DNA of 43,083 nt. Source: a virus. The stretch covers positions 1 to 43,083 of the IMG/VR virus record IMGVR_UViG_3300037247_000567; one strand, given 5' to 3'. Made by a program: the position numbers and the translations under genes. Positions 1-43,083 of the stretch are shown here, piece after piece (within the stretch, counting starts at the first letter, position 1; every line of letters begins with the position of its first letter). The notes under the pieces were generated by a model. That model was not told the DNA's origin, searched no databases, and saw nothing but the letters and a program-made list of their open reading frames with translations.

Positions 1-127
1 CATTACGTGGTGGGGAGGAAGGCGGAGGGACATTGGCGGGCATAGGGGAGGCCAAGGATTTCTTTGGGCGGCTCGTTGACCCCCTTCTGCCCCAAGGTGG
101 TATCCCAGGCGGGTTTAAGCCTCGCCC
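1..127. repeat. Terminal overlap: bases 1-127 are identical to 42957-43083. The genome is circularly closed or terminally redundant, with a unique length of 42,956 bp.
   Basis: Base-by-base comparison of both window ends (cattacgtggtgggg...gggtttaagcctcgccc at each end). Confidence 0.95.
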
Positions 128-3100
128 CAAGGGAATGAAGCCAGGGGCTAGGGTCACAGGACTCGCCCAGGACGGGGAACAGATTGAGGGTACGCTGATT
201 CAGGTAGCGGGTGAAAAGGCCATCATCCGTGACGCTTCGGGAACTGTGCGACCTGTGACCGCGCCTGAATTAGTAGCGGTGGCCACTGAAGGAGGAGTGG
301 GCGCTCGTTTAGGGGAGCGCCTGAAAGACATAGGCCGCGACTTTCGCTTTGGGCCTAGTTCGCGTACCGCTGTTCCTTCGCTTGACCCGTCCGTCCAGAA
401 GTTCGTCAAAGTCTTAAGGACGGCGAAACCCACGCAGAAGACCCTGAAGGCGGAGCGAGCGACTGAATTGGGTCGGAGAGCGGCGAAGGGTCGTGTCCCG
501 TTTGAGGCAGAGGCGAGGACGCCAGAGGAAGCGTTGGCGGGTCTCAGGGGTGCCCAGAAAGGCAAACTGCCAGCGCCGCCTGAGTTTGAGGTAACGCTTG
601 TTCCTGGTAAGTTCCCGAAGGTGGAACAAGCACAGCGGGCTCTCACGACAGGGCGTATAAAGGGTAAGCCTATTACACCAGCACAACGGGAGCTGTTTGA
701 GTCTATCGTTGAGGGCCGAGTCGAACCCATAGAGAGAGTAACAGGCGTCTTGAAGGACGCCTTCACCCAGGAAGAGGTGACTAACTTCATCAACATCGCC
801 CGTTTCTCCCCCGCACTAGACCGCGAAGTATTCACCAGGGCTAACGTCCTCGAAAGCCTGTTGGGTTCTCTGGAGAAGAAGGGCATCCTATTCGGGCGAC
901 TTCCGACTCCTGGGGAATTGAAGAATCTCGAACGTGTTTACGGTGCGGAGTTCGCCCGTGAGCTTCAGAAACTCCGGCCCTTCGGTGAACGGTTCTGGCG
1001 GCTGACGCTGGACGCCCTTAACATCCCGCGTTCCTTCTTGGCGGCGTTCGACCTCTCGTTCCCGTTCCGGCAGGGCGTGTTCGCGTTTGCGCGGCACCCT
1101 AAAGAGTTCTTCGGCAACCTTCCCGCTATGTTGCGAGCTGCTAAGAACCCTGAGTTTGCGGAGCAGATGGTGGCTGCGATTAAGGCTGACAAGACATTGA
1201 TACAGACCACTGAAGGGTTCCGCCCCCTCAACGAATTGATGGAGGAAGCCAGATTGTTCTTGCCCGACGTTTCGGGCACGGAAGCGTTTGAGGCACGGGC
1301 TGAGGAGTTCCTTTCGACACTGGCTCACCGCATTCCTGGGGTTGGGTTCTCTGAACGAGGATTCATCGCTTACGGCGACAAACTGCGTGCAGACATTTTC
1401 CGCAATACTCTTCAGTCTTGGGCGCGACAGGCCAAGCCCGCGACCGCTGACGAGATTGCTGACCTGGGGATTATGCTGAACGTCCTGACGGGCCGAGGGA
1501 ACCTTCCGCCCGAACTTGCCAAGAGCCTGTCGTTTGGCTTCTTCGCGCCCCGCTTCGCGGCATCGAGGCCGCAACTGTTCTTGGCTGCGACCATCAATAA
1601 CATCCCAGGGGCTAGGAGAGTGACGGGTACGCTCCTGGGCGCTCCTGGGCAGACAACCAGAGTAGCGCGACTCGCCACACAAGAACTTGTGACCTCAGTG
1701 AGTGCGGGGCTGGCGATACTGGGCCTGGTTAAACTGTCGGGTGCGGGAGACGTGGAACTTGACCCACGGTCTAGCGACTTCGGGAAAATAAAGATTGGCA
1801 AAACCCGCATCGACTTCTGGGGCGGTGCGCGGCCTTGGGCGACGATGATTGCCCGGATGATTACGGGCAAGAGCAAGTCGGTGACGGGCGAGTTCGACAT
1901 TACTCGCCTGAGTACGCTGGGAAGATTCGGACGGAGTAAACTGGCCCCGCCTGCGGCGCTGATTGTTGACGTAGTTGCTGGCGAGACGGCTATCGGAGAA
2001 GAGATCGGAACCACGGGAGATATACTCCGCCGAACTCTCCCCCTCGCCATACAGGACGTTGCGGACGCGGTGATACAGGAAGGGCTGACGCAGGGACTAT
2101 TGTCTCCGTTAGCGTTTCTGGGAGTGGGATTCCAGACCTACGAGACCATTGGCGAAAAGAAGAAGAAGGCGTTTGAGGAAGCCTTCCCCGACCGGACTTA
2201 CGAGGCCACCCCAGACGACAACCGCCTCGTGCGGGGGGCCATCGAAGAGGACAACAACAAAGACGCTCTAGAGGAAGCCTTCCAGCCCTCTCCTGAACAG
2301 ATGGAGACGGAGGAGGCTAGGGTGGCGCAGGCACAGGAATTGGGCCTGTTTACACTGGCGCAGGGAGTTGAGGAGTTACGGGGTCAGAGCCCAGAGGCAA
2401 TACTGACAGGCAATAACAATTCTGGCCCAGAGTTTGCCGACGTGTGGGTGGACTACCTGGACAGGATTTCGGGCGCGATATTTGAGGCCACGTTCGGCAA
2501 GGAAAAAAGAGGAAGCCCAGAGTATCTCGCTTGGCGGGACATCAAACTTCAGCGTGATCCCATCACCCGTGAGCCTTTGTGGGACGAGTTCTTCGCGGCG
2601 AAGGACGCCGCCCTTGCGAAGCTCGACCCCCGCCTACAGCGGGCATTGGATTTGGTGGACGCCCCAGGTGACGACCCCACACTACAGAAAGCGGTGGAGG
2701 ACTTCTACGCCGCCCGTGACAAGAGACGGGAACTGTTCGACATCCCTCGTTGGACGGATATTGGGGCTGCTGAACAGCAACAGATTGAGGAAGTCCACGA
2801 GCTTGTGGAGCGTAAGCGAACTGAACTTGCCTTCCAAGGCTTCGGGGATATTCCCGCTGGTGAAATATATAACATCGTTCAAGAGGAAAACGGCATCCCA
2901 GAACCTCTAATGGCCTTGGCGTTCGACCTTCGGCCAGGAACCAGCTTTGCTGACCAGTCTCGTAACCCTGAATACGACTCAACGTTGCTCGCCTCAACGG
3001 GGGCGCTGTTACCGTTCTTTCCCGATATGTTCAGACGACGCGAGATTCAGGCGGCACTAGGGTCGGGGGCGGAGAGTTTCGTGCCCATCAATTCACTGGC

Positions 3101-3182
3101 CGCAGACCCCACAAACACACTCGCGGCAGAGCCAACCATTTCAGAAAGTTTTGTTCCCTTAGAGGCATTAGCTGCGAGATAG
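3..3182 (+). CDS. 3' part (about 1,060 codons) of a junction-spanning virion-associated protein of about 1,302 codons. Same gene as 42230..43083.
   Basis: The frame is open from base 3, upstream of the track Met at 33. Residues LRGGEEGGGTLAGIGEAKDFF are encoded at both window ends. The gene lies between portal and scaffold genes. It has hydrophobic Ala/Gly/Leu-rich central segments and an acidic C-terminal third. TAG stop at 3180-3182. Confidence 0.85.
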   Translation, partial: LRGGEEGGGTLAGIGEAKDFFGRLVDPLLPQGGIPGGFKPRPKGMKPGARVTGLAQDGEQIEGTLIQVAGEKAIIRDASGTVRPVTAPELVAVATEGGVGARLGERLKDIGRDFRFGPSSRTAVPSLDPSVQKFVKVLRTAKPTQKTLKAERATELGRRAAKGRVPFEAEARTPEEALAGLRGAQKGKLPAPPEFEVTLVPGKFPKVEQAQRALTTGRIKGKPITPAQRELFESIVEGRVEPIERVTGVLKDAFTQEEVTNFINIARFSPALDREVFTRANVLESLLGSLEKKGILFGRLPTPGELKNLERVYGAEFARELQKLRPFGERFWRLTLDALNIPRSFLAAFDLSFPFRQGVFAFARHPKEFFGNLPAMLRAAKNPEFAEQMVAAIKADKTLIQTTEGFRPLNELMEEARLFLPDVSGTEAFEARAEEFLSTLAHRIPGVGFSERGFIAYGDKLRADIFRNTLQSWARQAKPATADEIADLGIMLNVLTGRGNLPPELAKSLSFGFFAPRFAASRPQLFLAATINNIPGARRVTGTLLGAPGQTTRVARLATQELVTSVSAGLAILGLVKLSGAGDVELDPRSSDFGKIKIGKTRIDFWGGARPWATMIARMITGKSKSVTGEFDITRLSTLGRFGRSKLAPPAALIVDVVAGETAIGEEIGTTGDILRRTLPLAIQDVADAVIQEGLTQGLLSPLAFLGVGFQTYETIGEKKKKAFEEAFPDRTYEATPDDNRLVRGAIEEDNNKDALEEAFQPSPEQMETEEARVAQAQELGLFTLAQGVEELRGQSPEAILTGNNNSGPEFADVWVDYLDRISGAIFEATFGKEKRGSPEYLAWRDIKLQRDPITREPLWDEFFAAKDAALAKLDPRLQRALDLVDAPGDDPTLQKAVEDFYAARDKRRELFDIPRWTDIGAAEQQQIEEVHELVERKRTELAFQGFGDIPAGEIYNIVQEENGIPEPLMALAFDLRPGTSFADQSRNPEYDSTLLASTGALLPFFPDMFRRREIQAALGSGAESFVPINSLAADPTNTLAAEPTISESFVPLEALAAR

Positions 3183-3194
3183 GAAGGATGAACA

Positions 3195-4634
3195 ATGGGA
3201 CATATCTCTGAAAGCGTAGCTGGATTTATAGGTGGCAATACACTCGGCAATCTGGGTGCCCCTGTCGGGCCAACGAGTGGCGGGCCGACTACCGGGCAGG
3301 TTCTGTCTAAGTTCTTCGATGCCCAAGGGAACCAACTCTTCGTTGACGAGATTGCGAATCAACAGTTCGTTCAGGACGCAAACGGTATATTCTATGTTCC
3401 CCGTTTTGACGGTCGCGGCCAATTCCAGGGTGTTGAATTGGCTTCCGCTTCACAGCAAGACATTATCAACGAAGCCCTCAACCCTACCGCCCCCGCAGGC
3501 CGCGCCCCTCCCTCCTTCGGCTCCACTCAGGCCGCACAGACACAGGCTGAGACGTTTGCACGGGAGCAGGCCGCGATACTCGCTCAGGCAAGGAAAGACG
3601 AACTGGCGGTTGCCGAGGCCCAGGCTGAACTAGACCGCCTCATCGGAGAGCGCGAAACGAAGCTCGGTATCGCCCGCGACATCATCGCCCAGAAAGAGGC
3701 GTCGGCACGAGAGGCCAGGGGCCAGGGACTTGAGTTCGCGGGTGAAGATATCTTCCGGTTCACCGCCGGAATACGTGGCGGGCGGGTAGCGTCGGGTGTC
3801 CATACTCCCGCCGATGTATTCCGTGGCGAACTTCAGCGGGCCGGGTCGTTCCAAGCCCCTGACTTGCAACAATTTGCCGGGGGGCAAACGGCGGGCGAGC
3901 TGGGTGTTGACATCGACGCTCTCGATAGCGTTCTTGCCAAGCTAGGCACAGACCAGGGCGTCCCGACATCGTTCGGGTTCGCCCACGGCGGCACCCTCTC
4001 TCCTGGGGGAGTTCTCGGCGGTGGCGGAGGCGATGGTTCTCAGGCCGTCCGTATTGGCGAAGAAGGGCCAGAAATCCTCATCCTTCGTCCTGACGGTAGT
4101 GTCGAGGTGGTGCCGATGGCTGGTAGCGCCGCTCACGGGGGAAGGTTCAGCGCGGAGTCGCTAGGCGGCTTCCAGTCACTCTTCCAGAACCTCCGTTCGT
4201 CTGTGGGGCTTCAGCCCGGCGCGTTGACGGCCAGCACTGGGAGGGGGATATTGTCAGATACGGCACGCAGCCGTCTAGGCATCGCCCCACGCGGCTTCGA
4301 GCCCCAAATCACGGGCCGAGCCCCGGCCTTCCAGGCCATCGGGCGTAGTCTTACCAATGTGAAGCCGGGTGCGTTTCAAGCACTACGCGCTGCACACCCT
4401 AACCTGTCGAGACAAGACGCTCGCGCTCAGGCGCTACAGTTACAGCGGACGATAGGGTTGCTCCCAGCGCCGCACAAGATACCGCCACTGTTCTTTGCTG
4501 GCTTGGTTCCAGCAGAACAGAAGGCGCTAGTTAGCGCCTACCGCTTCGCGGGGTTCCCAGAGAGTGACTTCAGGCACCTTTTGACGGTAACTCAACTTTC
4601 CGCTAATCCTGTGGCAGCGACCGCTGTAGGGTAA
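3195..4634 (+). CDS. Virion internal/ejection-like protein, function unknown (479 aa)
   Basis: Long ORF with a GGAAGGA RBS upstream. Coiled-coil-like segment QAETFAREQAAILAQARKDELAVAEAQAELDRL, then a Gly-rich tract and GEEGPEILILRP. Located between the giant gene and scaffold. Confidence 0.7.
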   Translation: MGHISESVAGFIGGNTLGNLGAPVGPTSGGPTTGQVLSKFFDAQGNQLFVDEIANQQFVQDANGIFYVPRFDGRGQFQGVELASASQQDIINEALNPTAPAGRAPPSFGSTQAAQTQAETFAREQAAILAQARKDELAVAEAQAELDRLIGERETKLGIARDIIAQKEASAREARGQGLEFAGEDIFRFTAGIRGGRVASGVHTPADVFRGELQRAGSFQAPDLQQFAGGQTAGELGVDIDALDSVLAKLGTDQGVPTSFGFAHGGTLSPGGVLGGGGGDGSQAVRIGEEGPEILILRPDGSVEVVPMAGSAAHGGRFSAESLGGFQSLFQNLRSSVGLQPGALTASTGRGILSDTARSRLGIAPRGFEPQITGRAPAFQAIGRSLTNVKPGAFQALRAAHPNLSRQDARAQALQLQRTIGLLPAPHKIPPLFFAGLVPAEQKALVSAYRFAGFPESDFRHLLTVTQLSANPVAATAVG

Positions 4635-4653
4635 ACAATCCATCACAAAATGT

Positions 4654-4676
4654 GCGCCCTGAGATGGGCGCTTTTT
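4654..4676 (+). terminator. Rho-independent terminator-like hairpin inside the structural operon
   Basis: GCGCCC (4654-4659), loop TGAGAT, GGGCGC (4666-4671), then TTTTT (4672-4676). It lies 20 nt after the TAA at 4632-4634. Confidence 0.7.
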
Positions 4677-4689
4677 GATTGGAGGAGAC

Positions 4690-5556
4690 ATGGAAGACGA
4701 CACGGCTGCAACGACAGCCCAAGAGCCTGGAGCGACGCAGGGATTTGAGGCCGCTGCTGAAGCGGCTGCGAAGACTGCGGAGCCCGCCCCGACGCAAGAA
4801 GGGACGGTGACGGGCGAGGGCGCGGAGGAGCTAAAGGTTCCCAGCACATTTGAGGAGTTTGAGAGTTCCGAGCGGCACCAGACTGCGCTCGCGGGAGCGC
4901 GGACGGCGGCGGTCGAAGAGGCCAAGCCCGACTTTCTCCGTGAAGCGAAGTCGGCTGCCTATAGGGAGTTCGACTCCTCTCACCAGCGGGTAGAGGCCCA
5001 TATAGCAACTCTAGCCCAGACTGGGCAGGCGATGAGCGGCGCTTGGTCGGATGCGCTTGATGATTTCGCCCAAAAGGGCGGTGACTCGAAAGAGCTTCAA
5101 CGTGTCTTGCGAGGCGTCATGCGTGAGAACCCTGGATGGGCCGAGGCGGTCAATAGCTCAATGTATGGGCAAGGCCAAGACGCGGCCCTACGGAAACTAG
5201 CTGACGAGTCAGGCGATCCCAGCCTTCTGTCGGACGTTTATCTCAGGCTGAGGAACGACCCAAGTATGGGAGATGCGGGGTTCGCCCGCGAAATCCTCGA
5301 CCGACTGACTGAGGCCCGAACCGGTGGCCGAATCAAAGAGGCCGTCGAAAAGGCCGTCAAGCCGAAGGACGAGGAGATCGCAAGGCTCACGGCCAGCCTG
5401 AACCAACTCAAGGGGCAGAGTCGCGAGGGGCCGGAAAGACTACCTGGGAGTGCCGGGGGCGGAAAACGGTATTCACAACTAACGCCAGATGAGCGTCGTG
5501 CTATGTCTAGTAAAGAGATCGACGCGATGCTGGCACGAGAAAGAGGAGAAAAATAG
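4690..5556 (+). CDS. Scaffolding-like protein (288 aa)
   Basis: ATG 4690 is preceded by GGAGGAG. The track start 4675 is a TTG inside the terminator U-tract. The protein is acidic, Ala/Glu-rich and helical-looking, and sits immediately upstream of the capsid gene. Confidence 0.6.
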   Translation: MEDDTAATTAQEPGATQGFEAAAEAAAKTAEPAPTQEGTVTGEGAEELKVPSTFEEFESSERHQTALAGARTAAVEEAKPDFLREAKSAAYREFDSSHQRVEAHIATLAQTGQAMSGAWSDALDDFAQKGGDSKELQRVLRGVMRENPGWAEAVNSSMYGQGQDAALRKLADESGDPSLLSDVYLRLRNDPSMGDAGFAREILDRLTEARTGGRIKEAVEKAVKPKDEEIARLTASLNQLKGQSREGPERLPGSAGGGKRYSQLTPDERRAMSSKEIDAMLARERGEK

Positions 5557-6447
5557 ATGGCAGTCAATACAGTAAATGTAGGAACAGCAGCTAACTGGAT
5601 ACCTGAAAACTGGCATCCAGAACTGTCGGACGCGGTTCAGGCCCATGTTGGGCTCGCCGACTTGGTTGACCGCTCGTTCGACAGCACGATGAAAAACGGC
5701 GACATTCTCCGTATCAGCGACAGGGCAAACCTTGCCGTTCGGGGAAAGTCAGCCGACACCACGGCTACGTGGTCGAACGTCACCGAGACACAACAGAACA
5801 TCACTATCAACCGGCAGGTGTACAACGCCTTCCTGGTTGAGAACATCGCGGAGCTTCAGTCACAACACGCCGTCAGGTCGGAGTACACCAACAACATCGC
5901 CTATTCCCTGATGTCGTTTGTTGAGGGAGACCTGACTTCGGGGCTGGCGTCTCTTCCCAATAGTTTCTCGCAGCTTGTCGGCGCGTTGGGTTCCGACCCG
6001 ACCACCGATAACATGATTCGCTCAGTCCAGTACCTAGACGACGCGGACGTGCCGGAAAGCGAAAGGTTCTTCTATATGAGCCCCGGCACTCACGCTGCGC
6101 TGTTGAAGCAGGACGTGTTCATCAACGCCGACTACGGCCCCGCTGGGGGTGTCACGACAGGTCGGATTACCAAGCCCGTCTTCGGGGCGACAGTTCACGT
6201 CTCCACGCTGGCGAGCAACAACCCCTCCACGTCGGGGCAGTCCTACTCGTGGTTCTGCCACAAGAGAGGCGTGGCGCTCATCATGCAACAGATGCCTGAC
6301 ATCCAGAGCCACTGGATTCCGCTGGAGTTTGGCTGGGGCACCACAGCAGACGTGATCTACCAGTTCGCTGAGAGGCTGATCCTGCCTAAGACGGCGGCAT
6401 CCACGTCCCCGAACGACAACTTCAACGTCACCGTGAGAGGGCCATAG
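5557..6447 (+). CDS. Major capsid protein (HK97-fold type inferred)
   Basis: 296 aa with an AGAGGAG RBS. It starts right after the scaffold TAG. Size, position and sequence character fit a major capsid protein. Not verified by search. Confidence 0.7.
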   Translation: MAVNTVNVGTAANWIPENWHPELSDAVQAHVGLADLVDRSFDSTMKNGDILRISDRANLAVRGKSADTTATWSNVTETQQNITINRQVYNAFLVENIAELQSQHAVRSEYTNNIAYSLMSFVEGDLTSGLASLPNSFSQLVGALGSDPTTDNMIRSVQYLDDADVPESERFFYMSPGTHAALLKQDVFINADYGPAGGVTTGRITKPVFGATVHVSTLASNNPSTSGQSYSWFCHKRGVALIMQQMPDIQSHWIPLEFGWGTTADVIYQFAERLILPKTAASTSPNDNFNVTVRGP

Positions 6448-6977
6448 TGCCTTCAGTTCAGGTCAAGCCTGGGAAGATTTATCACCCTCTGTCTTTGACC
6501 TGCAAGTTTCCGGTGGACACTGACCTTGTGTTGGACTGTCAGCGCCTGGGAGGGAAACCCTATCGGGGCACCCTCATCGGAAAGATGCCAGAGCTGCATC
6601 CATTCGTACAGCTCAAGAACCGCGTGATGTCGCAGACGAAGGAGTTTGTGCGGCACATGAAAAGCAAGGGTTATATACCCCAGCAGGCAGAGACCGAAAT
6701 GGAACTGTGGGGGCCGTTTCGGGAGAAGTTCGATATGGAGAAGGCATCCCAACTCGTCAATTTCGAGGAAGGTAATCCCTTCATCCCACAGGGACATTTC
6801 GGCTCTGCCGCGCATGGGGGCTGGCAGTCTGATGGGGTTATCGGCCCCAGAGTGCTGGACAAAGACCTTCTGCGAGACCACCAAGACTGGCGATGGGGAG
6901 TCATCTTCATCGTCAGGGGACACTTTTTAGCCACCAGAGGACACGAGAGCGAAGACACAGGAGGTTTGATCGTATGA
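6447..6977 (+). CDS. Head-module protein, function unknown (176 aa)
   Basis: GTG start overlaps the capsid TAG stop (taGTG). Long co-oriented ORF. Confidence 0.7.
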   Translation: MPSVQVKPGKIYHPLSLTCKFPVDTDLVLDCQRLGGKPYRGTLIGKMPELHPFVQLKNRVMSQTKEFVRHMKSKGYIPQQAETEMELWGPFREKFDMEKASQLVNFEEGNPFIPQGHFGSAAHGGWQSDGVIGPRVLDKDLLRDHQDWRWGVIFIVRGHFLATRGHESEDTGGLIV

Positions 6978-7705
6978 CGCAGGCACCGACAACAGGCTCG
7001 ATGGGAACGGGCAAGAGAGACGAGCGGGTGATCTACTATCGCAAACCGAGTAATGGAGGGCCTGAAGACGGCTGGATCGTCTGGGGCGACTCGGAATCCG
7101 GCACCAAGCTGCGGGATAGAGCTATCTTGGGCTTCCAGCCCCTCTTTGACTACGGGGCCATCACTGGCTACATGGACAGGGAGCAGAAAATCCCCGACCC
7201 AGGGAGCGTCTGGGGGCCTATCCTCCGACACCCAAGTGGCCCAGCGGAGTTTCCAATCTCGCAGATCGTAGCGCTACGCTGGCATATCGACCCGCCCATT
7301 CCCGTGAAGTTCCCGCAACTGAACGGGATGAAGATAACCCAGTATCAGTGTCCGGAGTGTTCCCGCGCTCCGTTTGCGGAGCTGAAAGAGGGCGACAAGG
7401 TAGTCCTCTCGGCCATCAAGTCGCTGGGGAATCACCTCACCATCATGCACAAGTGGGACAGGTTGGCCCTTCTGAAGTGGGGAGAGAGAGTTGGTATCGA
7501 CTTTGACGCCATCGACGCCCGTGTAGAGATTCCTTACGAGTACGAAGAGGAGCCGGAAGTCGAGGACGTAGTGGTGGAGACGAAGACGGCCAGCCTGAAT
7601 AGCGATTGTCCGAAGTGTGACTGGACTCCGAAGTCCTCCGCCAAGAGGCCTGACGTAGCGCTCAGGATGCACCTTCAGACTCACCCTGTGGAGGTTTCGG
7701 CATGA
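6974..7705 (+). CDS. Head-module protein with two C2H2-like zinc knuckles (243 aa)
   Basis: ATGA start/stop overlap with the upstream gene; the track start 6893 is judged too early. Motifs CPEC-x24-HLTIMH and CPKC-x17-HLQTH. Acidic linker EYEEEPEVEDVVVE. Confidence 0.7.
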   Translation: MTQAPTTGSMGTGKRDERVIYYRKPSNGGPEDGWIVWGDSESGTKLRDRAILGFQPLFDYGAITGYMDREQKIPDPGSVWGPILRHPSGPAEFPISQIVALRWHIDPPIPVKFPQLNGMKITQYQCPECSRAPFAELKEGDKVVLSAIKSLGNHLTIMHKWDRLALLKWGERVGIDFDAIDARVEIPYEYEEEPEVEDVVVETKTASLNSDCPKCDWTPKSSAKRPDVALRMHLQTHPVEVSA

Positions 7706-7896
7706 CAAAACCAAGGGAACATTGTTGCTGGCTAGATGAGTTGGCCTACAAGAAAGCAGAGAAGACATTGCGGGGCGAAGGTGGCCCGTTCTGTTCGTGT
7801 GCGCAGATTAAATGGATGGAGGCGGTTCCGTATTCGTCATTGGTCTCAGAGCCACGTGAGACGAATGAGCCAGCAGTTCAAATGGAACGGAAGTGA
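7702..7896 (+). CDS. Hypothetical small protein (64 aa, Cys-containing)
   Basis: ATGA overlap with the upstream stop. Co-oriented. Confidence 0.55.
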   Translation: MTKPREHCCWLDELAYKKAEKTLRGEGGPFCSCAQIKWMEAVPYSSLVSEPRETNEPAVQMERK

Positions 7897-8744
7897 CCAA
7901 GCCTAAAGTCTATATCGGCTCCGCTATCTGGCGCTCGGTAGAGCCTCTGCACATGAAGTCGCTCCTCCGCTTGCTTACGAAGAAGGAGGGCGACCCTGGC
8001 CCGACCTATGAGTATTGGCCCCAGACCGGGGACGCTTGCATGGAGAGGGTGCGGGGCATTTCGGCCACGTACTTCCTTCGTCACACTGAGGCCGATGTCC
8101 ACCTCTCGCTGGACTCCGACATCGTGGAGTTCGATAGGGTAGCCATCGACCAGATGTGCGAACAGGCGATGGAGTACGACATCGTGGGTGCGGTGTACAT
8201 CTGCCGCTCCACGGCACGGACGTTCCCAGCGACCTTTTTCAACGACGGAGGGGAGATTGAATTCGCCTTCGATCCGACACCAAAGGCTGTCCAGTGGGTA
8301 GCTACCGGCTGTTTAGCGGTTCATAGAAGGGTGTTCGAGAGGATGGCCGAGGCGATGCCTCTCTTGCACGAGAGGGACGGCAAGAGGGCGTTCTACGACT
8401 TCTACGAGACGATGCACTATGACACAAAGGATATGGGGCTAATCAAGCTGACTGAGGACTATGCCTTCTCACAGAGGGCGAAGGACTTGGGATTCACGTC
8501 CTATATCAACCCCGCTGTGAGGGTGGGACACATGGGGCCTTACGCCTACCGCCTAGAGGACATGGCACAGGTGTTGTTAGAGCCCCAACCCATGAAGCTC
8601 GAACGGCGGGGAACAGTCTGGCGGGTGGATTGCGCTATGAACGAAGACACTTCAAGGAATCAAGGAGGAGAGAGTAGGAAGACTAACCGCGCCGCACGAC
8701 GGCGCGACGAGCGAAACGAGAAAAAGGCACTGACCACTATCTAG
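7893..8744 (+). CDS. GT-A fold (family 2-like) glycosyltransferase
   Basis: GTGA overlap start. DxD-type motif SLDSDIV. ATGCLAVHRRVFERM and TEDYAFSQRAKDLGF...RVGHMG resemble GT2 signatures. Recognised by eye only. Confidence 0.6.
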   Translation: MTKPKVYIGSAIWRSVEPLHMKSLLRLLTKKEGDPGPTYEYWPQTGDACMERVRGISATYFLRHTEADVHLSLDSDIVEFDRVAIDQMCEQAMEYDIVGAVYICRSTARTFPATFFNDGGEIEFAFDPTPKAVQWVATGCLAVHRRVFERMAEAMPLLHERDGKRAFYDFYETMHYDTKDMGLIKLTEDYAFSQRAKDLGFTSYINPAVRVGHMGPYAYRLEDMAQVLLEPQPMKLERRGTVWRVDCAMNEDTSRNQGGESRKTNRAARRRDERNEKKALTTI

Positions 8745-8768
8745 TGGACTACTTGAAAGGAGTAGACA

Positions 8769-9593
8769 ATGCCAGATGGATCAACATACGGAAACCTTCT
8801 TCTACCCAGCGGGTTCCATCACATTCAGCGGTTCGGCCCTTCGCAGAGCGCGTTGGCGCAGTTTTTATACCCCGCCGCGTGGCGGGATGTGATCTTCGTC
8901 CACGACCACTTCACGGGGCCTGCCCTGAACACTCACCTGTGGACAGCGGCGGGCCAGAATGGGACGGACTTTGACCCACCGAGCACTCAGCTCTTGGGCG
9001 GGGTCGCCCAAGCGTCGGTAAACAATGTCGCCCAGGATCAGAACTCCATTCGGTCGGATACGGTGTGGGCGGGGGATAACAACTGTGGTGTAGAGTTCCG
9101 ATGGAAGATAGACAACATCGACACCCTGTTGTTCGAGATGGGGTTCAACGACCCCCTCGGTTCTTACGCCGCTACGGACGATGGGGCTATCGACAACCAT
9201 GACACTCCTACCATCGGCAACAGCGCGACGGACGTGGCGCTGGTGTCGAGGGATTCGGGTGCCTCTCTGACCACCATGCAGTTCGTCACGGACGGCTCCA
9301 CCGCCAGCATGAACACCACGGGCACAAACTTGGGGACACGGACTCCCACCAACGCCGTCTACCAGACGGTACGGGTGCAGCTTACGCAAACCGCATCCGC
9401 TGTCGCCGCCTCCCACGCCTACGTGTTCGACCAGAACGGGGCGCTGCAAGAGGACGCCCAGCATGGTTCCGTTCTCGCCAGCCAGATCAAGGGCGACGTG
9501 TTACTGGAGGCGCGGCTCTACGTCGAAGCCTTAACCACCGCTGCGAGAGTGTGTGACATCGACGCTATCACGATATGGCAGGACTTGGCGTAA
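8769..9593 (+). CDS. Beta-rich protein, possibly ConA/LamG-like jelly roll (274 aa); candidate decoration or substrate protein
   Basis: AAGGAG RBS. The segment DHFTGPALNTHLWTAAG and a Thr/Ser/Asn/Asp-rich beta-type composition. The fold assignment is a guess. Confidence 0.45.
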   Translation: MPDGSTYGNLLLPSGFHHIQRFGPSQSALAQFLYPAAWRDVIFVHDHFTGPALNTHLWTAAGQNGTDFDPPSTQLLGGVAQASVNNVAQDQNSIRSDTVWAGDNNCGVEFRWKIDNIDTLLFEMGFNDPLGSYAATDDGAIDNHDTPTIGNSATDVALVSRDSGASLTTMQFVTDGSTASMNTTGTNLGTRTPTNAVYQTVRVQLTQTASAVAASHAYVFDQNGALQEDAQHGSVLASQIKGDVLLEARLYVEALTTAARVCDIDAITIWQDLA

Positions 9594-9615
9594 TGGAACG
9601 CATAGAGGATGCGCC

Positions 9616-10008
9616 ATGCGGCTGTCCACGGTACGGCCAGGGTCTAACAAGGATGTTTCCCGGCCACCAGGAGGGCTGCAAAGACAAGGCGTCTGCCAAG
9701 AAAACTGCGCGGCCTGTTGTCAGTACATCGTCCTCCAAGTCAACCCGCAGTACGCGGAAGAGAAAGACGTAAAGCACTGGATTGAGCTTCACGGCATCAA
9801 TCTAGTCAAGCGAGGCGGGGCGTTGTGGGCCTACATCCCAACGCCCTGTTCTGCTTTAGACGGAACGAGGTGTAGCCTATACGACACGAAAGACAGGCCG
9901 AAGGTCTGTGACGTTTGGCCCACGTCGCAGGCCGACATAGACGACTTAGAAGACCATACGGGCCAGAAATGCACGTATTACTTCCCAGGGAAAGGGGGTG
10001 AGAAATGA
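9616..10008 (+). CDS. YkgJ/UPF0153 (CxxCxxCC, FliB-related) zinc/iron-chelating domain protein (130 aa)
   Basis: ATG 9616 with a GAGGA RBS follows the upstream stop; the track start 9553 overlaps the previous gene. Motifs CQENCAACC and CSALDGTRCSLYDTKDRPKVCDVWP match the family pattern C..C..CC ... C.(I/L)Y..RP..C..(F/W)P. Confidence 0.65.
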   Translation: MRLSTVRPGSNKDVSRPPGGLQRQGVCQENCAACCQYIVLQVNPQYAEEKDVKHWIELHGINLVKRGGALWAYIPTPCSALDGTRCSLYDTKDRPKVCDVWPTSQADIDDLEDHTGQKCTYYFPGKGGEK

Positions 10009-10286
10009 TTAACTGGCGGCGACTTGTGGGCCTTGATAGACAGTGGGAGGATTCCACAGGTCTTGGCCTCGACTTCCCCGAACAATCAGGGGGTCGTGAG
10101 CGCGGCAAGTTCCGTGAGAGCGAACACCCCCGTCTGACGACGGTGGCTGTTGTCGGCGATGACGGCGAGCCTGTCGCGGCTACCTCAGATCAACTCTTGG
10201 CAGAACTGGTCTATGAGGTGAGGCTAATGCGCCATGCCCTAGTTCTAGGGGGTATGGCCGCAGACATCGACGAACCATTCAATTAG
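10005..10286 (+). CDS. Hypothetical protein (93 aa)
   Basis: ATGA overlap with the upstream stop. Confidence 0.6.
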   Translation: MINWRRLVGLDRQWEDSTGLGLDFPEQSGGRERGKFRESEHPRLTTVAVVGDDGEPVAATSDQLLAELVYEVRLMRHALVLGGMAADIDEPFN

Positions 10287-10324
10287 TTTCCCCGCTCCTG
10301 AGTGAGGGGGAGAAAGGTAGAAAA

Positions 10325-10978
10325 ATGTCTATCAGTTTACAGATGCCATTCAAGTTTAAGGGTGGCAATGCCGAACCACAGCTGAGCGTTGACAATGCCC
10401 AGCTCGTCCAGACCCTTCATGGGAAGCACTACGAAGACACCCTAGCAGGGCGGGTCTTCTCGCACACGCCGACACCCGCAGGATTGGCTATTCCCATCTT
10501 CACGGCAACGGCCCTCGCTGGGGGTATGCCGATCTGGAACCCCAGCAACTCTAACGTCAACGTGGAGTTGATTTCTGTCAGCATCAACCGTGCCTCTGGC
10601 ACGGCAGCGGTTCTCAGCGTTGGGCTGATGCACCGTAATAACCTAGGCGTTGACCTCGCCACTGGCTCTGAGATCACGGCATTCGCGGAAACCGATCCGC
10701 TCAACGGGCTTCTAGGGGCGGGCTACGCCTCGCAGGTGAAGTCATCCAACGCTGGCACGGTCACGGTGACTGCTGGTGTAGCGGCTGAGTTCGTTCGGGC
10801 GCTATTCGGCAGCGGCATTGAGGCGGACACGCACACCAACGGTATTTCATACCTAGTCCACGACTTCGATGGTACGGTAATCGTGCCGCCAGGGTCGATG
10901 GTTTGGCTGGGCGCGAAGCTGGCTAGTGTGGCGCTCTACAACTCCACCATCGTCTGGAAAGAGATTCCAATCCGCTAG
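10325..10978 (+). CDS. Beta-rich virion protein, function unknown (217 aa)
   Basis: Purine-rich RBS (GAGAAAGG). Beta-sandwich-like composition. The C-terminal pattern resembles those of 17622..17957 and 17957..19447. Confidence 0.65.
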   Translation: MSISLQMPFKFKGGNAEPQLSVDNAQLVQTLHGKHYEDTLAGRVFSHTPTPAGLAIPIFTATALAGGMPIWNPSNSNVNVELISVSINRASGTAAVLSVGLMHRNNLGVDLATGSEITAFAETDPLNGLLGAGYASQVKSSNAGTVTVTAGVAAEFVRALFGSGIEADTHTNGISYLVHDFDGTVIVPPGSMVWLGAKLASVALYNSTIVWKEIPIR

Positions 10979-11247
10979 TGCCAACCTACGACTATCGGTG
11001 TCCTAACGGGCACACCACAGAGGCTCGCAGGGGAGTAGAGGTAAGCTCACTCCCCTGCCCGCTCTGTGAAGAATTGGCTCAGCGCGTCCCCGTCTACGAA
11101 GAGCAATACACCCGCACCGACTCAGGTGGGATGCAGGGACGGATGGGCAAAGCGGGCACCATCCCGGAGAGCGTAGAACGGTACGCCCGCAACTCAGCGA
11201 CGATTGAGAAGGAGACGGGCAATAAGAGCGGCCTCAAGCTCCGCTAG
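10978..11247 (+). CDS. FmdB-like zinc-ribbon protein (89 aa)
   Basis: GTG overlaps the upstream TAG. The N-terminus MPTYDYRCPNGH...LPCPLCEE resembles the FmdB family MP.YeYrC..C...CP.C, with the second ligand being His rather than Cys. Confidence 0.5.
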   Translation: MPTYDYRCPNGHTTEARRGVEVSSLPCPLCEELAQRVPVYEEQYTRTDSGGMQGRMGKAGTIPESVERYARNSATIEKETGNKSGLKLR

Positions 11248-11324
11248 CACCCGTGCGGGGATGGCAGCCCTGCCCCGTTCGAGTCAATGCACGATGGGTA
11301 CACCAACTTGATAGGAGTAAAATA

Positions 11325-11384
11325 ATGCCAAAACACGGGCCTAAAGGCAATCCACACAAGCGGCGCAAGCCTCCGAAGAAGTAG
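11325..11384 (+). CDS. Micro-ORF encoding a 19-aa ultra-basic peptide (MPKHGPKGNPHKRRKPPKK)
   Basis: AGGAG RBS 7 nt upstream. No acidic residues. TAG stop abuts the next ATG. Confidence 0.5.
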   Translation: MPKHGPKGNPHKRRKPPKK

Positions 11385-11504
11385 ATGGTCACGAAGGCCA
11401 AAGCCAAGAAGATACTCAAACACGGCTCTGTCCACGGGAAGCCCCTGACTAAGAAAGCGCGGGGGTTCTTCGGGGCCAGGGTAGGCGGCAAGCGCCGCAA
11501 GTGA
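11385..11504 (+). CDS. Micro-ORF encoding a 39-aa ultra-basic peptide (MVTKAKAKKILKHGSVHGKPLTKKARGFFGARVGGKRRK)
   Basis: The ATG directly follows the TAG of the previous micro-ORF, in the same frame. 14 Lys/Arg and no acidic residues. Confidence 0.5.
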   Translation: MVTKAKAKKILKHGSVHGKPLTKKARGFFGARVGGKRRK

Positions 11505-11526
11505 CATCACGAAATGGAGTAGCGCT

Positions 11527-11682
11527 ATGGCGATAGTAAGCAAGGGCACGAAAATTGTACGGCATAAAGGCGAGCGGTATGCTTCATGCCATGTCAGCGG
11601 GAGGGAGTGGAAACAGGACAAGAAATATCGGGAATCCATAGAGCGGGAAATGGCTTGGATGTTGGACAATGTTAAGGAGTAG
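11527..11682 (+). CDS. Small basic protein (51 aa)
   Basis: GGAG RBS 8 nt upstream. It ends 3 nt before the next gene, whose AAGGAG RBS lies within its 3' end. Confidence 0.55.
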   Translation: MAIVSKGTKIVRHKGERYASCHVSGREWKQDKKYRESIEREMAWMLDNVKE

Positions 11683-11685
11683 CCC

Positions 11686-12918
11686 ATGCCAGCCTTCATT
11701 GACTATCAGCGCGAATTAGCGCGGAGACTGTACGAACACGAACTCCCCCAAGTCGCGGGCACCAACACCTCCACCGACGCGGCAACCCTCACCGACTTGC
11801 TGGGGAACCTGAACTACTCCTCTGGGGACACATCCTTCTATGACGGGGTGTACGTTTCTCTCGTCAAAGGCTCGGACAACACCACGAAAGGCGTAGGCCG
11901 TGTCACCCGTGGGGGCTGGACGGTCACGGGCTCGCTTACGGTAGACCCTTCATTCTCGTCTACCCCCGCCTCCGCCGATTTGTACGTTCTCACCAAACAC
12001 CCTCCTCGACTTTTGCAGGACGCCATCAACCGCATCTTGCGCAACTCCTACCAGCCTACGTTCTTTCCGTTGTCCCTCCACATCATGGGGAACGACGCGA
12101 ACGACATGGAGCCGTCCACGACAGCAACGGATTATAGCTCTACTAACGCCACGAACACCTTAGAATCCACCATCGTCTTCAACGGCGCTCAATCTCTTCA
12201 GATAGATGCCACTTCAGCGGGCGGCTTTGCGAACACGGGCAACATTGGTGTTAACGACGGACAAACTCTTTACGCCGCCGTCATGATGTACGTGACTTCG
12301 GGCGACTCGGGCACCTTCCGAGCCATCGATGTCACCAACTCTAACGTCACCATTGAGGACGCTAAGACTGATGAACCATCATGGTTGGAAATGTTATACA
12401 GCTTCTCAGCTCCAGCGGGTTGTGAACAGATAGACTTCCGTTTCATCGCGGACGCTAACACTGACATTATCTATGTAGAGGACTTTCAAGTATGGCGACA
12501 AGACCGAGCTGTTTACCCTGTCCCATCTTGGATAGAGTGGCCTGAGCAAATAATCGACGTAAGAGCCTTCCCGCAGGGGACGGCTGGGCCTACGTCGGGT
12601 AACGACTTCCGTGCTAACGAGAGAGCGTCGGTGCGCCTTGACTGGCACGTCGAACGCGAGGATAGGCGGGCCGATGTTCCGCTCCACATTTGGGTGCAGT
12701 ATACAGGGGACGCCCGCCCTTACATCTACGCCCATCGCCCGTTCGCGGAACTGACCGCTACCGAGGGCACCTCCAACGCCGACCTGGACGCTGTGGTGGA
12801 GGACGCCGCCTTTCTCGTTCTTCACCCCGATAGGGCGGAACAGTATCTAAGTGTGTTGCGGCAGAACCGTCTCGGCGGAGCCGTAGTCGTTGCGCCCAAG
12901 AGGGTTGGGGTTAGATAG
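11686..12918 (+). CDS. Virion structural protein of the tail region, function unknown (410 aa)
   Basis: AAGGAG RBS. Long ORF upstream of the large tail genes. Confidence 0.7.
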   Translation: MPAFIDYQRELARRLYEHELPQVAGTNTSTDAATLTDLLGNLNYSSGDTSFYDGVYVSLVKGSDNTTKGVGRVTRGGWTVTGSLTVDPSFSSTPASADLYVLTKHPPRLLQDAINRILRNSYQPTFFPLSLHIMGNDANDMEPSTTATDYSSTNATNTLESTIVFNGAQSLQIDATSAGGFANTGNIGVNDGQTLYAAVMMYVTSGDSGTFRAIDVTNSNVTIEDAKTDEPSWLEMLYSFSAPAGCEQIDFRFIADANTDIIYVEDFQVWRQDRAVYPVPSWIEWPEQIIDVRAFPQGTAGPTSGNDFRANERASVRLDWHVEREDRRADVPLHIWVQYTGDARPYIYAHRPFAELTATEGTSNADLDAVVEDAAFLVLHPDRAEQYLSVLRQNRLGGAVVVAPKRVGVR

Positions 12919-15485
12919 TGGCTGAAGACGCCTACATCACTATCTTTGACCGCGATGGCAGCTCCAACCCTCTCAAGGTCATCTTGGACGAAGACAAAGA
13001 CGGTGTTACGTACGGTATCACTGGCTCGGGCCAGGTGAGCGAACACGAGTTCACCTTCGAGGGCTCGATGGGCGAGACCATCTGCCGCCACCCTACTCAG
13101 TGTCCCGACTTCTACTTCACTCAATTTGAGACTTCAGACGGGACGCTGAGACTCCCTCCTGCCGTCACCAACGTCTCCTCCCTAGACATCGCCTACACCC
13201 CCATAACGATGTGGGAGGACTTCGACTCGGACGGGGACAGGGCCTTCTACATCGAATACAGGGACACAACCACCACTCCCGACATCATCATTAAGAAATA
13301 CCGTGTCACCGATGATGCGCTAGTGGACACGGAAGTTTCCACAACGCAGGGCGGGGCGGCTCAGGAAACCGCGCCCCGTATTGGGAAGGTGGCGTCGTTT
13401 GAGGGGAACACGTTTGTTCCTGCGGGCGACGAGTCGGGTTCTAACCACATCCGTAAGATTGCCGTAGGGGACATCTCCGCTGGCACAGCGGATACTTACA
13501 CAGAGGGCGATAGTGGCTTTTCTAACTCTCACGCTGTCATAGACGAAGACGGGGTTGCAAACTTCATCATTTGCAGCAAACAGAATTATCGCCTTGCTGC
13601 CACTACTCCCACAACGGATGCGAATTTCGGCCCCAATGTAGAAGTCGGGGATTCGGGTTCTCCCATCATCTGGACGCTGGAGTCGGGCGGGTTCGTCTAT
13701 TTCTGCAAACCCGAAAATTTGTACGAGGGCGACCCGACCTCTGCGCGTGTTCTTCTGGACATGAGAGCCGAACGCAAGAATAAGGTCTTCCAGACCTACG
13801 ACGACTTCGACGGCCACATGGCAACGACCGTAGGCGCGGCGGTACTCTACCCTCATCGTTCAGGGTTCTGGCGCTATCGGAAAGGCGCGGCAATCAACCT
13901 CTCCATCGACAACATCCCCGGATACAGAGAGGTTGCGGGCATCTCAGACATCCCAATCGGGCTGAGACACTACGCCACCGACGCTGTGGGTCAGTGGGTA
14001 TATGCTATCTACAAACCCCCAGGGTTCTCGAACGCTAGCAACTGCAACATCATGTCGGCGCTCTACGAGCCTGGGGCGGCGCGAGAGTTGACTTGGCGAA
14101 CGCTGATGTCTCGCAATGAAGACCTGCTCGGACTCTACATAGACTCCGACAAAAGGTTGAACTTCATTCAGAACCCAAATGACCCTGCGATAGCTGCGGC
14201 CAGCGTGGCGTTTGTCTCCGCCAGCAGCGCTGCCTCTAACGGTTCTGCGTCTTCGCTCACAATCTCTTCTCACACGATAGCCTCAGGCTCTCAGAGGGCA
14301 CTGTTTGTTGGAATCTCAAGTGTTGGTGGGGTTGACTCAGGAGGAGTGAGGAACGCTCCCTCCTCCGTGCGGTTTGGCAACCAGTTTATGGCGGAAGTCG
14401 TAAAGATCGTGAAGGCCAATTCGGGGAATACTGCCTTTTTATACTCTAGTATCTGGCAACTTGCTGCTCCGCTCGTGTCAACGGCGGATATAACCATCGT
14501 GTTCCCCAACTTGCAAACGGGTATCGCGGCGGGCGCAACTAACTGCACTGGAGTTGACCAAGCTTTACTGCTTCAAAACACAAAAACGGCGACGGGTGAG
14601 AGCACCACGCCCAGCATCACAATCGCAAGCCAGACTAACGATTTAGTGCTGGACAATGTAGCTGAGTTCGGAGCCGTAACCACGGCTCCTGACTCTGGCG
14701 ACGAGAGATACGACGATGCCGCTGGCTCAGTGAACTCAGTGGCAGGTAGCACTGAGGCGGGCGCGGCTTCCGTCCAGAAGGACTGGACGTTAGGTTCCAG
14801 TGTCCGCTGGGCTCATGTAGGCGGCACCATACGGAAACCAGCTCTTGGTGTGGCCTCGGCTGCTCTCAATTACATCCAACTTAATCTGGACGGCAGCCCC
14901 CGTACTGCACTTGGGCGTGATCGGGGCGCAGCGTCTTCCAGCTACGAGCATTACACGGGCGAAATTAGATTCGACCGCCGCATGCAAGCTCGCTACATGA
15001 AAGTAGAGACGGAGAACTTCGATAGCACTACCAGTTTACAGATGAGTATTCTCCGAGACGGTGATGGTGGAAGCGACATTGGCTCGGCTATCACCTCCGA
15101 CGACTTCCACCAGATTGACTTCACCGTGGGCACGACTGACCTTCTCCGGCGAGCGAGAATGAGGCTGACCCTCGACACCAACTCTAGCTATGCCCCGACC
15201 GTTAGCGACCCACGAACGCTGAGGGCTGTTCTCGGCATTCGTTCCCCTGACACCTACAAGGCAATTATGAGAACCGGCCATTCAATCGACTCGGCCAAGG
15301 CTGAACGGAAGATTCTCAGACAGCGCAAGGGCGCAGGGACGGTGACGATAACTGAAAGCTGGTCGGGGACACAGTTTCGCGCCGATGTGGTAGGTCTCCG
15401 CGACTTGGAGACGCGTAAAGAAGCCAACGGGCAAATGATGTATCGGACAGAGATAACGTTTGAACGCCACGATGTCGAAAATTGA
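12918..15485 (+). CDS. Large tail-associated structural protein (855 aa)
   Basis: GTG overlaps the upstream TAG. Long beta-rich ORF with Ser/Ala/Thr-rich central segments. Position in the tail module. Confidence 0.7.
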   Translation: MAEDAYITIFDRDGSSNPLKVILDEDKDGVTYGITGSGQVSEHEFTFEGSMGETICRHPTQCPDFYFTQFETSDGTLRLPPAVTNVSSLDIAYTPITMWEDFDSDGDRAFYIEYRDTTTTPDIIIKKYRVTDDALVDTEVSTTQGGAAQETAPRIGKVASFEGNTFVPAGDESGSNHIRKIAVGDISAGTADTYTEGDSGFSNSHAVIDEDGVANFIICSKQNYRLAATTPTTDANFGPNVEVGDSGSPIIWTLESGGFVYFCKPENLYEGDPTSARVLLDMRAERKNKVFQTYDDFDGHMATTVGAAVLYPHRSGFWRYRKGAAINLSIDNIPGYREVAGISDIPIGLRHYATDAVGQWVYAIYKPPGFSNASNCNIMSALYEPGAARELTWRTLMSRNEDLLGLYIDSDKRLNFIQNPNDPAIAAASVAFVSASSAASNGSASSLTISSHTIASGSQRALFVGISSVGGVDSGGVRNAPSSVRFGNQFMAEVVKIVKANSGNTAFLYSSIWQLAAPLVSTADITIVFPNLQTGIAAGATNCTGVDQALLLQNTKTATGESTTPSITIASQTNDLVLDNVAEFGAVTTAPDSGDERYDDAAGSVNSVAGSTEAGAASVQKDWTLGSSVRWAHVGGTIRKPALGVASAALNYIQLNLDGSPRTALGRDRGAASSSYEHYTGEIRFDRRMQARYMKVETENFDSTTSLQMSILRDGDGGSDIGSAITSDDFHQIDFTVGTTDLLRRARMRLTLDTNSSYAPTVSDPRTLRAVLGIRSPDTYKAIMRTGHSIDSAKAERKILRQRKGAGTVTITESWSGTQFRADVVGLRDLETRKEANGQMMYRTEITFERHDVEN

Positions 15486-15497
15486 GCGGAGTCTGAG

Positions 15498-17615
15498 ATG
15501 CCAGTAGAGACAGACGAACTCCAACGCCAAATTGAAGAAGTCCGCATCATGGCGGAGGACGCCCTCGATAAGTTTCCTCTCCGTTCGACCACCACAGGCG
15601 GGGCGGTGACGGAGCGCCACATCCATGTTCTGGGTAAGCATATCGGCGCAGCCAACGCTCTACTGGCTCGCGCCACATCCAACCTCACCCTCACTCAGTC
15701 CAATCAGTCTATTACTGGAGATGGTGACGGTAGCAAAGTACGGTTACTGATTCCGTCTACTGGGGACTGGTTGATTGTAGCGGTTGTGGACTTCGACGAA
15801 ACGACCGCTGGCGCGGGCGACCTAAAGGCTAGCCTGTTCGTCAATGATAGCGGTAGTGCTGAGACGGGCATAGCTTCTCTTAACCCAACTGGCGGTGCCA
15901 CCGATGACGGACGTGCCACCGTCCCCCAGAACTGGATAGTCACCGTCACCGCCATTAATACGCCTGTTGAGCTGAAGGCGTTGAAGCAAAACGCAGGCGG
16001 AGTGGGGATTGTTACCGCTACCAACACCACGCTTGTAGCCACCAGGGGGTCGGGCGGCGGCACCGCGACCGTCTCCACCGCCGACCACGGCGGGCTGACG
16101 GGGCTGGGCGACGACGACCACTCCATATACCTATTGGTAGACGGCGCTCGCGCTGGCTCCACCGGAGGGGCGCAGGACTTCGGCTCCAACGGTATCAAGA
16201 CCGACAAGCTGGTTGAGTCCTCAAGTGGCGCGGGGATAATCATAGACGGCGCTCAAGCCGCCGCTGTGCAGCTCACCGTCCAAGGGGCCGCGTCCCAGTC
16301 CACCAACATCTTCACGGTGGAGATTGCCAGCGGCGCGGACAAGCTGTTCGTAGACTCGGACGGCGACACTCTCATGCGCGGCCACGTCGCTATGGGGGCG
16401 TCGGGCACAATCAATGCGAGCAGAATCCTGAACCTTGTTGAATTAAAGGCCGATTCCAACCTGATTGGGGCGTTTATCAACCCTGTAAACACCTCTTCCA
16501 GTGGGTCAAGTAGGAAGACCACGGGCCTATCAGGGATTGCTGAGTGGAGGGGCACAAGCACGGCAACGGCGCTTGACTGCATCGGGCTTGACTTCACCGC
16601 CCGCCACAACAGCGGTCAGGCGCTCACTAATCTAATCGGTCTTCAGGCCGACTTGGTGGCGCTGGCTGGTGGCACGGGAACTATCGCAAACGCAATAGGC
16701 ATCAACGTCGGCACTCCCACTTGGACAGGCGTGACTGGCCCCGCAACCAAACTCATAGGCATCAACGTCATGAACCAGGGTGCCGCCAGTACGGACGTGC
16801 CGACTTGGGGTATCAAGGTTGACGCTGCCACCATTGACGGTTCTAACACCGACATCCACTACGGTATTCAGGTAGCCGCCCCCGCCATCGGAACCATCCA
16901 TCCAATCTGGTGTACGACGAACCGCCAAGCCATGAGCGCCATCACTAGCGGGTTCGACGGGCGGGTAATTATAGACGACGACATCAACGGAAGTTCGCCC
17001 CAGGGCGGATTTGCCTTGATGGTCTATACGCCCGTATCGTCAGTGACGAATACCGGCCCAGACGGGGCGGGCCTGCGTGTGGGGAACTTTCACGGCGGGA
17101 CTACAAGTATCGTAACGGCAGCGGCCAACGGCCACGACATCTACGGGGCCGTGATTGATTACAGCCTCGTAGACGATTCCAAAACAACTGTTGCTGGGGC
17201 CATGCTGGGCGTCCTTGGTCAGAACGCTGGGACTATGCCGGAGCCCTACGCCATCTTGGAGTCCGTCGACGTTGGCGCTGCCTCTATCAACCTCTTCTTG
17301 TCTGACACGATGGTTGGCAGCGCCTCGGCTACTGGTGGCCCCCCCACTACCTACCCCACAATAGCGGGCAGGCTGCACGTAGACCAAGAGGACTCGTCGG
17401 GGGCCAAGCCCGCGATATTCGTTGACCAGGCGGACGTGTCGGAACAGGGGATTAAGTTCTCCAGCAGCGGCTCGGACATCGACATCAACCTGTTCACGGT
17501 GGACGTAACAGGAACACCCACGCTGTTGTGGGACGAGAGCGAGGACGACTTGAACCTCTCGGTTGGCCTGACGGTAGAGAGTAGGGAAGTCAACCGATAT
17601 GCGTATTCAATCTAG
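15498..17615 (+). CDS. Tail fibre/spike-like protein (705 aa)
   Basis: Gly/Thr/Ala-rich repetitive beta-type sequence. The motif DHGGLTGLGDDDHSIYLL resembles many phage fibre proteins. Internal IGINV repeat. Confidence 0.6.
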   Translation: MPVETDELQRQIEEVRIMAEDALDKFPLRSTTTGGAVTERHIHVLGKHIGAANALLARATSNLTLTQSNQSITGDGDGSKVRLLIPSTGDWLIVAVVDFDETTAGAGDLKASLFVNDSGSAETGIASLNPTGGATDDGRATVPQNWIVTVTAINTPVELKALKQNAGGVGIVTATNTTLVATRGSGGGTATVSTADHGGLTGLGDDDHSIYLLVDGARAGSTGGAQDFGSNGIKTDKLVESSSGAGIIIDGAQAAAVQLTVQGAASQSTNIFTVEIASGADKLFVDSDGDTLMRGHVAMGASGTINASRILNLVELKADSNLIGAFINPVNTSSSGSSRKTTGLSGIAEWRGTSTATALDCIGLDFTARHNSGQALTNLIGLQADLVALAGGTGTIANAIGINVGTPTWTGVTGPATKLIGINVMNQGAASTDVPTWGIKVDAATIDGSNTDIHYGIQVAAPAIGTIHPIWCTTNRQAMSAITSGFDGRVIIDDDINGSSPQGGFALMVYTPVSSVTNTGPDGAGLRVGNFHGGTTSIVTAAANGHDIYGAVIDYSLVDDSKTTVAGAMLGVLGQNAGTMPEPYAILESVDVGAASINLFLSDTMVGSASATGGPPTTYPTIAGRLHVDQEDSSGAKPAIFVDQADVSEQGIKFSSSGSDIDINLFTVDVTGTPTLLWDESEDDLNLSVGLTVESREVNRYAYSI

Positions 17616-17621
17616 GATGCT

Positions 17622-17957
17622 ATGGCGTTACAAGAAAAGCAGCTAGGCCAACTCCGTCCCGGCAACACAACAGCGGCCAGTTTGTATAGCCCTGGGGCGA
17701 GCACGACCGCAATCATCAAGACGATAGTGGTCTGCAACCAGACCGCCTCGTCGGCCAAGTACAGGATATTCGTGGATGACGACGGGACGACCTACGACCA
17801 AACGACGGCCCTGTTCTATGACATCACAATAGGGGCCAACTCGACAGACCATATAGACACCTACTACGCGATGAACGATGCAAATGGAAACTTAGCGGTG
17901 AGGACGGACACCAACAGCGCCCTGACCTTCACTTGTTTCGGGGCGGAGATAACCTAA
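17622..17957 (+). CDS. Small beta-rich virion protein (111 aa)
   Basis: Starts 6 nt after the fibre gene stop. Beta-sandwich-like composition. Confidence 0.65.
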   Translation: MALQEKQLGQLRPGNTTAASLYSPGASTTAIIKTIVVCNQTASSAKYRIFVDDDGTTYDQTTALFYDITIGANSTDHIDTYYAMNDANGNLAVRTDTNSALTFTCFGAEIT

Positions 17958-19447
17958 TGGGCCTCACCTCTTTCCCTGAGCCTGATGTAGTAACCCCCAC
18001 AAGGACAGCCTTTGGAGAGCAGGCCACTGCCGAGCCTACGCCTGTTGTCCAGCTTCAGTTTCCATACAACATCAACACTGACCTCGTAGAGAAACGAGAG
18101 AACAACTTGGGGTCGATTACCCAGGGCACAGGCATGGCGGTGATACAGAGCGGAGCCTCGTCAAACTCAGCAGCCCATATGCTCTCCCGCATACCCGTCA
18201 AGTACAACCCCGGCCAGGGGGCTCTCGTAAGATTCACTGCCCTTTTCACGTCGGGAGCAGCCAACTCTACTCAACTTGCAGGAGTTGGGGAAGTGGGAGA
18301 CGGACTCTTCTTCGGGTTTAACGGAACGGCGTTCTCAATTCTCAGGAGAGAGAAGGGTGTACCGGAGATTCAGACCCTTAGCATTAGTGCGGGGGCGGTA
18401 ACAGCATCGGGCACAATCACAATCAACCTTGATGGTGTCTCCAAGACCCTTGAGCTAGTCGAAGACGACACCGCTAGGGAAGTCGCCGTGAAGATTGCAG
18501 ACACCGACTTCTCCGACACCGGACTTGGCTGGAGCGCGACCGTCAACAACGCCACAGTCATCTTCAAGGCGTGGAGCGACGGGAACAAGAGCAGCACTTT
18601 CTCTCTAGTTGACACAGACACGACTGGGGCCGCGGGAACGTTCGCGGAAACAGTCGCGGGTGTATCAACCACAAACAACTTCACTGCCCAGTCAAGCTGG
18701 AACGTGGACACCTTTGACGGCAACGGGCCTTCTGGGGTTACTCTTGACCCAGCCAAGGGGAATGTCTACGAGATCAAGTATCAGTGGCTCGGATTTGGGC
18801 TTATTACGTTTTCAATCGAAGATCCTGCTGATGGTGACTATCACGTAGCCCACCGGATCGCGTACTCGAATGCGAACACCGAGCCTTCCTTGCAGAACCC
18901 CACGCTGCCTCTTCACATCATGTCAAAGAACACGAGCAATACCTCTAATCTGACTGTGAAGACCTCCTCTATGGCTGGCTTCGTAGAGGGGAAGAACGCT
19001 GCACTGTCTATCCTAAACGCCAAGAGCAATAACATCACGGGCTTGGCGACGACGGAACTCCCCGTCCTGAGCGTCAAGAACAGGATCGTGCATCAAAGCT
19101 CTCTGAACCGAGTGGCTGTAAAGCCAGAGTTTGTCTCCCTGGCTACAGAGGGAAACAAGCCTACTATCTTCAGGATTAGGCTGAACCCCGTACTCACGGG
19201 AACTCCCGCGTTTGCTGACGTGGATGCTGCTACTTCGGTTGTTGCGACCGACGCCGCAGCCAGCGGTGTGTCGGGTGGGAGGGAACTCCTCACGACGGTT
19301 CTAGGGAAGACAGACTCAGAGCTAATCAACTTCCATGAACTGGACAAACAATTAGAGCCAGGGGACGTTCTGTGCATTACGGCAGAAGCTACTAGCGGCA
19401 GCGCCCAAGAAGCGACTGTCTCACTTACATGGAATGAGTTGTTCTAG
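17957..19447 (+). CDS. Tail/receptor-binding-like structural protein (496 aa)
   Basis: TAATG overlap start; the track start 17933 overlaps the upstream gene. Beta-rich, and the last large gene of the structural operon. Confidence 0.65.
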   Translation: MGLTSFPEPDVVTPTRTAFGEQATAEPTPVVQLQFPYNINTDLVEKRENNLGSITQGTGMAVIQSGASSNSAAHMLSRIPVKYNPGQGALVRFTALFTSGAANSTQLAGVGEVGDGLFFGFNGTAFSILRREKGVPEIQTLSISAGAVTASGTITINLDGVSKTLELVEDDTAREVAVKIADTDFSDTGLGWSATVNNATVIFKAWSDGNKSSTFSLVDTDTTGAAGTFAETVAGVSTTNNFTAQSSWNVDTFDGNGPSGVTLDPAKGNVYEIKYQWLGFGLITFSIEDPADGDYHVAHRIAYSNANTEPSLQNPTLPLHIMSKNTSNTSNLTVKTSSMAGFVEGKNAALSILNAKSNNITGLATTELPVLSVKNRIVHQSSLNRVAVKPEFVSLATEGNKPTIFRIRLNPVLTGTPAFADVDAATSVVATDAAASGVSGGRELLTTVLGKTDSELINFHELDKQLEPGDVLCITAEATSGSAQEATVSLTWNELF

Positions 19448-19454
19448 GAGAGTT

Positions 19455-19703
19455 ATGCCCACCATTTCATTTAATCTGACAGCCAAACAGGCGGCCCGTA
19501 TCCAAGAGGCCACCGACATCTACAACGCCGCCACGGACGAGAACATCAGCCCTAAGAGGTGGGCGTTGCTGTCCATCAAGGGCGCGGTACAGGTGACCAT
19601 TCTGGGTGAGACGGACTTCATAGGGCAGGCCGAGGCCGACTCACAGGCTGCAGAGTTCGCGGCAAGAACCGCCATCGAGTCCGACTTGGAGGGAAACGCA
19701 TGA
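19455..19703 (+). CDS. Hypothetical protein (82 aa)
   Basis: ATG 19455 is preceded by AGGAGAG; the track start 19434 is judged too early. Confidence 0.6.
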   Translation: MPTISFNLTAKQAARIQEATDIYNAATDENISPKRWALLSIKGAVQVTILGETDFIGQAEADSQAAEFAARTAIESDLEGNA

Positions 19704-19879
19704 ACGTAGAGCTGAGTCCAGAGGAAGCCCAGAACCTTATCGCCTTCATCAACGCCTACCCCGCCAAGGAGCAGGCGCAAGAGGTGGCGGTGATGCTGAA
19801 GCTCAAGTTGACTAAGGCGATACAGGACGATGTCCCTGTCCCATTGCGTGATGGGGCGAAGGAGCCAGCCGAGGCTTGA
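19700..19879 (+). CDS. Hypothetical protein (59 aa; below the track size cut-off)
   Basis: ATGA overlap with the upstream stop. Translation MNVELSPEEAQNLIAFINAYPAKEQAQEV... Last ORF before the terminator. Confidence 0.55.
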   Translation: MNVELSPEEAQNLIAFINAYPAKEQAQEVAVMLKLKLTKAIQDDVPVPLRDGAKEPAEA

Positions 19880-19926
19880 CACGGGTGCTATCCTAAGGGT
19901 GCGCGTGCTGCGCGCAGCAGATTCTT

Positions 19927-20018
19927 CCCCGCCGTTCGGGCGCAGGGGACACGGGCCGCCCCACTGGGTGGGAGCCGTCCCCAAGGCCACCCGTACTGGC
20001 GGGGCTTTTCTTTTTCTC
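19927..20018 (+). terminator. Compound GC-rich hairpin structure followed by a U-rich tract; end of the late operon
   Basis: Outer stem CCCCGCC (19927-33) pairs with GGCGGGG (19998-20004). It encloses a nested hairpin, GGGGAC..GGC..CCCAC tgg GTGGG..GCC GTCCCC (19945-19982). This is followed by CTTTTCTTTTTCTC. An extra GCGCG/CGCGC hairpin lies at 19901-19915. Confidence 0.6.
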
Positions 20019-20073
20019 TGCAATCGTAGCTGCCGCTAATTTCAAAATACCCCATAATCCGTCACCTACCCTA

Positions 20074-20101
20074 TTGCTTTCCCTTGTTCCTTCCTTATAA
20101 T
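20074..20101 (+). promoter_or_regulatory. Sigma70-type promoter for the + strand early operon
   Basis: TTGCTT (20074-79), 16-nt spacer, TATAAT (20096-20101), in the most AT-rich stretch of the window, 10 nt upstream of the ATG at 20112. Confidence 0.6.
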
Positions 20102-20111
20102 GATAGCCAAG

Positions 20112-20237
20112 ATGACAACAATGATTAGAGAACTCGCCTGCCTGCGGTGCGGCGCAACTTGGTATCCGCGTAAGCCAGGGAAGCCGAAGGCGTGCCCCAA
20201 CTGCAAGTCGCGGAAATGGGATGAGGTGAAGGTGTGA
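20112..20237 (+). CDS. Zinc-ribbon mini-protein (41 aa), first gene of the early operon
   Basis: MTTMIRELACLRCGATWYPRKPGKPKACPNCKSRKWDEVKV, with CxxC...CPxC. Paralog of the minus-strand gene 35601..35729. Confidence 0.6.
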   Translation: MTTMIRELACLRCGATWYPRKPGKPKACPNCKSRKWDEVKV

Positions 20238-20461
20238 CAACCCAACTCCCCCTCACCCGCCCGACGCAGAAAGACCGCGTACTGGCTCAATTACGTGATG
20301 GGCCAACATGCGGCACCGAATTCCTGGGAATGCACATCCCCCGATACGGAGGAAGAATCCTGGAACTGCGGCAAGAAGGCCACAACATCACCAACGAGCC
20401 ATGCTTTAAGCATCAGCACTATTCCAGGCAGACAATCTATAGGCTTAGGGGGCTGGCGTAA
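20234..20461 (+). CDS. Winged-helix/HTH_39-like DNA-binding protein (75 aa)
   Basis: GTGA overlap start. QKDRVLAQLRDGPTCGTEF...RYGGRILELRQEGHNI resembles the phage HTH_39 pattern. Confidence 0.5.
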   Translation: MTTQLPLTRPTQKDRVLAQLRDGPTCGTEFLGMHIPRYGGRILELRQEGHNITNEPCFKHQHYSRQTIYRLRGLA

Positions 20462-20862
20462 TGGGTTGCGACATCCATCCCTATATCCAATACAAAGCCG
20501 AACACGAGTGGTTAGTTGGCTGGAGTGTTGAGATAGGCCGCAATTACGACCTCTTCGGTCTCATGGCCGGTGTCCGTGGCGGGGCTGAGCCAGTAGCTGA
20601 TGTCCGTGGCTTGCCCGGCAGAGTAGCTTGGCTTATCGACGATGAGGCGTTCCTTTATGAGGATGGCGAGAGGCGTCTCGACCCTGACGGACACACTCAC
20701 TCCTGGCTCACCATCGACGAATTACGTGAAGTCCACAAGCGCTATCACAGCTCGACGGACGCCCTATACCCAGAGTGGGAGCTTCAACTCATCTTAACTG
20801 CGATGGAAGGCATGGCGAAACAGGGCCGTGAACCCATCCTAGTATTCTGGTTCGACAATTGA
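20461..20862 (+). CDS. Hypothetical protein with N-terminal MGCDIH motif (133 aa)
   Basis: TAATG overlap start. MGCDIH...RNYDLFGLMAGVRG...RGLP resembles uncharacterised phage proteins I recall. No function known. Confidence 0.65.
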   Translation: MGCDIHPYIQYKAEHEWLVGWSVEIGRNYDLFGLMAGVRGGAEPVADVRGLPGRVAWLIDDEAFLYEDGERRLDPDGHTHSWLTIDELREVHKRYHSSTDALYPEWELQLILTAMEGMAKQGREPILVFWFDN

Positions 20863-20970
20863 TGACTCCTTTATCCAGCACGATTCCCAACGCGACCTCA
20901 GCCCTGCACCCCCAGGTTGGGGGTCGCGCCGGACGAAGGAGTATCAGAGAGAAAGGAGTTTGGGAGCGTG

Positions 20971-21090
20971 ATGGTGCAGGAGGGGGTACTCCCTTATCCT
21001 CTCCTGTCTCTTGTGCAGCTCACGAGCAACTTAAACGCAGCCATCTGCGGCTTTTGTCCGGTGGGTTCGTGGGCTGCATTGGAGGAATGA
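20971..21090 (+). CDS. Possible 39-aa protein immediately upstream of fic. The alternative model is the track ORF 20859..21095 in another frame.
   Basis: AAAGGAG RBS 12 nt upstream of the ATG (GTG at 20968 is also possible). It ends 1 nt before the fic ATG. The competing 78-aa frame is Gly/Arg/Ser-rich and lacks an RBS. Confidence 0.35.
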   Translation: MVQEGVLPYPLLSLVQLTSNLNAAICGFCPVGSWAALEE

Positions 21091-21091
21091 G

Positions 21092-21562
21092 ATGAAGGTA
21101 GACGAGTTTATCCGGCTAGAGGTACAGCATCAGGGCTTCGACTTGGCGACACAGCGGGGCCAGAACCGTGTCAAGTGGATGGCGGAGGCGTGGGAACACG
21201 CGACTTGGGTGAAACAAAAAGGCGGCCCAAAGACTAGCCAGCCTTGTGCTGGCTGTGCCGAAGAGCTTGGCAAACTTGTAGAGCACGAGAAGAACCGCAA
21301 CGGATTTCGCACCGCTGTCAATGTTCGGGTGGGGAATAGGTTTGCGCCCCACTACGGCGACGTTCGCTACCTTATGGAGCTTCTTGAACGGTGGGAGCCA
21401 GAGGACGAGGAAGAGTGCTTGGAGTGGTATCGCTGCTTTGAGATCATTCACCCATTCATCGACGGTAACGGGCGCGTCGGGAAGATTCTCTACAACTGGT
21501 GGCTGGACAAACTAGACGACCCTGAAATGCCGCCTGACCTATTTGGGGGAGGTGTGCCATGA
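21092..21562 (+). CDS. Fic-domain protein (minimal, 156 aa), predicted AMPylase-type enzyme
   Basis: Core motif HPFIDGNGRVGK matches HxFx(D/E)GNGRxxR, with terminal K in place of R. Upstream FRTAVNVRVGNRFAPHYGDV fits the Fic fold context. GGAGGA RBS. Confidence 0.8.
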   Translation: MKVDEFIRLEVQHQGFDLATQRGQNRVKWMAEAWEHATWVKQKGGPKTSQPCAGCAEELGKLVEHEKNRNGFRTAVNVRVGNRFAPHYGDVRYLMELLERWEPEDEEECLEWYRCFEIIHPFIDGNGRVGKILYNWWLDKLDDPEMPPDLFGGGVP

Positions 21563-21921
21563 CCCAATCCGCCACTGACATGTCCAACTGCACCCACGGC
21601 CCCAAGAAGGACTGCGCCGAGTGCCTTGTCGCTGAAATGGCGATGGCGCTGGACTTTGCGAGTGCGTACGCACACAACCGCGGCATACATGGCGCACCGT
21701 TCTCCCGGTGCGGCTTTGAGGTGTGCATGAAGGCCCGCGCCGTCTTGGAGAAGGCATTGTATGTCGGCCCGCCCGAAGTGCCGCTAGACCACGGCCATCC
21801 CCATGAGGCGTGTGAGGACTGTAGCGGCAAGGGCTCGTTCTGGAAGGCAAAGTCAGGCGGCAGCTTGAGCGGGAGCCGCGAGCTATGTTCTCGCTGTCAA
21901 GGAACAGGAGTCCAGGCATGA
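21559..21921 (+). CDS. Cys-rich protein with two DnaJ-type CxxCxGxG zinc knuckles (120 aa)
   Basis: ATGA overlap with the fic stop. Motifs CEDCSGKG and CSRCQGTG, plus an N-terminal C-x7-CAEC. Confidence 0.7.
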   Translation: MTQSATDMSNCTHGPKKDCAECLVAEMAMALDFASAYAHNRGIHGAPFSRCGFEVCMKARAVLEKALYVGPPEVPLDHGHPHEACEDCSGKGSFWKAKSGGSLSGSRELCSRCQGTGVQA

Positions 21922-22130
21922 GTGACCCTTGGGAGAAGGCTTACGTGTATGGGCGAATGCGTGGTGGAGGGCCGCGTGTCGCACATATTGTATCGGGTCA
22001 ACTCCCGTACCAGTTCCGCCCACATGCACTCTGCCTGATGCAGCCTCACCACCTGAGCCGCGTCCCTAAACCCTACGGTATCTGTAAACCGTGCCTGAAG
22101 ACAAAGCGAGCGAAGGAGCTAGGGCTGTGA
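21918..22130 (+). CDS. Hypothetical protein (70 aa)
   Basis: ATGA overlap start at 21918; the track start 21885 is judged too early. Confidence 0.55.
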   Translation: MSDPWEKAYVYGRMRGGGPRVAHIVSGQLPYQFRPHALCLMQPHHLSRVPKPYGICKPCLKTKRAKELGL

Positions 22131-22477
22131 CGGAGTACGCCGTCCTCTCTCCCGTTACCGATGGGGAGATAGTCCGCTATCGAGATAAGGCCATCTGGGT
22201 GCAATGCCCCGACTGTGGCCCCCGGCGCCCGCGTGTGAAGCCGCATTTTGACCACTTCATCGCCACCGTCGAGTCTCCGAAGGACGCCTACGAATGCAGT
22301 CTCTTGACGTGCTCCAACTGCGGCGAGAAAGCGCCCTACCGCAAGGCCAAGATTCCCACAAACGGCAAGGGGAAGTGCGGCTCAAAGTGCTGGAACGGCA
22401 AGACTATCTGTGCCTGTATCTGCGCTGGTAAATGTCATGGGGAAGGTAAATGTCGAGGTGGACATGAAGGAGGGTGA
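22127..22477 (+). CDS. Cys-rich zinc-binding-like protein (116 aa)
   Basis: GTGA overlap start. Motifs CPDC, CSNC and a C-terminal KCGSKCWNGKTICACICAGKCHGEGKC cluster. Confidence 0.55.
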   Translation: MTEYAVLSPVTDGEIVRYRDKAIWVQCPDCGPRRPRVKPHFDHFIATVESPKDAYECSLLTCSNCGEKAPYRKAKIPTNGKGKCGSKCWNGKTICACICAGKCHGEGKCRGGHEGG

Positions 22478-22667
22478 CGTGATTGTAGTAGAGTTGGCAA
22501 AGGACGTGGAGCTGCTGCGTGAGGCGCTAGAGGCGCTAGGGGCGCTGGCCGAATATTCGCACGACTGGCACGAGCCAGACGGCAGCCCCATTCTTGGCCT
22601 TGAGGACGCCAATCGCAAGGCCCGCGCCGCCATCACGAAATTGGAAGAGCGCCTACTCAGAGAGTGA
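22464..22667 (+). CDS. Hypothetical helical protein (67 aa)
   Basis: ATG 22464 after GAGGTGG. Alternative upstream starts exist (track 22410). Confidence 0.5.
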   Translation: MKEGDVIVVELAKDVELLREALEALGALAEYSHDWHEPDGSPILGLEDANRKARAAITKLEERLLRE

Positions 22668-22861
22668 GAAGGGATACAGTCATGAGTTGCTGCGAATCTC
22701 GTGAAGACCCAATCGGTTGCTGCGGCGAAGGCTGCTCCCACAAGGATGAGTTTGATGCTTGGGTTGCTCAAAATGTGGCGGCAGATGCCGAGCGAGAGAT
22801 GGCAGAAGCCGCCGCTCTGCACCTGTACGAGACGATACGACTAGCCAAGAAGGGGGCGTAA
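22664..22861 (+). CDS. Hypothetical Cys-rich protein (65 aa; alternative start ATG 22682)
   Basis: GTGA overlap start. CCESREDPIGCCGEGC cluster. Confidence 0.5.
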   Translation: MRRDTVMSCCESREDPIGCCGEGCSHKDEFDAWVAQNVAADAEREMAEAAALHLYETIRLAKKGA

Positions 22862-23317
22862 ATGCCTGAGCACAAGGGAAGTGTCGTAGCCCAGAGTCAG
22901 TATGGCATCAAGTTCTCAGAGAACGGGCCTTGGTTCAACTGGGCCAAGGGGGAAAAGCAGGGCAAGCCGTTCGATGACGTAGATAAGGGCGATAGCGTCC
23001 GCATGGAATACGACACCTGGGACAAGAAGGACGGAAGCAAGGGTTATACCGTCTACGTCATTGAAAACCTGTCCCGCTCGCAGGGCGTACCAGACGACCC
23101 GTTCCCACAAGAGGACGGCCCCTTCCCGCCCGAAGAGGCCCCAGACGCCACCGGTGAGCCCGTAGCGCCCGCCATAGACAAAGACCACCTCATCGTGCGG
23201 CAGGCGTGTATCAAGGCAGCCTGTGAAGCTCTGGCTATCTCTCCACTGGACTCGGAAGAGAAGACGGGGCGAATTACCTACCTTGCGGGCGTATTCGAGG
23301 ACTGGTGCTGGCGGTGA
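22862..23317 (+). CDS. Hypothetical protein, possibly OB-fold/ssDNA-binding-like (151 aa)
   Basis: The ATG directly follows the upstream TAA. The N-terminal beta-rich half (GIKFSENGPWFNWAKGEKQGKPFDDVDKGDSVRMEY) and a Pro/Asp-rich linker suggest an OB-like domain. Weak guess. Confidence 0.35.
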   Translation: MPEHKGSVVAQSQYGIKFSENGPWFNWAKGEKQGKPFDDVDKGDSVRMEYDTWDKKDGSKGYTVYVIENLSRSQGVPDDPFPQEDGPFPPEEAPDATGEPVAPAIDKDHLIVRQACIKAACEALAISPLDSEEKTGRITYLAGVFEDWCWR

Positions 23318-23604
23318 GTGACCCAAGAGAGGGTCTGCCGCCGTGCACGAGCCTTGTTATATTCGAGGACAGGATGGTGGCCTTGATAGACCAAGAGGTT
23401 TGTCAGCATGATTGGGGCGACGGTCGCTTTCGATTGCATCGCGGCATAACCAATGGTAGCCGAGAGCCTCACCCTGGTCATCCTGAATTGTTCATGCCTG
23501 GAGCTGCGAGCGTGGGACGTGTTCAGGCAACCGACGACCCCGACGAAGCCCAAGCCGCCTTTGACAAAGGGGCTGAATGGGTGCGGACAGGGGAAATGGC
23601 GTGA
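23314..23604 (+). CDS. Hypothetical protein (96 aa; alternative start ATG 23374 with GAGGA RBS)
   Basis: GTGA overlap with the upstream stop. Confidence 0.5.
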   Translation: MSDPREGLPPCTSLVIFEDRMVALIDQEVCQHDWGDGRFRLHRGITNGSREPHPGHPELFMPGAASVGRVQATDDPDEAQAAFDKGAEWVRTGEMA

Positions 23605-24248
23605 TGTTCAGGAGAAAGAAGAAAGACCCGCCGCCTGACCCATCTGCCGCTAACGTTTTTGGTATAGCATTTCCCTCACCTCAGCCTGTGTCAAGTTTCG
23701 CCAGCGGGGGCGTGGCTGGCAGTCCCCCTCAGCCAAGCCTTAGCACCATACAAAGCAGCCTCCGGGGACTTGTGTCGCAAAAAATAATGCAGCAAATGAT
23801 GGGCGTTGACGAAACGTCTAATCCGGAGCCAAAGGAAGAACCTAAAACGGTAGTCGGGCTCACGGGCTATCGGCTCTATACCTTGGATAACGAGCTGTAT
23901 CTGTGTGGGGCAAGAGCCATACGACAAGAAGCCAGAGAGTCAGAGCAGGCCCAGCACAAGGCAACGGGTGAGTATAGCGGGTTGGGCCCTACACAAGAGC
24001 ATCCTGCGCCAGCATGGGGCTGCCTATGTGGGTTCGCCGCCTTCTTTTGGCCTACCTCGCTTGAGCAACCCGACTGGCACGGTGTATTGGCGGAGGTGCA
24101 GGCTGGCGGTAGGACTATCTGCTGTGACGAGGGGTGGCGGGCGGAGCGCATCGCTCTTAATAGGCTATGGGTTTCGTGCCCCATCTTCCCCGACGCGGCC
24201 CTAGAGATTCTTCGGAAGCGGTACGAGGTTCCAGTGGAGGTGCTATGA
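23604..24248 (+). CDS. Hypothetical protein with a disordered Pro/Ser-rich N-terminus and a Cys/His C-terminal domain (214 aa)
   Basis: ATG overlaps the upstream TGA (TGATG). The C-terminal HPAPAWGCLCGFAAF...GWRAERIAL resembles an uncharacterised family seen in phages. Confidence 0.6.
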   Translation: MFRRKKKDPPPDPSAANVFGIAFPSPQPVSSFASGGVAGSPPQPSLSTIQSSLRGLVSQKIMQQMMGVDETSNPEPKEEPKTVVGLTGYRLYTLDNELYLCGARAIRQEARESEQAQHKATGEYSGLGPTQEHPAPAWGCLCGFAAFFWPTSLEQPDWHGVLAEVQAGGRTICCDEGWRAERIALNRLWVSCPIFPDAALEILRKRYEVPVEVL

Positions 24249-24355
24249 ACGTCGGCAAACCTAAGAAGGTAGTCATTGCTATCCCCGACAGGCAGCCAGC
24301 GCGTGAGCCCGTCACGGAGCCTGTGCCTGAACCTGTGAAGGTGGCTGTTAAGTGA
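24245..24355 (+). CDS. Small Pro/Val/Glu-rich protein (36 aa)
   Basis: ATGA overlap at both ends (24245 and 24352). Confidence 0.45.
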   Translation: MNVGKPKKVVIAIPDRQPAREPVTEPVPEPVKVAVK

Positions 24356-25341
24356 CCGTCACCCGACACCCCACGAGCCAGGACATTCGCGGCAAGTGCC
24401 GAACGAAAGGGTGTCCATTTACCCCCGATGAGCATGAGGAGTGGATGGCGCTTTGCCGACGAGCCCCCGAACACGGCCATCGTGACGACCAGTTATCTCA
24501 CCAACATCATCCCAAGAAGGGGATGGGCGGCAACAATCCAAAATCGAAGATAGTCTCAATTCTTTGCTGGCCGATGCAGGACAGAATCGATAACAGGGAT
24601 TGGGGCAACGCGGTAATCACGACGTTTGAGGACGGGAAACGCATAGAGATATACCGCGCCTGGGACTTACACAACAACACCCTCATTGAACGTGTTGTTG
24701 GGCTGACTGACGATGCCGAGGCGGCTGCGCGTACCCCCGCGCCCCCTTCCGGCCCCTCGGCATCGTCACTGAGCCAAGAGGAGGAAAGCGATGGATCGGT
24801 GGACGATATTCTGCTTGGGCGTGATGGCGGGCGGACTCGAAGCGTTAGTTCTAGTCCTTCTGTTTCGCTAACCCACGAGCAGCGGGTAGCAATCGCCAAG
24901 GAAATCAAGGACGCCCAAGAGCGGAGGGGTTGGCGAGTTGGTGATACGGCAAACCAGTGGGAAGAGGAGCTTGGGGAGGATTTCTGGAACCTCTACGCTA
25001 ACGAGTTTGGGTACACCTATCCCTCGTTGCGAAACCATCAGCGCGTCAGCAGGCAAATTCCCCAGGAGTTACGCAATCCGCATCTAAGCCATTCCCATCA
25101 CGTAATAGTGGCGGGGCTATCGCGCTTGAGCATAGTTTTATGGCTACACAGGTGCGAGATAGAAGAGTGGCCCGTCGCGGAGTTCCGCCGCCAGGTCAAG
25201 GGGACGAAGCCAAAGGTCAAGCAGTGGACAATTCAGGAGATATGGGCTGAGGCGGCGAAGTTCGCCAACACGCAGGGAAAGGAAATCAAGGAGTGGCAGG
25301 TACTCGCGACCTTCCTTGAGTATCTAGGAGATGAGGGATGA
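24352..25341 (+). CDS. Putative DNA-binding protein with an N-terminal Cys/His (HNH-like) region and a C-terminal ParB/KorB-like HTH region (329 aa); largest early-operon protein
   Basis: GTGA overlap start. HQHHPKKGMGGNNPKSKIVSILC is reminiscent of HNH. GDTANQWEEELGEDFW...LRNHQRVSRQIP...LSHSHHVIVAGL is reminiscent of ParB-type DNA-binding modules. Both are weak by-eye calls. Confidence 0.4.
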   Translation: MTVTRHPTSQDIRGKCRTKGCPFTPDEHEEWMALCRRAPEHGHRDDQLSHQHHPKKGMGGNNPKSKIVSILCWPMQDRIDNRDWGNAVITTFEDGKRIEIYRAWDLHNNTLIERVVGLTDDAEAAARTPAPPSGPSASSLSQEEESDGSVDDILLGRDGGRTRSVSSSPSVSLTHEQRVAIAKEIKDAQERRGWRVGDTANQWEEELGEDFWNLYANEFGYTYPSLRNHQRVSRQIPQELRNPHLSHSHHVIVAGLSRLSIVLWLHRCEIEEWPVAEFRRQVKGTKPKVKQWTIQEIWAEAAKFANTQGKEIKEWQVLATFLEYLGDEG

Positions 25342-25442
25342 GCGGCCCACAACAGACCTTGACGCTGACGAAGAAGGGTGAGGCGGCGGCACGGGTATCG
25401 AAGCTATCACGGTTAGCGAGCGAAGGGAGAAAGGCGACATGA
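25338..25442 (+). CDS. Small protein (34 aa)
   Basis: ATGA overlaps at both ends. Confidence 0.45.
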   Translation: MSGPQQTLTLTKKGEAAARVSKLSRLASEGRKAT

Positions 25443-25621
25443 AGTGGCTTGTGACGATTCAGGACGACCAGGCGAAGACGATTAGCTTCGAGGTTGAGGC
25501 GACAGTACTCACATGGACTTCCGTGAAGGCGCTTTTCTCAGACCCAGCCTTCTCGAAACCAGAGTTCGCCATTGACTCTTGCCGACTAGTCAAGGTTGAG
25601 AACGCGGAGAACGCTGCATGA
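25439..25621 (+). CDS. Hypothetical protein (60 aa)
   Basis: ATGA overlap start. Confidence 0.55.
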   Translation: MKWLVTIQDDQAKTISFEVEATVLTWTSVKALFSDPAFSKPEFAIDSCRLVKVENAENAA

Positions 25622-25770
25622 CAACCTACACTGACCGGCTGTGTGTCTGCTGCGGGGAGAAGACCCCCTGGCCCCTGAGGGGAAGTAATGTTTCGCCCCG
25701 GTGTGATGCGTGTCGGCGTGGGTGTAACCCTGAGCGTAGTGAGCCGTGCCAGAAAGGAAAGGTGACATGA
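25618..25770 (+). CDS. Cys-rich mini-protein (50 aa)
   Basis: ATGA overlaps at both ends. Motifs CVCC and CDAC...C...C. Confidence 0.5.
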   Translation: MTTYTDRLCVCCGEKTPWPLRGSNVSPRCDACRRGCNPERSEPCQKGKVT

Positions 25771-25979
25771 GCGAGACTCAAGAGGCCTCACAGCGCCGGG
25801 CGAAGCGAGGAAGGATACGTTCAGTGGTAAAGGCTCGTAATAGGTGGGGTGGGCGAGCCGTTGAGAAGCCAGGCGGGATGGAGCGCGACGAAGAACGACT
25901 AGGCCGCGAAGCACAGAAGGCAGCGGAACAGATGAGAGAGAATGCACAGGCAGCGGGAAAGCCCTCGCCAAAATCGTGA
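25767..25979 (+). CDS. Basic/charged hypothetical protein (70 aa)
   Basis: ATGA overlap start at 25767; the track start 25746 is judged too early. Confidence 0.55.
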   Translation: MSETQEASQRRAKRGRIRSVVKARNRWGGRAVEKPGGMERDEERLGREAQKAAEQMRENAQAAGKPSPKS

Positions 25980-26011
25980 CTCCGAGCAGGTAATCAAGGA
26001 GTGAGAAAGTT

Positions 26012-26197
26012 TTGACCCCCCACCAAAAGCATCGCGCATTTGACATGAGCGAGACAATCCTAGGCCTGTTTTGCTTCCTGCTTATACTCGCTGCTCTAGC
26101 GGGCCTACTGTTCTTGTTAGCGCAGTTGCCGAGCGGCGACCCCGAAGACGCAAACGCGATTATGCGGCTGCTTGACAGCGTGAGCAGCGGAGTTTAA
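26012..26197 (+). CDS. Small membrane protein (61 aa, one TM segment)
   Basis: TTG start 10 nt after AAGGAG. Hydrophobic ILGLFCFLLILAALAGLLFLLA segment. Confidence 0.55.
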   Translation: MTPHQKHRAFDMSETILGLFCFLLILAALAGLLFLLAQLPSGDPEDANAIMRLLDSVSSGV

Positions 26198-26561
26198 ACT
26201 TATGCTGTGGGACACGGTATTAGATTCGTCAGGAAAACTGAAGAGGGCCCCTCGGCTAGCCGTGTCCCGCGCAATGGCCGAGGGGTTTCTCTTTGGGGAA
26301 GACACCCCACTAAAAACAGACCAGTTGGGCGCAGCAGGAGGGGAACCGAGACGTGGGGTTTGGCTGCCTGCTGCCCAGGGGACACTCTATTCCTATAAGG
26401 GGCAGGGGTTCCTTCCTGGTCGAACTGGCCTGAACCCCCTTAATGGAATACCCTTGGCGACCAGGGGATTAGAGGAGTTAAAGCCCTCCTCCCTCCGGCA
26501 GGGGCTTGGGGGTTAAAGGGGTGTGTGAAAATAATCACGAGGTAGCGAAAGGAGCAAACCA
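26198..26561 (+). other. Hairpin-dense, G-rich region of unresolved coding status; the track ORF 26202..26516 may be spurious
   Basis: Four consecutive local stems: 26209-17/26260-68 (9 bp), 26331-38/26367-74 (8 bp), 26405-11/26432-38 (7 bp) and 26472-77/26486-91 (6 bp). Repeated 8-mers GGCAGGGG and CCAGGGGA. ORFs are open in three frames, including antisense. Confidence 0.4.
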
Positions 26562-26834
26562 ATGGCAATACCGGCATGGATAATCAGTATCGACCACAAG
26601 GCAGTGCGGGAACAGGCGCTTGGTCTCTGGGCTGACTTCCAAAGAGTGCGGGAACGGGCGCAATTAGACCACCAGAAGGTGGTGCTTGAGGCTGATATGC
26701 TGCACACCACTACAGTCACGGACGCCTTGGTCAAACGGGATAAGGCAATCCGCAAAGCGAGGGATGTGTACGACCGCGCCAAGAAGAGTCTGCTCGAAAC
26801 CTCGCCTTTGAGGATGGTAGGGAAAGCGCACTAG
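26562..26834 (+). CDS. Hypothetical helical protein (90 aa)
   Basis: GAAAGGAGCAAA RBS cassette upstream. Confidence 0.65.
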   Translation: MAIPAWIISIDHKAVREQALGLWADFQRVRERAQLDHQKVVLEADMLHTTTVTDALVKRDKAIRKARDVYDRAKKSLLETSPLRMVGKAH

Positions 26835-26864
26835 CGGCCATTTCGTGATGGAGAAGGGAGCGTA

Positions 26865-27074
26865 ATGGAGCCACACCTTTGCAATGAGTGGGCGATGGCA
26901 GCGACGGCGAGTGGCCCTGCGGGAAGGGTAGGCACGTCAATGATTTATGACACGAGTTTGATTGAACGCTGTCCGCACGGCTATCAGCGCAAGACTACGT
27001 GGAGGCCCATGCGCCTAGACCCTGTTATTGAGTTCTGGCCCTTTCCTGGGCAATCGGTGAAAGAACCGCGTTGA
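26865..27074 (+). CDS. Hypothetical protein (69 aa)
   Basis: Preceded by the CATTTCGTGATGGAGAAGGGAG intercistronic motif. Confidence 0.55.
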   Translation: MEPHLCNEWAMAATASGPAGRVGTSMIYDTSLIERCPHGYQRKTTWRPMRLDPVIEFWPFPGQSVKEPR

Positions 27075-27124
27075 TGCAAGAATATTCCTGCTGTGTTTGG
27101 CGGTAGGGTTAATAGGAGGGAACG

Positions 27125-27247
27125 ATGGCGCACAAACATCAGTGGAAGGTAGCGGATACGTACAAGCCCCCAGGGTACAGCGGCAAATTCACGGTGACGT
27201 GGGCCTGCACCTGTGGCGCGTTCAAGAACACAACGTGGACACCGTAG
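27125..27247 (+). CDS. Mini-protein (40 aa, MAHKHQWKVADTYKPPGYSGKFTVTWACTCGAFKNTTWTP)
   Basis: Strong TAGGAGGG RBS 4-5 nt upstream of the ATG. Below the track cut-off. Confidence 0.5.
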   Translation: MAHKHQWKVADTYKPPGYSGKFTVTWACTCGAFKNTTWTP

Positions 27248-27696
27248 ATGAATCTCCACCTACTCCTGTGCCCCCACAAGGACGTACACCAACTGCCGCC
27301 ACCGAGGAGTCTAGAGGCTTGTACGTGGACGCTGACGGATGGACAGGTGATTTGGCATCCCTGGACGGAGGCGACAATTCAACATTGGAGGATGCACCTA
27401 ATATCACCATTGTTGCCGATGAAACGGTTGCGTTTACCGCCCTCGGTGCAATCGTCGCCCAGTACGACTGGATGCCGGACGCGTTCAGGGTCGTGGATTG
27501 CGAGAGTTCGTGGAATCCTGACGCGGTTTCGTGGGCGGGAGCGCGGGGCTTAATGCAGCTCATGTCGGTTCATGCTTGGCGGTTTGCTCGGCGCGGTTGG
27601 GACTACTGGGTTGATGTGTTCGTGCCGGAGCGCAACGTCGCCATCGCCTACGAGTTGTATCAGGAACAGGGCTGGGGGATATGGTCGTGCCGGTAA
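27235..27696 (+). CDS. SLT-domain lytic transglycosylase (GH23-like); start uncertain
   Basis: CESSWNPDAVSWAGARGLMQLM matches the SLT catalytic E-S...GLMQ signature. The GTG 27235 start overlaps the mini-ORF. The track TTG 27097 start lacks an RBS and has a poor upstream coding character. Confidence 0.75.
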   Translation: MDTVDESPPTPVPPQGRTPTAATEESRGLYVDADGWTGDLASLDGGDNSTLEDAPNITIVADETVAFTALGAIVAQYDWMPDAFRVVDCESSWNPDAVSWAGARGLMQLMSVHAWRFARRGWDYWVDVFVPERNVAIAYELYQEQGWGIWSCR

Positions 27697-28214
27697 AAGA
27701 AGAAAAGGTGGCGGAGCCGACGACCACTGATATTGTGTCGGCGATCCGCCGACTGCATACGAATCACGGACTCAGTGACCGGTGGGCCTTCTTTCCAGAG
27801 TTGCGCCTGGGCACCGGCTATGGCCGTGGCGTGGAGCAGCGTATCGACGCCTTCGCGTGCGGGCTCTGGTCGAAGAACTGGGGCAGTATGGCCTATGAGG
27901 TGAAAGTCAGCCGCGCCGACTTCCTCAAGGAACTGAAGAATCCAATGAAGCGGCGCATGGCCCTCCGGTACTCCAATCTCTTCTGGTTTGTCACGCCTCA
28001 GGGCCTTGTTGACCCAAGCGAAGTGCCGATTGAGGCTGGACTGATGGAAGTGCATTGGGCCACTGTGAGCTATTATAGTCCGCCAGCGGAGGGGTGGATT
28101 GCTAAAGTCGTGGTTGCTGCGCCTTGGCGTGACATACCGCCGCCCACTTGGAGCCTCTTCGCCTCCGTCGCTAGGCGTGTTGCGCGCATTGAGCAGAATG
28201 GGGTAGCGTCATGA
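27681..28214 (+). CDS. MmcB-like PD-(D/E)xK nuclease-fold protein (177 aa)
   Basis: RIDAFACG...MAYEVKVSRADFLKELKNPMKRRM...LFWFVTPQGLV...PIEAGLMEV fits the D...E.K core and the MmcB/DUF1052 pattern as I recall it. Confidence 0.6.
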   Translation: MVVPVKEEKVAEPTTTDIVSAIRRLHTNHGLSDRWAFFPELRLGTGYGRGVEQRIDAFACGLWSKNWGSMAYEVKVSRADFLKELKNPMKRRMALRYSNLFWFVTPQGLVDPSEVPIEAGLMEVHWATVSYYSPPAEGWIAKVVVAAPWRDIPPPTWSLFASVARRVARIEQNGVAS

Positions 28215-28393
28215 CCCTCGAACCCTGTGTCCACCATGACATCATTGCAATCCCCAACGGCCCCATTTCTATTGGGACGTGCAAAAAGTGTGGTCGCGAA
28301 AAAGAATACGAGAACTTCAAGTGGCCGGACTACAATTCCAAGCCAATGAAGAAGCCCGCCATCGAGGATCAGCAAGAGATGATCTATGACTAA
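28211..28393 (+). CDS. Small zinc-ribbon-like protein (60 aa)
   Basis: ATGA overlap start. Motif C-HH...CKKC. Confidence 0.55.
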   Translation: MTLEPCVHHDIIAIPNGPISIGTCKKCGREKEYENFKWPDYNSKPMKKPAIEDQQEMIYD

Positions 28394-28706
28394 GGGCGGC
28401 AGCCGGAAGAGCGTAACGGATAAGAGTCCGTACTGGTGTCCCCACTGCTTCCAGGACACGCTGAGGCCGTCCTCGTTGCCTATTGTGTGGCACATAGAGC
28501 CGCCACTGATTGACGCAGCTGAATACCGTCGCTGGGACTGTCAAAATCCAACGTGCGCGGAAGCGTGGGAGAAGACTTCTCCGCACTCGCAATATCATCC
28601 TAACGAAACCCCACCTGTCCCGTGGCATAGTGCCCGCAAGCCTGACGGTAGCTCCACGAGAGACCCGCGCTATTCTGAGCCGATTCAACCAGTGAAAGGA
28701 GTATGA
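28386..28706 (+). CDS. Zinc-finger-like protein (106 aa)
   Basis: 8-nt overlap with the upstream gene. Motifs CPHC and CQNPTC. Confidence 0.6.
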   Translation: MTKGGSRKSVTDKSPYWCPHCFQDTLRPSSLPIVWHIEPPLIDAAEYRRWDCQNPTCAEAWEKTSPHSQYHPNETPPVPWHSARKPDGSSTRDPRYSEPIQPVKGV

Positions 28707-28709
28707 AGA

Positions 28710-28841
28710 GTGAAACGAATATGGGTAGGCGAATTGCGCTGGCACGCCCGATTTCGTGAGTGCTGGCACAGCCTCAAGGCGGCTGTAATGGCCCTGCGCG
28801 GTTGGGAGAGCGGTTGGTTGGATGAAGAGACAAAGGACTAA
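28710..28841 (+). CDS. Trp-rich mini-protein (43 aa)
   Basis: GTG 8 nt after AAGGAG. Translation VKRIWVGELRWHARFRECWHSLKAAVMALRGWESGWLDEETKD. Confidence 0.4.
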   Translation: MKRIWVGELRWHARFRECWHSLKAAVMALRGWESGWLDEETKD

Positions 28842-29076
28842 CTGGGAGTTCAACGCCTCGGCAGGCGGCGGAACGTACATCCGCGCTGGGCGGGTTCATA
28901 ACCCGAAATGGGACTGCAAGGCGGACATCATTCGCCTTGAGATGCGCTCTCTGCACGACTTCAACGATATGCACATGACGGTGGACGAGGCTGTAGTCAT
29001 CACCGCCGCACTCATGAAAGTCGTGGCGCGGGAGATGTGGAATCGTGGCCTGGATGTACGGAAGCAGTATGAGTGA
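28822..29076 (+). CDS. Hypothetical protein (84 aa)
   Basis: Track ORF, co-oriented. No clear RBS, so the start is uncertain. Confidence 0.5.
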   Translation: MKRQRTNWEFNASAGGGTYIRAGRVHNPKWDCKADIIRLEMRSLHDFNDMHMTVDEAVVITAALMKVVAREMWNRGLDVRKQYE

Positions 29077-29444
29077 ACCGCGAAGCCTGCCAAACTGGGA
29101 TGATTAGCTTCACCGTTCCTGGCCGGTGTGTTCCTTGTCCGCGCCCACGGGTTGTTAGGGGCAAACGGGCCTACTTCCCGAAGCGATATACCGATTGGCT
29201 GGCCTCGGCGCAGGTTGAGGCGCTGAAGGCGTGTGGGCGGGTTCTGTGGCAGGGGCCGGTGAGTGTCACGGTCGCATTCTACGGTGCGCGGCCCAACGCA
29301 GACATCGACAACCTTCTGAAGTCAGTGTTAGATGCCATCCAGGGAGTTATTATTGTGGACGACAGGCAGGTAGAGTATGTCGAGATGCGGAAGTTGGCCG
29401 AAACGCCCGCAATGACGTACGTGGAGGTTCGTGATGGGCGCTAA
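29073..29444 (+). CDS. rusA: RusA-family Holliday junction resolvase
   Basis: ADIDNLLKSVLDAIQGVIIVDDRQVEYV matches the RusA D.DN..K...D.L......DD.QV signature. GTGA overlap start; alternative ATG at 29100. Confidence 0.8.
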   Translation: MNREACQTGMISFTVPGRCVPCPRPRVVRGKRAYFPKRYTDWLASAQVEALKACGRVLWQGPVSVTVAFYGARPNADIDNLLKSVLDAIQGVIIVDDRQVEYVEMRKLAETPAMTYVEVRDGR

Positions 29445-29482
29445 GGGGATTCAGTACAAGGACATTTCATGATGGGAGGCGA

Positions 29483-29641
29483 ATGATGCGTAACATTACA
29501 AAAGGGCTAGAGCAGCGACTCGCGGAGACCAAGGCTGACCGCGCCCAACTAGAGAGGCGCATCGTTCGCCTTGGCGAGAGGCTAGCACTACTAAAGCAGG
29601 TGTTGGGGATAGAGAAGACCCGTCTATCGGAGGTTCCCTAA
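29483..29641 (+). CDS. Coiled-coil mini-protein (52 aa)
   Basis: GGGAGG RBS inside a CATTTCATGATGGGAGG motif. TAATG overlap with the next gene. Confidence 0.5.
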   Translation: MMRNITKGLEQRLAETKADRAQLERRIVRLGERLALLKQVLGIEKTRLSEVP

Positions 29642-29961
29642 TGGACATAGCAGCGGCCAAGGACGAAGCGGCGGACTTGACGCATTTACCTGATTGGGCC
29701 GAGGCCCTAGCCAACAAGCATCGCCCCAACTGGGTGCTGCCCGTGTGTGACTATTGCGACAATGAGGTGTGGCCCTGCGAAACCCGCATGGCTTGGGAGG
29801 AAGCTGCCGCCGCCCACGAGGCGCTGCAGGAGGCGCAAGGGAAGCTGGACGCGGTGACTGCGCTAACGTTCGACCACAATCACAACGCAAGGGTTTTCAT
29901 ACCCCACTGTCCGCGCTGCCAACTTGACCGCATCCTGCGCGGCACCAAGGAGGACGAATGA
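29641..29961 (+). CDS. Hypothetical zinc-binding-like protein (106 aa)
   Basis: TAATG overlap start. Motifs CDYC...C and HCPRC. Confidence 0.6.
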   Translation: MDIAAAKDEAADLTHLPDWAEALANKHRPNWVLPVCDYCDNEVWPCETRMAWEEAAAAHEALQEAQGKLDAVTALTFDHNHNARVFIPHCPRCQLDRILRGTKEDE

Positions 29962-30107
29962 GTGTCGTTGGAGATTGGCTCTACAGAATGACTCGCATCC
30001 TGCGTTGGTCGGCCTGCATTGCCTTTGACCAACATTCAGGACGTGACCCGCAGGGGAAATGCTGGTACTGCCAAGCTGACCTGCGCGGCAGCAAGGAGGG
30101 GGAATGA
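29958..30107 (+). CDS. Mini-protein (49 aa)
   Basis: ATGA overlaps at both ends. Motif CWYC. Confidence 0.45.
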   Translation: MSVVGDWLYRMTRILRWSACIAFDQHSGRDPQGKCWYCQADLRGSKEGE

Positions 30108-30397
30108 GCGAGCCCTGCCATCTCAAAGACTGTGGGCGAGAGGCTGTCATAGGAACAATGGAAAAGTGGGGGCCGGAGTACCGAGTTGCAATGTGCGAGC
30201 ATCACGTCATGGAGCGTATGCGTCGCATCGCCGACCTTGAGGCCGAGGTCGCCCGCCTACAGGATGAACTGAGGAAAATCGCTGCTGGCCGAATGGATAA
30301 TACTGGTGAAGGTGATGTGGCAATGCCTCGTAGCGTGATGATGAGTATCGCCGAGGCTGCCCTTGCCGCCATCGCCGCCGAATTGACCACTGGCTAA
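30104..30397 (+). CDS. Hypothetical protein (97 aa)
   Basis: ATGA overlap start. CHLKDC...CEHH N-terminus and a coiled-coil middle. Confidence 0.6.
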   Translation: MSEPCHLKDCGREAVIGTMEKWGPEYRVAMCEHHVMERMRRIADLEAEVARLQDELRKIAAGRMDNTGEGDVAMPRSVMMSIAEAALAAIAAELTTG

Positions 30398-30427
30398 ATC
30401 TTCGGTACACTTCCCCCAGGGTCTACT

Positions 30428-30703
30428 ATGCTATTTGCTTTGGTGATCCTGAGTATCTATATAGGCTGCGTCGAAGCGGTCTACGGCAAGCGCCCACAGG
30501 ACAGAGGGTTGAGTGATGGTGCTGAGGCGGTACTTGCAGTGAGGCCTATGCCGAACACGGTTGCGCGCCGTGGTTCCTTGGCCCCGTCACTGAGCCCTTT
30601 GCCCGACATCCCCGAATTCTACCTCCGCCCCGAACTCATCCCCATCAAAGAGCGGGACGACACGCTGAAGATAGCCGACAGATTCGTTCGGAGCAGGCAT
30701 TGA
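30428..30703 (+). CDS. Membrane-anchored small protein (91 aa) upstream of the endolysin
   Basis: N-terminal hydrophobic MLFALVILSIYIGCVEAVYG. Its stop overlaps the amidase start. Weak RBS. Confidence 0.5.
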   Translation: MLFALVILSIYIGCVEAVYGKRPQDRGLSDGAEAVLAVRPMPNTVARRGSLAPSLSPLPDIPEFYLRPELIPIKERDDTLKIADRFVRSRH

Positions 30704-31464
30704 CCTGGCTTTCTTTCTGCGCCCGATACCTTGGCCCCCCAGCGAAGACGGGCTACGGCACCGGTGACCGTACTCTCCGTGAGATTGAGGGAGTCGTGGA
30801 TCACAGCATGGAAGGTTCGCTGGCCGCTGCCTACTCCGTGCTGGACGGCCCCCAACAGTCCTCGTGGACGTTCTCGCTTCCCAAAGTCGGCGAGCCCATC
30901 CAGCACTACCCGCTAGAGAAAATATCCTGGCACGCTGGACTCCCTGGCGACCGGCGACAGGACACCTCATTGATTGGCAACCTGACGTTAGTGGGGAAGG
31001 AACATGAGGGGGTGGCGGGCGAGGCGTGGACGGCGAACCAGCTACATTGGAGCGCCAAAATAGATGTGGCCCTGCGTGCTCTGTGTCCTGCGTTTGGGGC
31101 CAATCCCCCGACCCTTCGGCTGAATATGTGGGAACATCGGGAACTTACGGCCACTAGCTGCCCTTCGGGGCGCAACCCTTGGGCGGCGAAGTTCGCGCTC
31201 ATCAATGAATTGGAGGACGACATGGCATTGACGGATGGCGAGAAGGACGAAGTACGCCAGATAGTCCGCGACGTGCTAGGCGAGTACGAGTACGAGGCGC
31301 GGGGAACGAAGGACGCAGACGGGAACCGTGCCGCCTTGACGGGCAAGCGTAGCCTTCGGGTGTGGGCGGGCAACTTCTTTGAGCACGCGGAGGACGCTGC
31401 CAAGCATAGCGCGGGCGAGGGGCACCGCCACGGGATACCGGCTGGACAGACGGAGGAAGCGTAG
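30700..31464 (+). CDS. N-acetylmuramoyl-L-alanine amidase (Amidase_2/PGRP-type endolysin) with a C-terminal extension
   Basis: GVVDHSMEG..., ISWHAGLPG, VGKEHEG..WTANQL and WEHRELTATSCPSG follow the H...WHAG...H...CPG zinc-amidase pattern. TTG start overlaps the upstream TGA. Confidence 0.7.
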   Translation: MTWLSFCARYLGPPAKTGYGTGDRTLREIEGVVDHSMEGSLAAAYSVLDGPQQSSWTFSLPKVGEPIQHYPLEKISWHAGLPGDRRQDTSLIGNLTLVGKEHEGVAGEAWTANQLHWSAKIDVALRALCPAFGANPPTLRLNMWEHRELTATSCPSGRNPWAAKFALINELEDDMALTDGEKDEVRQIVRDVLGEYEYEARGTKDADGNRAALTGKRSLRVWAGNFFEHAEDAAKHSAGEGHRHGIPAGQTEEA

Positions 31465-31715
31465 TGGCTGAAATCATTTGGGACGAAATCATAGACACCG
31501 AACAGGGCCGCGTGTTCATTGGGCATGCGGGAGACACAGCGTTGGAAGAAGCACACCGCGCCTATATTCGACACGGTATTCAATATATAGATAGCCAGCG
31601 GCGGTGGAAGAAGATGTTTCAACAGTTGAGGGATCAGCGTGATGAGGCGAGAGAAGCATTGGAAACGGAGCGGATGCTCTGGCTGAGCATGGAGGCGTTG
31701 GAGGGTACTTGGTAG
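31464..31715 (+). CDS. Hypothetical protein (83 aa)
   Basis: GTG overlaps the amidase TAG stop. Confidence 0.55.
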   Translation: MAEIIWDEIIDTEQGRVFIGHAGDTALEEAHRAYIRHGIQYIDSQRRWKKMFQQLRDQRDEAREALETERMLWLSMEALEGTW

Positions 31716-31716
31716 T

Positions 31717-31854
31717 TTGGAGATACTGGCCGCAATCGGCGTTGGTTATCTCATTGTGATGATGGGCGTGTTTGCCTGGTTCGCCTACAGGACGGGCAGG
31801 CGCCAGACGGCGGCTGATTTGATGGAGCGGCGACAGAAACGGAGGAGACGATGA
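31717..31854 (+). CDS. Single-TM mini-protein with a basic tail (45 aa), holin-like candidate
   Basis: TTG start 2 nt after the upstream stop. Translation LEILAAIGVGYLIVMMGVFAWFAY then RTGRRQ...RRQKRRRR. Below the track cut-off. Confidence 0.45.
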   Translation: MEILAAIGVGYLIVMMGVFAWFAYRTGRRQTAADLMERRQKRRRR

Positions 31855-32003
31855 GTGAGCTTTCACTAGAAGGGCGATGGGAAGGCGCTCCGAAATGGGT
31901 CGGTTGCTGGCATGGTGTCGGGGCTATTCTCTGGTCGGGTAAGTGTTGGCACCTAGATTCGATGCCGTGTGGCTGTGGCTGCCATGCCGAGGAGGCGAAA
32001 TGA
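31851..32003 (+). CDS. Cys/Trp-rich mini-protein (50 aa)
   Basis: ATGA overlaps at both ends. Motifs GCWHG and PCGCGCH. Confidence 0.45.
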   Translation: MSELSLEGRWEGAPKWVGCWHGVGAILWSGKCWHLDSMPCGCGCHAEEAK

Positions 32004-32227
32004 GCGAGATGCTAGAGAGGGCCACGGGGACAAGCGGAAACGCACTCCAGGACGGCATCACTAGGGCCAGCTGGGTTGCGGCGGTGCAGGGACTCGTGGC
32101 GTTCTCGGTTGTACGTTGGGACTGGCTGACCGTAGAGGAGTTGGCGATACTCACCATCCCCATCACGTTCATTGCTGTGGCGGCGTTCGGCATCTATGAC
32201 GCCTTGAGGCAGAGGCTAGGCAGCTAG
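32000..32227 (+). CDS. Two-TM holin-like protein (75 aa)
   Basis: ATGA overlap start; the track start 31943 is judged too early. Hydrophobic segments WVAAVQGLVAFSVV and LAILTIPITFIAVAAFGIY. Confidence 0.55.
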   Translation: MSEMLERATGTSGNALQDGITRASWVAAVQGLVAFSVVRWDWLTVEELAILTIPITFIAVAAFGIYDALRQRLGS

Positions 32228-32229
32228 CT

Positions 32230-32463
32230 TTGGCGGGTAAGACACACGGCGAGCGCCTGGCGCGGCTAGAGACGTACTACGCGGAGATACCAGGCCACTT
32301 GAAGGAAATCAAGGCGCTTCAAAAGGAACAGAACGGACGGCTATCCGTGCTGGAGCGTTGGCAACAGAGGATTATCGGGGCTGGCTTGTTGGCGGCGTTC
32401 ATTCTAGCGATTGCAGGGGCGGCAGGGACTTTGTTGACGCTGATTGTGACGGAGGTGCTGTGA
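32230..32463 (+). CDS. XhlA-like protein with an N-terminal coiled coil and a C-terminal TM segment (77 aa)
   Basis: ERLARLETYYAEIPGHLKEIKALQKEQNGRLSVLE followed by IIGAGLLAAFILAIAGAAGTLLTLIV. The architecture is like the XhlA haemolysin/holin-associated family. TTG start. Confidence 0.4.
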   Translation: MAGKTHGERLARLETYYAEIPGHLKEIKALQKEQNGRLSVLERWQQRIIGAGLLAAFILAIAGAAGTLLTLIVTEVL

Positions 32464-32651
32464 AGCGGCAATGCCCCTGCGCCTGTCACGTCGGGGGTGG
32501 TCGCACTGGGGGTGGTCACTTGAAGGATAATATCTGGGGCTTCAAAGGGCGAGCAAAAGGTCAGTGGCGCTTCCGTTGCGCCCATTGTTGGAGCGTTGCG
32601 GAGTGGGACTTGTCGGTTCCGATAAAGGGTGTGGAGTTTACGATTCTATGA
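32460..32651 (+). CDS. Cys/His-rich small protein (63 aa)
   Basis: GTGA overlap start. Motifs CPCACH and CAHC. Confidence 0.5.
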   Translation: MKRQCPCACHVGGGRTGGGHLKDNIWGFKGRAKGQWRFRCAHCWSVAEWDLSVPIKGVEFTIL

Positions 32652-33070
32652 AGTATACCCCAGGAATGGTACGCAACCTACTGTCAGGCTACCAGCGCCG
32701 CGCACAGGGAGCGCGTCAGCGCCCGCGTGAGGACGTGCTAGTGCAGAGAGCTAGCCCACTTGAAGAAGCACCCTGGGCGTCTGCTAGCTGCGTCTGGGCG
32801 GACATAGAACAGGCGATGCAGAACCTCCCGTTCAACTGGCAGGCCATCGTCTGGGAGGTGGTGTGTGTGGGTGAGTCCAGCGCCAGGAACGGCACCAAGC
32901 GATACGACTGGCGGCGTCGCTGGGCCGACTGGTGGGGCATCACGCCGGGAGATGTGAACAAGATAGTGAGCGAGGCCATCGAGGAGATGTGTGACTCACT
33001 CAATGGAGTAGCAATCACGAATAGCGTTGCGAGCCGCTCCGATGCGCTTATCGGGAGCCAATCGCGTTAA
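32648..33070 (+). CDS. Possible sigma-70 region-4-like HTH protein (140 aa), last gene of the early operon
   Basis: ATGA overlap start; the track start 32564 is judged too early. LPFNWQAIVWEVVCVGES...WWGITPGDVNKIVSEAIEEMCDSL resembles the L...q..v....G.s...ia...gis...V.......a...l pattern. Weak call. Confidence 0.35.
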   Translation: MKYTPGMVRNLLSGYQRRAQGARQRPREDVLVQRASPLEEAPWASASCVWADIEQAMQNLPFNWQAIVWEVVCVGESSARNGTKRYDWRRRWADWWGITPGDVNKIVSEAIEEMCDSLNGVAITNSVASRSDALIGSQSR

Positions 33071-33199
33071 ATGCTTCTGTTCGGCCATGTCTTCAACGTA
33101 AGCTATAAGCCCAGCCAGTGCTACGAAGAGACTGTTTCTGTCGGCCCGTAGGCGCAGGACTTCGGCGTTGAGTTCGTCGGCCATTTTCAGCGTATCCAT
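32996..33199 (-). CDS. Hypothetical coiled-coil protein (67 aa), last gene of the minus-strand island
   Basis: GAGGTG RBS. Its 3' end overlaps the convergent + gene by 75 bp. Confidence 0.5.
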   Translation of the reverse strand: MDTLKMADELNAEVLRLRADRNSLFVALAGLIAYVEDMAEQKHLTRLAPDKRIGAARNAIRDCYSIE

Positions 33200-33262
33200 T
33201 TGACACCTCGCTATTCGTTGGCTAGAATAAGTGTATCGTTGGGCGTCCCTGTCAGGGGCGCT

Positions 33263-33388
33263 CTATTTGTTCCACGTCTGGATGACGTGCAGGCAGTGGC
33301 GGCAGGTAGTTTGCTCTTGGTAGGTGGCGACGTACACTCCCTTAACCCATCGGTGGCAGAGCGTCCATACCTCAAATGTTCCCCTCAC
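33263..33388 (-). CDS. Possible zinc-binding mini-protein (41 aa)
   Basis: GTG start with a weak RBS. Translation VRGTFEVWTLCHRWVKGVYVATYQEQTTCRHCLHVIQTWNK. A GCGCCCC/GGGACGC hairpin follows the stop. Confidence 0.3.
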   Translation of the reverse strand: MRGTFEVWTLCHRWVKGVYVATYQEQTTCRHCLHVIQTWNK

Positions 33389-33405
33389 GCCTGACCAGTG
33401 CAATT

Positions 33406-33642
33406 TCACTTCTTCGCCTCCTCAATGGCCTCGCGGGCCAATTCCGATGTGCGATGGCCCTGCGCGTAGCGTTCCAGCGCGGCCAGGAGCTTTGCGTGAT
33501 TGTTGACGGCACGGACAACGATAGCGGCATCGTCTAGAGAATAGACTGTGGCTAACTCTAGGGCCATCCCGTCCGGCCCGCTGATTTGTACCTCATCGTG
33601 TTGAATAGCCTTCGCTTCCCACGGTAGCGGTGTATGTTCCAT
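33406..33642 (-). CDS. Paralog family member 1 (78 aa, MEHTPLPW...)
   Basis: Start set at the ATG preceded by GGAAGGAAGGGA; the track start 33660 lies in the repeated cassette. Shares MEHTPLPW, IVVRAVNNHAKLLAALE and AREAIEEAKK with 34503..34802. Confidence 0.65.
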   Translation of the reverse strand: MEHTPLPWEAKAIQHDEVQISGPDGMALELATVYSLDDAAIVVRAVNNHAKLLAALERYAQGHRTSELAREAIEEAKK

Positions 33643-33669
33643 GTTGTCCCTTCCTTCCATGATGAAATG

Positions 33670-33921
33670 CTAGGACTTGGCTGCCTCAATGGCCTCGCGG
33701 GCACGGCGGGCATCACCTAATGTAACGGTGAGACGCAAAGTGGATGGCGTATCATCTGCTAGGGCAAGTGCGGCCAACGGTGTTAGTGCCAGTGTGAGTT
33801 GGGCGATGGTGGCGGCACGACTTTCAATGGTAGCTGCAAATCGGCTGATGATGTCTCCGTCTAAGAGGGCTATGTCCTTCCAGCGTTGATACTCTTTCGG
33901 CGTTAGTGCTGTATCTTCCAT
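33670..33921 (-). CDS. Paralog family member 2, divergent (83 aa, MEDTALTP...)
   Basis: Same 32-nt upstream cassette as member 1 (31/32 identical). C-terminus ARRAREAIEAAKS. Confidence 0.6.
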   Translation of the reverse strand: MEDTALTPKEYQRWKDIALLDGDIISRFAATIESRAATIAQLTLALTPLAALALADDTPSTLRLTVTLGDARRAREAIEAAKS

Positions 33922-33952
33922 GTTATCCCTTCCTTCCATGATGAAATGGGGG

Positions 33953-34141
33953 CTAGGCGGGTTTGTGGCAAGCATAAAATGCGGTGCTGGCAGAACCAGT
34001 ATTTTCCCAGCGCGATCCATCATTTAGGACTACAACCTCAACGTATTTCTCGCCTGGGCCGATTCTAACTGACTCTACCGCTTTCACGGTGACAATCTTA
34101 CCTGTATAGTCATTGCGGTATCGTTTACCTACGGTTGCCAT
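33953..34141 (-). CDS. Hypothetical beta-rich small protein (62 aa)
   Basis: Track ORF with a GGAGAGGAAG-type RBS upstream. Confidence 0.55.
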   Translation of the reverse strand: MATVGKRYRNDYTGKIVTVKAVESVRIGPGEKYVEVVVLNDGSRWENTGSASTAFYACHKPA

Positions 34142-34150
34142 CTTCCTCTC

Positions 34151-34345
34151 CTATAGACTCAGCATCACGATAACGACGGCTGCGACCACTATCAGGTATC
34201 CAAGGGCGTTGAGGACTTGGCCTGTCCTGTGGCGCATCTGAGCGCGTCTCTGCCTCTTCCGTAGCTCGCGTTGGAGAATGACCATCTGGCCCTCTGTGCG
34301 CCGTCTGCGGCCTATCTCGCGGAGCATGTCTGGTATCTCGTTCAT
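34151..34345 (-). CDS. Small protein with an Arg-rich centre and a C-terminal TM segment (64 aa)
   Basis: ATG 34345, 6 nt after AAGGAGG; the track start 34369 is judged too early. C-terminus LGYLIVVAAVVIVMLSL. Confidence 0.6.
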   Translation of the reverse strand: MNEIPDMLREIGRRRRTEGQMVILQRELRKRQRRAQMRHRTGQVLNALGYLIVVAAVVIVMLSL

Positions 34346-34397
34346 GGTATCCTCCTTGCTTGGGGGCACGCTGGCCCTATCGTTTAGCTAACTAGGC

Positions 34398-34499
34398 TCA
34401 TCCTTGCTTCCCAGACTGAGACAGGGCGATCTTGGGCGCGTACCCTTTCAAGGGGATACCGCTATGGCGCAGGCCGCAGACACATTTCCACGTCTTCAT
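34398..34499 (-). CDS. Mini-protein (33 aa, MKTWKCVCGLRHSGIPLKGYAPKIALSQSGKQG)
   Basis: The ATG lies 3 nt after the upstream TGA. Below the track cut-off. No clear RBS. Confidence 0.35.
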   Translation of the reverse strand: MKTWKCVCGLRHSGIPLKGYAPKIALSQSGKQG

Positions 34500-34502
34500 T
34501 GC

Positions 34503-34802
34503 TCAGTCTCCCTTCTTAGCGGCCAGGATGGCGGCGCGGGCCTCTTTGACTTCTGCCATTACGAACGGCGAGCGCTTGCGTTGGGGTGTCTCAAAGTAGC
34601 GGACAAACGCTTCCAGCGCCTCCAGCAGCGCCTCGTGGTTGTTAACGGCGCGGACAATGAAGTCGGCATCGGCGTCGGCGGGCACAATGGCCGTGGGGTG
34701 CGCTAGGAAATCGAGACCCATCCGTTCGCTGCTGCCATCAATGCGCCACCAATCTTGAGTTGTCTGTCCGTTTCGCATCCAGGGCAGGGGTGTGTGTTCC
34801 AT
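34503..34802 (-). CDS. Paralog family member 3 (99 aa, MEHTPLPW...)
   Basis: ATG 34802 after GAGAGGAGACG. Motifs FIVRAVNNHEALLEALE and ARAAILAAKKGD. Confidence 0.65.
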   Translation of the reverse strand: MEHTPLPWMRNGQTTQDWWRIDGSSERMGLDFLAHPTAIVPADADADFIVRAVNNHEALLEALEAFVRYFETPQRKRSPFVMAEVKEARAAILAAKKGD

Positions 34803-34819
34803 ATCGTCTCCTCTCATGG

Positions 34820-35023
34820 CTAGGACTCGTCTCTAAACTTGGCAGCAGCGGCGCTGATAGCTTCGAGAGCGGCTTCGCGTGTCGCCTTTGGCCGCTCGGT
34901 GCAATCGGGGCAGGTAACAGCGCTAGGCGCGCCGGTGACGCTGAGTTTAAGATGCCCGAACTTGTCAGGCCCAGCGCCACACTGTGCGCCGCCTCTCATT
35001 GCCATTCGGTGAACAACGCTCAT
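34820..35023 (-). CDS. Hypothetical protein with a CPDC knuckle (67 aa)
   Basis: ATG 35023 after GAAAGGAAG; the track start 35047 is judged too early. Confidence 0.55.
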   Translation of the reverse strand: MSVVHRMAMRGGAQCGAGPDKFGHLKLSVTGAPSAVTCPDCTERPKATREAALEAISAAAAKFRDES

Positions 35024-35058
35024 TGATTCTTCCTTTCTGCCCATCACATGATGGGGGA

Positions 35059-35412
35059 CTACGAGTAGCGCTCCTTGAACAGAGCGTCAGGGTCAACGCT
35101 AGAGGCTACGAGAGCGGTTGCGGCGTCGTCAAGCTCGGCGGCTTCGTTACAGGTGCAGAGTCCGACTGAGTGGTCACAGCCGCCGGTTTCCTGAAGAGCG
35201 AAGCGGGCTTGGCAGTACATGGCTTTTAACTGAGTGAGAATGTCGAATACTTTGCGGGCTCCACATCTCTTGCAGACGACGGTGGGGTATGGCTTGTCCC
35301 CTAAAATGCTGGGGGCTGCTACTTCCCAGTCGTGGCCACGCCCCTCTTCGCATTCACGGCGCTTGACTGCCTTCCTTGCTTCATTCATAGCTAGGCGTTG
35401 TAGGTCTGCCAT
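35059..35412 (-). CDS. Cys-rich hypothetical protein (117 aa)
   Basis: AGGAAGGA RBS. Motifs CKRC and GGCDH...CTC. Confidence 0.6.
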   Translation of the reverse strand: MADLQRLAMNEARKAVKRRECEEGRGHDWEVAAPSILGDKPYPTVVCKRCGARKVFDILTQLKAMYCQARFALQETGGCDHSVGLCTCNEAAELDDAATALVASSVDPDALFKERYS

Positions 35413-35430
35413 CTTCTATGATCCTTCCTA

Positions 35431-35586
35431 CTACTGACGTGGTAGTTCGTCCAGGTTTTTAATGATTTGCGCTACCCGGTCAACCTTGGGAATTCGCCAA
35501 ACGTTTGCGCTGGTACAGTTAGAGCAGCGCTTCCGGCGCATCGCCATCCATTCACTGCCGCACTGGTGACAATAGAAACGCTCCAT
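35431..35586 (-). CDS. Zinc-ribbon mini-protein (51 aa, MERFYCHQCGSEW...CSNCTS..VW)
   Basis: ATG 35586, 6 nt after GGAGG. Track start 35646 is rejected because it overlaps the upstream mini-gene. Confidence 0.55.
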   Translation of the reverse strand: MERFYCHQCGSEWMAMRRKRCSNCTSANVWRIPKVDRVAQIIKNLDELPRQ

Positions 35587-35600
35587 TTTCGCCTCCATGT

Positions 35601-35729
35601 TTACGAACCTTGCTGGCGCGGCCTGTCCCAGTACGGGGAGCCGCAACTAGGGCACCTGACGGGCTTCTCATCGGTGCGTGGGTGCCATCCGTGGTCGCAC
35701 CGGAGACACTTGAGGGTGGGTAGGTTCAT
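35601..35729 (-). CDS. Zinc-ribbon mini-protein (42 aa), paralog of 20112..20237
   Basis: MNLPTLKCLRCDHGWHPRTDEKPVRCPSCGSPYWDRPRQQGS shares 16 of 31 aligned residues with the + strand protein. ATGA-type overlap with the upstream gene. Confidence 0.55.
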   Translation of the reverse strand: MNLPTLKCLRCDHGWHPRTDEKPVRCPSCGSPYWDRPRQQGS

Positions 35730-35950
35730 GCGTCTAGGCTCTCGATGTCGTACCCCTCCATCCGGCATTTCTCTCCGCTGTCGAGGAACTCACCGAACAG
35801 GGCAGTCCCACTCGTGAACGAATTCATACCGAATCCACCAGACACCTTGAACCGGCGTCGCTCGCGGCCCTTGAACTCTGGCCGGAGGATACTCGCCTTG
35901 ATGATTACTACGTCGCCATCCTTCAGGTCGATGTTCAGGCTGTTTGCCAT
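35726..35950 (-). CDS. Hypothetical protein (74 aa), first gene of the minus-strand island
   Basis: ATG 35950 after GGAGG. Track start 35983 would sit inside the promoter. Confidence 0.6.
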   Translation of the reverse strand: MANSLNIDLKDGDVVIIKASILRPEFKGRERRRFKVSGGFGMNSFTSGTALFGEFLDSGEKCRMEGYDIESLDA

Positions 35951-35984
35951 GCTCGCCTCCAAGCTACTAACCTGTTGCACCATG

Positions 35985-36014
35985 ACGTTACACCCTGATG
36001 ATACACCTTGTCAA
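35985..36014 (-). promoter_or_regulatory. Sigma70-type leftward promoter of the minus-strand island
   Basis: On the minus strand: TTGACA (complement of 36009-36014), 18-nt spacer, TAACGT (complement of 35985-35990). It lies about 35 nt upstream of the ATG at 35950. Confidence 0.55.
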
Positions 36015-36063
36015 GCCCCCTGCCAGATGCGGAACATAATTACTTTATCACAATCCCCATGAC

Positions 36064-36585
36064 GTGATGGCGAAGAATCAAGCACCACACCACGCCCCAG
36101 ACGAGCCTAAGAGCCGGGCATTAGTCTTGGCTATGGAAGGGCACTCAGCGGAGGCCATTGGGCCGATGGTGGGCGTTACAGGGCGCACAGTACAACGCTG
36201 GGTTAAGCGTGGTCGGGAAGTGTCTCTAAAGGAAGAGACGCCGGAGGTGATGGGCGACTGGGTGCGGATCGTCCGACGATCTCAGGGTATGATGCACACC
36301 GTCTTGGATACGGTGGAGGAGTATGCCGCGATAGCCGCCAATGATCACCCTGGCCCCCTCGCGGAGATCGCTCGCCAAGTTGCCACCGCGCAGCTGATGA
36401 AGCGCGCCGACCTGTACGACATCTACGCCGGTATCGGCACTGACAAAGTGGTGAAGTGGGCAGACCTGGCCCAAAGAGCCCAACAGACCGAAGCGGGCCA
36501 GGCCCTCGCAGACGCCATCAACAGACTCGCAGACTTAACCGTGCCCGAAAGAGATCGCATGATAGAGGGTAAGATCGTTGAATAG
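36064..36585 (+). CDS. HTH DNA-binding protein (173 aa); candidate small terminase subunit or transcription regulator
   Basis: N-terminal LVLAMEGHSAEAIGPMVGVTGRTVQRWVKRG is a classic HTH. A helical C-terminal two-thirds follows. Divergent from the minus island and 2 kb upstream of terL. Confidence 0.5.
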   Translation: MMAKNQAPHHAPDEPKSRALVLAMEGHSAEAIGPMVGVTGRTVQRWVKRGREVSLKEETPEVMGDWVRIVRRSQGMMHTVLDTVEEYAAIAANDHPGPLAEIARQVATAQLMKRADLYDIYAGIGTDKVVKWADLAQRAQQTEAGQALADAINRLADLTVPERDRMIEGKIVE

Positions 36586-36610
36586 CTGGTATCAGCTACT
36601 CCTCATTAAT

Positions 36611-36715
36611 ATGAGTCGGGGTAAGTATCTTGACCTGTCCCCGCGTCTAATCAATCGGTGCGATTGGATCGCCCTCTGGGCTCTAGTGCAGGAAGGAACA
36701 ACGGTGACGGTATGA
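36611..36715 (+). CDS. Possible mini-protein (34 aa)
   Basis: Ends in an ATGA overlap with the ATG at 36712, but has no RBS. Confidence 0.25.
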   Translation: MSRGKYLDLSPRLINRCDWIALWALVQEGTTVTV

Positions 36716-36930
36716 TACTTACAGGCGCGTCCAACCGTACCACCTGGATAGAGGACGGGGAGAAAGTCTACCCCTGTCCCTGTGGCGAAACGCATCGCGG
36801 TGACTACGCTATGGAGGACTGGATACGCCATACCTGTAGACACGGTGACGAGCTGTGGGACATGAGCGAAGATGGCCTGGGCCTACTCTGTTCTCAATGT
36901 GGCAACACCGTGGGCTATCTCCCTGGGTGA
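36712..36930 (+). CDS. Zinc-binding-like small protein (72 aa; alternative GTG start 36658)
   Basis: Motifs CPCGETH and CSQCG. GGAAGGAAC purine tract upstream. Confidence 0.55.
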   Translation: MILTGASNRTTWIEDGEKVYPCPCGETHRGDYAMEDWIRHTCRHGDELWDMSEDGLGLLCSQCGNTVGYLPG

Positions 36931-37211
36931 TGATGCGCTGTCGTACCCGGTAGAGGGTTAACTCCCTCGGGAATGAGGTTAACCCCAACGTCACCCCAAA
37001 TACCCCAAACGAGCCCATGGCCCAGGCATGAATGGGCACAATTAGGTGCACTCCCAGGGGTTTGGGCTTCTGCTAGATACGGATAGGGAGCGGATAACTG
37101 ACAGGCATGCGCTCACAGCCTATGGGGTTCACGGGTTCCATGATCGGGTTCGGTGGATACAGTTTTGGTAGTTCATTTCGCGTCACGGAGAGATAGTCAA
37201 AGGAGGACAGC
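36931..37211. promoter_or_regulatory. 281-bp non-coding region packed with short direct repeats; candidate pac/cos site, late promoter or origin
   Basis: GGTTAAC x2 (36956, 36977). CCCCAA x3 (36983, 36994, 37003). CAGGCATG x2 (37023, 37102). CGGATA x2 plus GGATA (37080, 37091, 37155). GGGTTC x3 (37125, 37133, 37146). No convincing ORF on either strand. Confidence 0.5.
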
Positions 37212-37388
37212 ATGAAGGTGGAAGTGCAGTTCATTGGGGCTTCGGTAGACACAGAGGTCTACGAGGCAGACAGGGTAACATGGGTAGCCGATGCTGGATA
37301 CCTGTCCATCTTTAGGGGGACTGAGGAGGAGACTAAGTTAGTAGCGGCATATCCAGAGCACAGGATAGTGCGGGTGCGCATCGTATGA
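37212..37388 (+). CDS. Hypothetical protein (58 aa)
   Basis: AAAGGAGGA RBS. ATGA overlap with the next gene. Below the track cut-off. Confidence 0.6.
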   Translation: MKVEVQFIGASVDTEVYEADRVTWVADAGYLSIFRGTEEETKLVAAYPEHRIVRVRIV

Positions 37389-37753
37389 CACAAGCAGTCC
37401 TAGAGAGATTCAGGGAGCTAGGGGCCAGCATAAAGGCTTCTACAATGACAAAAGAGGAGGCGTATGAGCGGGCTGGGTTCCACTGGCACAGATTATACGA
37501 GAAGTGTTGGTGTGGGTACTTGACCGTTCCGGCGAAATACTACACATACGATTCACGGGGGATACAGACGAACGCGCAGGAGGATGCCGAGAAGGCGTAC
37601 TTAGCGAGTTTGTCCCCGTCGGATGTCCCCAGTGGGGACAATCCAGTTGAAATGTCCCCACTGTGTTCGGGGTGTTCAGAGAGGCCACCGGAGACAGGGC
37701 GGAGTCTTTGCGCGGCCTGTCGTAAGCGGGCCTACAGGGAAAGGAGCAAATAA
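37385..37753 (+). CDS. Cys-rich hypothetical protein (122 aa)
   Basis: ATGA overlap start. Motifs CWC, CSGC and CAAC. Confidence 0.6.
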   Translation: MTQAVLERFRELGASIKASTMTKEEAYERAGFHWHRLYEKCWCGYLTVPAKYYTYDSRGIQTNAQEDAEKAYLASLSPSDVPSGDNPVEMSPLCSGCSERPPETGRSLCAACRKRAYRERSK

Positions 37754-37996
37754 ATGGGTTACTGGAAGCAAGGCGAAGACGGGCATTCGTTTGCCTTGGA
37801 CAGCGAGTTGATTTGGGGCGATTCTCCTGCCGACATCATGGGTGCGGCGCTCAAGGAGATTATCGCCGTGTTCCACCGTGACAGGGGCCGCTTACCGTCT
37901 GAGAACGAAATCAAGGCGGGGTTGCTGTTTAGCCTACGTGCAGCGCTGGCGAAAGCTGAAGGCAGCTTCATCGACAGCGTAGAAGCCCCCGTTTAG
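37754..37996 (+). CDS. Hypothetical protein (80 aa)
   Basis: Preceded by the 17-nt cassette AGGGAAAGGAGCAAATA. Confidence 0.6.
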   Translation: MGYWKQGEDGHSFALDSELIWGDSPADIMGAALKEIIAVFHRDRGRLPSENEIKAGLLFSLRAALAKAEGSFIDSVEAPV

Positions 37997-38012
37997 GGAA
38001 AGGAGCAAATAG

Positions 38013-38204
38013 ATGCTGTGCGCGATTTTCGGCCACAAGCCTGCCGACTTGGAGAACTATCCGCGCCTTCACCTGGACGCTGGCGACAGCCCCGTCGAAG
38101 TGTGTGAGCGCTGCGGCTCCCTGTTTATGCAGAAGCGCGGCTACTCCTTCGAGGGCGACTTTTGGCGCTCCGATATGAGGGCTGCCCGTAGGAGCAGGGG
38201 ATGA
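38013..38204 (+). CDS. Hypothetical protein (63 aa)
   Basis: Preceded by an identical copy of the 17-nt cassette AGGGAAAGGAGCAAATA. CERC knuckle. Confidence 0.6.
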   Translation: MLCAIFGHKPADLENYPRLHLDAGDSPVEVCERCGSLFMQKRGYSFEGDFWRSDMRAARRSRG

Positions 38205-38356
38205 GCGGCGAAACGGTGGAATTTCAGGTTGGCCCCAACGACAGCGTCTACAGGTTCGCTCTTCGGGCAAACCCCGTCTCCTTCTGGCGCAGGCTGTGGT
38301 TCGTAGCGAGCTGTATCCCGCGCTACTTGATTAGTGGTTCGGTAGAAGTGCCATGA
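38201..38356 (+). CDS. Mini-protein (51 aa)
   Basis: ATGA overlaps at both ends. Below the track cut-off. Confidence 0.45.
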   Translation: MSGETVEFQVGPNDSVYRFALRANPVSFWRRLWFVASCIPRYLISGSVEVP

Positions 38357-38580
38357 AGTACTCAGCCGCAGTTACGGGTGCCCGACTTGGCCCGCGCATT
38401 CCAGAGTTGTTCGCGCCGAAGTTCACCTACAGTCTAGGTGGCGAGCCCGACTCCTTCACTTGGGAGTTCATCCCAGAGGGCGAGGTTTGGAATTACACCC
38501 GTGAGGGCGCGCCGATGGTAGCCGACGAGGACTTGGTGAAGTTGGTGACCTTTAGGGAGCGTTCCATCATTGGTCACTGA
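38353..38580 (+). CDS. Hypothetical protein (75 aa)
   Basis: ATGA overlap start. Immediately upstream of terL. Confidence 0.55.
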   Translation: MKYSAAVTGARLGPRIPELFAPKFTYSLGGEPDSFTWEFIPEGEVWNYTREGAPMVADEDLVKLVTFRERSIIGH

Positions 38581-40120
38581 AACTGAGAAATTAGCGCTGT
38601 GGGTGCTCAATTCACGGGAGTCGCTGACGCATTACATGATGTTCGTCCACGGCTGGAAAGTCCGGCCTCATCAAAGAGAATTAATCGCGTCCTTGGAGGC
38701 GCTAGTCCGACCTCCGCCTTGTTGGGAGACAGAACACCCCATTTGCGAGTGTGCCGAGGCGCACGTCTGCGATGCCTGTTTCCTGTGCCGGGTGCATAAG
38801 GAGTTACGATTACTGGCTGTCCTTCCGCCAGCATGGGGAAAATCTGACACCCTGATTGAGTTTGTGGCTTGGGCCACTGGCCTTGACCCAGAGGCGGCGG
38901 CGTTCGCGTTCTTCTCCTTCAACGATAATATTGCCACCGAGAGGGCGATGGCGGTCAGGGACACACTATGGTCTAAGGAGCCCTCAGAGGTCGCTGAGCG
39001 GTACTCTTTGGTGTTTCCAGGGCTACGCCCTGCCCCTGAAAGGCCCTGGAGCCAGGAGCGGTTCTTCCTCTGGAGGAAGGACTCTGGGCGCAAAGACCCG
39101 ACCTTGGTGGCGGCGGGCGTAACGGGGTCGGTAAACGCGAGGCGGCTGACAGGCTTTGTATTTGACGACCCTCACAACCAGGAGAATTCTGCGACCCCTT
39201 ACCAAAGGGCGCAAGTTTGGTCAAGTTACAAACGGGCGATGGAAACGCGATTGACTGATGGTGGCTGGCAGGTAGGCATCTCCACACGTTGGGCAGAGGA
39301 TGATTGGGCGGGGAGGGCCATGCAGATTGGCTGGCCGATGATTCATGTTCGCGGTCTGGAGAACGAGAAGTCCACCTTTCCCTTTGAAAAACCTGGTGTT
39401 GGGATGAGGACGGAAAAGTTACTTCAGCTCCGCCAAGAAGACCCAGTCTCGTTCATGCTCCAGTATCAGGGAGAGTTCATCTCGGAGACCTCCCCCACTC
39501 TTAGAAAGCCCAGGAGCGAGATTTTACAGTCTGAGTTCCCCCAGTCTTATGTGGGGCTGTTGCAAAGTTGGGACACCGCCGTTGGACAGGACAAACAGCA
39601 CTCCGAGTCTTGCTGCACCACCTGGGGCTGGAAGAGGGAAGACGATTTACTCAAAGCCTACTGGATAGACACCTGGACGGGGCAATTGGCCTACACCGAT
39701 TTAGCGAACAAGATGCTTGAACTGTACTGGCAGTACGCCGAACGCGGATTCAAGATGGACACCGTTTTAGTTGAGCAGGCTTCGTCGGGGCATCAACTGA
39801 TTCCCGCTTTAAGGAACGCCATCACCCCCTCTGGGGTGAGACTGAACTTTCCCGTCCACGGCGTCACCGTCGGAGGGCGCGGGAGGACGCGGGAAGAGAG
39901 GATCGCGGGCGCGTCCAAGGAATTGTACGACAACGTGACCGTTCCCTCCGACGCTACTTGGAAGCAGAAAGCAATAGGCCAGATTATGAGTTATCGCGGC
40001 GGCGGCAAGTTTCGGGGGCGGGACGACATTATTTCAAGCGCCGTCCAGGCCGTAGAGCACATCTTCAAGGTTCGCAGATACCAGTTGCAACAGTTCAGGG
40101 TGCGATATGAGCTTCACTAA
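38570..40120 (+). CDS. terL: Terminase large subunit
   Basis: Walker A-like PPAWGKSD. Walker B-like LTGFVFDDPHN. ISTRWAEDDWAGR coupling motif. C-terminal RNase H-like acidic motifs (SWDTAVG, VLVEQASSG, RDDIISSAV). The TTG start is uncertain. Confidence 0.9.
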   Translation: MVTETEKLALWVLNSRESLTHYMMFVHGWKVRPHQRELIASLEALVRPPPCWETEHPICECAEAHVCDACFLCRVHKELRLLAVLPPAWGKSDTLIEFVAWATGLDPEAAAFAFFSFNDNIATERAMAVRDTLWSKEPSEVAERYSLVFPGLRPAPERPWSQERFFLWRKDSGRKDPTLVAAGVTGSVNARRLTGFVFDDPHNQENSATPYQRAQVWSSYKRAMETRLTDGGWQVGISTRWAEDDWAGRAMQIGWPMIHVRGLENEKSTFPFEKPGVGMRTEKLLQLRQEDPVSFMLQYQGEFISETSPTLRKPRSEILQSEFPQSYVGLLQSWDTAVGQDKQHSESCCTTWGWKREDDLLKAYWIDTWTGQLAYTDLANKMLELYWQYAERGFKMDTVLVEQASSGHQLIPALRNAITPSGVRLNFPVHGVTVGGRGRTREERIAGASKELYDNVTVPSDATWKQKAIGQIMSYRGGGKFRGRDDIISSAVQAVEHIFKVRRYQLQQFRVRYELH

Positions 40121-41933
40121 AAAGCCCACCGCCGAGTATATTGCCCGTCTAAAGACGAAGCTGATGTCGCGGTACGGGGCTCAGGACAAACTCGACCAGA
40201 GGATGCTGAACCACTACAAGCTCTCCCAGCAGAAAGAGATGGGCCAGCCGGAAGTGACCGAGGCCGAGTTTGAGCTATTGTCCGTGGACGCGGGGTTAGT
40301 CGGATTCATCGTTGACCAGGACGTGTTCGTTCTGAACGGGGAAGAGACGATAAGAGTCAATCCGTTCGGGAACCAGGACGCGGAGAAGTGGGCGTCTCAG
40401 GCCGCCGAGCCCTGGCTGGGGGCGGCGCGGAAAGCGGCGCGGCATAACGCCAAGGTTGAAGTCAAGAAACGTCAGGACTTGCGACTGTACGGGCGGGCCT
40501 GGACTACGACCCTGCCCGCACCTCAGTTGTGGGGCGGGATGGACTTCAACCAAGGCGAAGACGAGTCTAACGACGACTACAACGCTAGGGTCGAGAAGCA
40601 GAGGAGAACTCGCTTCCCAATTACGCAATCCTGGGTGAGCGCCAGGGGAACGTGGCCCGTGTTTGACGAGAACGGGGACGTGGCGGAGACGATCAAGATA
40701 CGGAAGGTAGACCCTGAGATCATCAAGAGCAAGTTCGCCGACTTCAAGCTCCCCGATTCGCCCAGCCCAATAGAAGTCATTGAATACGCGAATCACCAGT
40801 GGTTCGCCGTCACCATCCCTTCCAACAAACCGGCAGAGTCCCAGGAGCTACAGGTCTGGGATCACCACTTGGGGCGACTTCCTGATGTCTTGTTCGAGGG
40901 AGAACCCCTCCCTGAAGACCCCGACAAGCCAGGCGAGAGGTGGCGCGGCGCAGCCTACCACATCCTAAGTATGGTCGAGACGATGAACGATTTGCTATCC
41001 GACGCGAGGACGGCTTCAAGGATGGAGGTCGTGGCGGCGACGGTGATTAAACAAGACCCCGTAGAGAGGGCGGCGGCGGCGGCGGGTAAACCTGAAAAGT
41101 TGAAGATCAAGTTCTGGGACACCATTAACATCTTTAAGTCGGAGAGTGTAGAGCGGCTTCAGACTGGCGGACTGAACGATGCCATCGTTACCCTCCTAGG
41201 GTTCCTGAAACCCCTACTAGACCAGACCGCGCTTTCTCGACCTTCTCTTATAGGCTCGATTCTCTCCGGTCAATCCTCGGTGGCGCTGAACACCGCTGCT
41301 CAGAGGGCGACCTCAGAACTAAGAGTGGCGCAGCAATCATTAGAAAGTGGCGCGGAGCAAGAGTGCCAGCTACTCTTCCGGTCGGTGGTTTCTCTGTCCG
41401 AGCGGTTCCCCGACATGCCGGACGCGGTGACGGTAAGATTTTCTGACCCCCAGCACGGTTCCAGAGAGATTTCGATAGACCCCAAACCCTTACTGGACTG
41501 GGAGCCGCTAATTGCGGTTAGCATCTCTCAGAACATCCCCATTGACGAGGGGGCGAACGTCGTCAACTACGCCACCGCTGTTAAGGCGGGGGCGCTGTCG
41601 AAGCAGTCAGGCAGAGAACGGTACTTCGGCCACGAAGACCCGCTGGGTGAGGAAGACAAGATCAAGCAGGAGCAGTTGGATGATGTCCTTCACCAAGGGA
41701 CTATCCAGTTCCTCCAGCAAGAACTGTTGGCTGGAATACAGGAAGTGGGGGCGTTGACCCCAGAGCAAATAGTGGCGGGGGCGGGAGAAATGACGCCGGA
41801 GGGCGCGGAAGTCATGGCCCAGTCCTTTGACGAAGAGGGAGACGCCGAGACGGGGGCGCGAATCAGAGGCAATATGAACAAGAACAGGACATCACGGAGT
41901 CCAAACCAGCAGGCGGTGGCCCGTGGCGGGTAA
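40107..41933 (+). CDS. Portal protein
   Basis: 608 aa. 14-nt overlap with the terL 3' end. Size and position are typical, with an acidic C-terminus. No motif-level proof. Confidence 0.7.
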   Translation: MSFTKKPTAEYIARLKTKLMSRYGAQDKLDQRMLNHYKLSQQKEMGQPEVTEAEFELLSVDAGLVGFIVDQDVFVLNGEETIRVNPFGNQDAEKWASQAAEPWLGAARKAARHNAKVEVKKRQDLRLYGRAWTTTLPAPQLWGGMDFNQGEDESNDDYNARVEKQRRTRFPITQSWVSARGTWPVFDENGDVAETIKIRKVDPEIIKSKFADFKLPDSPSPIEVIEYANHQWFAVTIPSNKPAESQELQVWDHHLGRLPDVLFEGEPLPEDPDKPGERWRGAAYHILSMVETMNDLLSDARTASRMEVVAATVIKQDPVERAAAAAGKPEKLKIKFWDTINIFKSESVERLQTGGLNDAIVTLLGFLKPLLDQTALSRPSLIGSILSGQSSVALNTAAQRATSELRVAQQSLESGAEQECQLLFRSVVSLSERFPDMPDAVTVRFSDPQHGSREISIDPKPLLDWEPLIAVSISQNIPIDEGANVVNYATAVKAGALSKQSGRERYFGHEDPLGEEDKIKQEQLDDVLHQGTIQFLQQELLAGIQEVGALTPEQIVAGAGEMTPEGAEVMAQSFDEEGDAETGARIRGNMNKNRTSRSPNQQAVARGG

Positions 41934-42243
41934 CGCTATAAAAAGGCTGGACGCCAACACCAAGGCAGCGCTCCAGAGGAGCGTGGCTCGCTTCAAGGAT
42001 TCTCTGCGGGGCGAGTATGACAGGATGTTCGCGTCTCAACCCATCTCGCTAGAGGACAGGGGGAAAGAGTACCTGACGATAGCCGGAGACCCTGTGGCCC
42101 TGAAATCGTGGCTGGATTCCCAGGCTGCGATACATGGTATACCCATCGCTCGCACCCTGTTCAAACAGTTCGAGGCAGACGGCGAGAAGTTTGTGGACAA
42201 GCTAGTCAGCAACGCCAAGGACGTAACTGGTGGTACTGTTTAA
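41923..42243 (+). CDS. Hypothetical head-module protein (106 aa)
   Basis: GTG start overlaps the portal 3' end by 11 nt. Confidence 0.6.
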   Translation: MAGNAIKRLDANTKAALQRSVARFKDSLRGEYDRMFASQPISLEDRGKEYLTIAGDPVALKSWLDSQAAIHGIPIARTLFKQFEADGEKFVDKLVSNAKDVTGGTV

Positions 42244-43083
42244 TTTCTTCCGATTCGAGCCGCCCTCGGTGCGTCAGGAGCGGATACAGGCCACCACTCT
42301 TCGCCTGACGGGCGAGATTTCACGGTTGGAGGAGGAGCAGGCCAACCTGCTTCGGTTGCGTGAGGTGGAGGCGCAGCAGAACCTTCAGTTCCCGCAGCCA
42401 GCGCCCACATCATTTGGGACGCCTACGGCGACTCCGACGCCAACCCCCCGTTCTCGTGTGGAACAGATTTTGGAGTCTGGGCGTTCCCCTCTAGGAGTAT
42501 TGGCCGAAGACGAAATCGCTCGCCAGCGTGAGAGGGGTGCTAATGTTGGTGGCCTCCTTCGCACCCTAGAAGACATTGATGCGCCGCGTCGATTTGTGAA
42601 ACGCGAGGTGATTGACCCTGTCGTGCCTGAGTTTGACTTGGGGGCGGTTCCTACGGAGACGATTGCAGCCCCGTTTCAGGAGGTAATGGCTGGCGTAGCT
42701 CGCTTGGGCGGTGTGAAGGAGGAACAGATACCTGATATCGCGGAAACGCTGGGCGAGGTCAGGATTACCTCTGAACTAGTGGAAGAGGCGACGAGTTTTG
42801 TCCTTGACCCTCTGAACATTGCGTTCTTCGCTGGCCCCATCCTTAAAGGGGCAGGCGGCGCTGCGAGAGTAGCGCAAAATATCCGCCGCACTGGCCGAGT
42901 GCCAGGGTTTGTGAAGACAGCGATGAGAACCGCGAGGTCTGAGGCTGGTGCCCCCCCATTACGTGGTGGGGAGGAAGGCGGAGGGACATTGGCGGGCATA
43001 GGGGAGGCCAAGGATTTCTTTGGGCGGCTCGTTGACCCCCTTCTGCCCCAAGGTGGTATCCCAGGCGGGTTTAAGCCTCGCCC
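42230..43083 (+). CDS. 5' part of the junction-spanning virion-associated protein of about 1,302 codons. It runs off the window end and continues at 128..3182.
   Basis: GTG 42230, 8 nt after AAGGA, overlaps the upstream gene by 14 nt. I read no stop in this frame to base 43083. The N-terminal coiled-coil segment is EISRLEEEQANLLRLREVEAQQ. Alternative in-frame ATG at 42686. The gene is absent from the ORF track because it lacks a stop within the window end. Confidence 0.75.
   Translation, partial: MVLFNFFRFEPPSVRQERIQATTLRLTGEISRLEEEQANLLRLREVEAQQNLQFPQPAPTSFGTPTATPTPTPRSRVEQILESGRSPLGVLAEDEIARQRERGANVGGLLRTLEDIDAPRRFVKREVIDPVVPEFDLGAVPTETIAAPFQEVMAGVARLGGVKEEQIPDIAETLGEVRITSELVEEATSFVLDPLNIAFFAGPILKGAGGAARVAQNIRRTGRVPGFVKTAMRTARSEAGAPPLRGGEEGGGTLAGIGEAKDFFGRLVDPLLPQGGIPGGFKPR
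42957..43083. repeat. Second copy of the 127-bp terminal overlap (identical to 1-127)
   Basis: Base-by-base comparison. Confidence 0.95.

Follow-up and report, generated by a model that had tools for sequence, protein, structure and literature searches.

Introduction

Glycosylation of virions by phage enzymes is already known, so far mainly in mycobacteriophages. Phage glycosyltransferases (GTs) such as Che8 gp110 and Corndog gp38 glycosylate the virions, and this glycosylation shields the particles from antibodies (Freeman et al. 2023, as cited in PMC12363180, PMC11600133 and PMC11256854). In cluster O mycobacteriophages, of the Corndog type, an O-methyltransferase and three GTs are said to modify the capsid and the tail tube (PMC11600133). 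A more distant parallel is the archaeal PRD1-type virus STIV, which has a glycosylated coat protein and an essential GT, A197 (PMC10551542); the donor and the acceptor of A197 are themselves unproven.

Two further proteins are relevant to methylation. FliB is a flagellin lysine N-methylase, which methylates surface lysines in a [4Fe-4S]- and SAM-dependent reaction. It carries a CX4CX3CC motif, which is called merely “similar” to PF03692, and no known domain was found in it by its authors (PMC8598068). DpdM is homologous to YkgJ and carries a CxxxCxxCC motif; it has been validated as a phage preQ1 methyltransferase (bioRxiv 10.1101/2023.04.13.536721). Together they show that such cysteine clusters can support unconventional methyl transfer.

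The DNA analysed here, called the window, is the whole 43,083-nucleotide stretch of IMG/VR record IMGVR_UViG_3300037247_000567, the genome (~43 kb) of a tailed phage that is uncultured and has a T7-like coat protein. A sequence-only reading of it had proposed that three consecutive genes of the structural operon, for a GT, a lectin-like protein and a YkgJ-type protein, form a cassette that glycosylates and possibly methylates the virion. The precedent it invoked, actinophage virion GTs encoded next to structural genes, does not apply to cluster F1 mycobacteriophages, where these GTs are near the 3′ end of the genome and not beside the capsid gene (PMC11256854).

Results

Layout of the head operon

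All three ORFs are present, on the + strand, at 7893..8744, 8769..9593 and 9616..10008. They sit, co-oriented and tightly packed, between the coat gene and the large virion genes, and start and stop codons in the head operon either overlap by 1–4 nt or are spaced by 22–38 nt. The 5′ edge of the operon is marked by a terminator-like GC hairpin and T run (4654..4671, + strand, 6 GC pairs, tail TTTTTGATTG) just upstream of a scaffold-like gene. A terminator scan of the + strand detected no further such site between 4675 and 11247, the next one being at 11830.

The first gene (4675..5556, + strand) encodes an acidic, coiled protein of 293 aa without a match in family searches, a putative scaffold by its composition and its position directly 5′ of the coat gene, which is also that of its homologues in relatives. 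The major capsid protein (MCP; 5557..6447, + strand), of the T7 gp10A-like HK97 fold, matches the major head protein family phrog_267 at 3.7e-28, and more weakly Phage_capsid_2 and Gp10A-like in Pfam. It is followed by a conserved 176-aa protein (6447..6977, + strand), recognised by synteny, as it always lies between the coat and zinc-finger genes; it has no match in Pfam, PHROG or NCBIfam. Alignment, profile and synteny define the next product (6974..7705, + strand) as a lineage-specific zinc-finger protein of 243 aa, in which a conserved N-terminal domain precedes a classical C2H2 finger. The finger residues C126, C129, H154 and H159 are invariant in the family alignment, and the family profile matches the consensus C2H2 finger 1mey (E 0.0012). 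A Cys-rich ORF of 64 aa (7702..7896, + strand) then overlaps each of its neighbours by 4 nt; no homologue was detected by jackhmmer in related loci, and no match in Pfam or PHROG.

Downstream of the three genes under study, a 93-aa ORF (10005..10286, + strand) overlaps the stop codon of the YkgJ-type gene and has homologues in few relatives (loci L103, L108, L109 and L159). The Ala/Gly/Thr-rich protein of 217 aa that follows (10325..10978, + strand) sits where relatives encode members of an unrelated ~215-aa family, singly or as a pair, with which hhalign detected no homology. The idea that the variable beta-rich proteins are homologues was rejected more generally: hhalign probabilities were below 2% among all those tested, namely the lectin-like family, a ~130-aa family that other clades encode 5′ of the GT, the ~215-aa family and 10325..10978. 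On the 3′ side of this variable block, an FmdB/Zn_ribbon_8 zinc-ribbon protein (10978..11247, + strand; Pfam 31.4 bits for a cut-off of 34.4, TIGR02605 29.3 bits) is kept across the lineage, as judged by synteny.

It had been suggested that the zinc proteins at 6974, 7702 and 10978 belong to the system. The first and the last are indeed conserved in the lineage, and the second has no detectable homologue elsewhere; nothing in these searches connects any of the three to modification chemistry. Between 5500 and 12000 no DNA similarity to isolated phages was found, PADLOC gave no defence-system match for any gene of the block, and nothing was found in Rfam and tRNA scans of the window.

The glycosyltransferase

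The 283-aa product of 7893..8744 stays below the Pfam thresholds (Glyco_transf_21, 15.6 bits for a cut-off of 21.7; MGS_GT, 14.2 bits for a cut-off of 27), matches no curated GT family at threshold and no NCBIfam model, and in PHROG matches only phrog_1574, of “unknown function” (3.7e-14). Single-sequence searches of the PDB with the products of all three genes yielded noise only. The assignment as a GT-A enzyme, proposed earlier from the motifs SLDSDIV and HMG, is nevertheless borne out by structure. An AlphaFold2 model built with 31 homologues as input reached a mean pLDDT of 90.2 and a pTM of 0.85, and Foldseek gave 88 matches in the PDB at E≤1e-3; all 50 among the matches listed were GT-A or GT-A-like. 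The best neighbours were STIV A197, GalNAc-T2, the GT domain of LH3, Mnn9, mimivirus R699 and COLGALT1. Many of the neighbours, GalNAc-T2, LH3 and COLGALT1 among them, are protein modifiers; rank among GT-A enzymes does not, however, predict the acceptor.

By structure, A197 (PDB 2c0n) came first (E 7e-8; TM 0.64 on the target); it was also the only PDB entry matched at the profile level, in an alignment that pairs the two DxD regions. The two proteins, both small, soluble viral GT-A enzymes of a single domain, share 16% identity. In our model D74-S-D76 follows strand 69–74 and aligns with the DED motif of A197. The DxD...ED...H signature is strictly kept: D74 and D76 (SLDSDIV), E188 and D189 (TEDYAF) and H213–G215 (HMG) are invariant in homologues down to 29% identity, and D74, D76, E188, D189 and H213 in the 31 homologues and 48 fusion proteins, homologues reaching 21–29% identity. 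These residues are presumably catalytic. The protein also carries a basic C-terminal helix and, on inspection by eye, no obvious membrane-spanning segment or signal peptide. When the GT was compared by tblastn with 50,697 phage records, only cyanophages, Caulobacter phage Cr30, a Rhodobacteraceae phage and a marine phage were found, and there was no match to an actinophage or to a mycobacteriophage virion GT.

Conservation of the module in related phages

Dozens of independent metagenomic contigs show the same gene order, so that the arrangement is more than chance. What is conserved is a unit made of the MCP, the 176-aa protein, the C2H2 zinc-finger protein and the GT, and not a three-gene cassette. 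When loci were anchored on the coat gene, no locus lacked the GT if its MCP was at least 35% identical and its downstream sequence long enough. Remoter coat loci (24–30% identity) were without it in 10 cases out of 11, the exception being L239, where a bona fide GT2 and two ORFs that weakly resemble the GT (E ~1e-6 with the family profile, no Pfam match) come after the coat gene. Anchoring on the GT gave the reciprocal picture: a coat gene was found upstream in 28 of the 30 loci with at least 2.6 kb of upstream sequence, and the two exceptions were outside the lineage. Of the 55 relatives with sufficient flanking sequence, 46 had the zinc-finger gene immediately 5′ of the GT. The GT is thus a core, capsid-linked gene of the lineage.

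This linkage survives rearrangement and recurs in the head modules of other lineages of phages with T7-like capsids. In L154 the order is coat, zinc-finger protein, lectin-like protein and then, further downstream, the GT; in L018 and L161 the GT lies between the portal gene and the scaffold-like and coat genes, in that order.

The partners of the GT fared differently. In 34 of 53 relatives (about two thirds) the lectin-like gene came directly after the GT. Among relatives with 2.5 kb or more of downstream sequence, 9 of 29 carried the PF03692 gene, as did 7 of 15 for which both flanks were available; in five loci it was located 5′ of the coat gene instead. The cassette of the sequence-only reading thus holds in its fold and family assignments, its co-orientation and its tight packing, and falls as a conserved trio: the PF03692 gene is a facultative, mobile accessory of the head module. 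As to the host, the sole hint was two phage-like contigs binned with Gemmatimonadales MAGs, which is too weak for an assignment.

The lectin-like protein

The 274-aa product of 8769..9593 has no match in Pfam or PHROG, and the profile of its family found no relative among PDB sequences. Its model (pLDDT 76, pTM 0.79) is a two-sheet jelly-roll beta-sandwich, as the earlier mention of a beta-rich, ConA-like protein had anticipated. The closest structures were SO2946 (2a5z, 5e-9), then legume lectins and ERGIC-53 (~1e-8 to 1e-7), with TM scores of 0.5–0.6. In BFVD, SO2946-like proteins of uncultured phages matched at 6.5e-13, and the fold also matches ConA-like domains within large phage tail proteins. 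The protein nevertheless differs from the SO2946-like and legume-lectin domains of phages, as it falls outside sequence families and has a distinct, highly conserved N-terminal extension of ~45 residues.

Residues 1–25 of this extension were modelled at a pLDDT below 50, and two loci (L103 and L104) carry two to three tandem copies of the gene. The lectin fold, a conserved N-terminus with a low-confidence start and tandem paralogues are typical of diversifying surface proteins. We consider that the product is probably a virion-surface protein, which would be either the acceptor of the GT or a glycan binder.

Methyltransferase fusions

Seven loci of the lineage, which belong to sister clades, encode a fusion of the GT with a SAM methyltransferase (MTase). 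Among the best 150 representatives of the GT family, at least 42 of 48 two-domain proteins contained an MTase domain, placed on either side of the GT. These domains match generic small-molecule, FkbM-type or RfbT-like families, and not DNA MTase families. In the window itself, Pfam and domain scans of the ORFs detected no class I MTase. The earlier theme of glycosylation combined with methylation is thus real at the level of the family, through these fusions, and weak for the FliB-like route that had been put forward. The possibility that the PF03692 gene and the MTase fusion are mutually exclusive, equivalent methylases was rejected, as L147 has both.

These data bear on a simple alternative, in which the three genes are neighbours without a functional connection: a catalytically inert structural or assembly factor with a GT fold, and two independent accessories. 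Two close relatives differ in the PF03692 gene, present in L087 (GT 89% identical) and absent from L005 (GT 84% identical) despite 4.2 kb of sequence downstream of the GT; the lectin-like gene is missing from the whole MTase-fusion clade (0 of 7 loci); and the family search found no fusion of the GT to either partner. However, the invariance of the DxD, ED and His residues in remote homologues and in fusions implies that catalysis was retained, and repeated, independent fusions to MTases imply an enzymatic role for the GT. We hold this alternative to be very improbable.

The wider family and a possible acceptor in the host

The GT family is very large, with 12,360 representatives at E≤1e-3 (phrog_1574, unannotated), and is found in many genomic contexts, bacterial chromosomes included. 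Among remoter homologues (22–33% identity), neighbours were primase or helicase genes in 28 of 68 loci and an exonuclease gene in 19, others being dNMP kinase/deoxyribosyltransferase genes. Since most stand beside such genes, the family taken overall is not specific to capsids and may contain enzymes that modify DNA or nucleotides. A cyanophage homologue adjoins a GT2 and a nucleotide-sugar epimerase. Another, in Bradyrhizobium, lies 3.6 kb from two flagellin genes; a general link with flagellin glycosylation was rejected, flagellin being near only 2 of 59 genomic loci.

This diversity of contexts would suit a GT whose acceptor in the infected cell is not a virion component, but for instance a glycan or lipid carrier of the host envelope, a host protein or a small molecule. 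It would then serve, for example, superinfection exclusion, receptor masking or host takeover and merely be expressed from a late operon, while the lectin-like protein would simply bind glycans as a receptor-binding or decoration protein and have no connection with what the GT makes. The size of the family, the chromosomal members and the cyanophage neighbourhood agree with this, as do the frequent fusions to FkbM-type and RfbT-like MTases, which are associated with the methylation of polysaccharide sugars, and the existence of ConA-like domains in phage tail proteins. Envelope-glycan modifiers are, however, usually membrane-associated, and the GT shows, by eye, no obvious membrane segment or signal peptide. 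Moreover, morons are typically patchy, whereas this GT is a core gene. Every member of the lineage strictly retains it by the coat gene, as do two further capsid lineages whose gene orders differ, which is difficult to reconcile with a moron directed at the host. A non-virion acceptor is unlikely in our view.

The YkgJ-type protein and possible DNA modification

The 130-aa product of 9616..10008 (identical to P0137 of the JGI annotation) scores 28.8 bits against PF03692, above the gathering score of 23, so that its earlier assignment to YkgJ/UPF0153 holds. Residues C31, C34, C35, C78, C86, C98 and C119 are invariant in the family alignment and C27 nearly so; all eight cysteines align with those of E. 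coli YkgJ (27% identity), and two metal sites are predicted. No match in isolated phages was found by tblastn at E≤1.

The same cannot be said of the inclusion of FliB in this family. The FliB motif is N-terminal and of another spacing than the Cx3Cx2CC of our protein, and no FliB family match was found at E≤1 in an NCBIfam scan, in a model set where the presence of a FliB model is unconfirmed. FliB is also a protein of ~400 aa, about three times larger. The link to FliB is weak.

DpdM has two four-cysteine sites, and its Cx3Cx2CC spacing and cysteine count match those of our protein. It is conceivable that the GT glycosylates phage DNA, as a hypermodified base protecting against restriction, with the YkgJ-type protein as a DpdM-like nucleic-acid methyltransferase, and the replication and nucleotide genes that cluster with the remoter GT homologues point the same way. 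The spacing is not diagnostic, however, because Cx2 and Cx3 vary within the PF03692 alignment, close homologues having Cx2Cx2CC. DpdM belongs to DUF3109, which our protein does not match at E≤1 in Pfam, and is encoded among 7-deazaguanine genes. In the scanned ORFs of the window we found no nucleotide-hydroxymethylase, TET/JBP, DpdA, Que, TGT or DNA-MTase gene (the unscanned ORFs are all shorter than 120 aa). The MTases fused to the GT are not of DNA MTase families, and genes for DNA modification do not typically stand between those for coat and surface proteins. We judge glycosylation of the phage DNA quite improbable. Unlike FliB and DpdM, the YkgJ-type protein is a bare 130-aa domain, and it is not consistently linked to the GT.

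Discussion

The best reading, which we favour tentatively and with slightly less than even confidence, is that the GT glycosylates a virion protein in the cytoplasm. It would be a soluble, metal-dependent (DxD and His) nucleotide-sugar transferase, made late alongside the structural proteins and acting during assembly, most likely on the coat protein or the neighbouring lectin-like protein. In the sister clades, the fused SAM methyltransferase would methylate the transferred sugar, or the acceptor, as well. The lectin-like protein is probably a surface decoration or fibre, which would be held in place by the flexible, conserved arm at its N-terminus. As a dispensable accessory that is not an obligatory partner of the GT, the YkgJ-type protein could be a metal-cluster methyl-transfer or redox protein. 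Counting against this reading are the replication genes beside the remoter homologues, the lack of homology to mycobacteriophage virion GTs in the tblastn search, the absence of the lectin-like gene from the fusion clade and the patchiness of PF03692.

Compared with the mycobacteriophage cassettes, the common points are phage GTs proposed to decorate capsid or tail proteins in the cytoplasm; an MTase partner, which is a separate O-methyltransferase in cluster O and a fused SAM methyltransferase in the sister clades; and tandem GTs, seen in the related capsid lineage of L239. The window phage differs by a GT without detectable homology to theirs, by its membership of an uncultured lineage with a T7-like capsid, and by a single core GT placed in the head operon after the coat gene.

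A bolder version would have several uncultured groups with T7-like capsids glycosylate their own capsid, and in the sister clades methylate it too, as a step of head assembly that is obligatory and defines the lineage. The lectin-like protein would recognise the glycan of its own phage and dock through it on the glycosylated coat as a decoration or cement, and the YkgJ-type protein would be a third cysteine-cluster methyl-transfer enzyme, acting on a virion component. To this version we give the lowest probability of all.

The finding concerns uncultured phages of groundwater, sediment and soil that have T7-like capsids and a core GT joined to the coat gene, a GT that is often fused to a methyltransferase. 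Because the GT always comes shortly after the coat gene, and often next to a lectin-shaped protein, this lineage may sugar-coat its own particle. If the GT does decorate virions, glyco-decoration of phages would be far more widespread than thought, in places essential, and not confined to phages exposed to immune systems; this would suggest that it serves the stability of particles, their adsorption or their persistence in the environment. The analysis also gives a concrete candidate function to a very large unannotated family (phrog_1574, about 12,000 cluster representatives), and a GT adjacent to the MCP offers a simple genomic marker for candidate glycosylated phages.

Organisation of the head operon

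The window is a phage-like genome of 43,083 bases; for positions 5500-12000, no match at the DNA level turned up in 50,697 records of isolated phages. Its large terminase gene (38570-40120; phrog_38, 9.5e-40) is followed by a 608-aa ORF (40107-41933; no family match) presumed from its position to be the portal. A scaffold-like gene (4675-5556), preceded, past the wrap-around, by two large proteins, comes just before the gene for a T7-gp10A-like coat protein (5557-6447; phrog_267, 3.7e-28). After the coat gene, a run of close-set + strand genes extends up to 11247, with large virion genes beyond; neighbouring genes in the run overlap by 1-4 nt or are separated by gaps of 22-38 nt. A strong hairpin lies at 4654-4671 (+ strand), and no terminator-like site was found on this strand between it and position 11830. 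The three ORFs proposed in the sequence-only reading to form a virion-modification cassette, encoding a glycosyltransferase (GT, 7893-8744), a lectin-like protein (8769-9593) and a cysteine-cluster protein (9616-10008), lie inside this run at exactly these positions. No protein of the head-operon block matched a known defence-system model.

Some other features of the genome were recorded. An apparent 438-nt gap (11248-11685), ahead of a 410-aa virion gene, contains tiny, extremely basic ORFs at 11326 (19 aa), 11386 (about 39 aa) and 11527-11682 (51 aa), and similar tiny Lys/Arg-rich ORFs occupy the same place in the related locus L144. A Fic/DOC-domain protein (21092-21562; Pfam 1.8e-7, PADLOC SoFic model 6e-12) may be a phage-borne toxin or a defence-related AMPylase. 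Three small minus-strand paralogues (33406-33660, 33670-34023 and 34503-34817) have the N-terminal motif MEGRDNMEHTPLPW in common.

The 7893-8744 product is a GT-A-fold glycosyltransferase

Pfam glycosyltransferase matches to the 7893-8744 product were below threshold, NCBIfam gave none, and the sole PHROG match was phrog_1574, of "unknown function". Close metagenomic homologues numbered 83. An AlphaFold2 model built on 31 homologues had a mean pLDDT of 90.2, and all its top Foldseek matches in the PDB were GT-A enzymes, STIV A197 ranking first, ahead of GalNAc-T2, the GT domain of lysyl hydroxylase LH3, Mnn9, mimivirus R699, B4GALNT1 and COLGALT1. A197 was also the only PDB sequence found with the family profile (E 0.05), the DxD regions being aligned. 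Residues D74, D76, E188, D189 and H213 are invariant among homologues down to 29% identity, and also in 48 two-domain relatives (see below). Fold and motif together thus confirm the GT-A call, despite the fact that no curated family threshold was reached. It is very improbable, in our opinion, that the fold is inert and the genes around it unrelated neighbours. By eye, neither a membrane segment nor a signal peptide is obvious, and the protein ends with a basic C-terminal helix common to many, though not all, homologues.

The GT gene is a core gene of the head module

Loci were fetched via the GT (80 viral and 80 metagenome loci), others via the coat protein, and all were annotated with iterated profiles. 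The invariant order is scaffold, coat, g6447 (a 176-aa protein, 6447-6977), g6974 (a zinc-finger protein, 6974-7705) and GT. The coat gene was found upstream in 28 of the 30 GT-anchored loci with enough flank, both exceptions being outside the lineage of T7-like-capsid phages to which the window belongs, and g6974 was immediately 5′ of the GT in 46 of 55. Conversely, in the coat-anchored sample, a GT was present in every locus whose coat protein was at least 35% identical and which had enough downstream DNA. Among coat relatives at 24–30% identity it was absent in 10 of 11; in the exception, L239 (4677-8343), two ORFs with weak GT similarity (family-profile E around 1e-6, no Pfam match) and a Pfam-confirmed GT2 (PF00535) come directly after the coat gene. 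In L018 (9917-12590) and L161 (1880-4509) the order is portal ... GT, scaffold-like gene, coat, with the GT directly 5′ of the scaffold-like gene. We concluded that the GT gene belongs to the core of the head module in this lineage, and that its placement in the head module recurs outside it, in other T7-like-capsid lineages (L018, L161, L239).

The g6974 product is lineage-specific and carries a classical C2H2 zinc finger with invariant C126, C129, H154 and H159; the PDB entry best matched by its profile is a consensus zinc finger, and a second CxxC...H...H, towards the C-terminus, varies. To our knowledge, C2H2 zinc fingers are uncommon in phage proteins.

In a species-genome collection, the nearest matches, L167 and L168, are short contigs of phage-like character from Gemmatimonadota bins (Gemmatimonadaceae / Gemmatimonadales MAGs), a weak hint at this phylum as host. 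L168 has a coat gene, an ORF at the g6974 position (identified by its place) and a GT.

The lectin-like and cysteine-cluster genes are irregular companions

No sequence family was detected for the 8769-9593 product. It was modelled (pLDDT 76) as a jelly roll of the ConA-like type, with structural matches to SO2946 (2a5z), many legume lectins and ERGIC-53; among proteins of uncultured phages, SO2946-like or ConA-like ones and certain domains of large tail proteins were matched. The lectin "feel" noted from the sequence is thus borne out by the predicted fold. The N-terminal 45 or so residues are among the best conserved of the family, and residues 1-25 are modelled with a pLDDT below 50. On account of this pattern, the N-terminus may be an arm that anchors the protein to the virion. 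The ConA-like gene is a frequent neighbour of the GT, which it follows in 34 of 53 loci, sometimes in tandem copies (three in L103, 1282-3807; two in L104, 2668-4322). Two paralogues were also seen on several metagenome contigs. In a sister clade (described below) it is missing in 7 of 7 loci, other small beta-rich genes being found instead.

The 9616-10008 product falls within PF03692 (28.8, for a gathering score of 23), as had been proposed. All eight of its cysteines have counterparts in E. coli YkgJ when the two are aligned (27% identity); among close homologues the spacing is either Cx2 or Cx3. FliB is roughly 400 aa long, whereas the protein here is a bare 130-aa domain. The CX4CX3CC motif of FliB is described only as "similar" to PF03692, with no recognisable domain reported (PMC8598068), which makes the FliB link weaker than was assumed in the sequence-only reading. 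No FliB family was matched in an NCBIfam scan, a library whose inclusion of a FliB model is unconfirmed. DpdM, a YkgJ homologue with a CxxxCxxCC motif that methylates preQ1 in phage DNA (bioRxiv 10.1101/2023.04.13.536721), is a better phage precedent; the window gave no DUF3109 match, and no 7-deazaguanine genes among its scanned ORFs. A methyl-transfer role for the protein here would be speculative.

Of the 29 loci that extend 2.5 kb or more downstream, only 9 have the PF03692 gene, and L005, whose GT is 84% identical, lacks it over the 4.2 kb past its GT. In five loci it is placed after the scaffold-like gene and ahead of the coat gene, instead of past the lectin-like gene, adjoining the coat gene in L147 (798-1217), L157 (5114-5500), L236 (3327-3716) and L237 (1894-2283), and one ORF off in L163 (5496-5837). 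The cysteine protein is therefore a mobile accessory, yet kept near the coat gene in the head module; it is not a FliB orthologue. Since both this gene and the ConA-like gene are irregularly kept, the three genes do not form a cassette.

Methyltransferase fusions and the wider GT family

Sister-clade orthologues of the GT have about 480 aa, the GT-A domain being followed by a C-terminal half that is a class I SAM methyltransferase, matching Methyltransf_23/25/12/11 with E down to 2e-12 (L130, L134, L135, L140, L141, L145, L147, L152 and L165; e.g. L140:7148-8602). When 1.84 billion representatives were scanned in full with HMMER, the family came to 12,360 members at E<=1e-3, about 4,600 at E<=1e-10 and 291 at <=1e-30. 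Among the best 150 representatives, 48 are two-domain proteins, and at least 42 of these 48 contain a methyltransferase, on either side of the GT (FkbM-type in 8, RfbT-like in one). Such repeated, independent fusions argue that the GT normally partners a methyltransferase.

Remote GT homologues (22–33% identity) on other viral contigs most often adjoin a primase/helicase (28 of 68 loci) or an exonuclease (19 of 68); recombinase and dNMP kinase / deoxyribosyltransferase genes are other neighbours. Some of these GTs, within L016-L083, sit between primase/helicase and exonuclease genes (e.g. L078:7258-10957, L076:10010-12492), in some cases with dNMP kinase / nucleoside deoxyribosyltransferase genes close by. 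Such surroundings are a hint that the primase-linked homologues may have a role connected with nucleic acids, and could mean that the window GT glycosylates DNA. However, among the scanned ORFs of the window, which include all those of 120 aa or more, none was recognisable as a base-hydroxymethylase, TET/JBP, DpdA or DNA methyltransferase, and the families matched by the fused methyltransferases are small-molecule or FkbM/RfbT-like ones, not those of DNA methyltransferases. DNA glycosylation is for these reasons improbable here.

The homologues of Caulobacter phage Cr30 and Rhodobacteraceae phage LS06-2018-MD06 are also in replication regions, and a cyanophage homologue is near tail-collar genes, a GT2 and a sugar epimerase. 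Given these mixed neighbourhoods, no one genomic context characterises the family as a whole, and DNA or nucleotides may be what some members modify. In Bradyrhizobium sp. S69 (L179:2206-15805), a chromosomal homologue with 26% identity has as flanking genes two ATP-grasp-like paralogues, a TPR + GT-like protein and a PLP decarboxylase-like gene, with two flagellin genes 3.6 kb downstream; this region may be a flagellin-glycosylation island. Flagellin was near a GT homologue in only 2 of 59 genomic loci.

A proposed variant of virion glycosylation

The best explanation, which we put forward tentatively, is that a soluble GT-A enzyme, expressed late, would add a sugar to a virion protein as the particle is assembled, with either the coat protein or the adjoining lectin-fold surface protein as acceptor; methylation would come on top of glycosylation in the methyltransferase-fused clades. 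An acceptor that is host-directed or a small molecule is unlikely for the GT. The initial proposal is thus upheld as to the three ORFs with their fold and family calls, and partly supported as to their interpretation: the glycosylation reading is retained as a tentative one, the three-gene cassette and the close link to FliB are not.

[quoted passage not shown] Relative to such known systems, the one described here, judged on sequence, would be a variant of phage virion glycosylation and not a new category. What sets it apart is a lineage of uncultured phages with T7-like capsids, known here from sequence alone, in which the GT gene belongs to the core set and has a fixed place next to the coat gene.

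Follow-up and report, generated by a model that had tools for sequence, protein, structure and literature searches.

A small phage Fic protein from a subfamily that appears to have lost both the inhibitory glutamate and its arginine partner

How is a Fic enzyme of only 156 amino acids, encoded by a phage, held in check, if it is held in check at all? The question is raised by a gene within the stretch of DNA considered in this study, IMG/VR virus record IMGVR_UViG_3300037247_000567, all 43,083 nucleotides of which I will refer to as the window. A sequence-only reading had proposed that the gene encodes a minimal Fic enzyme with an intact active-site loop and no recognizable inhibitory helix, and that this enzyme is coupled to a DnaJ-type zinc-finger protein encoded immediately downstream. 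The window is a complete phage genome, with genes for a major capsid protein, a large terminase, and lysis, with a 127-nt terminal repeat, and with a genome length of 42,956 bp. Its large terminase has only 22% identity to that of any known phage, and a comparison of the window DNA with cultured phages gave no match.

The gene lies on the forward strand at positions 21092 to 21562, beginning with an ATG preceded by a GGAGG ribosome-binding site at 21081–21085. That its product is a single-domain protein with the Fic fold is attested by several methods. It scores 32.3 bits against Pfam PF02661 (E = 1.8e-7), above the gathering score of 24, and a profile of the family, made up of the protein and its relatives, matches FICD chains in the PDB at E = 4e-16 over profile positions 20–132. 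The AF2 model is confident (pLDDT 93.8, pTM 0.90), and Foldseek places FICD at the top of its matches to that model (TM 0.70–0.74), followed by EfFic, NmFic, and SoFic. The model shows the helical Fic core (helices 88–99 and 106–119, a loop at 120–125, and a helix at 126–137), as well as a predicted beta-hairpin flap at about residues 79–84 and an N-terminal helix at residues 3–13. Agreement of this order lies far outside what chance would give. To this extent the sequence-only reading was right in calling the product a minimal Fic protein, which profile search and the structure prediction of the protein by itself uphold.

The active-site loop calls for more caution. The signature, HPFIDGNGRVGK, spans residues H120 to K131 (21449..21484, forward strand) and agrees with the canonical HxFx[D/E]GNGRxxR at every position through the first arginine, R128, but the final arginine (R2) is replaced by Lys131, so that the loop is intact only in part. 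The replacement is not peculiar to the window. Amongst 187 members of the family compared, position 131 is occupied by lysine in 138, alanine in 26, serine in 11, and glutamine in 7, and by arginine in none; lysine accounts for 74% and uncharged residues (A/S/Q/N) for about 25%. Other positions scarcely vary. H120, G125, N126, G127, and R128 are invariant; P121, F122, and D124 reach a conservation of 98% or more; V78, V80, and G81 of the flap are conserved as well. The protein of the window keeps the catalytic histidine, the phenylalanine anchor, the Mg-binding aspartate, the GNG anion hole, the first arginine, and the flap that docks the target. Outside the loop, two invariant residues, E64 and N68 (within VEPxKN), are specific to the family.

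In the characterized AMPylators, competent binding of ATP owes much to R2, which the known effectors that have no brake nonetheless retain. In FICD it contacts the ribose and the gamma-phosphate (PMC4342408), and in Fic proteins it is the residue with which the inhibitory glutamate forms a salt bridge (PMC5033356). A lysine at position 131 might stand in for it, but the alanine, serine, and glutamine found in other members cannot, and so ATP-dependent AMPylation may not be the reaction that these proteins catalyze. The label "AMPylase" is putative for the protein of the window. With R2 changed to lysine and the C-terminal helix described below missing, the cosubstrate may be ATP or another.

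The other half of the latch, the inhibitory motif [S/T]xxxE[G/N], was sought within the protein and in its surroundings. Neither EG nor EN occurs in the Fic protein, in the 120-aa protein encoded downstream, or in the 78-aa frame at 20859–21095, just as had been claimed. The three classes of Fic proteins differ in where they carry the motif. In class II it is found on an N-terminal helix; that helix is present here at residues 3–13, but the motif is absent. In class III (the NmFic type) it is found on a C-terminal helix; here the C-terminus is non-helical and free of the motif. In class I (the VbhTA/FicTA type) the inhibitory helix is supplied by an adjacent gene; none is encoded by the 39-, 57-, or 78-aa upstream frames or by the downstream gene. 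In the flanking open reading frames of 23 loci bearing family members, 9 matches to [ST]xxxE[GN] were found in 11,523 amino acids, as against about 9 expected by my own rough estimate. The motif is at chance frequency in the neighbors, none of which supplies it in trans. Within the family proper, no N-terminal [ST]xxxE[GN] was found beyond a few scattered matches of the sort that chance would give. The proposal of a Fic protein without an inhibitory element holds for the motif, which is missing in cis and in trans; the identification of the enzyme as an AMPylase is unproven, and its functional pairing with its neighbors is unsupported.

What occupies the place of the motif can be seen by comparison with a group of canonical phage mini-Fic proteins, which have S-N-L-I-E-G in a six-residue slot. 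An alignment by hhalign of the family with this group has a probability of 99.8, although individual residues near the N-terminus are aligned with low confidence. It places SNLIEG on residues 15–20, where the protein of the window has G15-F-D-L-A19-T20 (21134..21151, forward strand), with Ala19 standing at the place of the inhibitory glutamate. The slot seems to be degenerate throughout the family. Position 19 is variable, and the same six residues are deleted in 76 of the 187 members (about 40%), a deletion pattern that coincides with the placement of SNLIEG. Taken with the absence of R2, these alignments indicate that the whole subfamily has lost the inhibitory glutamate slot together with its arginine partner.

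Close to the slot are two residues invariant in all 187 members and lying on one helical face, E10 in the N-terminal helix and Q14 just beyond it. I considered whether they might represent a relocated inhibitory or catalytic glutamate and set the idea aside as the less likely one, as the canonical sister proteins share E-x-x-R-[E/Q] ahead of their own SNLIEG, in an alignment whose confidence is low at the N-terminus. The simplest reading is that E10 and Q14 are a structural feature held in common with the sisters. In another register, E10-x-x-x-Q14-G15 may correspond to [S/T]xxxE[G/N], in which case Gln14 would be a neutralized "brake" residue.

Beyond the active-site helix, where the canonical relatives have a further helix, the family has instead a proline-rich tail (LDDPEMPPDLFGGGVP), whose conserved portion runs from L141 to P156 (21512..21559, forward strand). 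Residues L141, P144, P147, P148, D149, and F151 are conserved in the 187 members. The tail is non-helical but ordered in its proline-rich stretch (residues 138–153); AF2 predicts no helix for residues 141–150, with a pLDDT of 94.

The subfamily is sizable. At E ≤ 1e-30 it comprises 246 clusters (at 50% identity), and overall identity amongst the 187 members compared falls to about 30%. It is phage-only among the matches listed: full-length members (at least 100 bits) are found in 18 of 80 loci from IMG/VR and in 0 of 78 loci from the cellular genomes of GTDB. The contigs bearing family members that were fetched by identity all look phage-like. Three different family queries of 50,697 GenBank phage records found no member of the subfamily. 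Fusion to other domains was considered as a clue to function and discarded, since Pfam recognizes in the longer family members only Fic, apart from a single case in which the frame reads through into a fragment of DNA polymerase A. A full-text search of the literature found no paper that describes the subfamily or any characterized phage mini-Fic. What the comparisons show directly is the fold, the state of the motif, the conservation across the family, its distribution, and, as described below, the lack of a conserved partner; from these I infer its probable catalytic activity, its lack of autoinhibition, the existence of a host target, and what may be its cosubstrate.

The neighbors of the gene remain to be considered. 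The stop codon of the Fic gene (21560–21562) overlaps the ATG (21559–21561) of a 120-aa open reading frame (21559..21921, forward strand), whose product carries the knuckles CEDCSGKG (residues 85–92) and CSRCQGTG (residues 110–117). Both the ATGA overlap and the two CxxCxGxG knuckles are as the sequence-only reading gave them, and two such knuckles may be enough for one zinc center like that of the DnaJ cysteine-rich domain. The likeness to DnaJ, however, is one of motif: the protein scores 20.8 bits against Pfam DnaJ_CXXCXGXG, under the threshold of 32.7, with two repeats rather than four, and 16 bits against TIGR02349 (DnaJ), whose cut-off is 377. The knuckles follow as a C-terminal add-on to an N-terminal domain that spans about 84 aa and has four invariant residues, C11, H13, C19, and C22. 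The seven homologues found (P0196–P0202) cover this N-terminal part only, end in ..LDHGHPHE, and have no knuckles. The AF2 model of the 120-aa protein is poor (pLDDT 58). On the other side of the Fic gene lies a 39-aa open reading frame (20971..21090, forward strand; 40 aa if translation starts from the GTG at 20968), with a plausible ribosome-binding site, AAAGGAG. It begins MVQEG, the EG at residues 4–5 having been correctly noted, and contains no inhibitory motif. Gene calls on an identical contig include it, but no homologue was found upstream of other Fic genes of the family, nor is it conserved outside the phage of the window.

It had been suggested that the Fic protein works with one or the other of these neighbors, that is, that the zinc-finger protein or the 39-aa peptide inhibits, chaperones, or targets it, with the ATGA overlap serving as translational coupling. 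An all-versus-all BLAST of open reading frames within 3.5 kb was used to compare the neighborhoods of the 23 loci. The Fic gene itself is the sole gene common to them. The flanking genes differ in every other locus, even the one whose Fic protein is 79% identical to that of the window, where the downstream gene is unrelated, and neither the zinc-finger gene nor the 39-aa frame adjoins any other member. The only homologue of the zinc-finger gene on a long contig (P0199) has no Fic gene at its locus. RtcB (L007), TROVE/Ro60 with VWA (L006), DNA polymerase A (L004), and a methyltransferase (L008) were each encountered once near a Fic gene, with no pattern, and were set aside as recurrent functional neighbors. 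As for the four-base overlap, it speaks for coupling on its face, but such start/stop overlaps are the norm in the gene block of the window, and in other phages unrelated downstream genes overlap the Fic gene in the same way. ATGA overlaps in phage genomes call for caution before function is read into them.

A vaguer association, between Fic genes and small zinc proteins in general, fares little better. In 9 of the 23 loci the Fic gene has small open reading frames with multiple CxxC no more than 400 bp away, as compared to 4.3 ± 1.7 loci expected by random placement (P about 0.01), but this is a post hoc test, and stretches with few small genes enter into its null. In one IMG/VR locus (L093), a segment with CxxC...CPKCDGFG immediately precedes the Fic start in the same frame. 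Against a partnership, the zinc-ribbon frames that adjoin Fic genes are not homologous to one another, and frames with CxxCxGxG show no enrichment around the genes of the family (0.21 vs. 0.12 per 10 kb). I therefore rejected the zinc-finger protein as a conserved Fic partner, on the grounds of the 23 neighborhoods, its knuckle-free homologues, and this lack of enrichment, and I attribute the zinc-ribbon theme, with its weak post hoc enrichment and non-homologous proteins, to the small-gene blocks of phages. Regulation in trans by these neighbors is highly improbable. Most likely the zinc-finger gene, which I judge to lie outside any Fic system, and the 39-aa frame are unrelated neighbors where small genes are crowded together in a block.

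The reading I prefer, and consider probable though well short of assured, is that the product of 21092–21562 is a stand-alone, catalytically competent, unbraked mini-Fic transferase that modifies a protein of the host. Its lineage would have arisen from small phage Fic proteins of the class II type, possessing an N-terminal inhibitory helix (..E-x-x-R-E-S-N-L-I-E-G..) and HPFxDGNGRxGR. It would then have lost the S-N-L-I-E-G turn (here G-F-D-L-A-T), the salt-bridge partner at the end of the loop (here Lys131; Ala, Ser, or Gln elsewhere), and the helix after the active-site helix, in whose stead stands the conserved proline-rich tail. The enzyme would be produced during infection with its active site unobstructed by an inhibitory element, and would attach a group derived from a nucleotide to a side-chain hydroxyl on a host protein; by default one would expect the group to be AMP, taken from ATP. 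Control would come through the timing of gene expression rather than from a partner protein.

The most serious challenge to this account concerns the donor. Loss of R2 and of the C-terminal helix could signify different chemistry rather than simple de-repression, with a host protein modified by something other than AMP: perhaps another NMP, a phosphoryl group as with Doc, or a phospho-headgroup as with AnkX. In addition to the absence of arginine at R2 from every member, the adenine pocket of FICD draws in part on the helix that follows the active-site helix, through L403 and N407 (PMC4342408), so that the ribose/gamma-phosphate arginine and the adenine-pocket helix would both be gone. E64, N68, and the conserved tail, which contains an aromatic residue, are family-specific. 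A published in silico survey puts forward the view that slight variations in the Fic motif accompany altered function (PMC4454073; PMC5033356). On the other hand, the GNGR core, the Mg-binding aspartate, and the flap are exactly as in AMPylators, the signature of Doc (..A/G-N-K-R, no flap) is not present, the lysine found in most members could still reach the gamma-phosphate, and the canonical sisters, which are just as short, suggest that ordinary Fic chemistry can proceed with a small C-terminus. I regard a switch of cosubstrate as possible but doubtful. The same survey held some groups of Fic proteins without the last arginine to be possibly inactive (PMC4454073), and with R2 gone and the C-terminus shortened the protein might likewise be a catalytically dead Fic-fold binding protein. 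The invariance of the catalytic histidine, the GNG, and the first arginine and the near invariance of the aspartate, in sequences that diverge to about 30% identity, imply selection on catalysis and make a pseudoenzyme a scarcely credible alternative.

There is also the matter of host defense. Bacteria use Fic proteins such as SoFic against phages, and the mini-Fic might strip off AMP added by such abortive-infection systems or otherwise antagonize them. Such a role would accord with the best PADLOC match of the protein, the SoFic defense model (43.6 bits, E = 6e-12), with published accounts that Fic enzymes can be deAMPylases, and with my inference that R2, as a holder of beta- and gamma-phosphates, would be dispensable to a deAMPylase. 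However, deAMPylation by FICD and EfFic relies on the glutamate of the inhibitory helix, which is what the family lacks, and E10 is no replacement, being present also in canonical sisters that have the glutamate of SNLIEG. The match to SoFic is ordinary homology within the Fic core, confined to model positions 91–209 of 361; the NCBIfam SoFic model gives 23 bits, where its cut-off is 550, and the setting of the gene is a phage genome. A role in removing modifications or in otherwise countering such defenses is very unlikely.

If the preferred reading is right, one phage lineage dropped both halves of the Glu-Arg latch and cut the domain to about 150 residues, a natural experiment on how far a Fic enzyme can be shortened and freed of regulation. 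The 246 clusters would be uncharacterized phage effectors that probably modify host proteins in the course of infection. That bacterial defense employs Fic proteins such as SoFic makes the phage side of Fic chemistry worth knowing, and the small size of the protein, its lack of a partner, and the availability of a mutant of the catalytic histidine as a control make it an easy target for experiment. A bolder proposal, which I would call rather unlikely, is that the subfamily uses another donor and modifies host proteins in a way not described before, for takeover or to disarm defenses; were the donor indeed different, more than 240 sequence clusters would constitute an untapped class of phage effector enzymes.

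It remains to set the system beside those already known. The downstream protein resembles the DnaJ cysteine-rich domain (PF00684) in having two CxxCxGxG, the unit for one DnaJ zinc center, but it has no J domain, has two repeats rather than four, and is alone amongst its homologues in having knuckles. Amongst Fido proteins, Doc, the Fic-fold kinase of the Phd/Doc system of phage P1, is also small and phage-borne and also lacks the last arginine. The inhibitor of Doc comes in trans, whereas no Phd-like partner was found near the Fic gene of the window or in the 23 loci. Doc has the motif ..[A/G]-N-K-R and no beta-hairpin flap (PMC4454073), while the protein of the window retains G-N-G-R and a predicted flap and does not show the HxFx[D/N][A/G]NKR of Doc kinases.

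A precedent for a Fic enzyme without a brake is provided by VopS and IbpA Fic2, large secreted multi-domain effectors of eukaryotic GTPases that retain the last arginine. Having no inhibitory helix or motif, they are constitutively active AMPylators (PMC4342408). The protein of the window, by comparison, is a bare phage domain with lysine at that position. With class II Fic proteins (FICD/HYPE, SoFic) it shares the fold, in the order N-terminal helix, long helix, flap, two helices, loop, and active-site helix. FICD is the best match in both sequence and structure, with identical histidine, phenylalanine, aspartate, GNG, and first arginine. It departs from them in having GFDLAT for [S/T]xxxE[G/N] and lysine for the last arginine, in its 156 aa, with no TPR or accessory domains, as opposed to more than 340 aa, and in a chain that stops 25 residues past the loop, with a proline-rich tail in place of helices.

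The closest evolutionary relatives are the canonical phage mini-Fic proteins aligned above (P0050, P0203–P0222, P0047–49), themselves uncharacterized proteins of 157–190 aa on phage-like contigs. They resemble the protein of the window in size, in the E-x-x-R-[E/Q] at the start of the helix, in the AW motif, in the VNVRVG flap, in HPFxDGNGR, and in their location in phage gene blocks. Unlike it, they retain SNLIE[G/N], the last arginine of GNGRxGR, and a C-terminal helix (..P-I-L-x-x-x-x-E-R-x-x-Y-Y..). Set against them, the mini-Fic subfamily would add to the known Fic enzymes a variant that is confined to phages among the loci listed and from which both halves of the latch appear to be gone.

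The 156-aa protein encoded at 21092-21562 (+), from a start preceded by GGAGG, is a Fic protein. It matches the Pfam Fic/DOC model at 32.3 bits (threshold, 24 bits) and, as a single sequence searched against the PDB, finds chains of FICD at about 1e-4. A profile built from 49 relatives finds the same chains with E=4e-16 over profile positions 20-132, bearing out the fold proposed in the sequence-only reading. The AlphaFold2 model, made with the alignment of relatives as input, is very confident (pLDDT 93.8, pTM 0.90), with helices at residues 3-13, 21-43, 53-63, 88-99, 106-119 and 126-137, a beta-hairpin at about 79-84 and a tail that is ordered but non-helical up to residue 153. Foldseek, given this model, ranks FICD first in the PDB (query-normalised TM 0.70-0.74), followed by the Fic proteins of E. 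faecalis, N. meningitidis, H. pylori and S. oneidensis. Annotated Fic proteins in the viral structure library are matched only weakly, and the nearest PHROG families are annotated as unknown function.

The phage genome that carries the gene is complete (42,956 bp), as indicated by the exact direct repeat of bases 1-127 at 42957-43083 (127 nt); the contig was either assembled as a circle or has direct terminal repeats. The genome encodes a major capsid protein, virion proteins, a large terminase, an SLT transglycosylase, RusA and an amidase. Its DNA has no match among 50,697 GenBank phage records, and against those records its large terminase reaches no more than about 22% identity. The Fic gene sits within a plus-strand block of small, densely packed genes (about 19.4-26.5 kb), flanked by the structural module and the lysis/recombination module, and the junctions examined near it are mostly tight (overlaps of 4, 4, 1 and 4 nt and one zero gap). 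The block also holds a 128-aa ORF (22091-22477, +) with earlier CxxC pairs and an extremely Cys-rich C-terminus (..CGSKCWNGKTICACICAGKCHGEGKCRGGHEGG), which has no assignment in Pfam, PHROG or PADLOC, and further small zinc-ribbon-like ORFs, such as 20100-20237. A weak terminator-like hairpin (CGCAGCCATCTGCG then GCTTTTGTCC; 21036-21059, +) lies just 5' of the Fic gene, inside a 39-aa ORF (20971-21090, +). Elsewhere, two families of imperfect direct repeats occupy 33412-34541, one of 55 nt (33615 and 33894, 85% identical) and one of 27 nt (33412, 33676 and 34515), and GC and AT skew are reversed at 34-36 kb. This region could contain paralogous minus-strand genes or a regulatory or origin region.

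A word-indexed search returned 50 relatives of the Fic protein, about 147-164 aa long and metagenomic without exception. A profile was searched exhaustively against 1.84 billion cluster representatives, and 246 clusters reached E<=1e-30 and 2,215 reached E<=1e-10; almost all of the top 150 are full-length matches, from proteins of about 145-250 aa, and the longer family members have no informative extra domains. Conservation was counted in an alignment of 187 members of this mini-Fic family. E10, Q14, H120, G125, N126, G127 and R128 are invariant, and P121, F122, D124, G130, R73, N68, A33, W34, M30, Y113, F116, I119 and P144 are conserved in at least 90%. Behind the active-site helix, where other Fic proteins have a further helix, the family carries a conserved tail, L141-x-x-P144-x-x-P147-P148-D-[F/L]-[F/W]-G.

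To map distribution, ORFs from fetched loci were scored with the family HMM, a member being any ORF with at least 100 bits and near full-length coverage of the profile. Among the loci listed, 18 members came from the 80 matching loci on IMG/VR viral contigs and none from the 78 on GTDB genome contigs, where scores peaked at 70 bits, reached by larger, generic Fic proteins. Searches of GenBank phages with three family queries yielded no full-length member. The family therefore appears, among the matches listed, to be recorded from uncultivated phages only.

[quoted passage not shown] The Fic loop had been described as intact. It is indeed present at residues 120-131 (HPFIDGNGRVGK) but not fully intact, since Lys131 replaces the last Arg of the canonical signature HxFx[D/E]GNGRxxR. 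This position, called R2 here, is K in 138 of the 187 members, A in 26, S in 11 and Q in 7, and never R. The inhibitory motif [S/T]xxxE[G/N] is absent from the window protein, as claimed, its slot reading G-F-D-L-A-T, and a regular-expression scan found no N-terminal copy in the family proper. Neither the Fic protein, the downstream 120-aa protein nor the 78-aa upstream frame contains an EG or EN dipeptide, again as read from the sequence.

A canonical sister group (P0050, P0203-P0222, P0047-P0049; loci L173/L174) is made up of four weak matches from the initial search plus 20 proteins that were retrieved with P0050, one of those four. They are equally small (157-190 aa), lie on phage-like contigs, and have the N-terminus ..E-[H/Y/F]-[L/I]-[R/H]-[E/Q]-S-N-L-I-E-[G/N]-I-D-D.. 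and the loop HPFxDGNGRxGR. The sister proteins have thus kept both the inhibitory SNLIE[G/N] and the last Arg, whereas the family has neither. Apparently uncharacterised too, they would offer a useful natural control for experiments.

Family and sister group align, profile to profile, with a probability of 99.8%. E10, R/H13 and Q14 of the family fall on the conserved E, R/H and E/Q directly before the sister-group motif, and S-N-L-I-E-G falls on residues 15-20 of the window protein (G-F-D-L-A-T), with low per-residue confidence across the N-terminal 20 residues. The six-residue slot is missing in 76 of the 187 members. In those that keep it, the residue opposite the inhibitory Glu varies (G 20, A 15, D 15, S 12, N 12, E 10, others). 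The 10 of 111 with Glu (P0009, P0018, P0027, P0036, P0080, P0088, P0108, P0132, P0167 and P0172; e.g., GFDLET) lack the flanking S/T and G/N, and their Glu may be a relic of the ancestral motif. Uncharged residues at R2 are almost confined to the slot-deletion subgroup (42 of 49), an association that may stem partly from shared ancestry. With the inhibitory motif gone and no Arg at R2, the family has lost both halves of the latch seen in the published structures. Because alignment confidence is low at the N-terminus, an alternative register is possible, with E10-x-x-x-Q14-G15 standing for [S/T]-x-x-x-E-[G/N]; under either register, the inhibitory position of the window protein is not acidic. 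E10 and Q14 are best read as a structural feature, since the canonical sister group has them too, and probably not as a substitute catalytic Glu.

Two neighbours had been proposed as possible Fic partners: the product of the 39-aa ORF and the 120-aa zinc-finger protein (21559-21921, +). Their described features are accurate: the 39-aa ORF begins MVQEG, ATGA at 21559-21562 is common to the Fic stop and the next ATG, and the zinc-finger protein contains the knuckles CEDCSGKG and CSRCQGTG. I nonetheless reject both as partners, because the neighbours are not conserved, homologues of the zinc-finger protein lack the knuckles, and CxxCxGxG is not enriched. The neighbourhood set drew on eight contigs with family members, fetched by exact identity, and sixteen full-length IMG/VR loci. 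Across the 23 loci compared, all ORFs up to 3.5 kb away were set against each other by BLAST; apart from the Fic gene and its antisense shadows, none is shared. In L008, whose homologue is 79% identical to the window's Fic protein, the next gene downstream encodes an unrelated 94-aa coiled-coil protein, and the upstream genes are also unrelated to those of the window. In L001, L003, L005, L007 and L008, the Fic stop overlaps the start of an unrelated downstream gene by the same four bases; in the window, the overlap is part of CCATGA, which closes the conserved ..V-P-stop C-terminus, and most junctions examined in the surrounding gene block are equally tight. Only seven homologues of the zinc-finger protein turned up among 5.8 billion sequences. 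Their alignment spans its first 84 or so residues (invariant C11, H13, C19 and C22; ARAVLEKA); five end at ..LDHGHPHE (or LDHGHE/LDHGHRHE) and two earlier, none of the seven has the knuckles, and the only one on a long contig has no Fic gene nearby. ORFs with CxxCxGxG occur at 0.21 per 10 kb around family genes vs. 0.12 around other viral Fic loci, judged not commoner, and [S/T]xxxE[G/N] occurs at chance frequency in ORFs directly flanking Fic genes. In 9 of 23 loci (L004, L005, L091, L097, L098, L102, L141, L172 and the window), the Fic gene does have small ORFs with at least two CxxC no more than 400 bp away, vs. 4.3 +/- 1.7 loci expected (P about 0.01, a post hoc test). These ORFs are not homologous to one another, and I attribute this weak signal to the zinc-ribbon-rich make-up of phage small-gene blocks.

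The N-terminal part of the zinc-finger protein (21559-21810) is itself a small conserved domain, with an invariant C-T-H-G-P-K-x-D-C-x-x-C, ARAVLEKA and a His-rich LDHGHPHE end, represented by eight metagenomic sequences in all; the window copy alone has the extra CxxCxGxG pair. In L093 (4845-5441; IMG/VR UViG_3300031949_000051), the frame upstream of the Fic start is open through a zinc-knuckle segment, CRECG...CPKCDGFG, either a natural ZnF-Fic fusion or a misplaced start. On one phage contig (L007), a gene for an RtcB RNA ligase (2460-3683) precedes the mini-Fic gene by two genes, and on another (L006) a TROVE/Ro60-like plus VWA gene (5930-7351) lies downstream. Neither recurs; an association with RNA repair is possible.

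The protein, then, has a Fic fold with an intact flap and a catalytic set complete save R2; an inhibitory motif is absent both in cis and in trans, and no partner is conserved. I infer that it is an active transferase, not autoinhibited: a target segment would dock on the flap and receive a nucleotide-derived group on a hydroxyl side chain. The target would be a host protein modified during infection, with activity controlled by the timing of expression. A pseudoenzyme seems unlikely because the catalytic residues are invariant. A match to SoFic in PADLOC might suggest a deAMPylase or a role in countering SoFic, but Fic deAMPylases use the very Glu that this family has lost, and that reading is disfavoured. 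For an active transferase, the default expectation is that AMP would be donated from ATP. A different donor, though improbable, is a serious rival, favoured by the R2 substitutions across the family and by the missing helix behind the active-site helix, which in FICD provides L403 and N407 of the adenine pocket (PMC4342408).

Full-text searches of the literature found neither an account of this subfamily nor one of a characterised phage mini-Fic. An in silico survey described a different small Fic group without the last Arg (GNTR type), for which it settled on no function (PMC4454073). The Fic fold is already established, as is the notion that Fic enzymes can go unregulated; new here, and directly testable, are that both latch residues were lost in concert, that the architecture is truncated, how large the family is and that it is confined to phages. 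By their defining tests, the window protein falls outside class I, II and III regulation, Doc and the strict AMPylator signature. The family probably descended from phage mini-Fics of the class II type, and the precedent for how it would work is provided by the brake-less Fic enzymes VopS and IbpA (PMC4342408).
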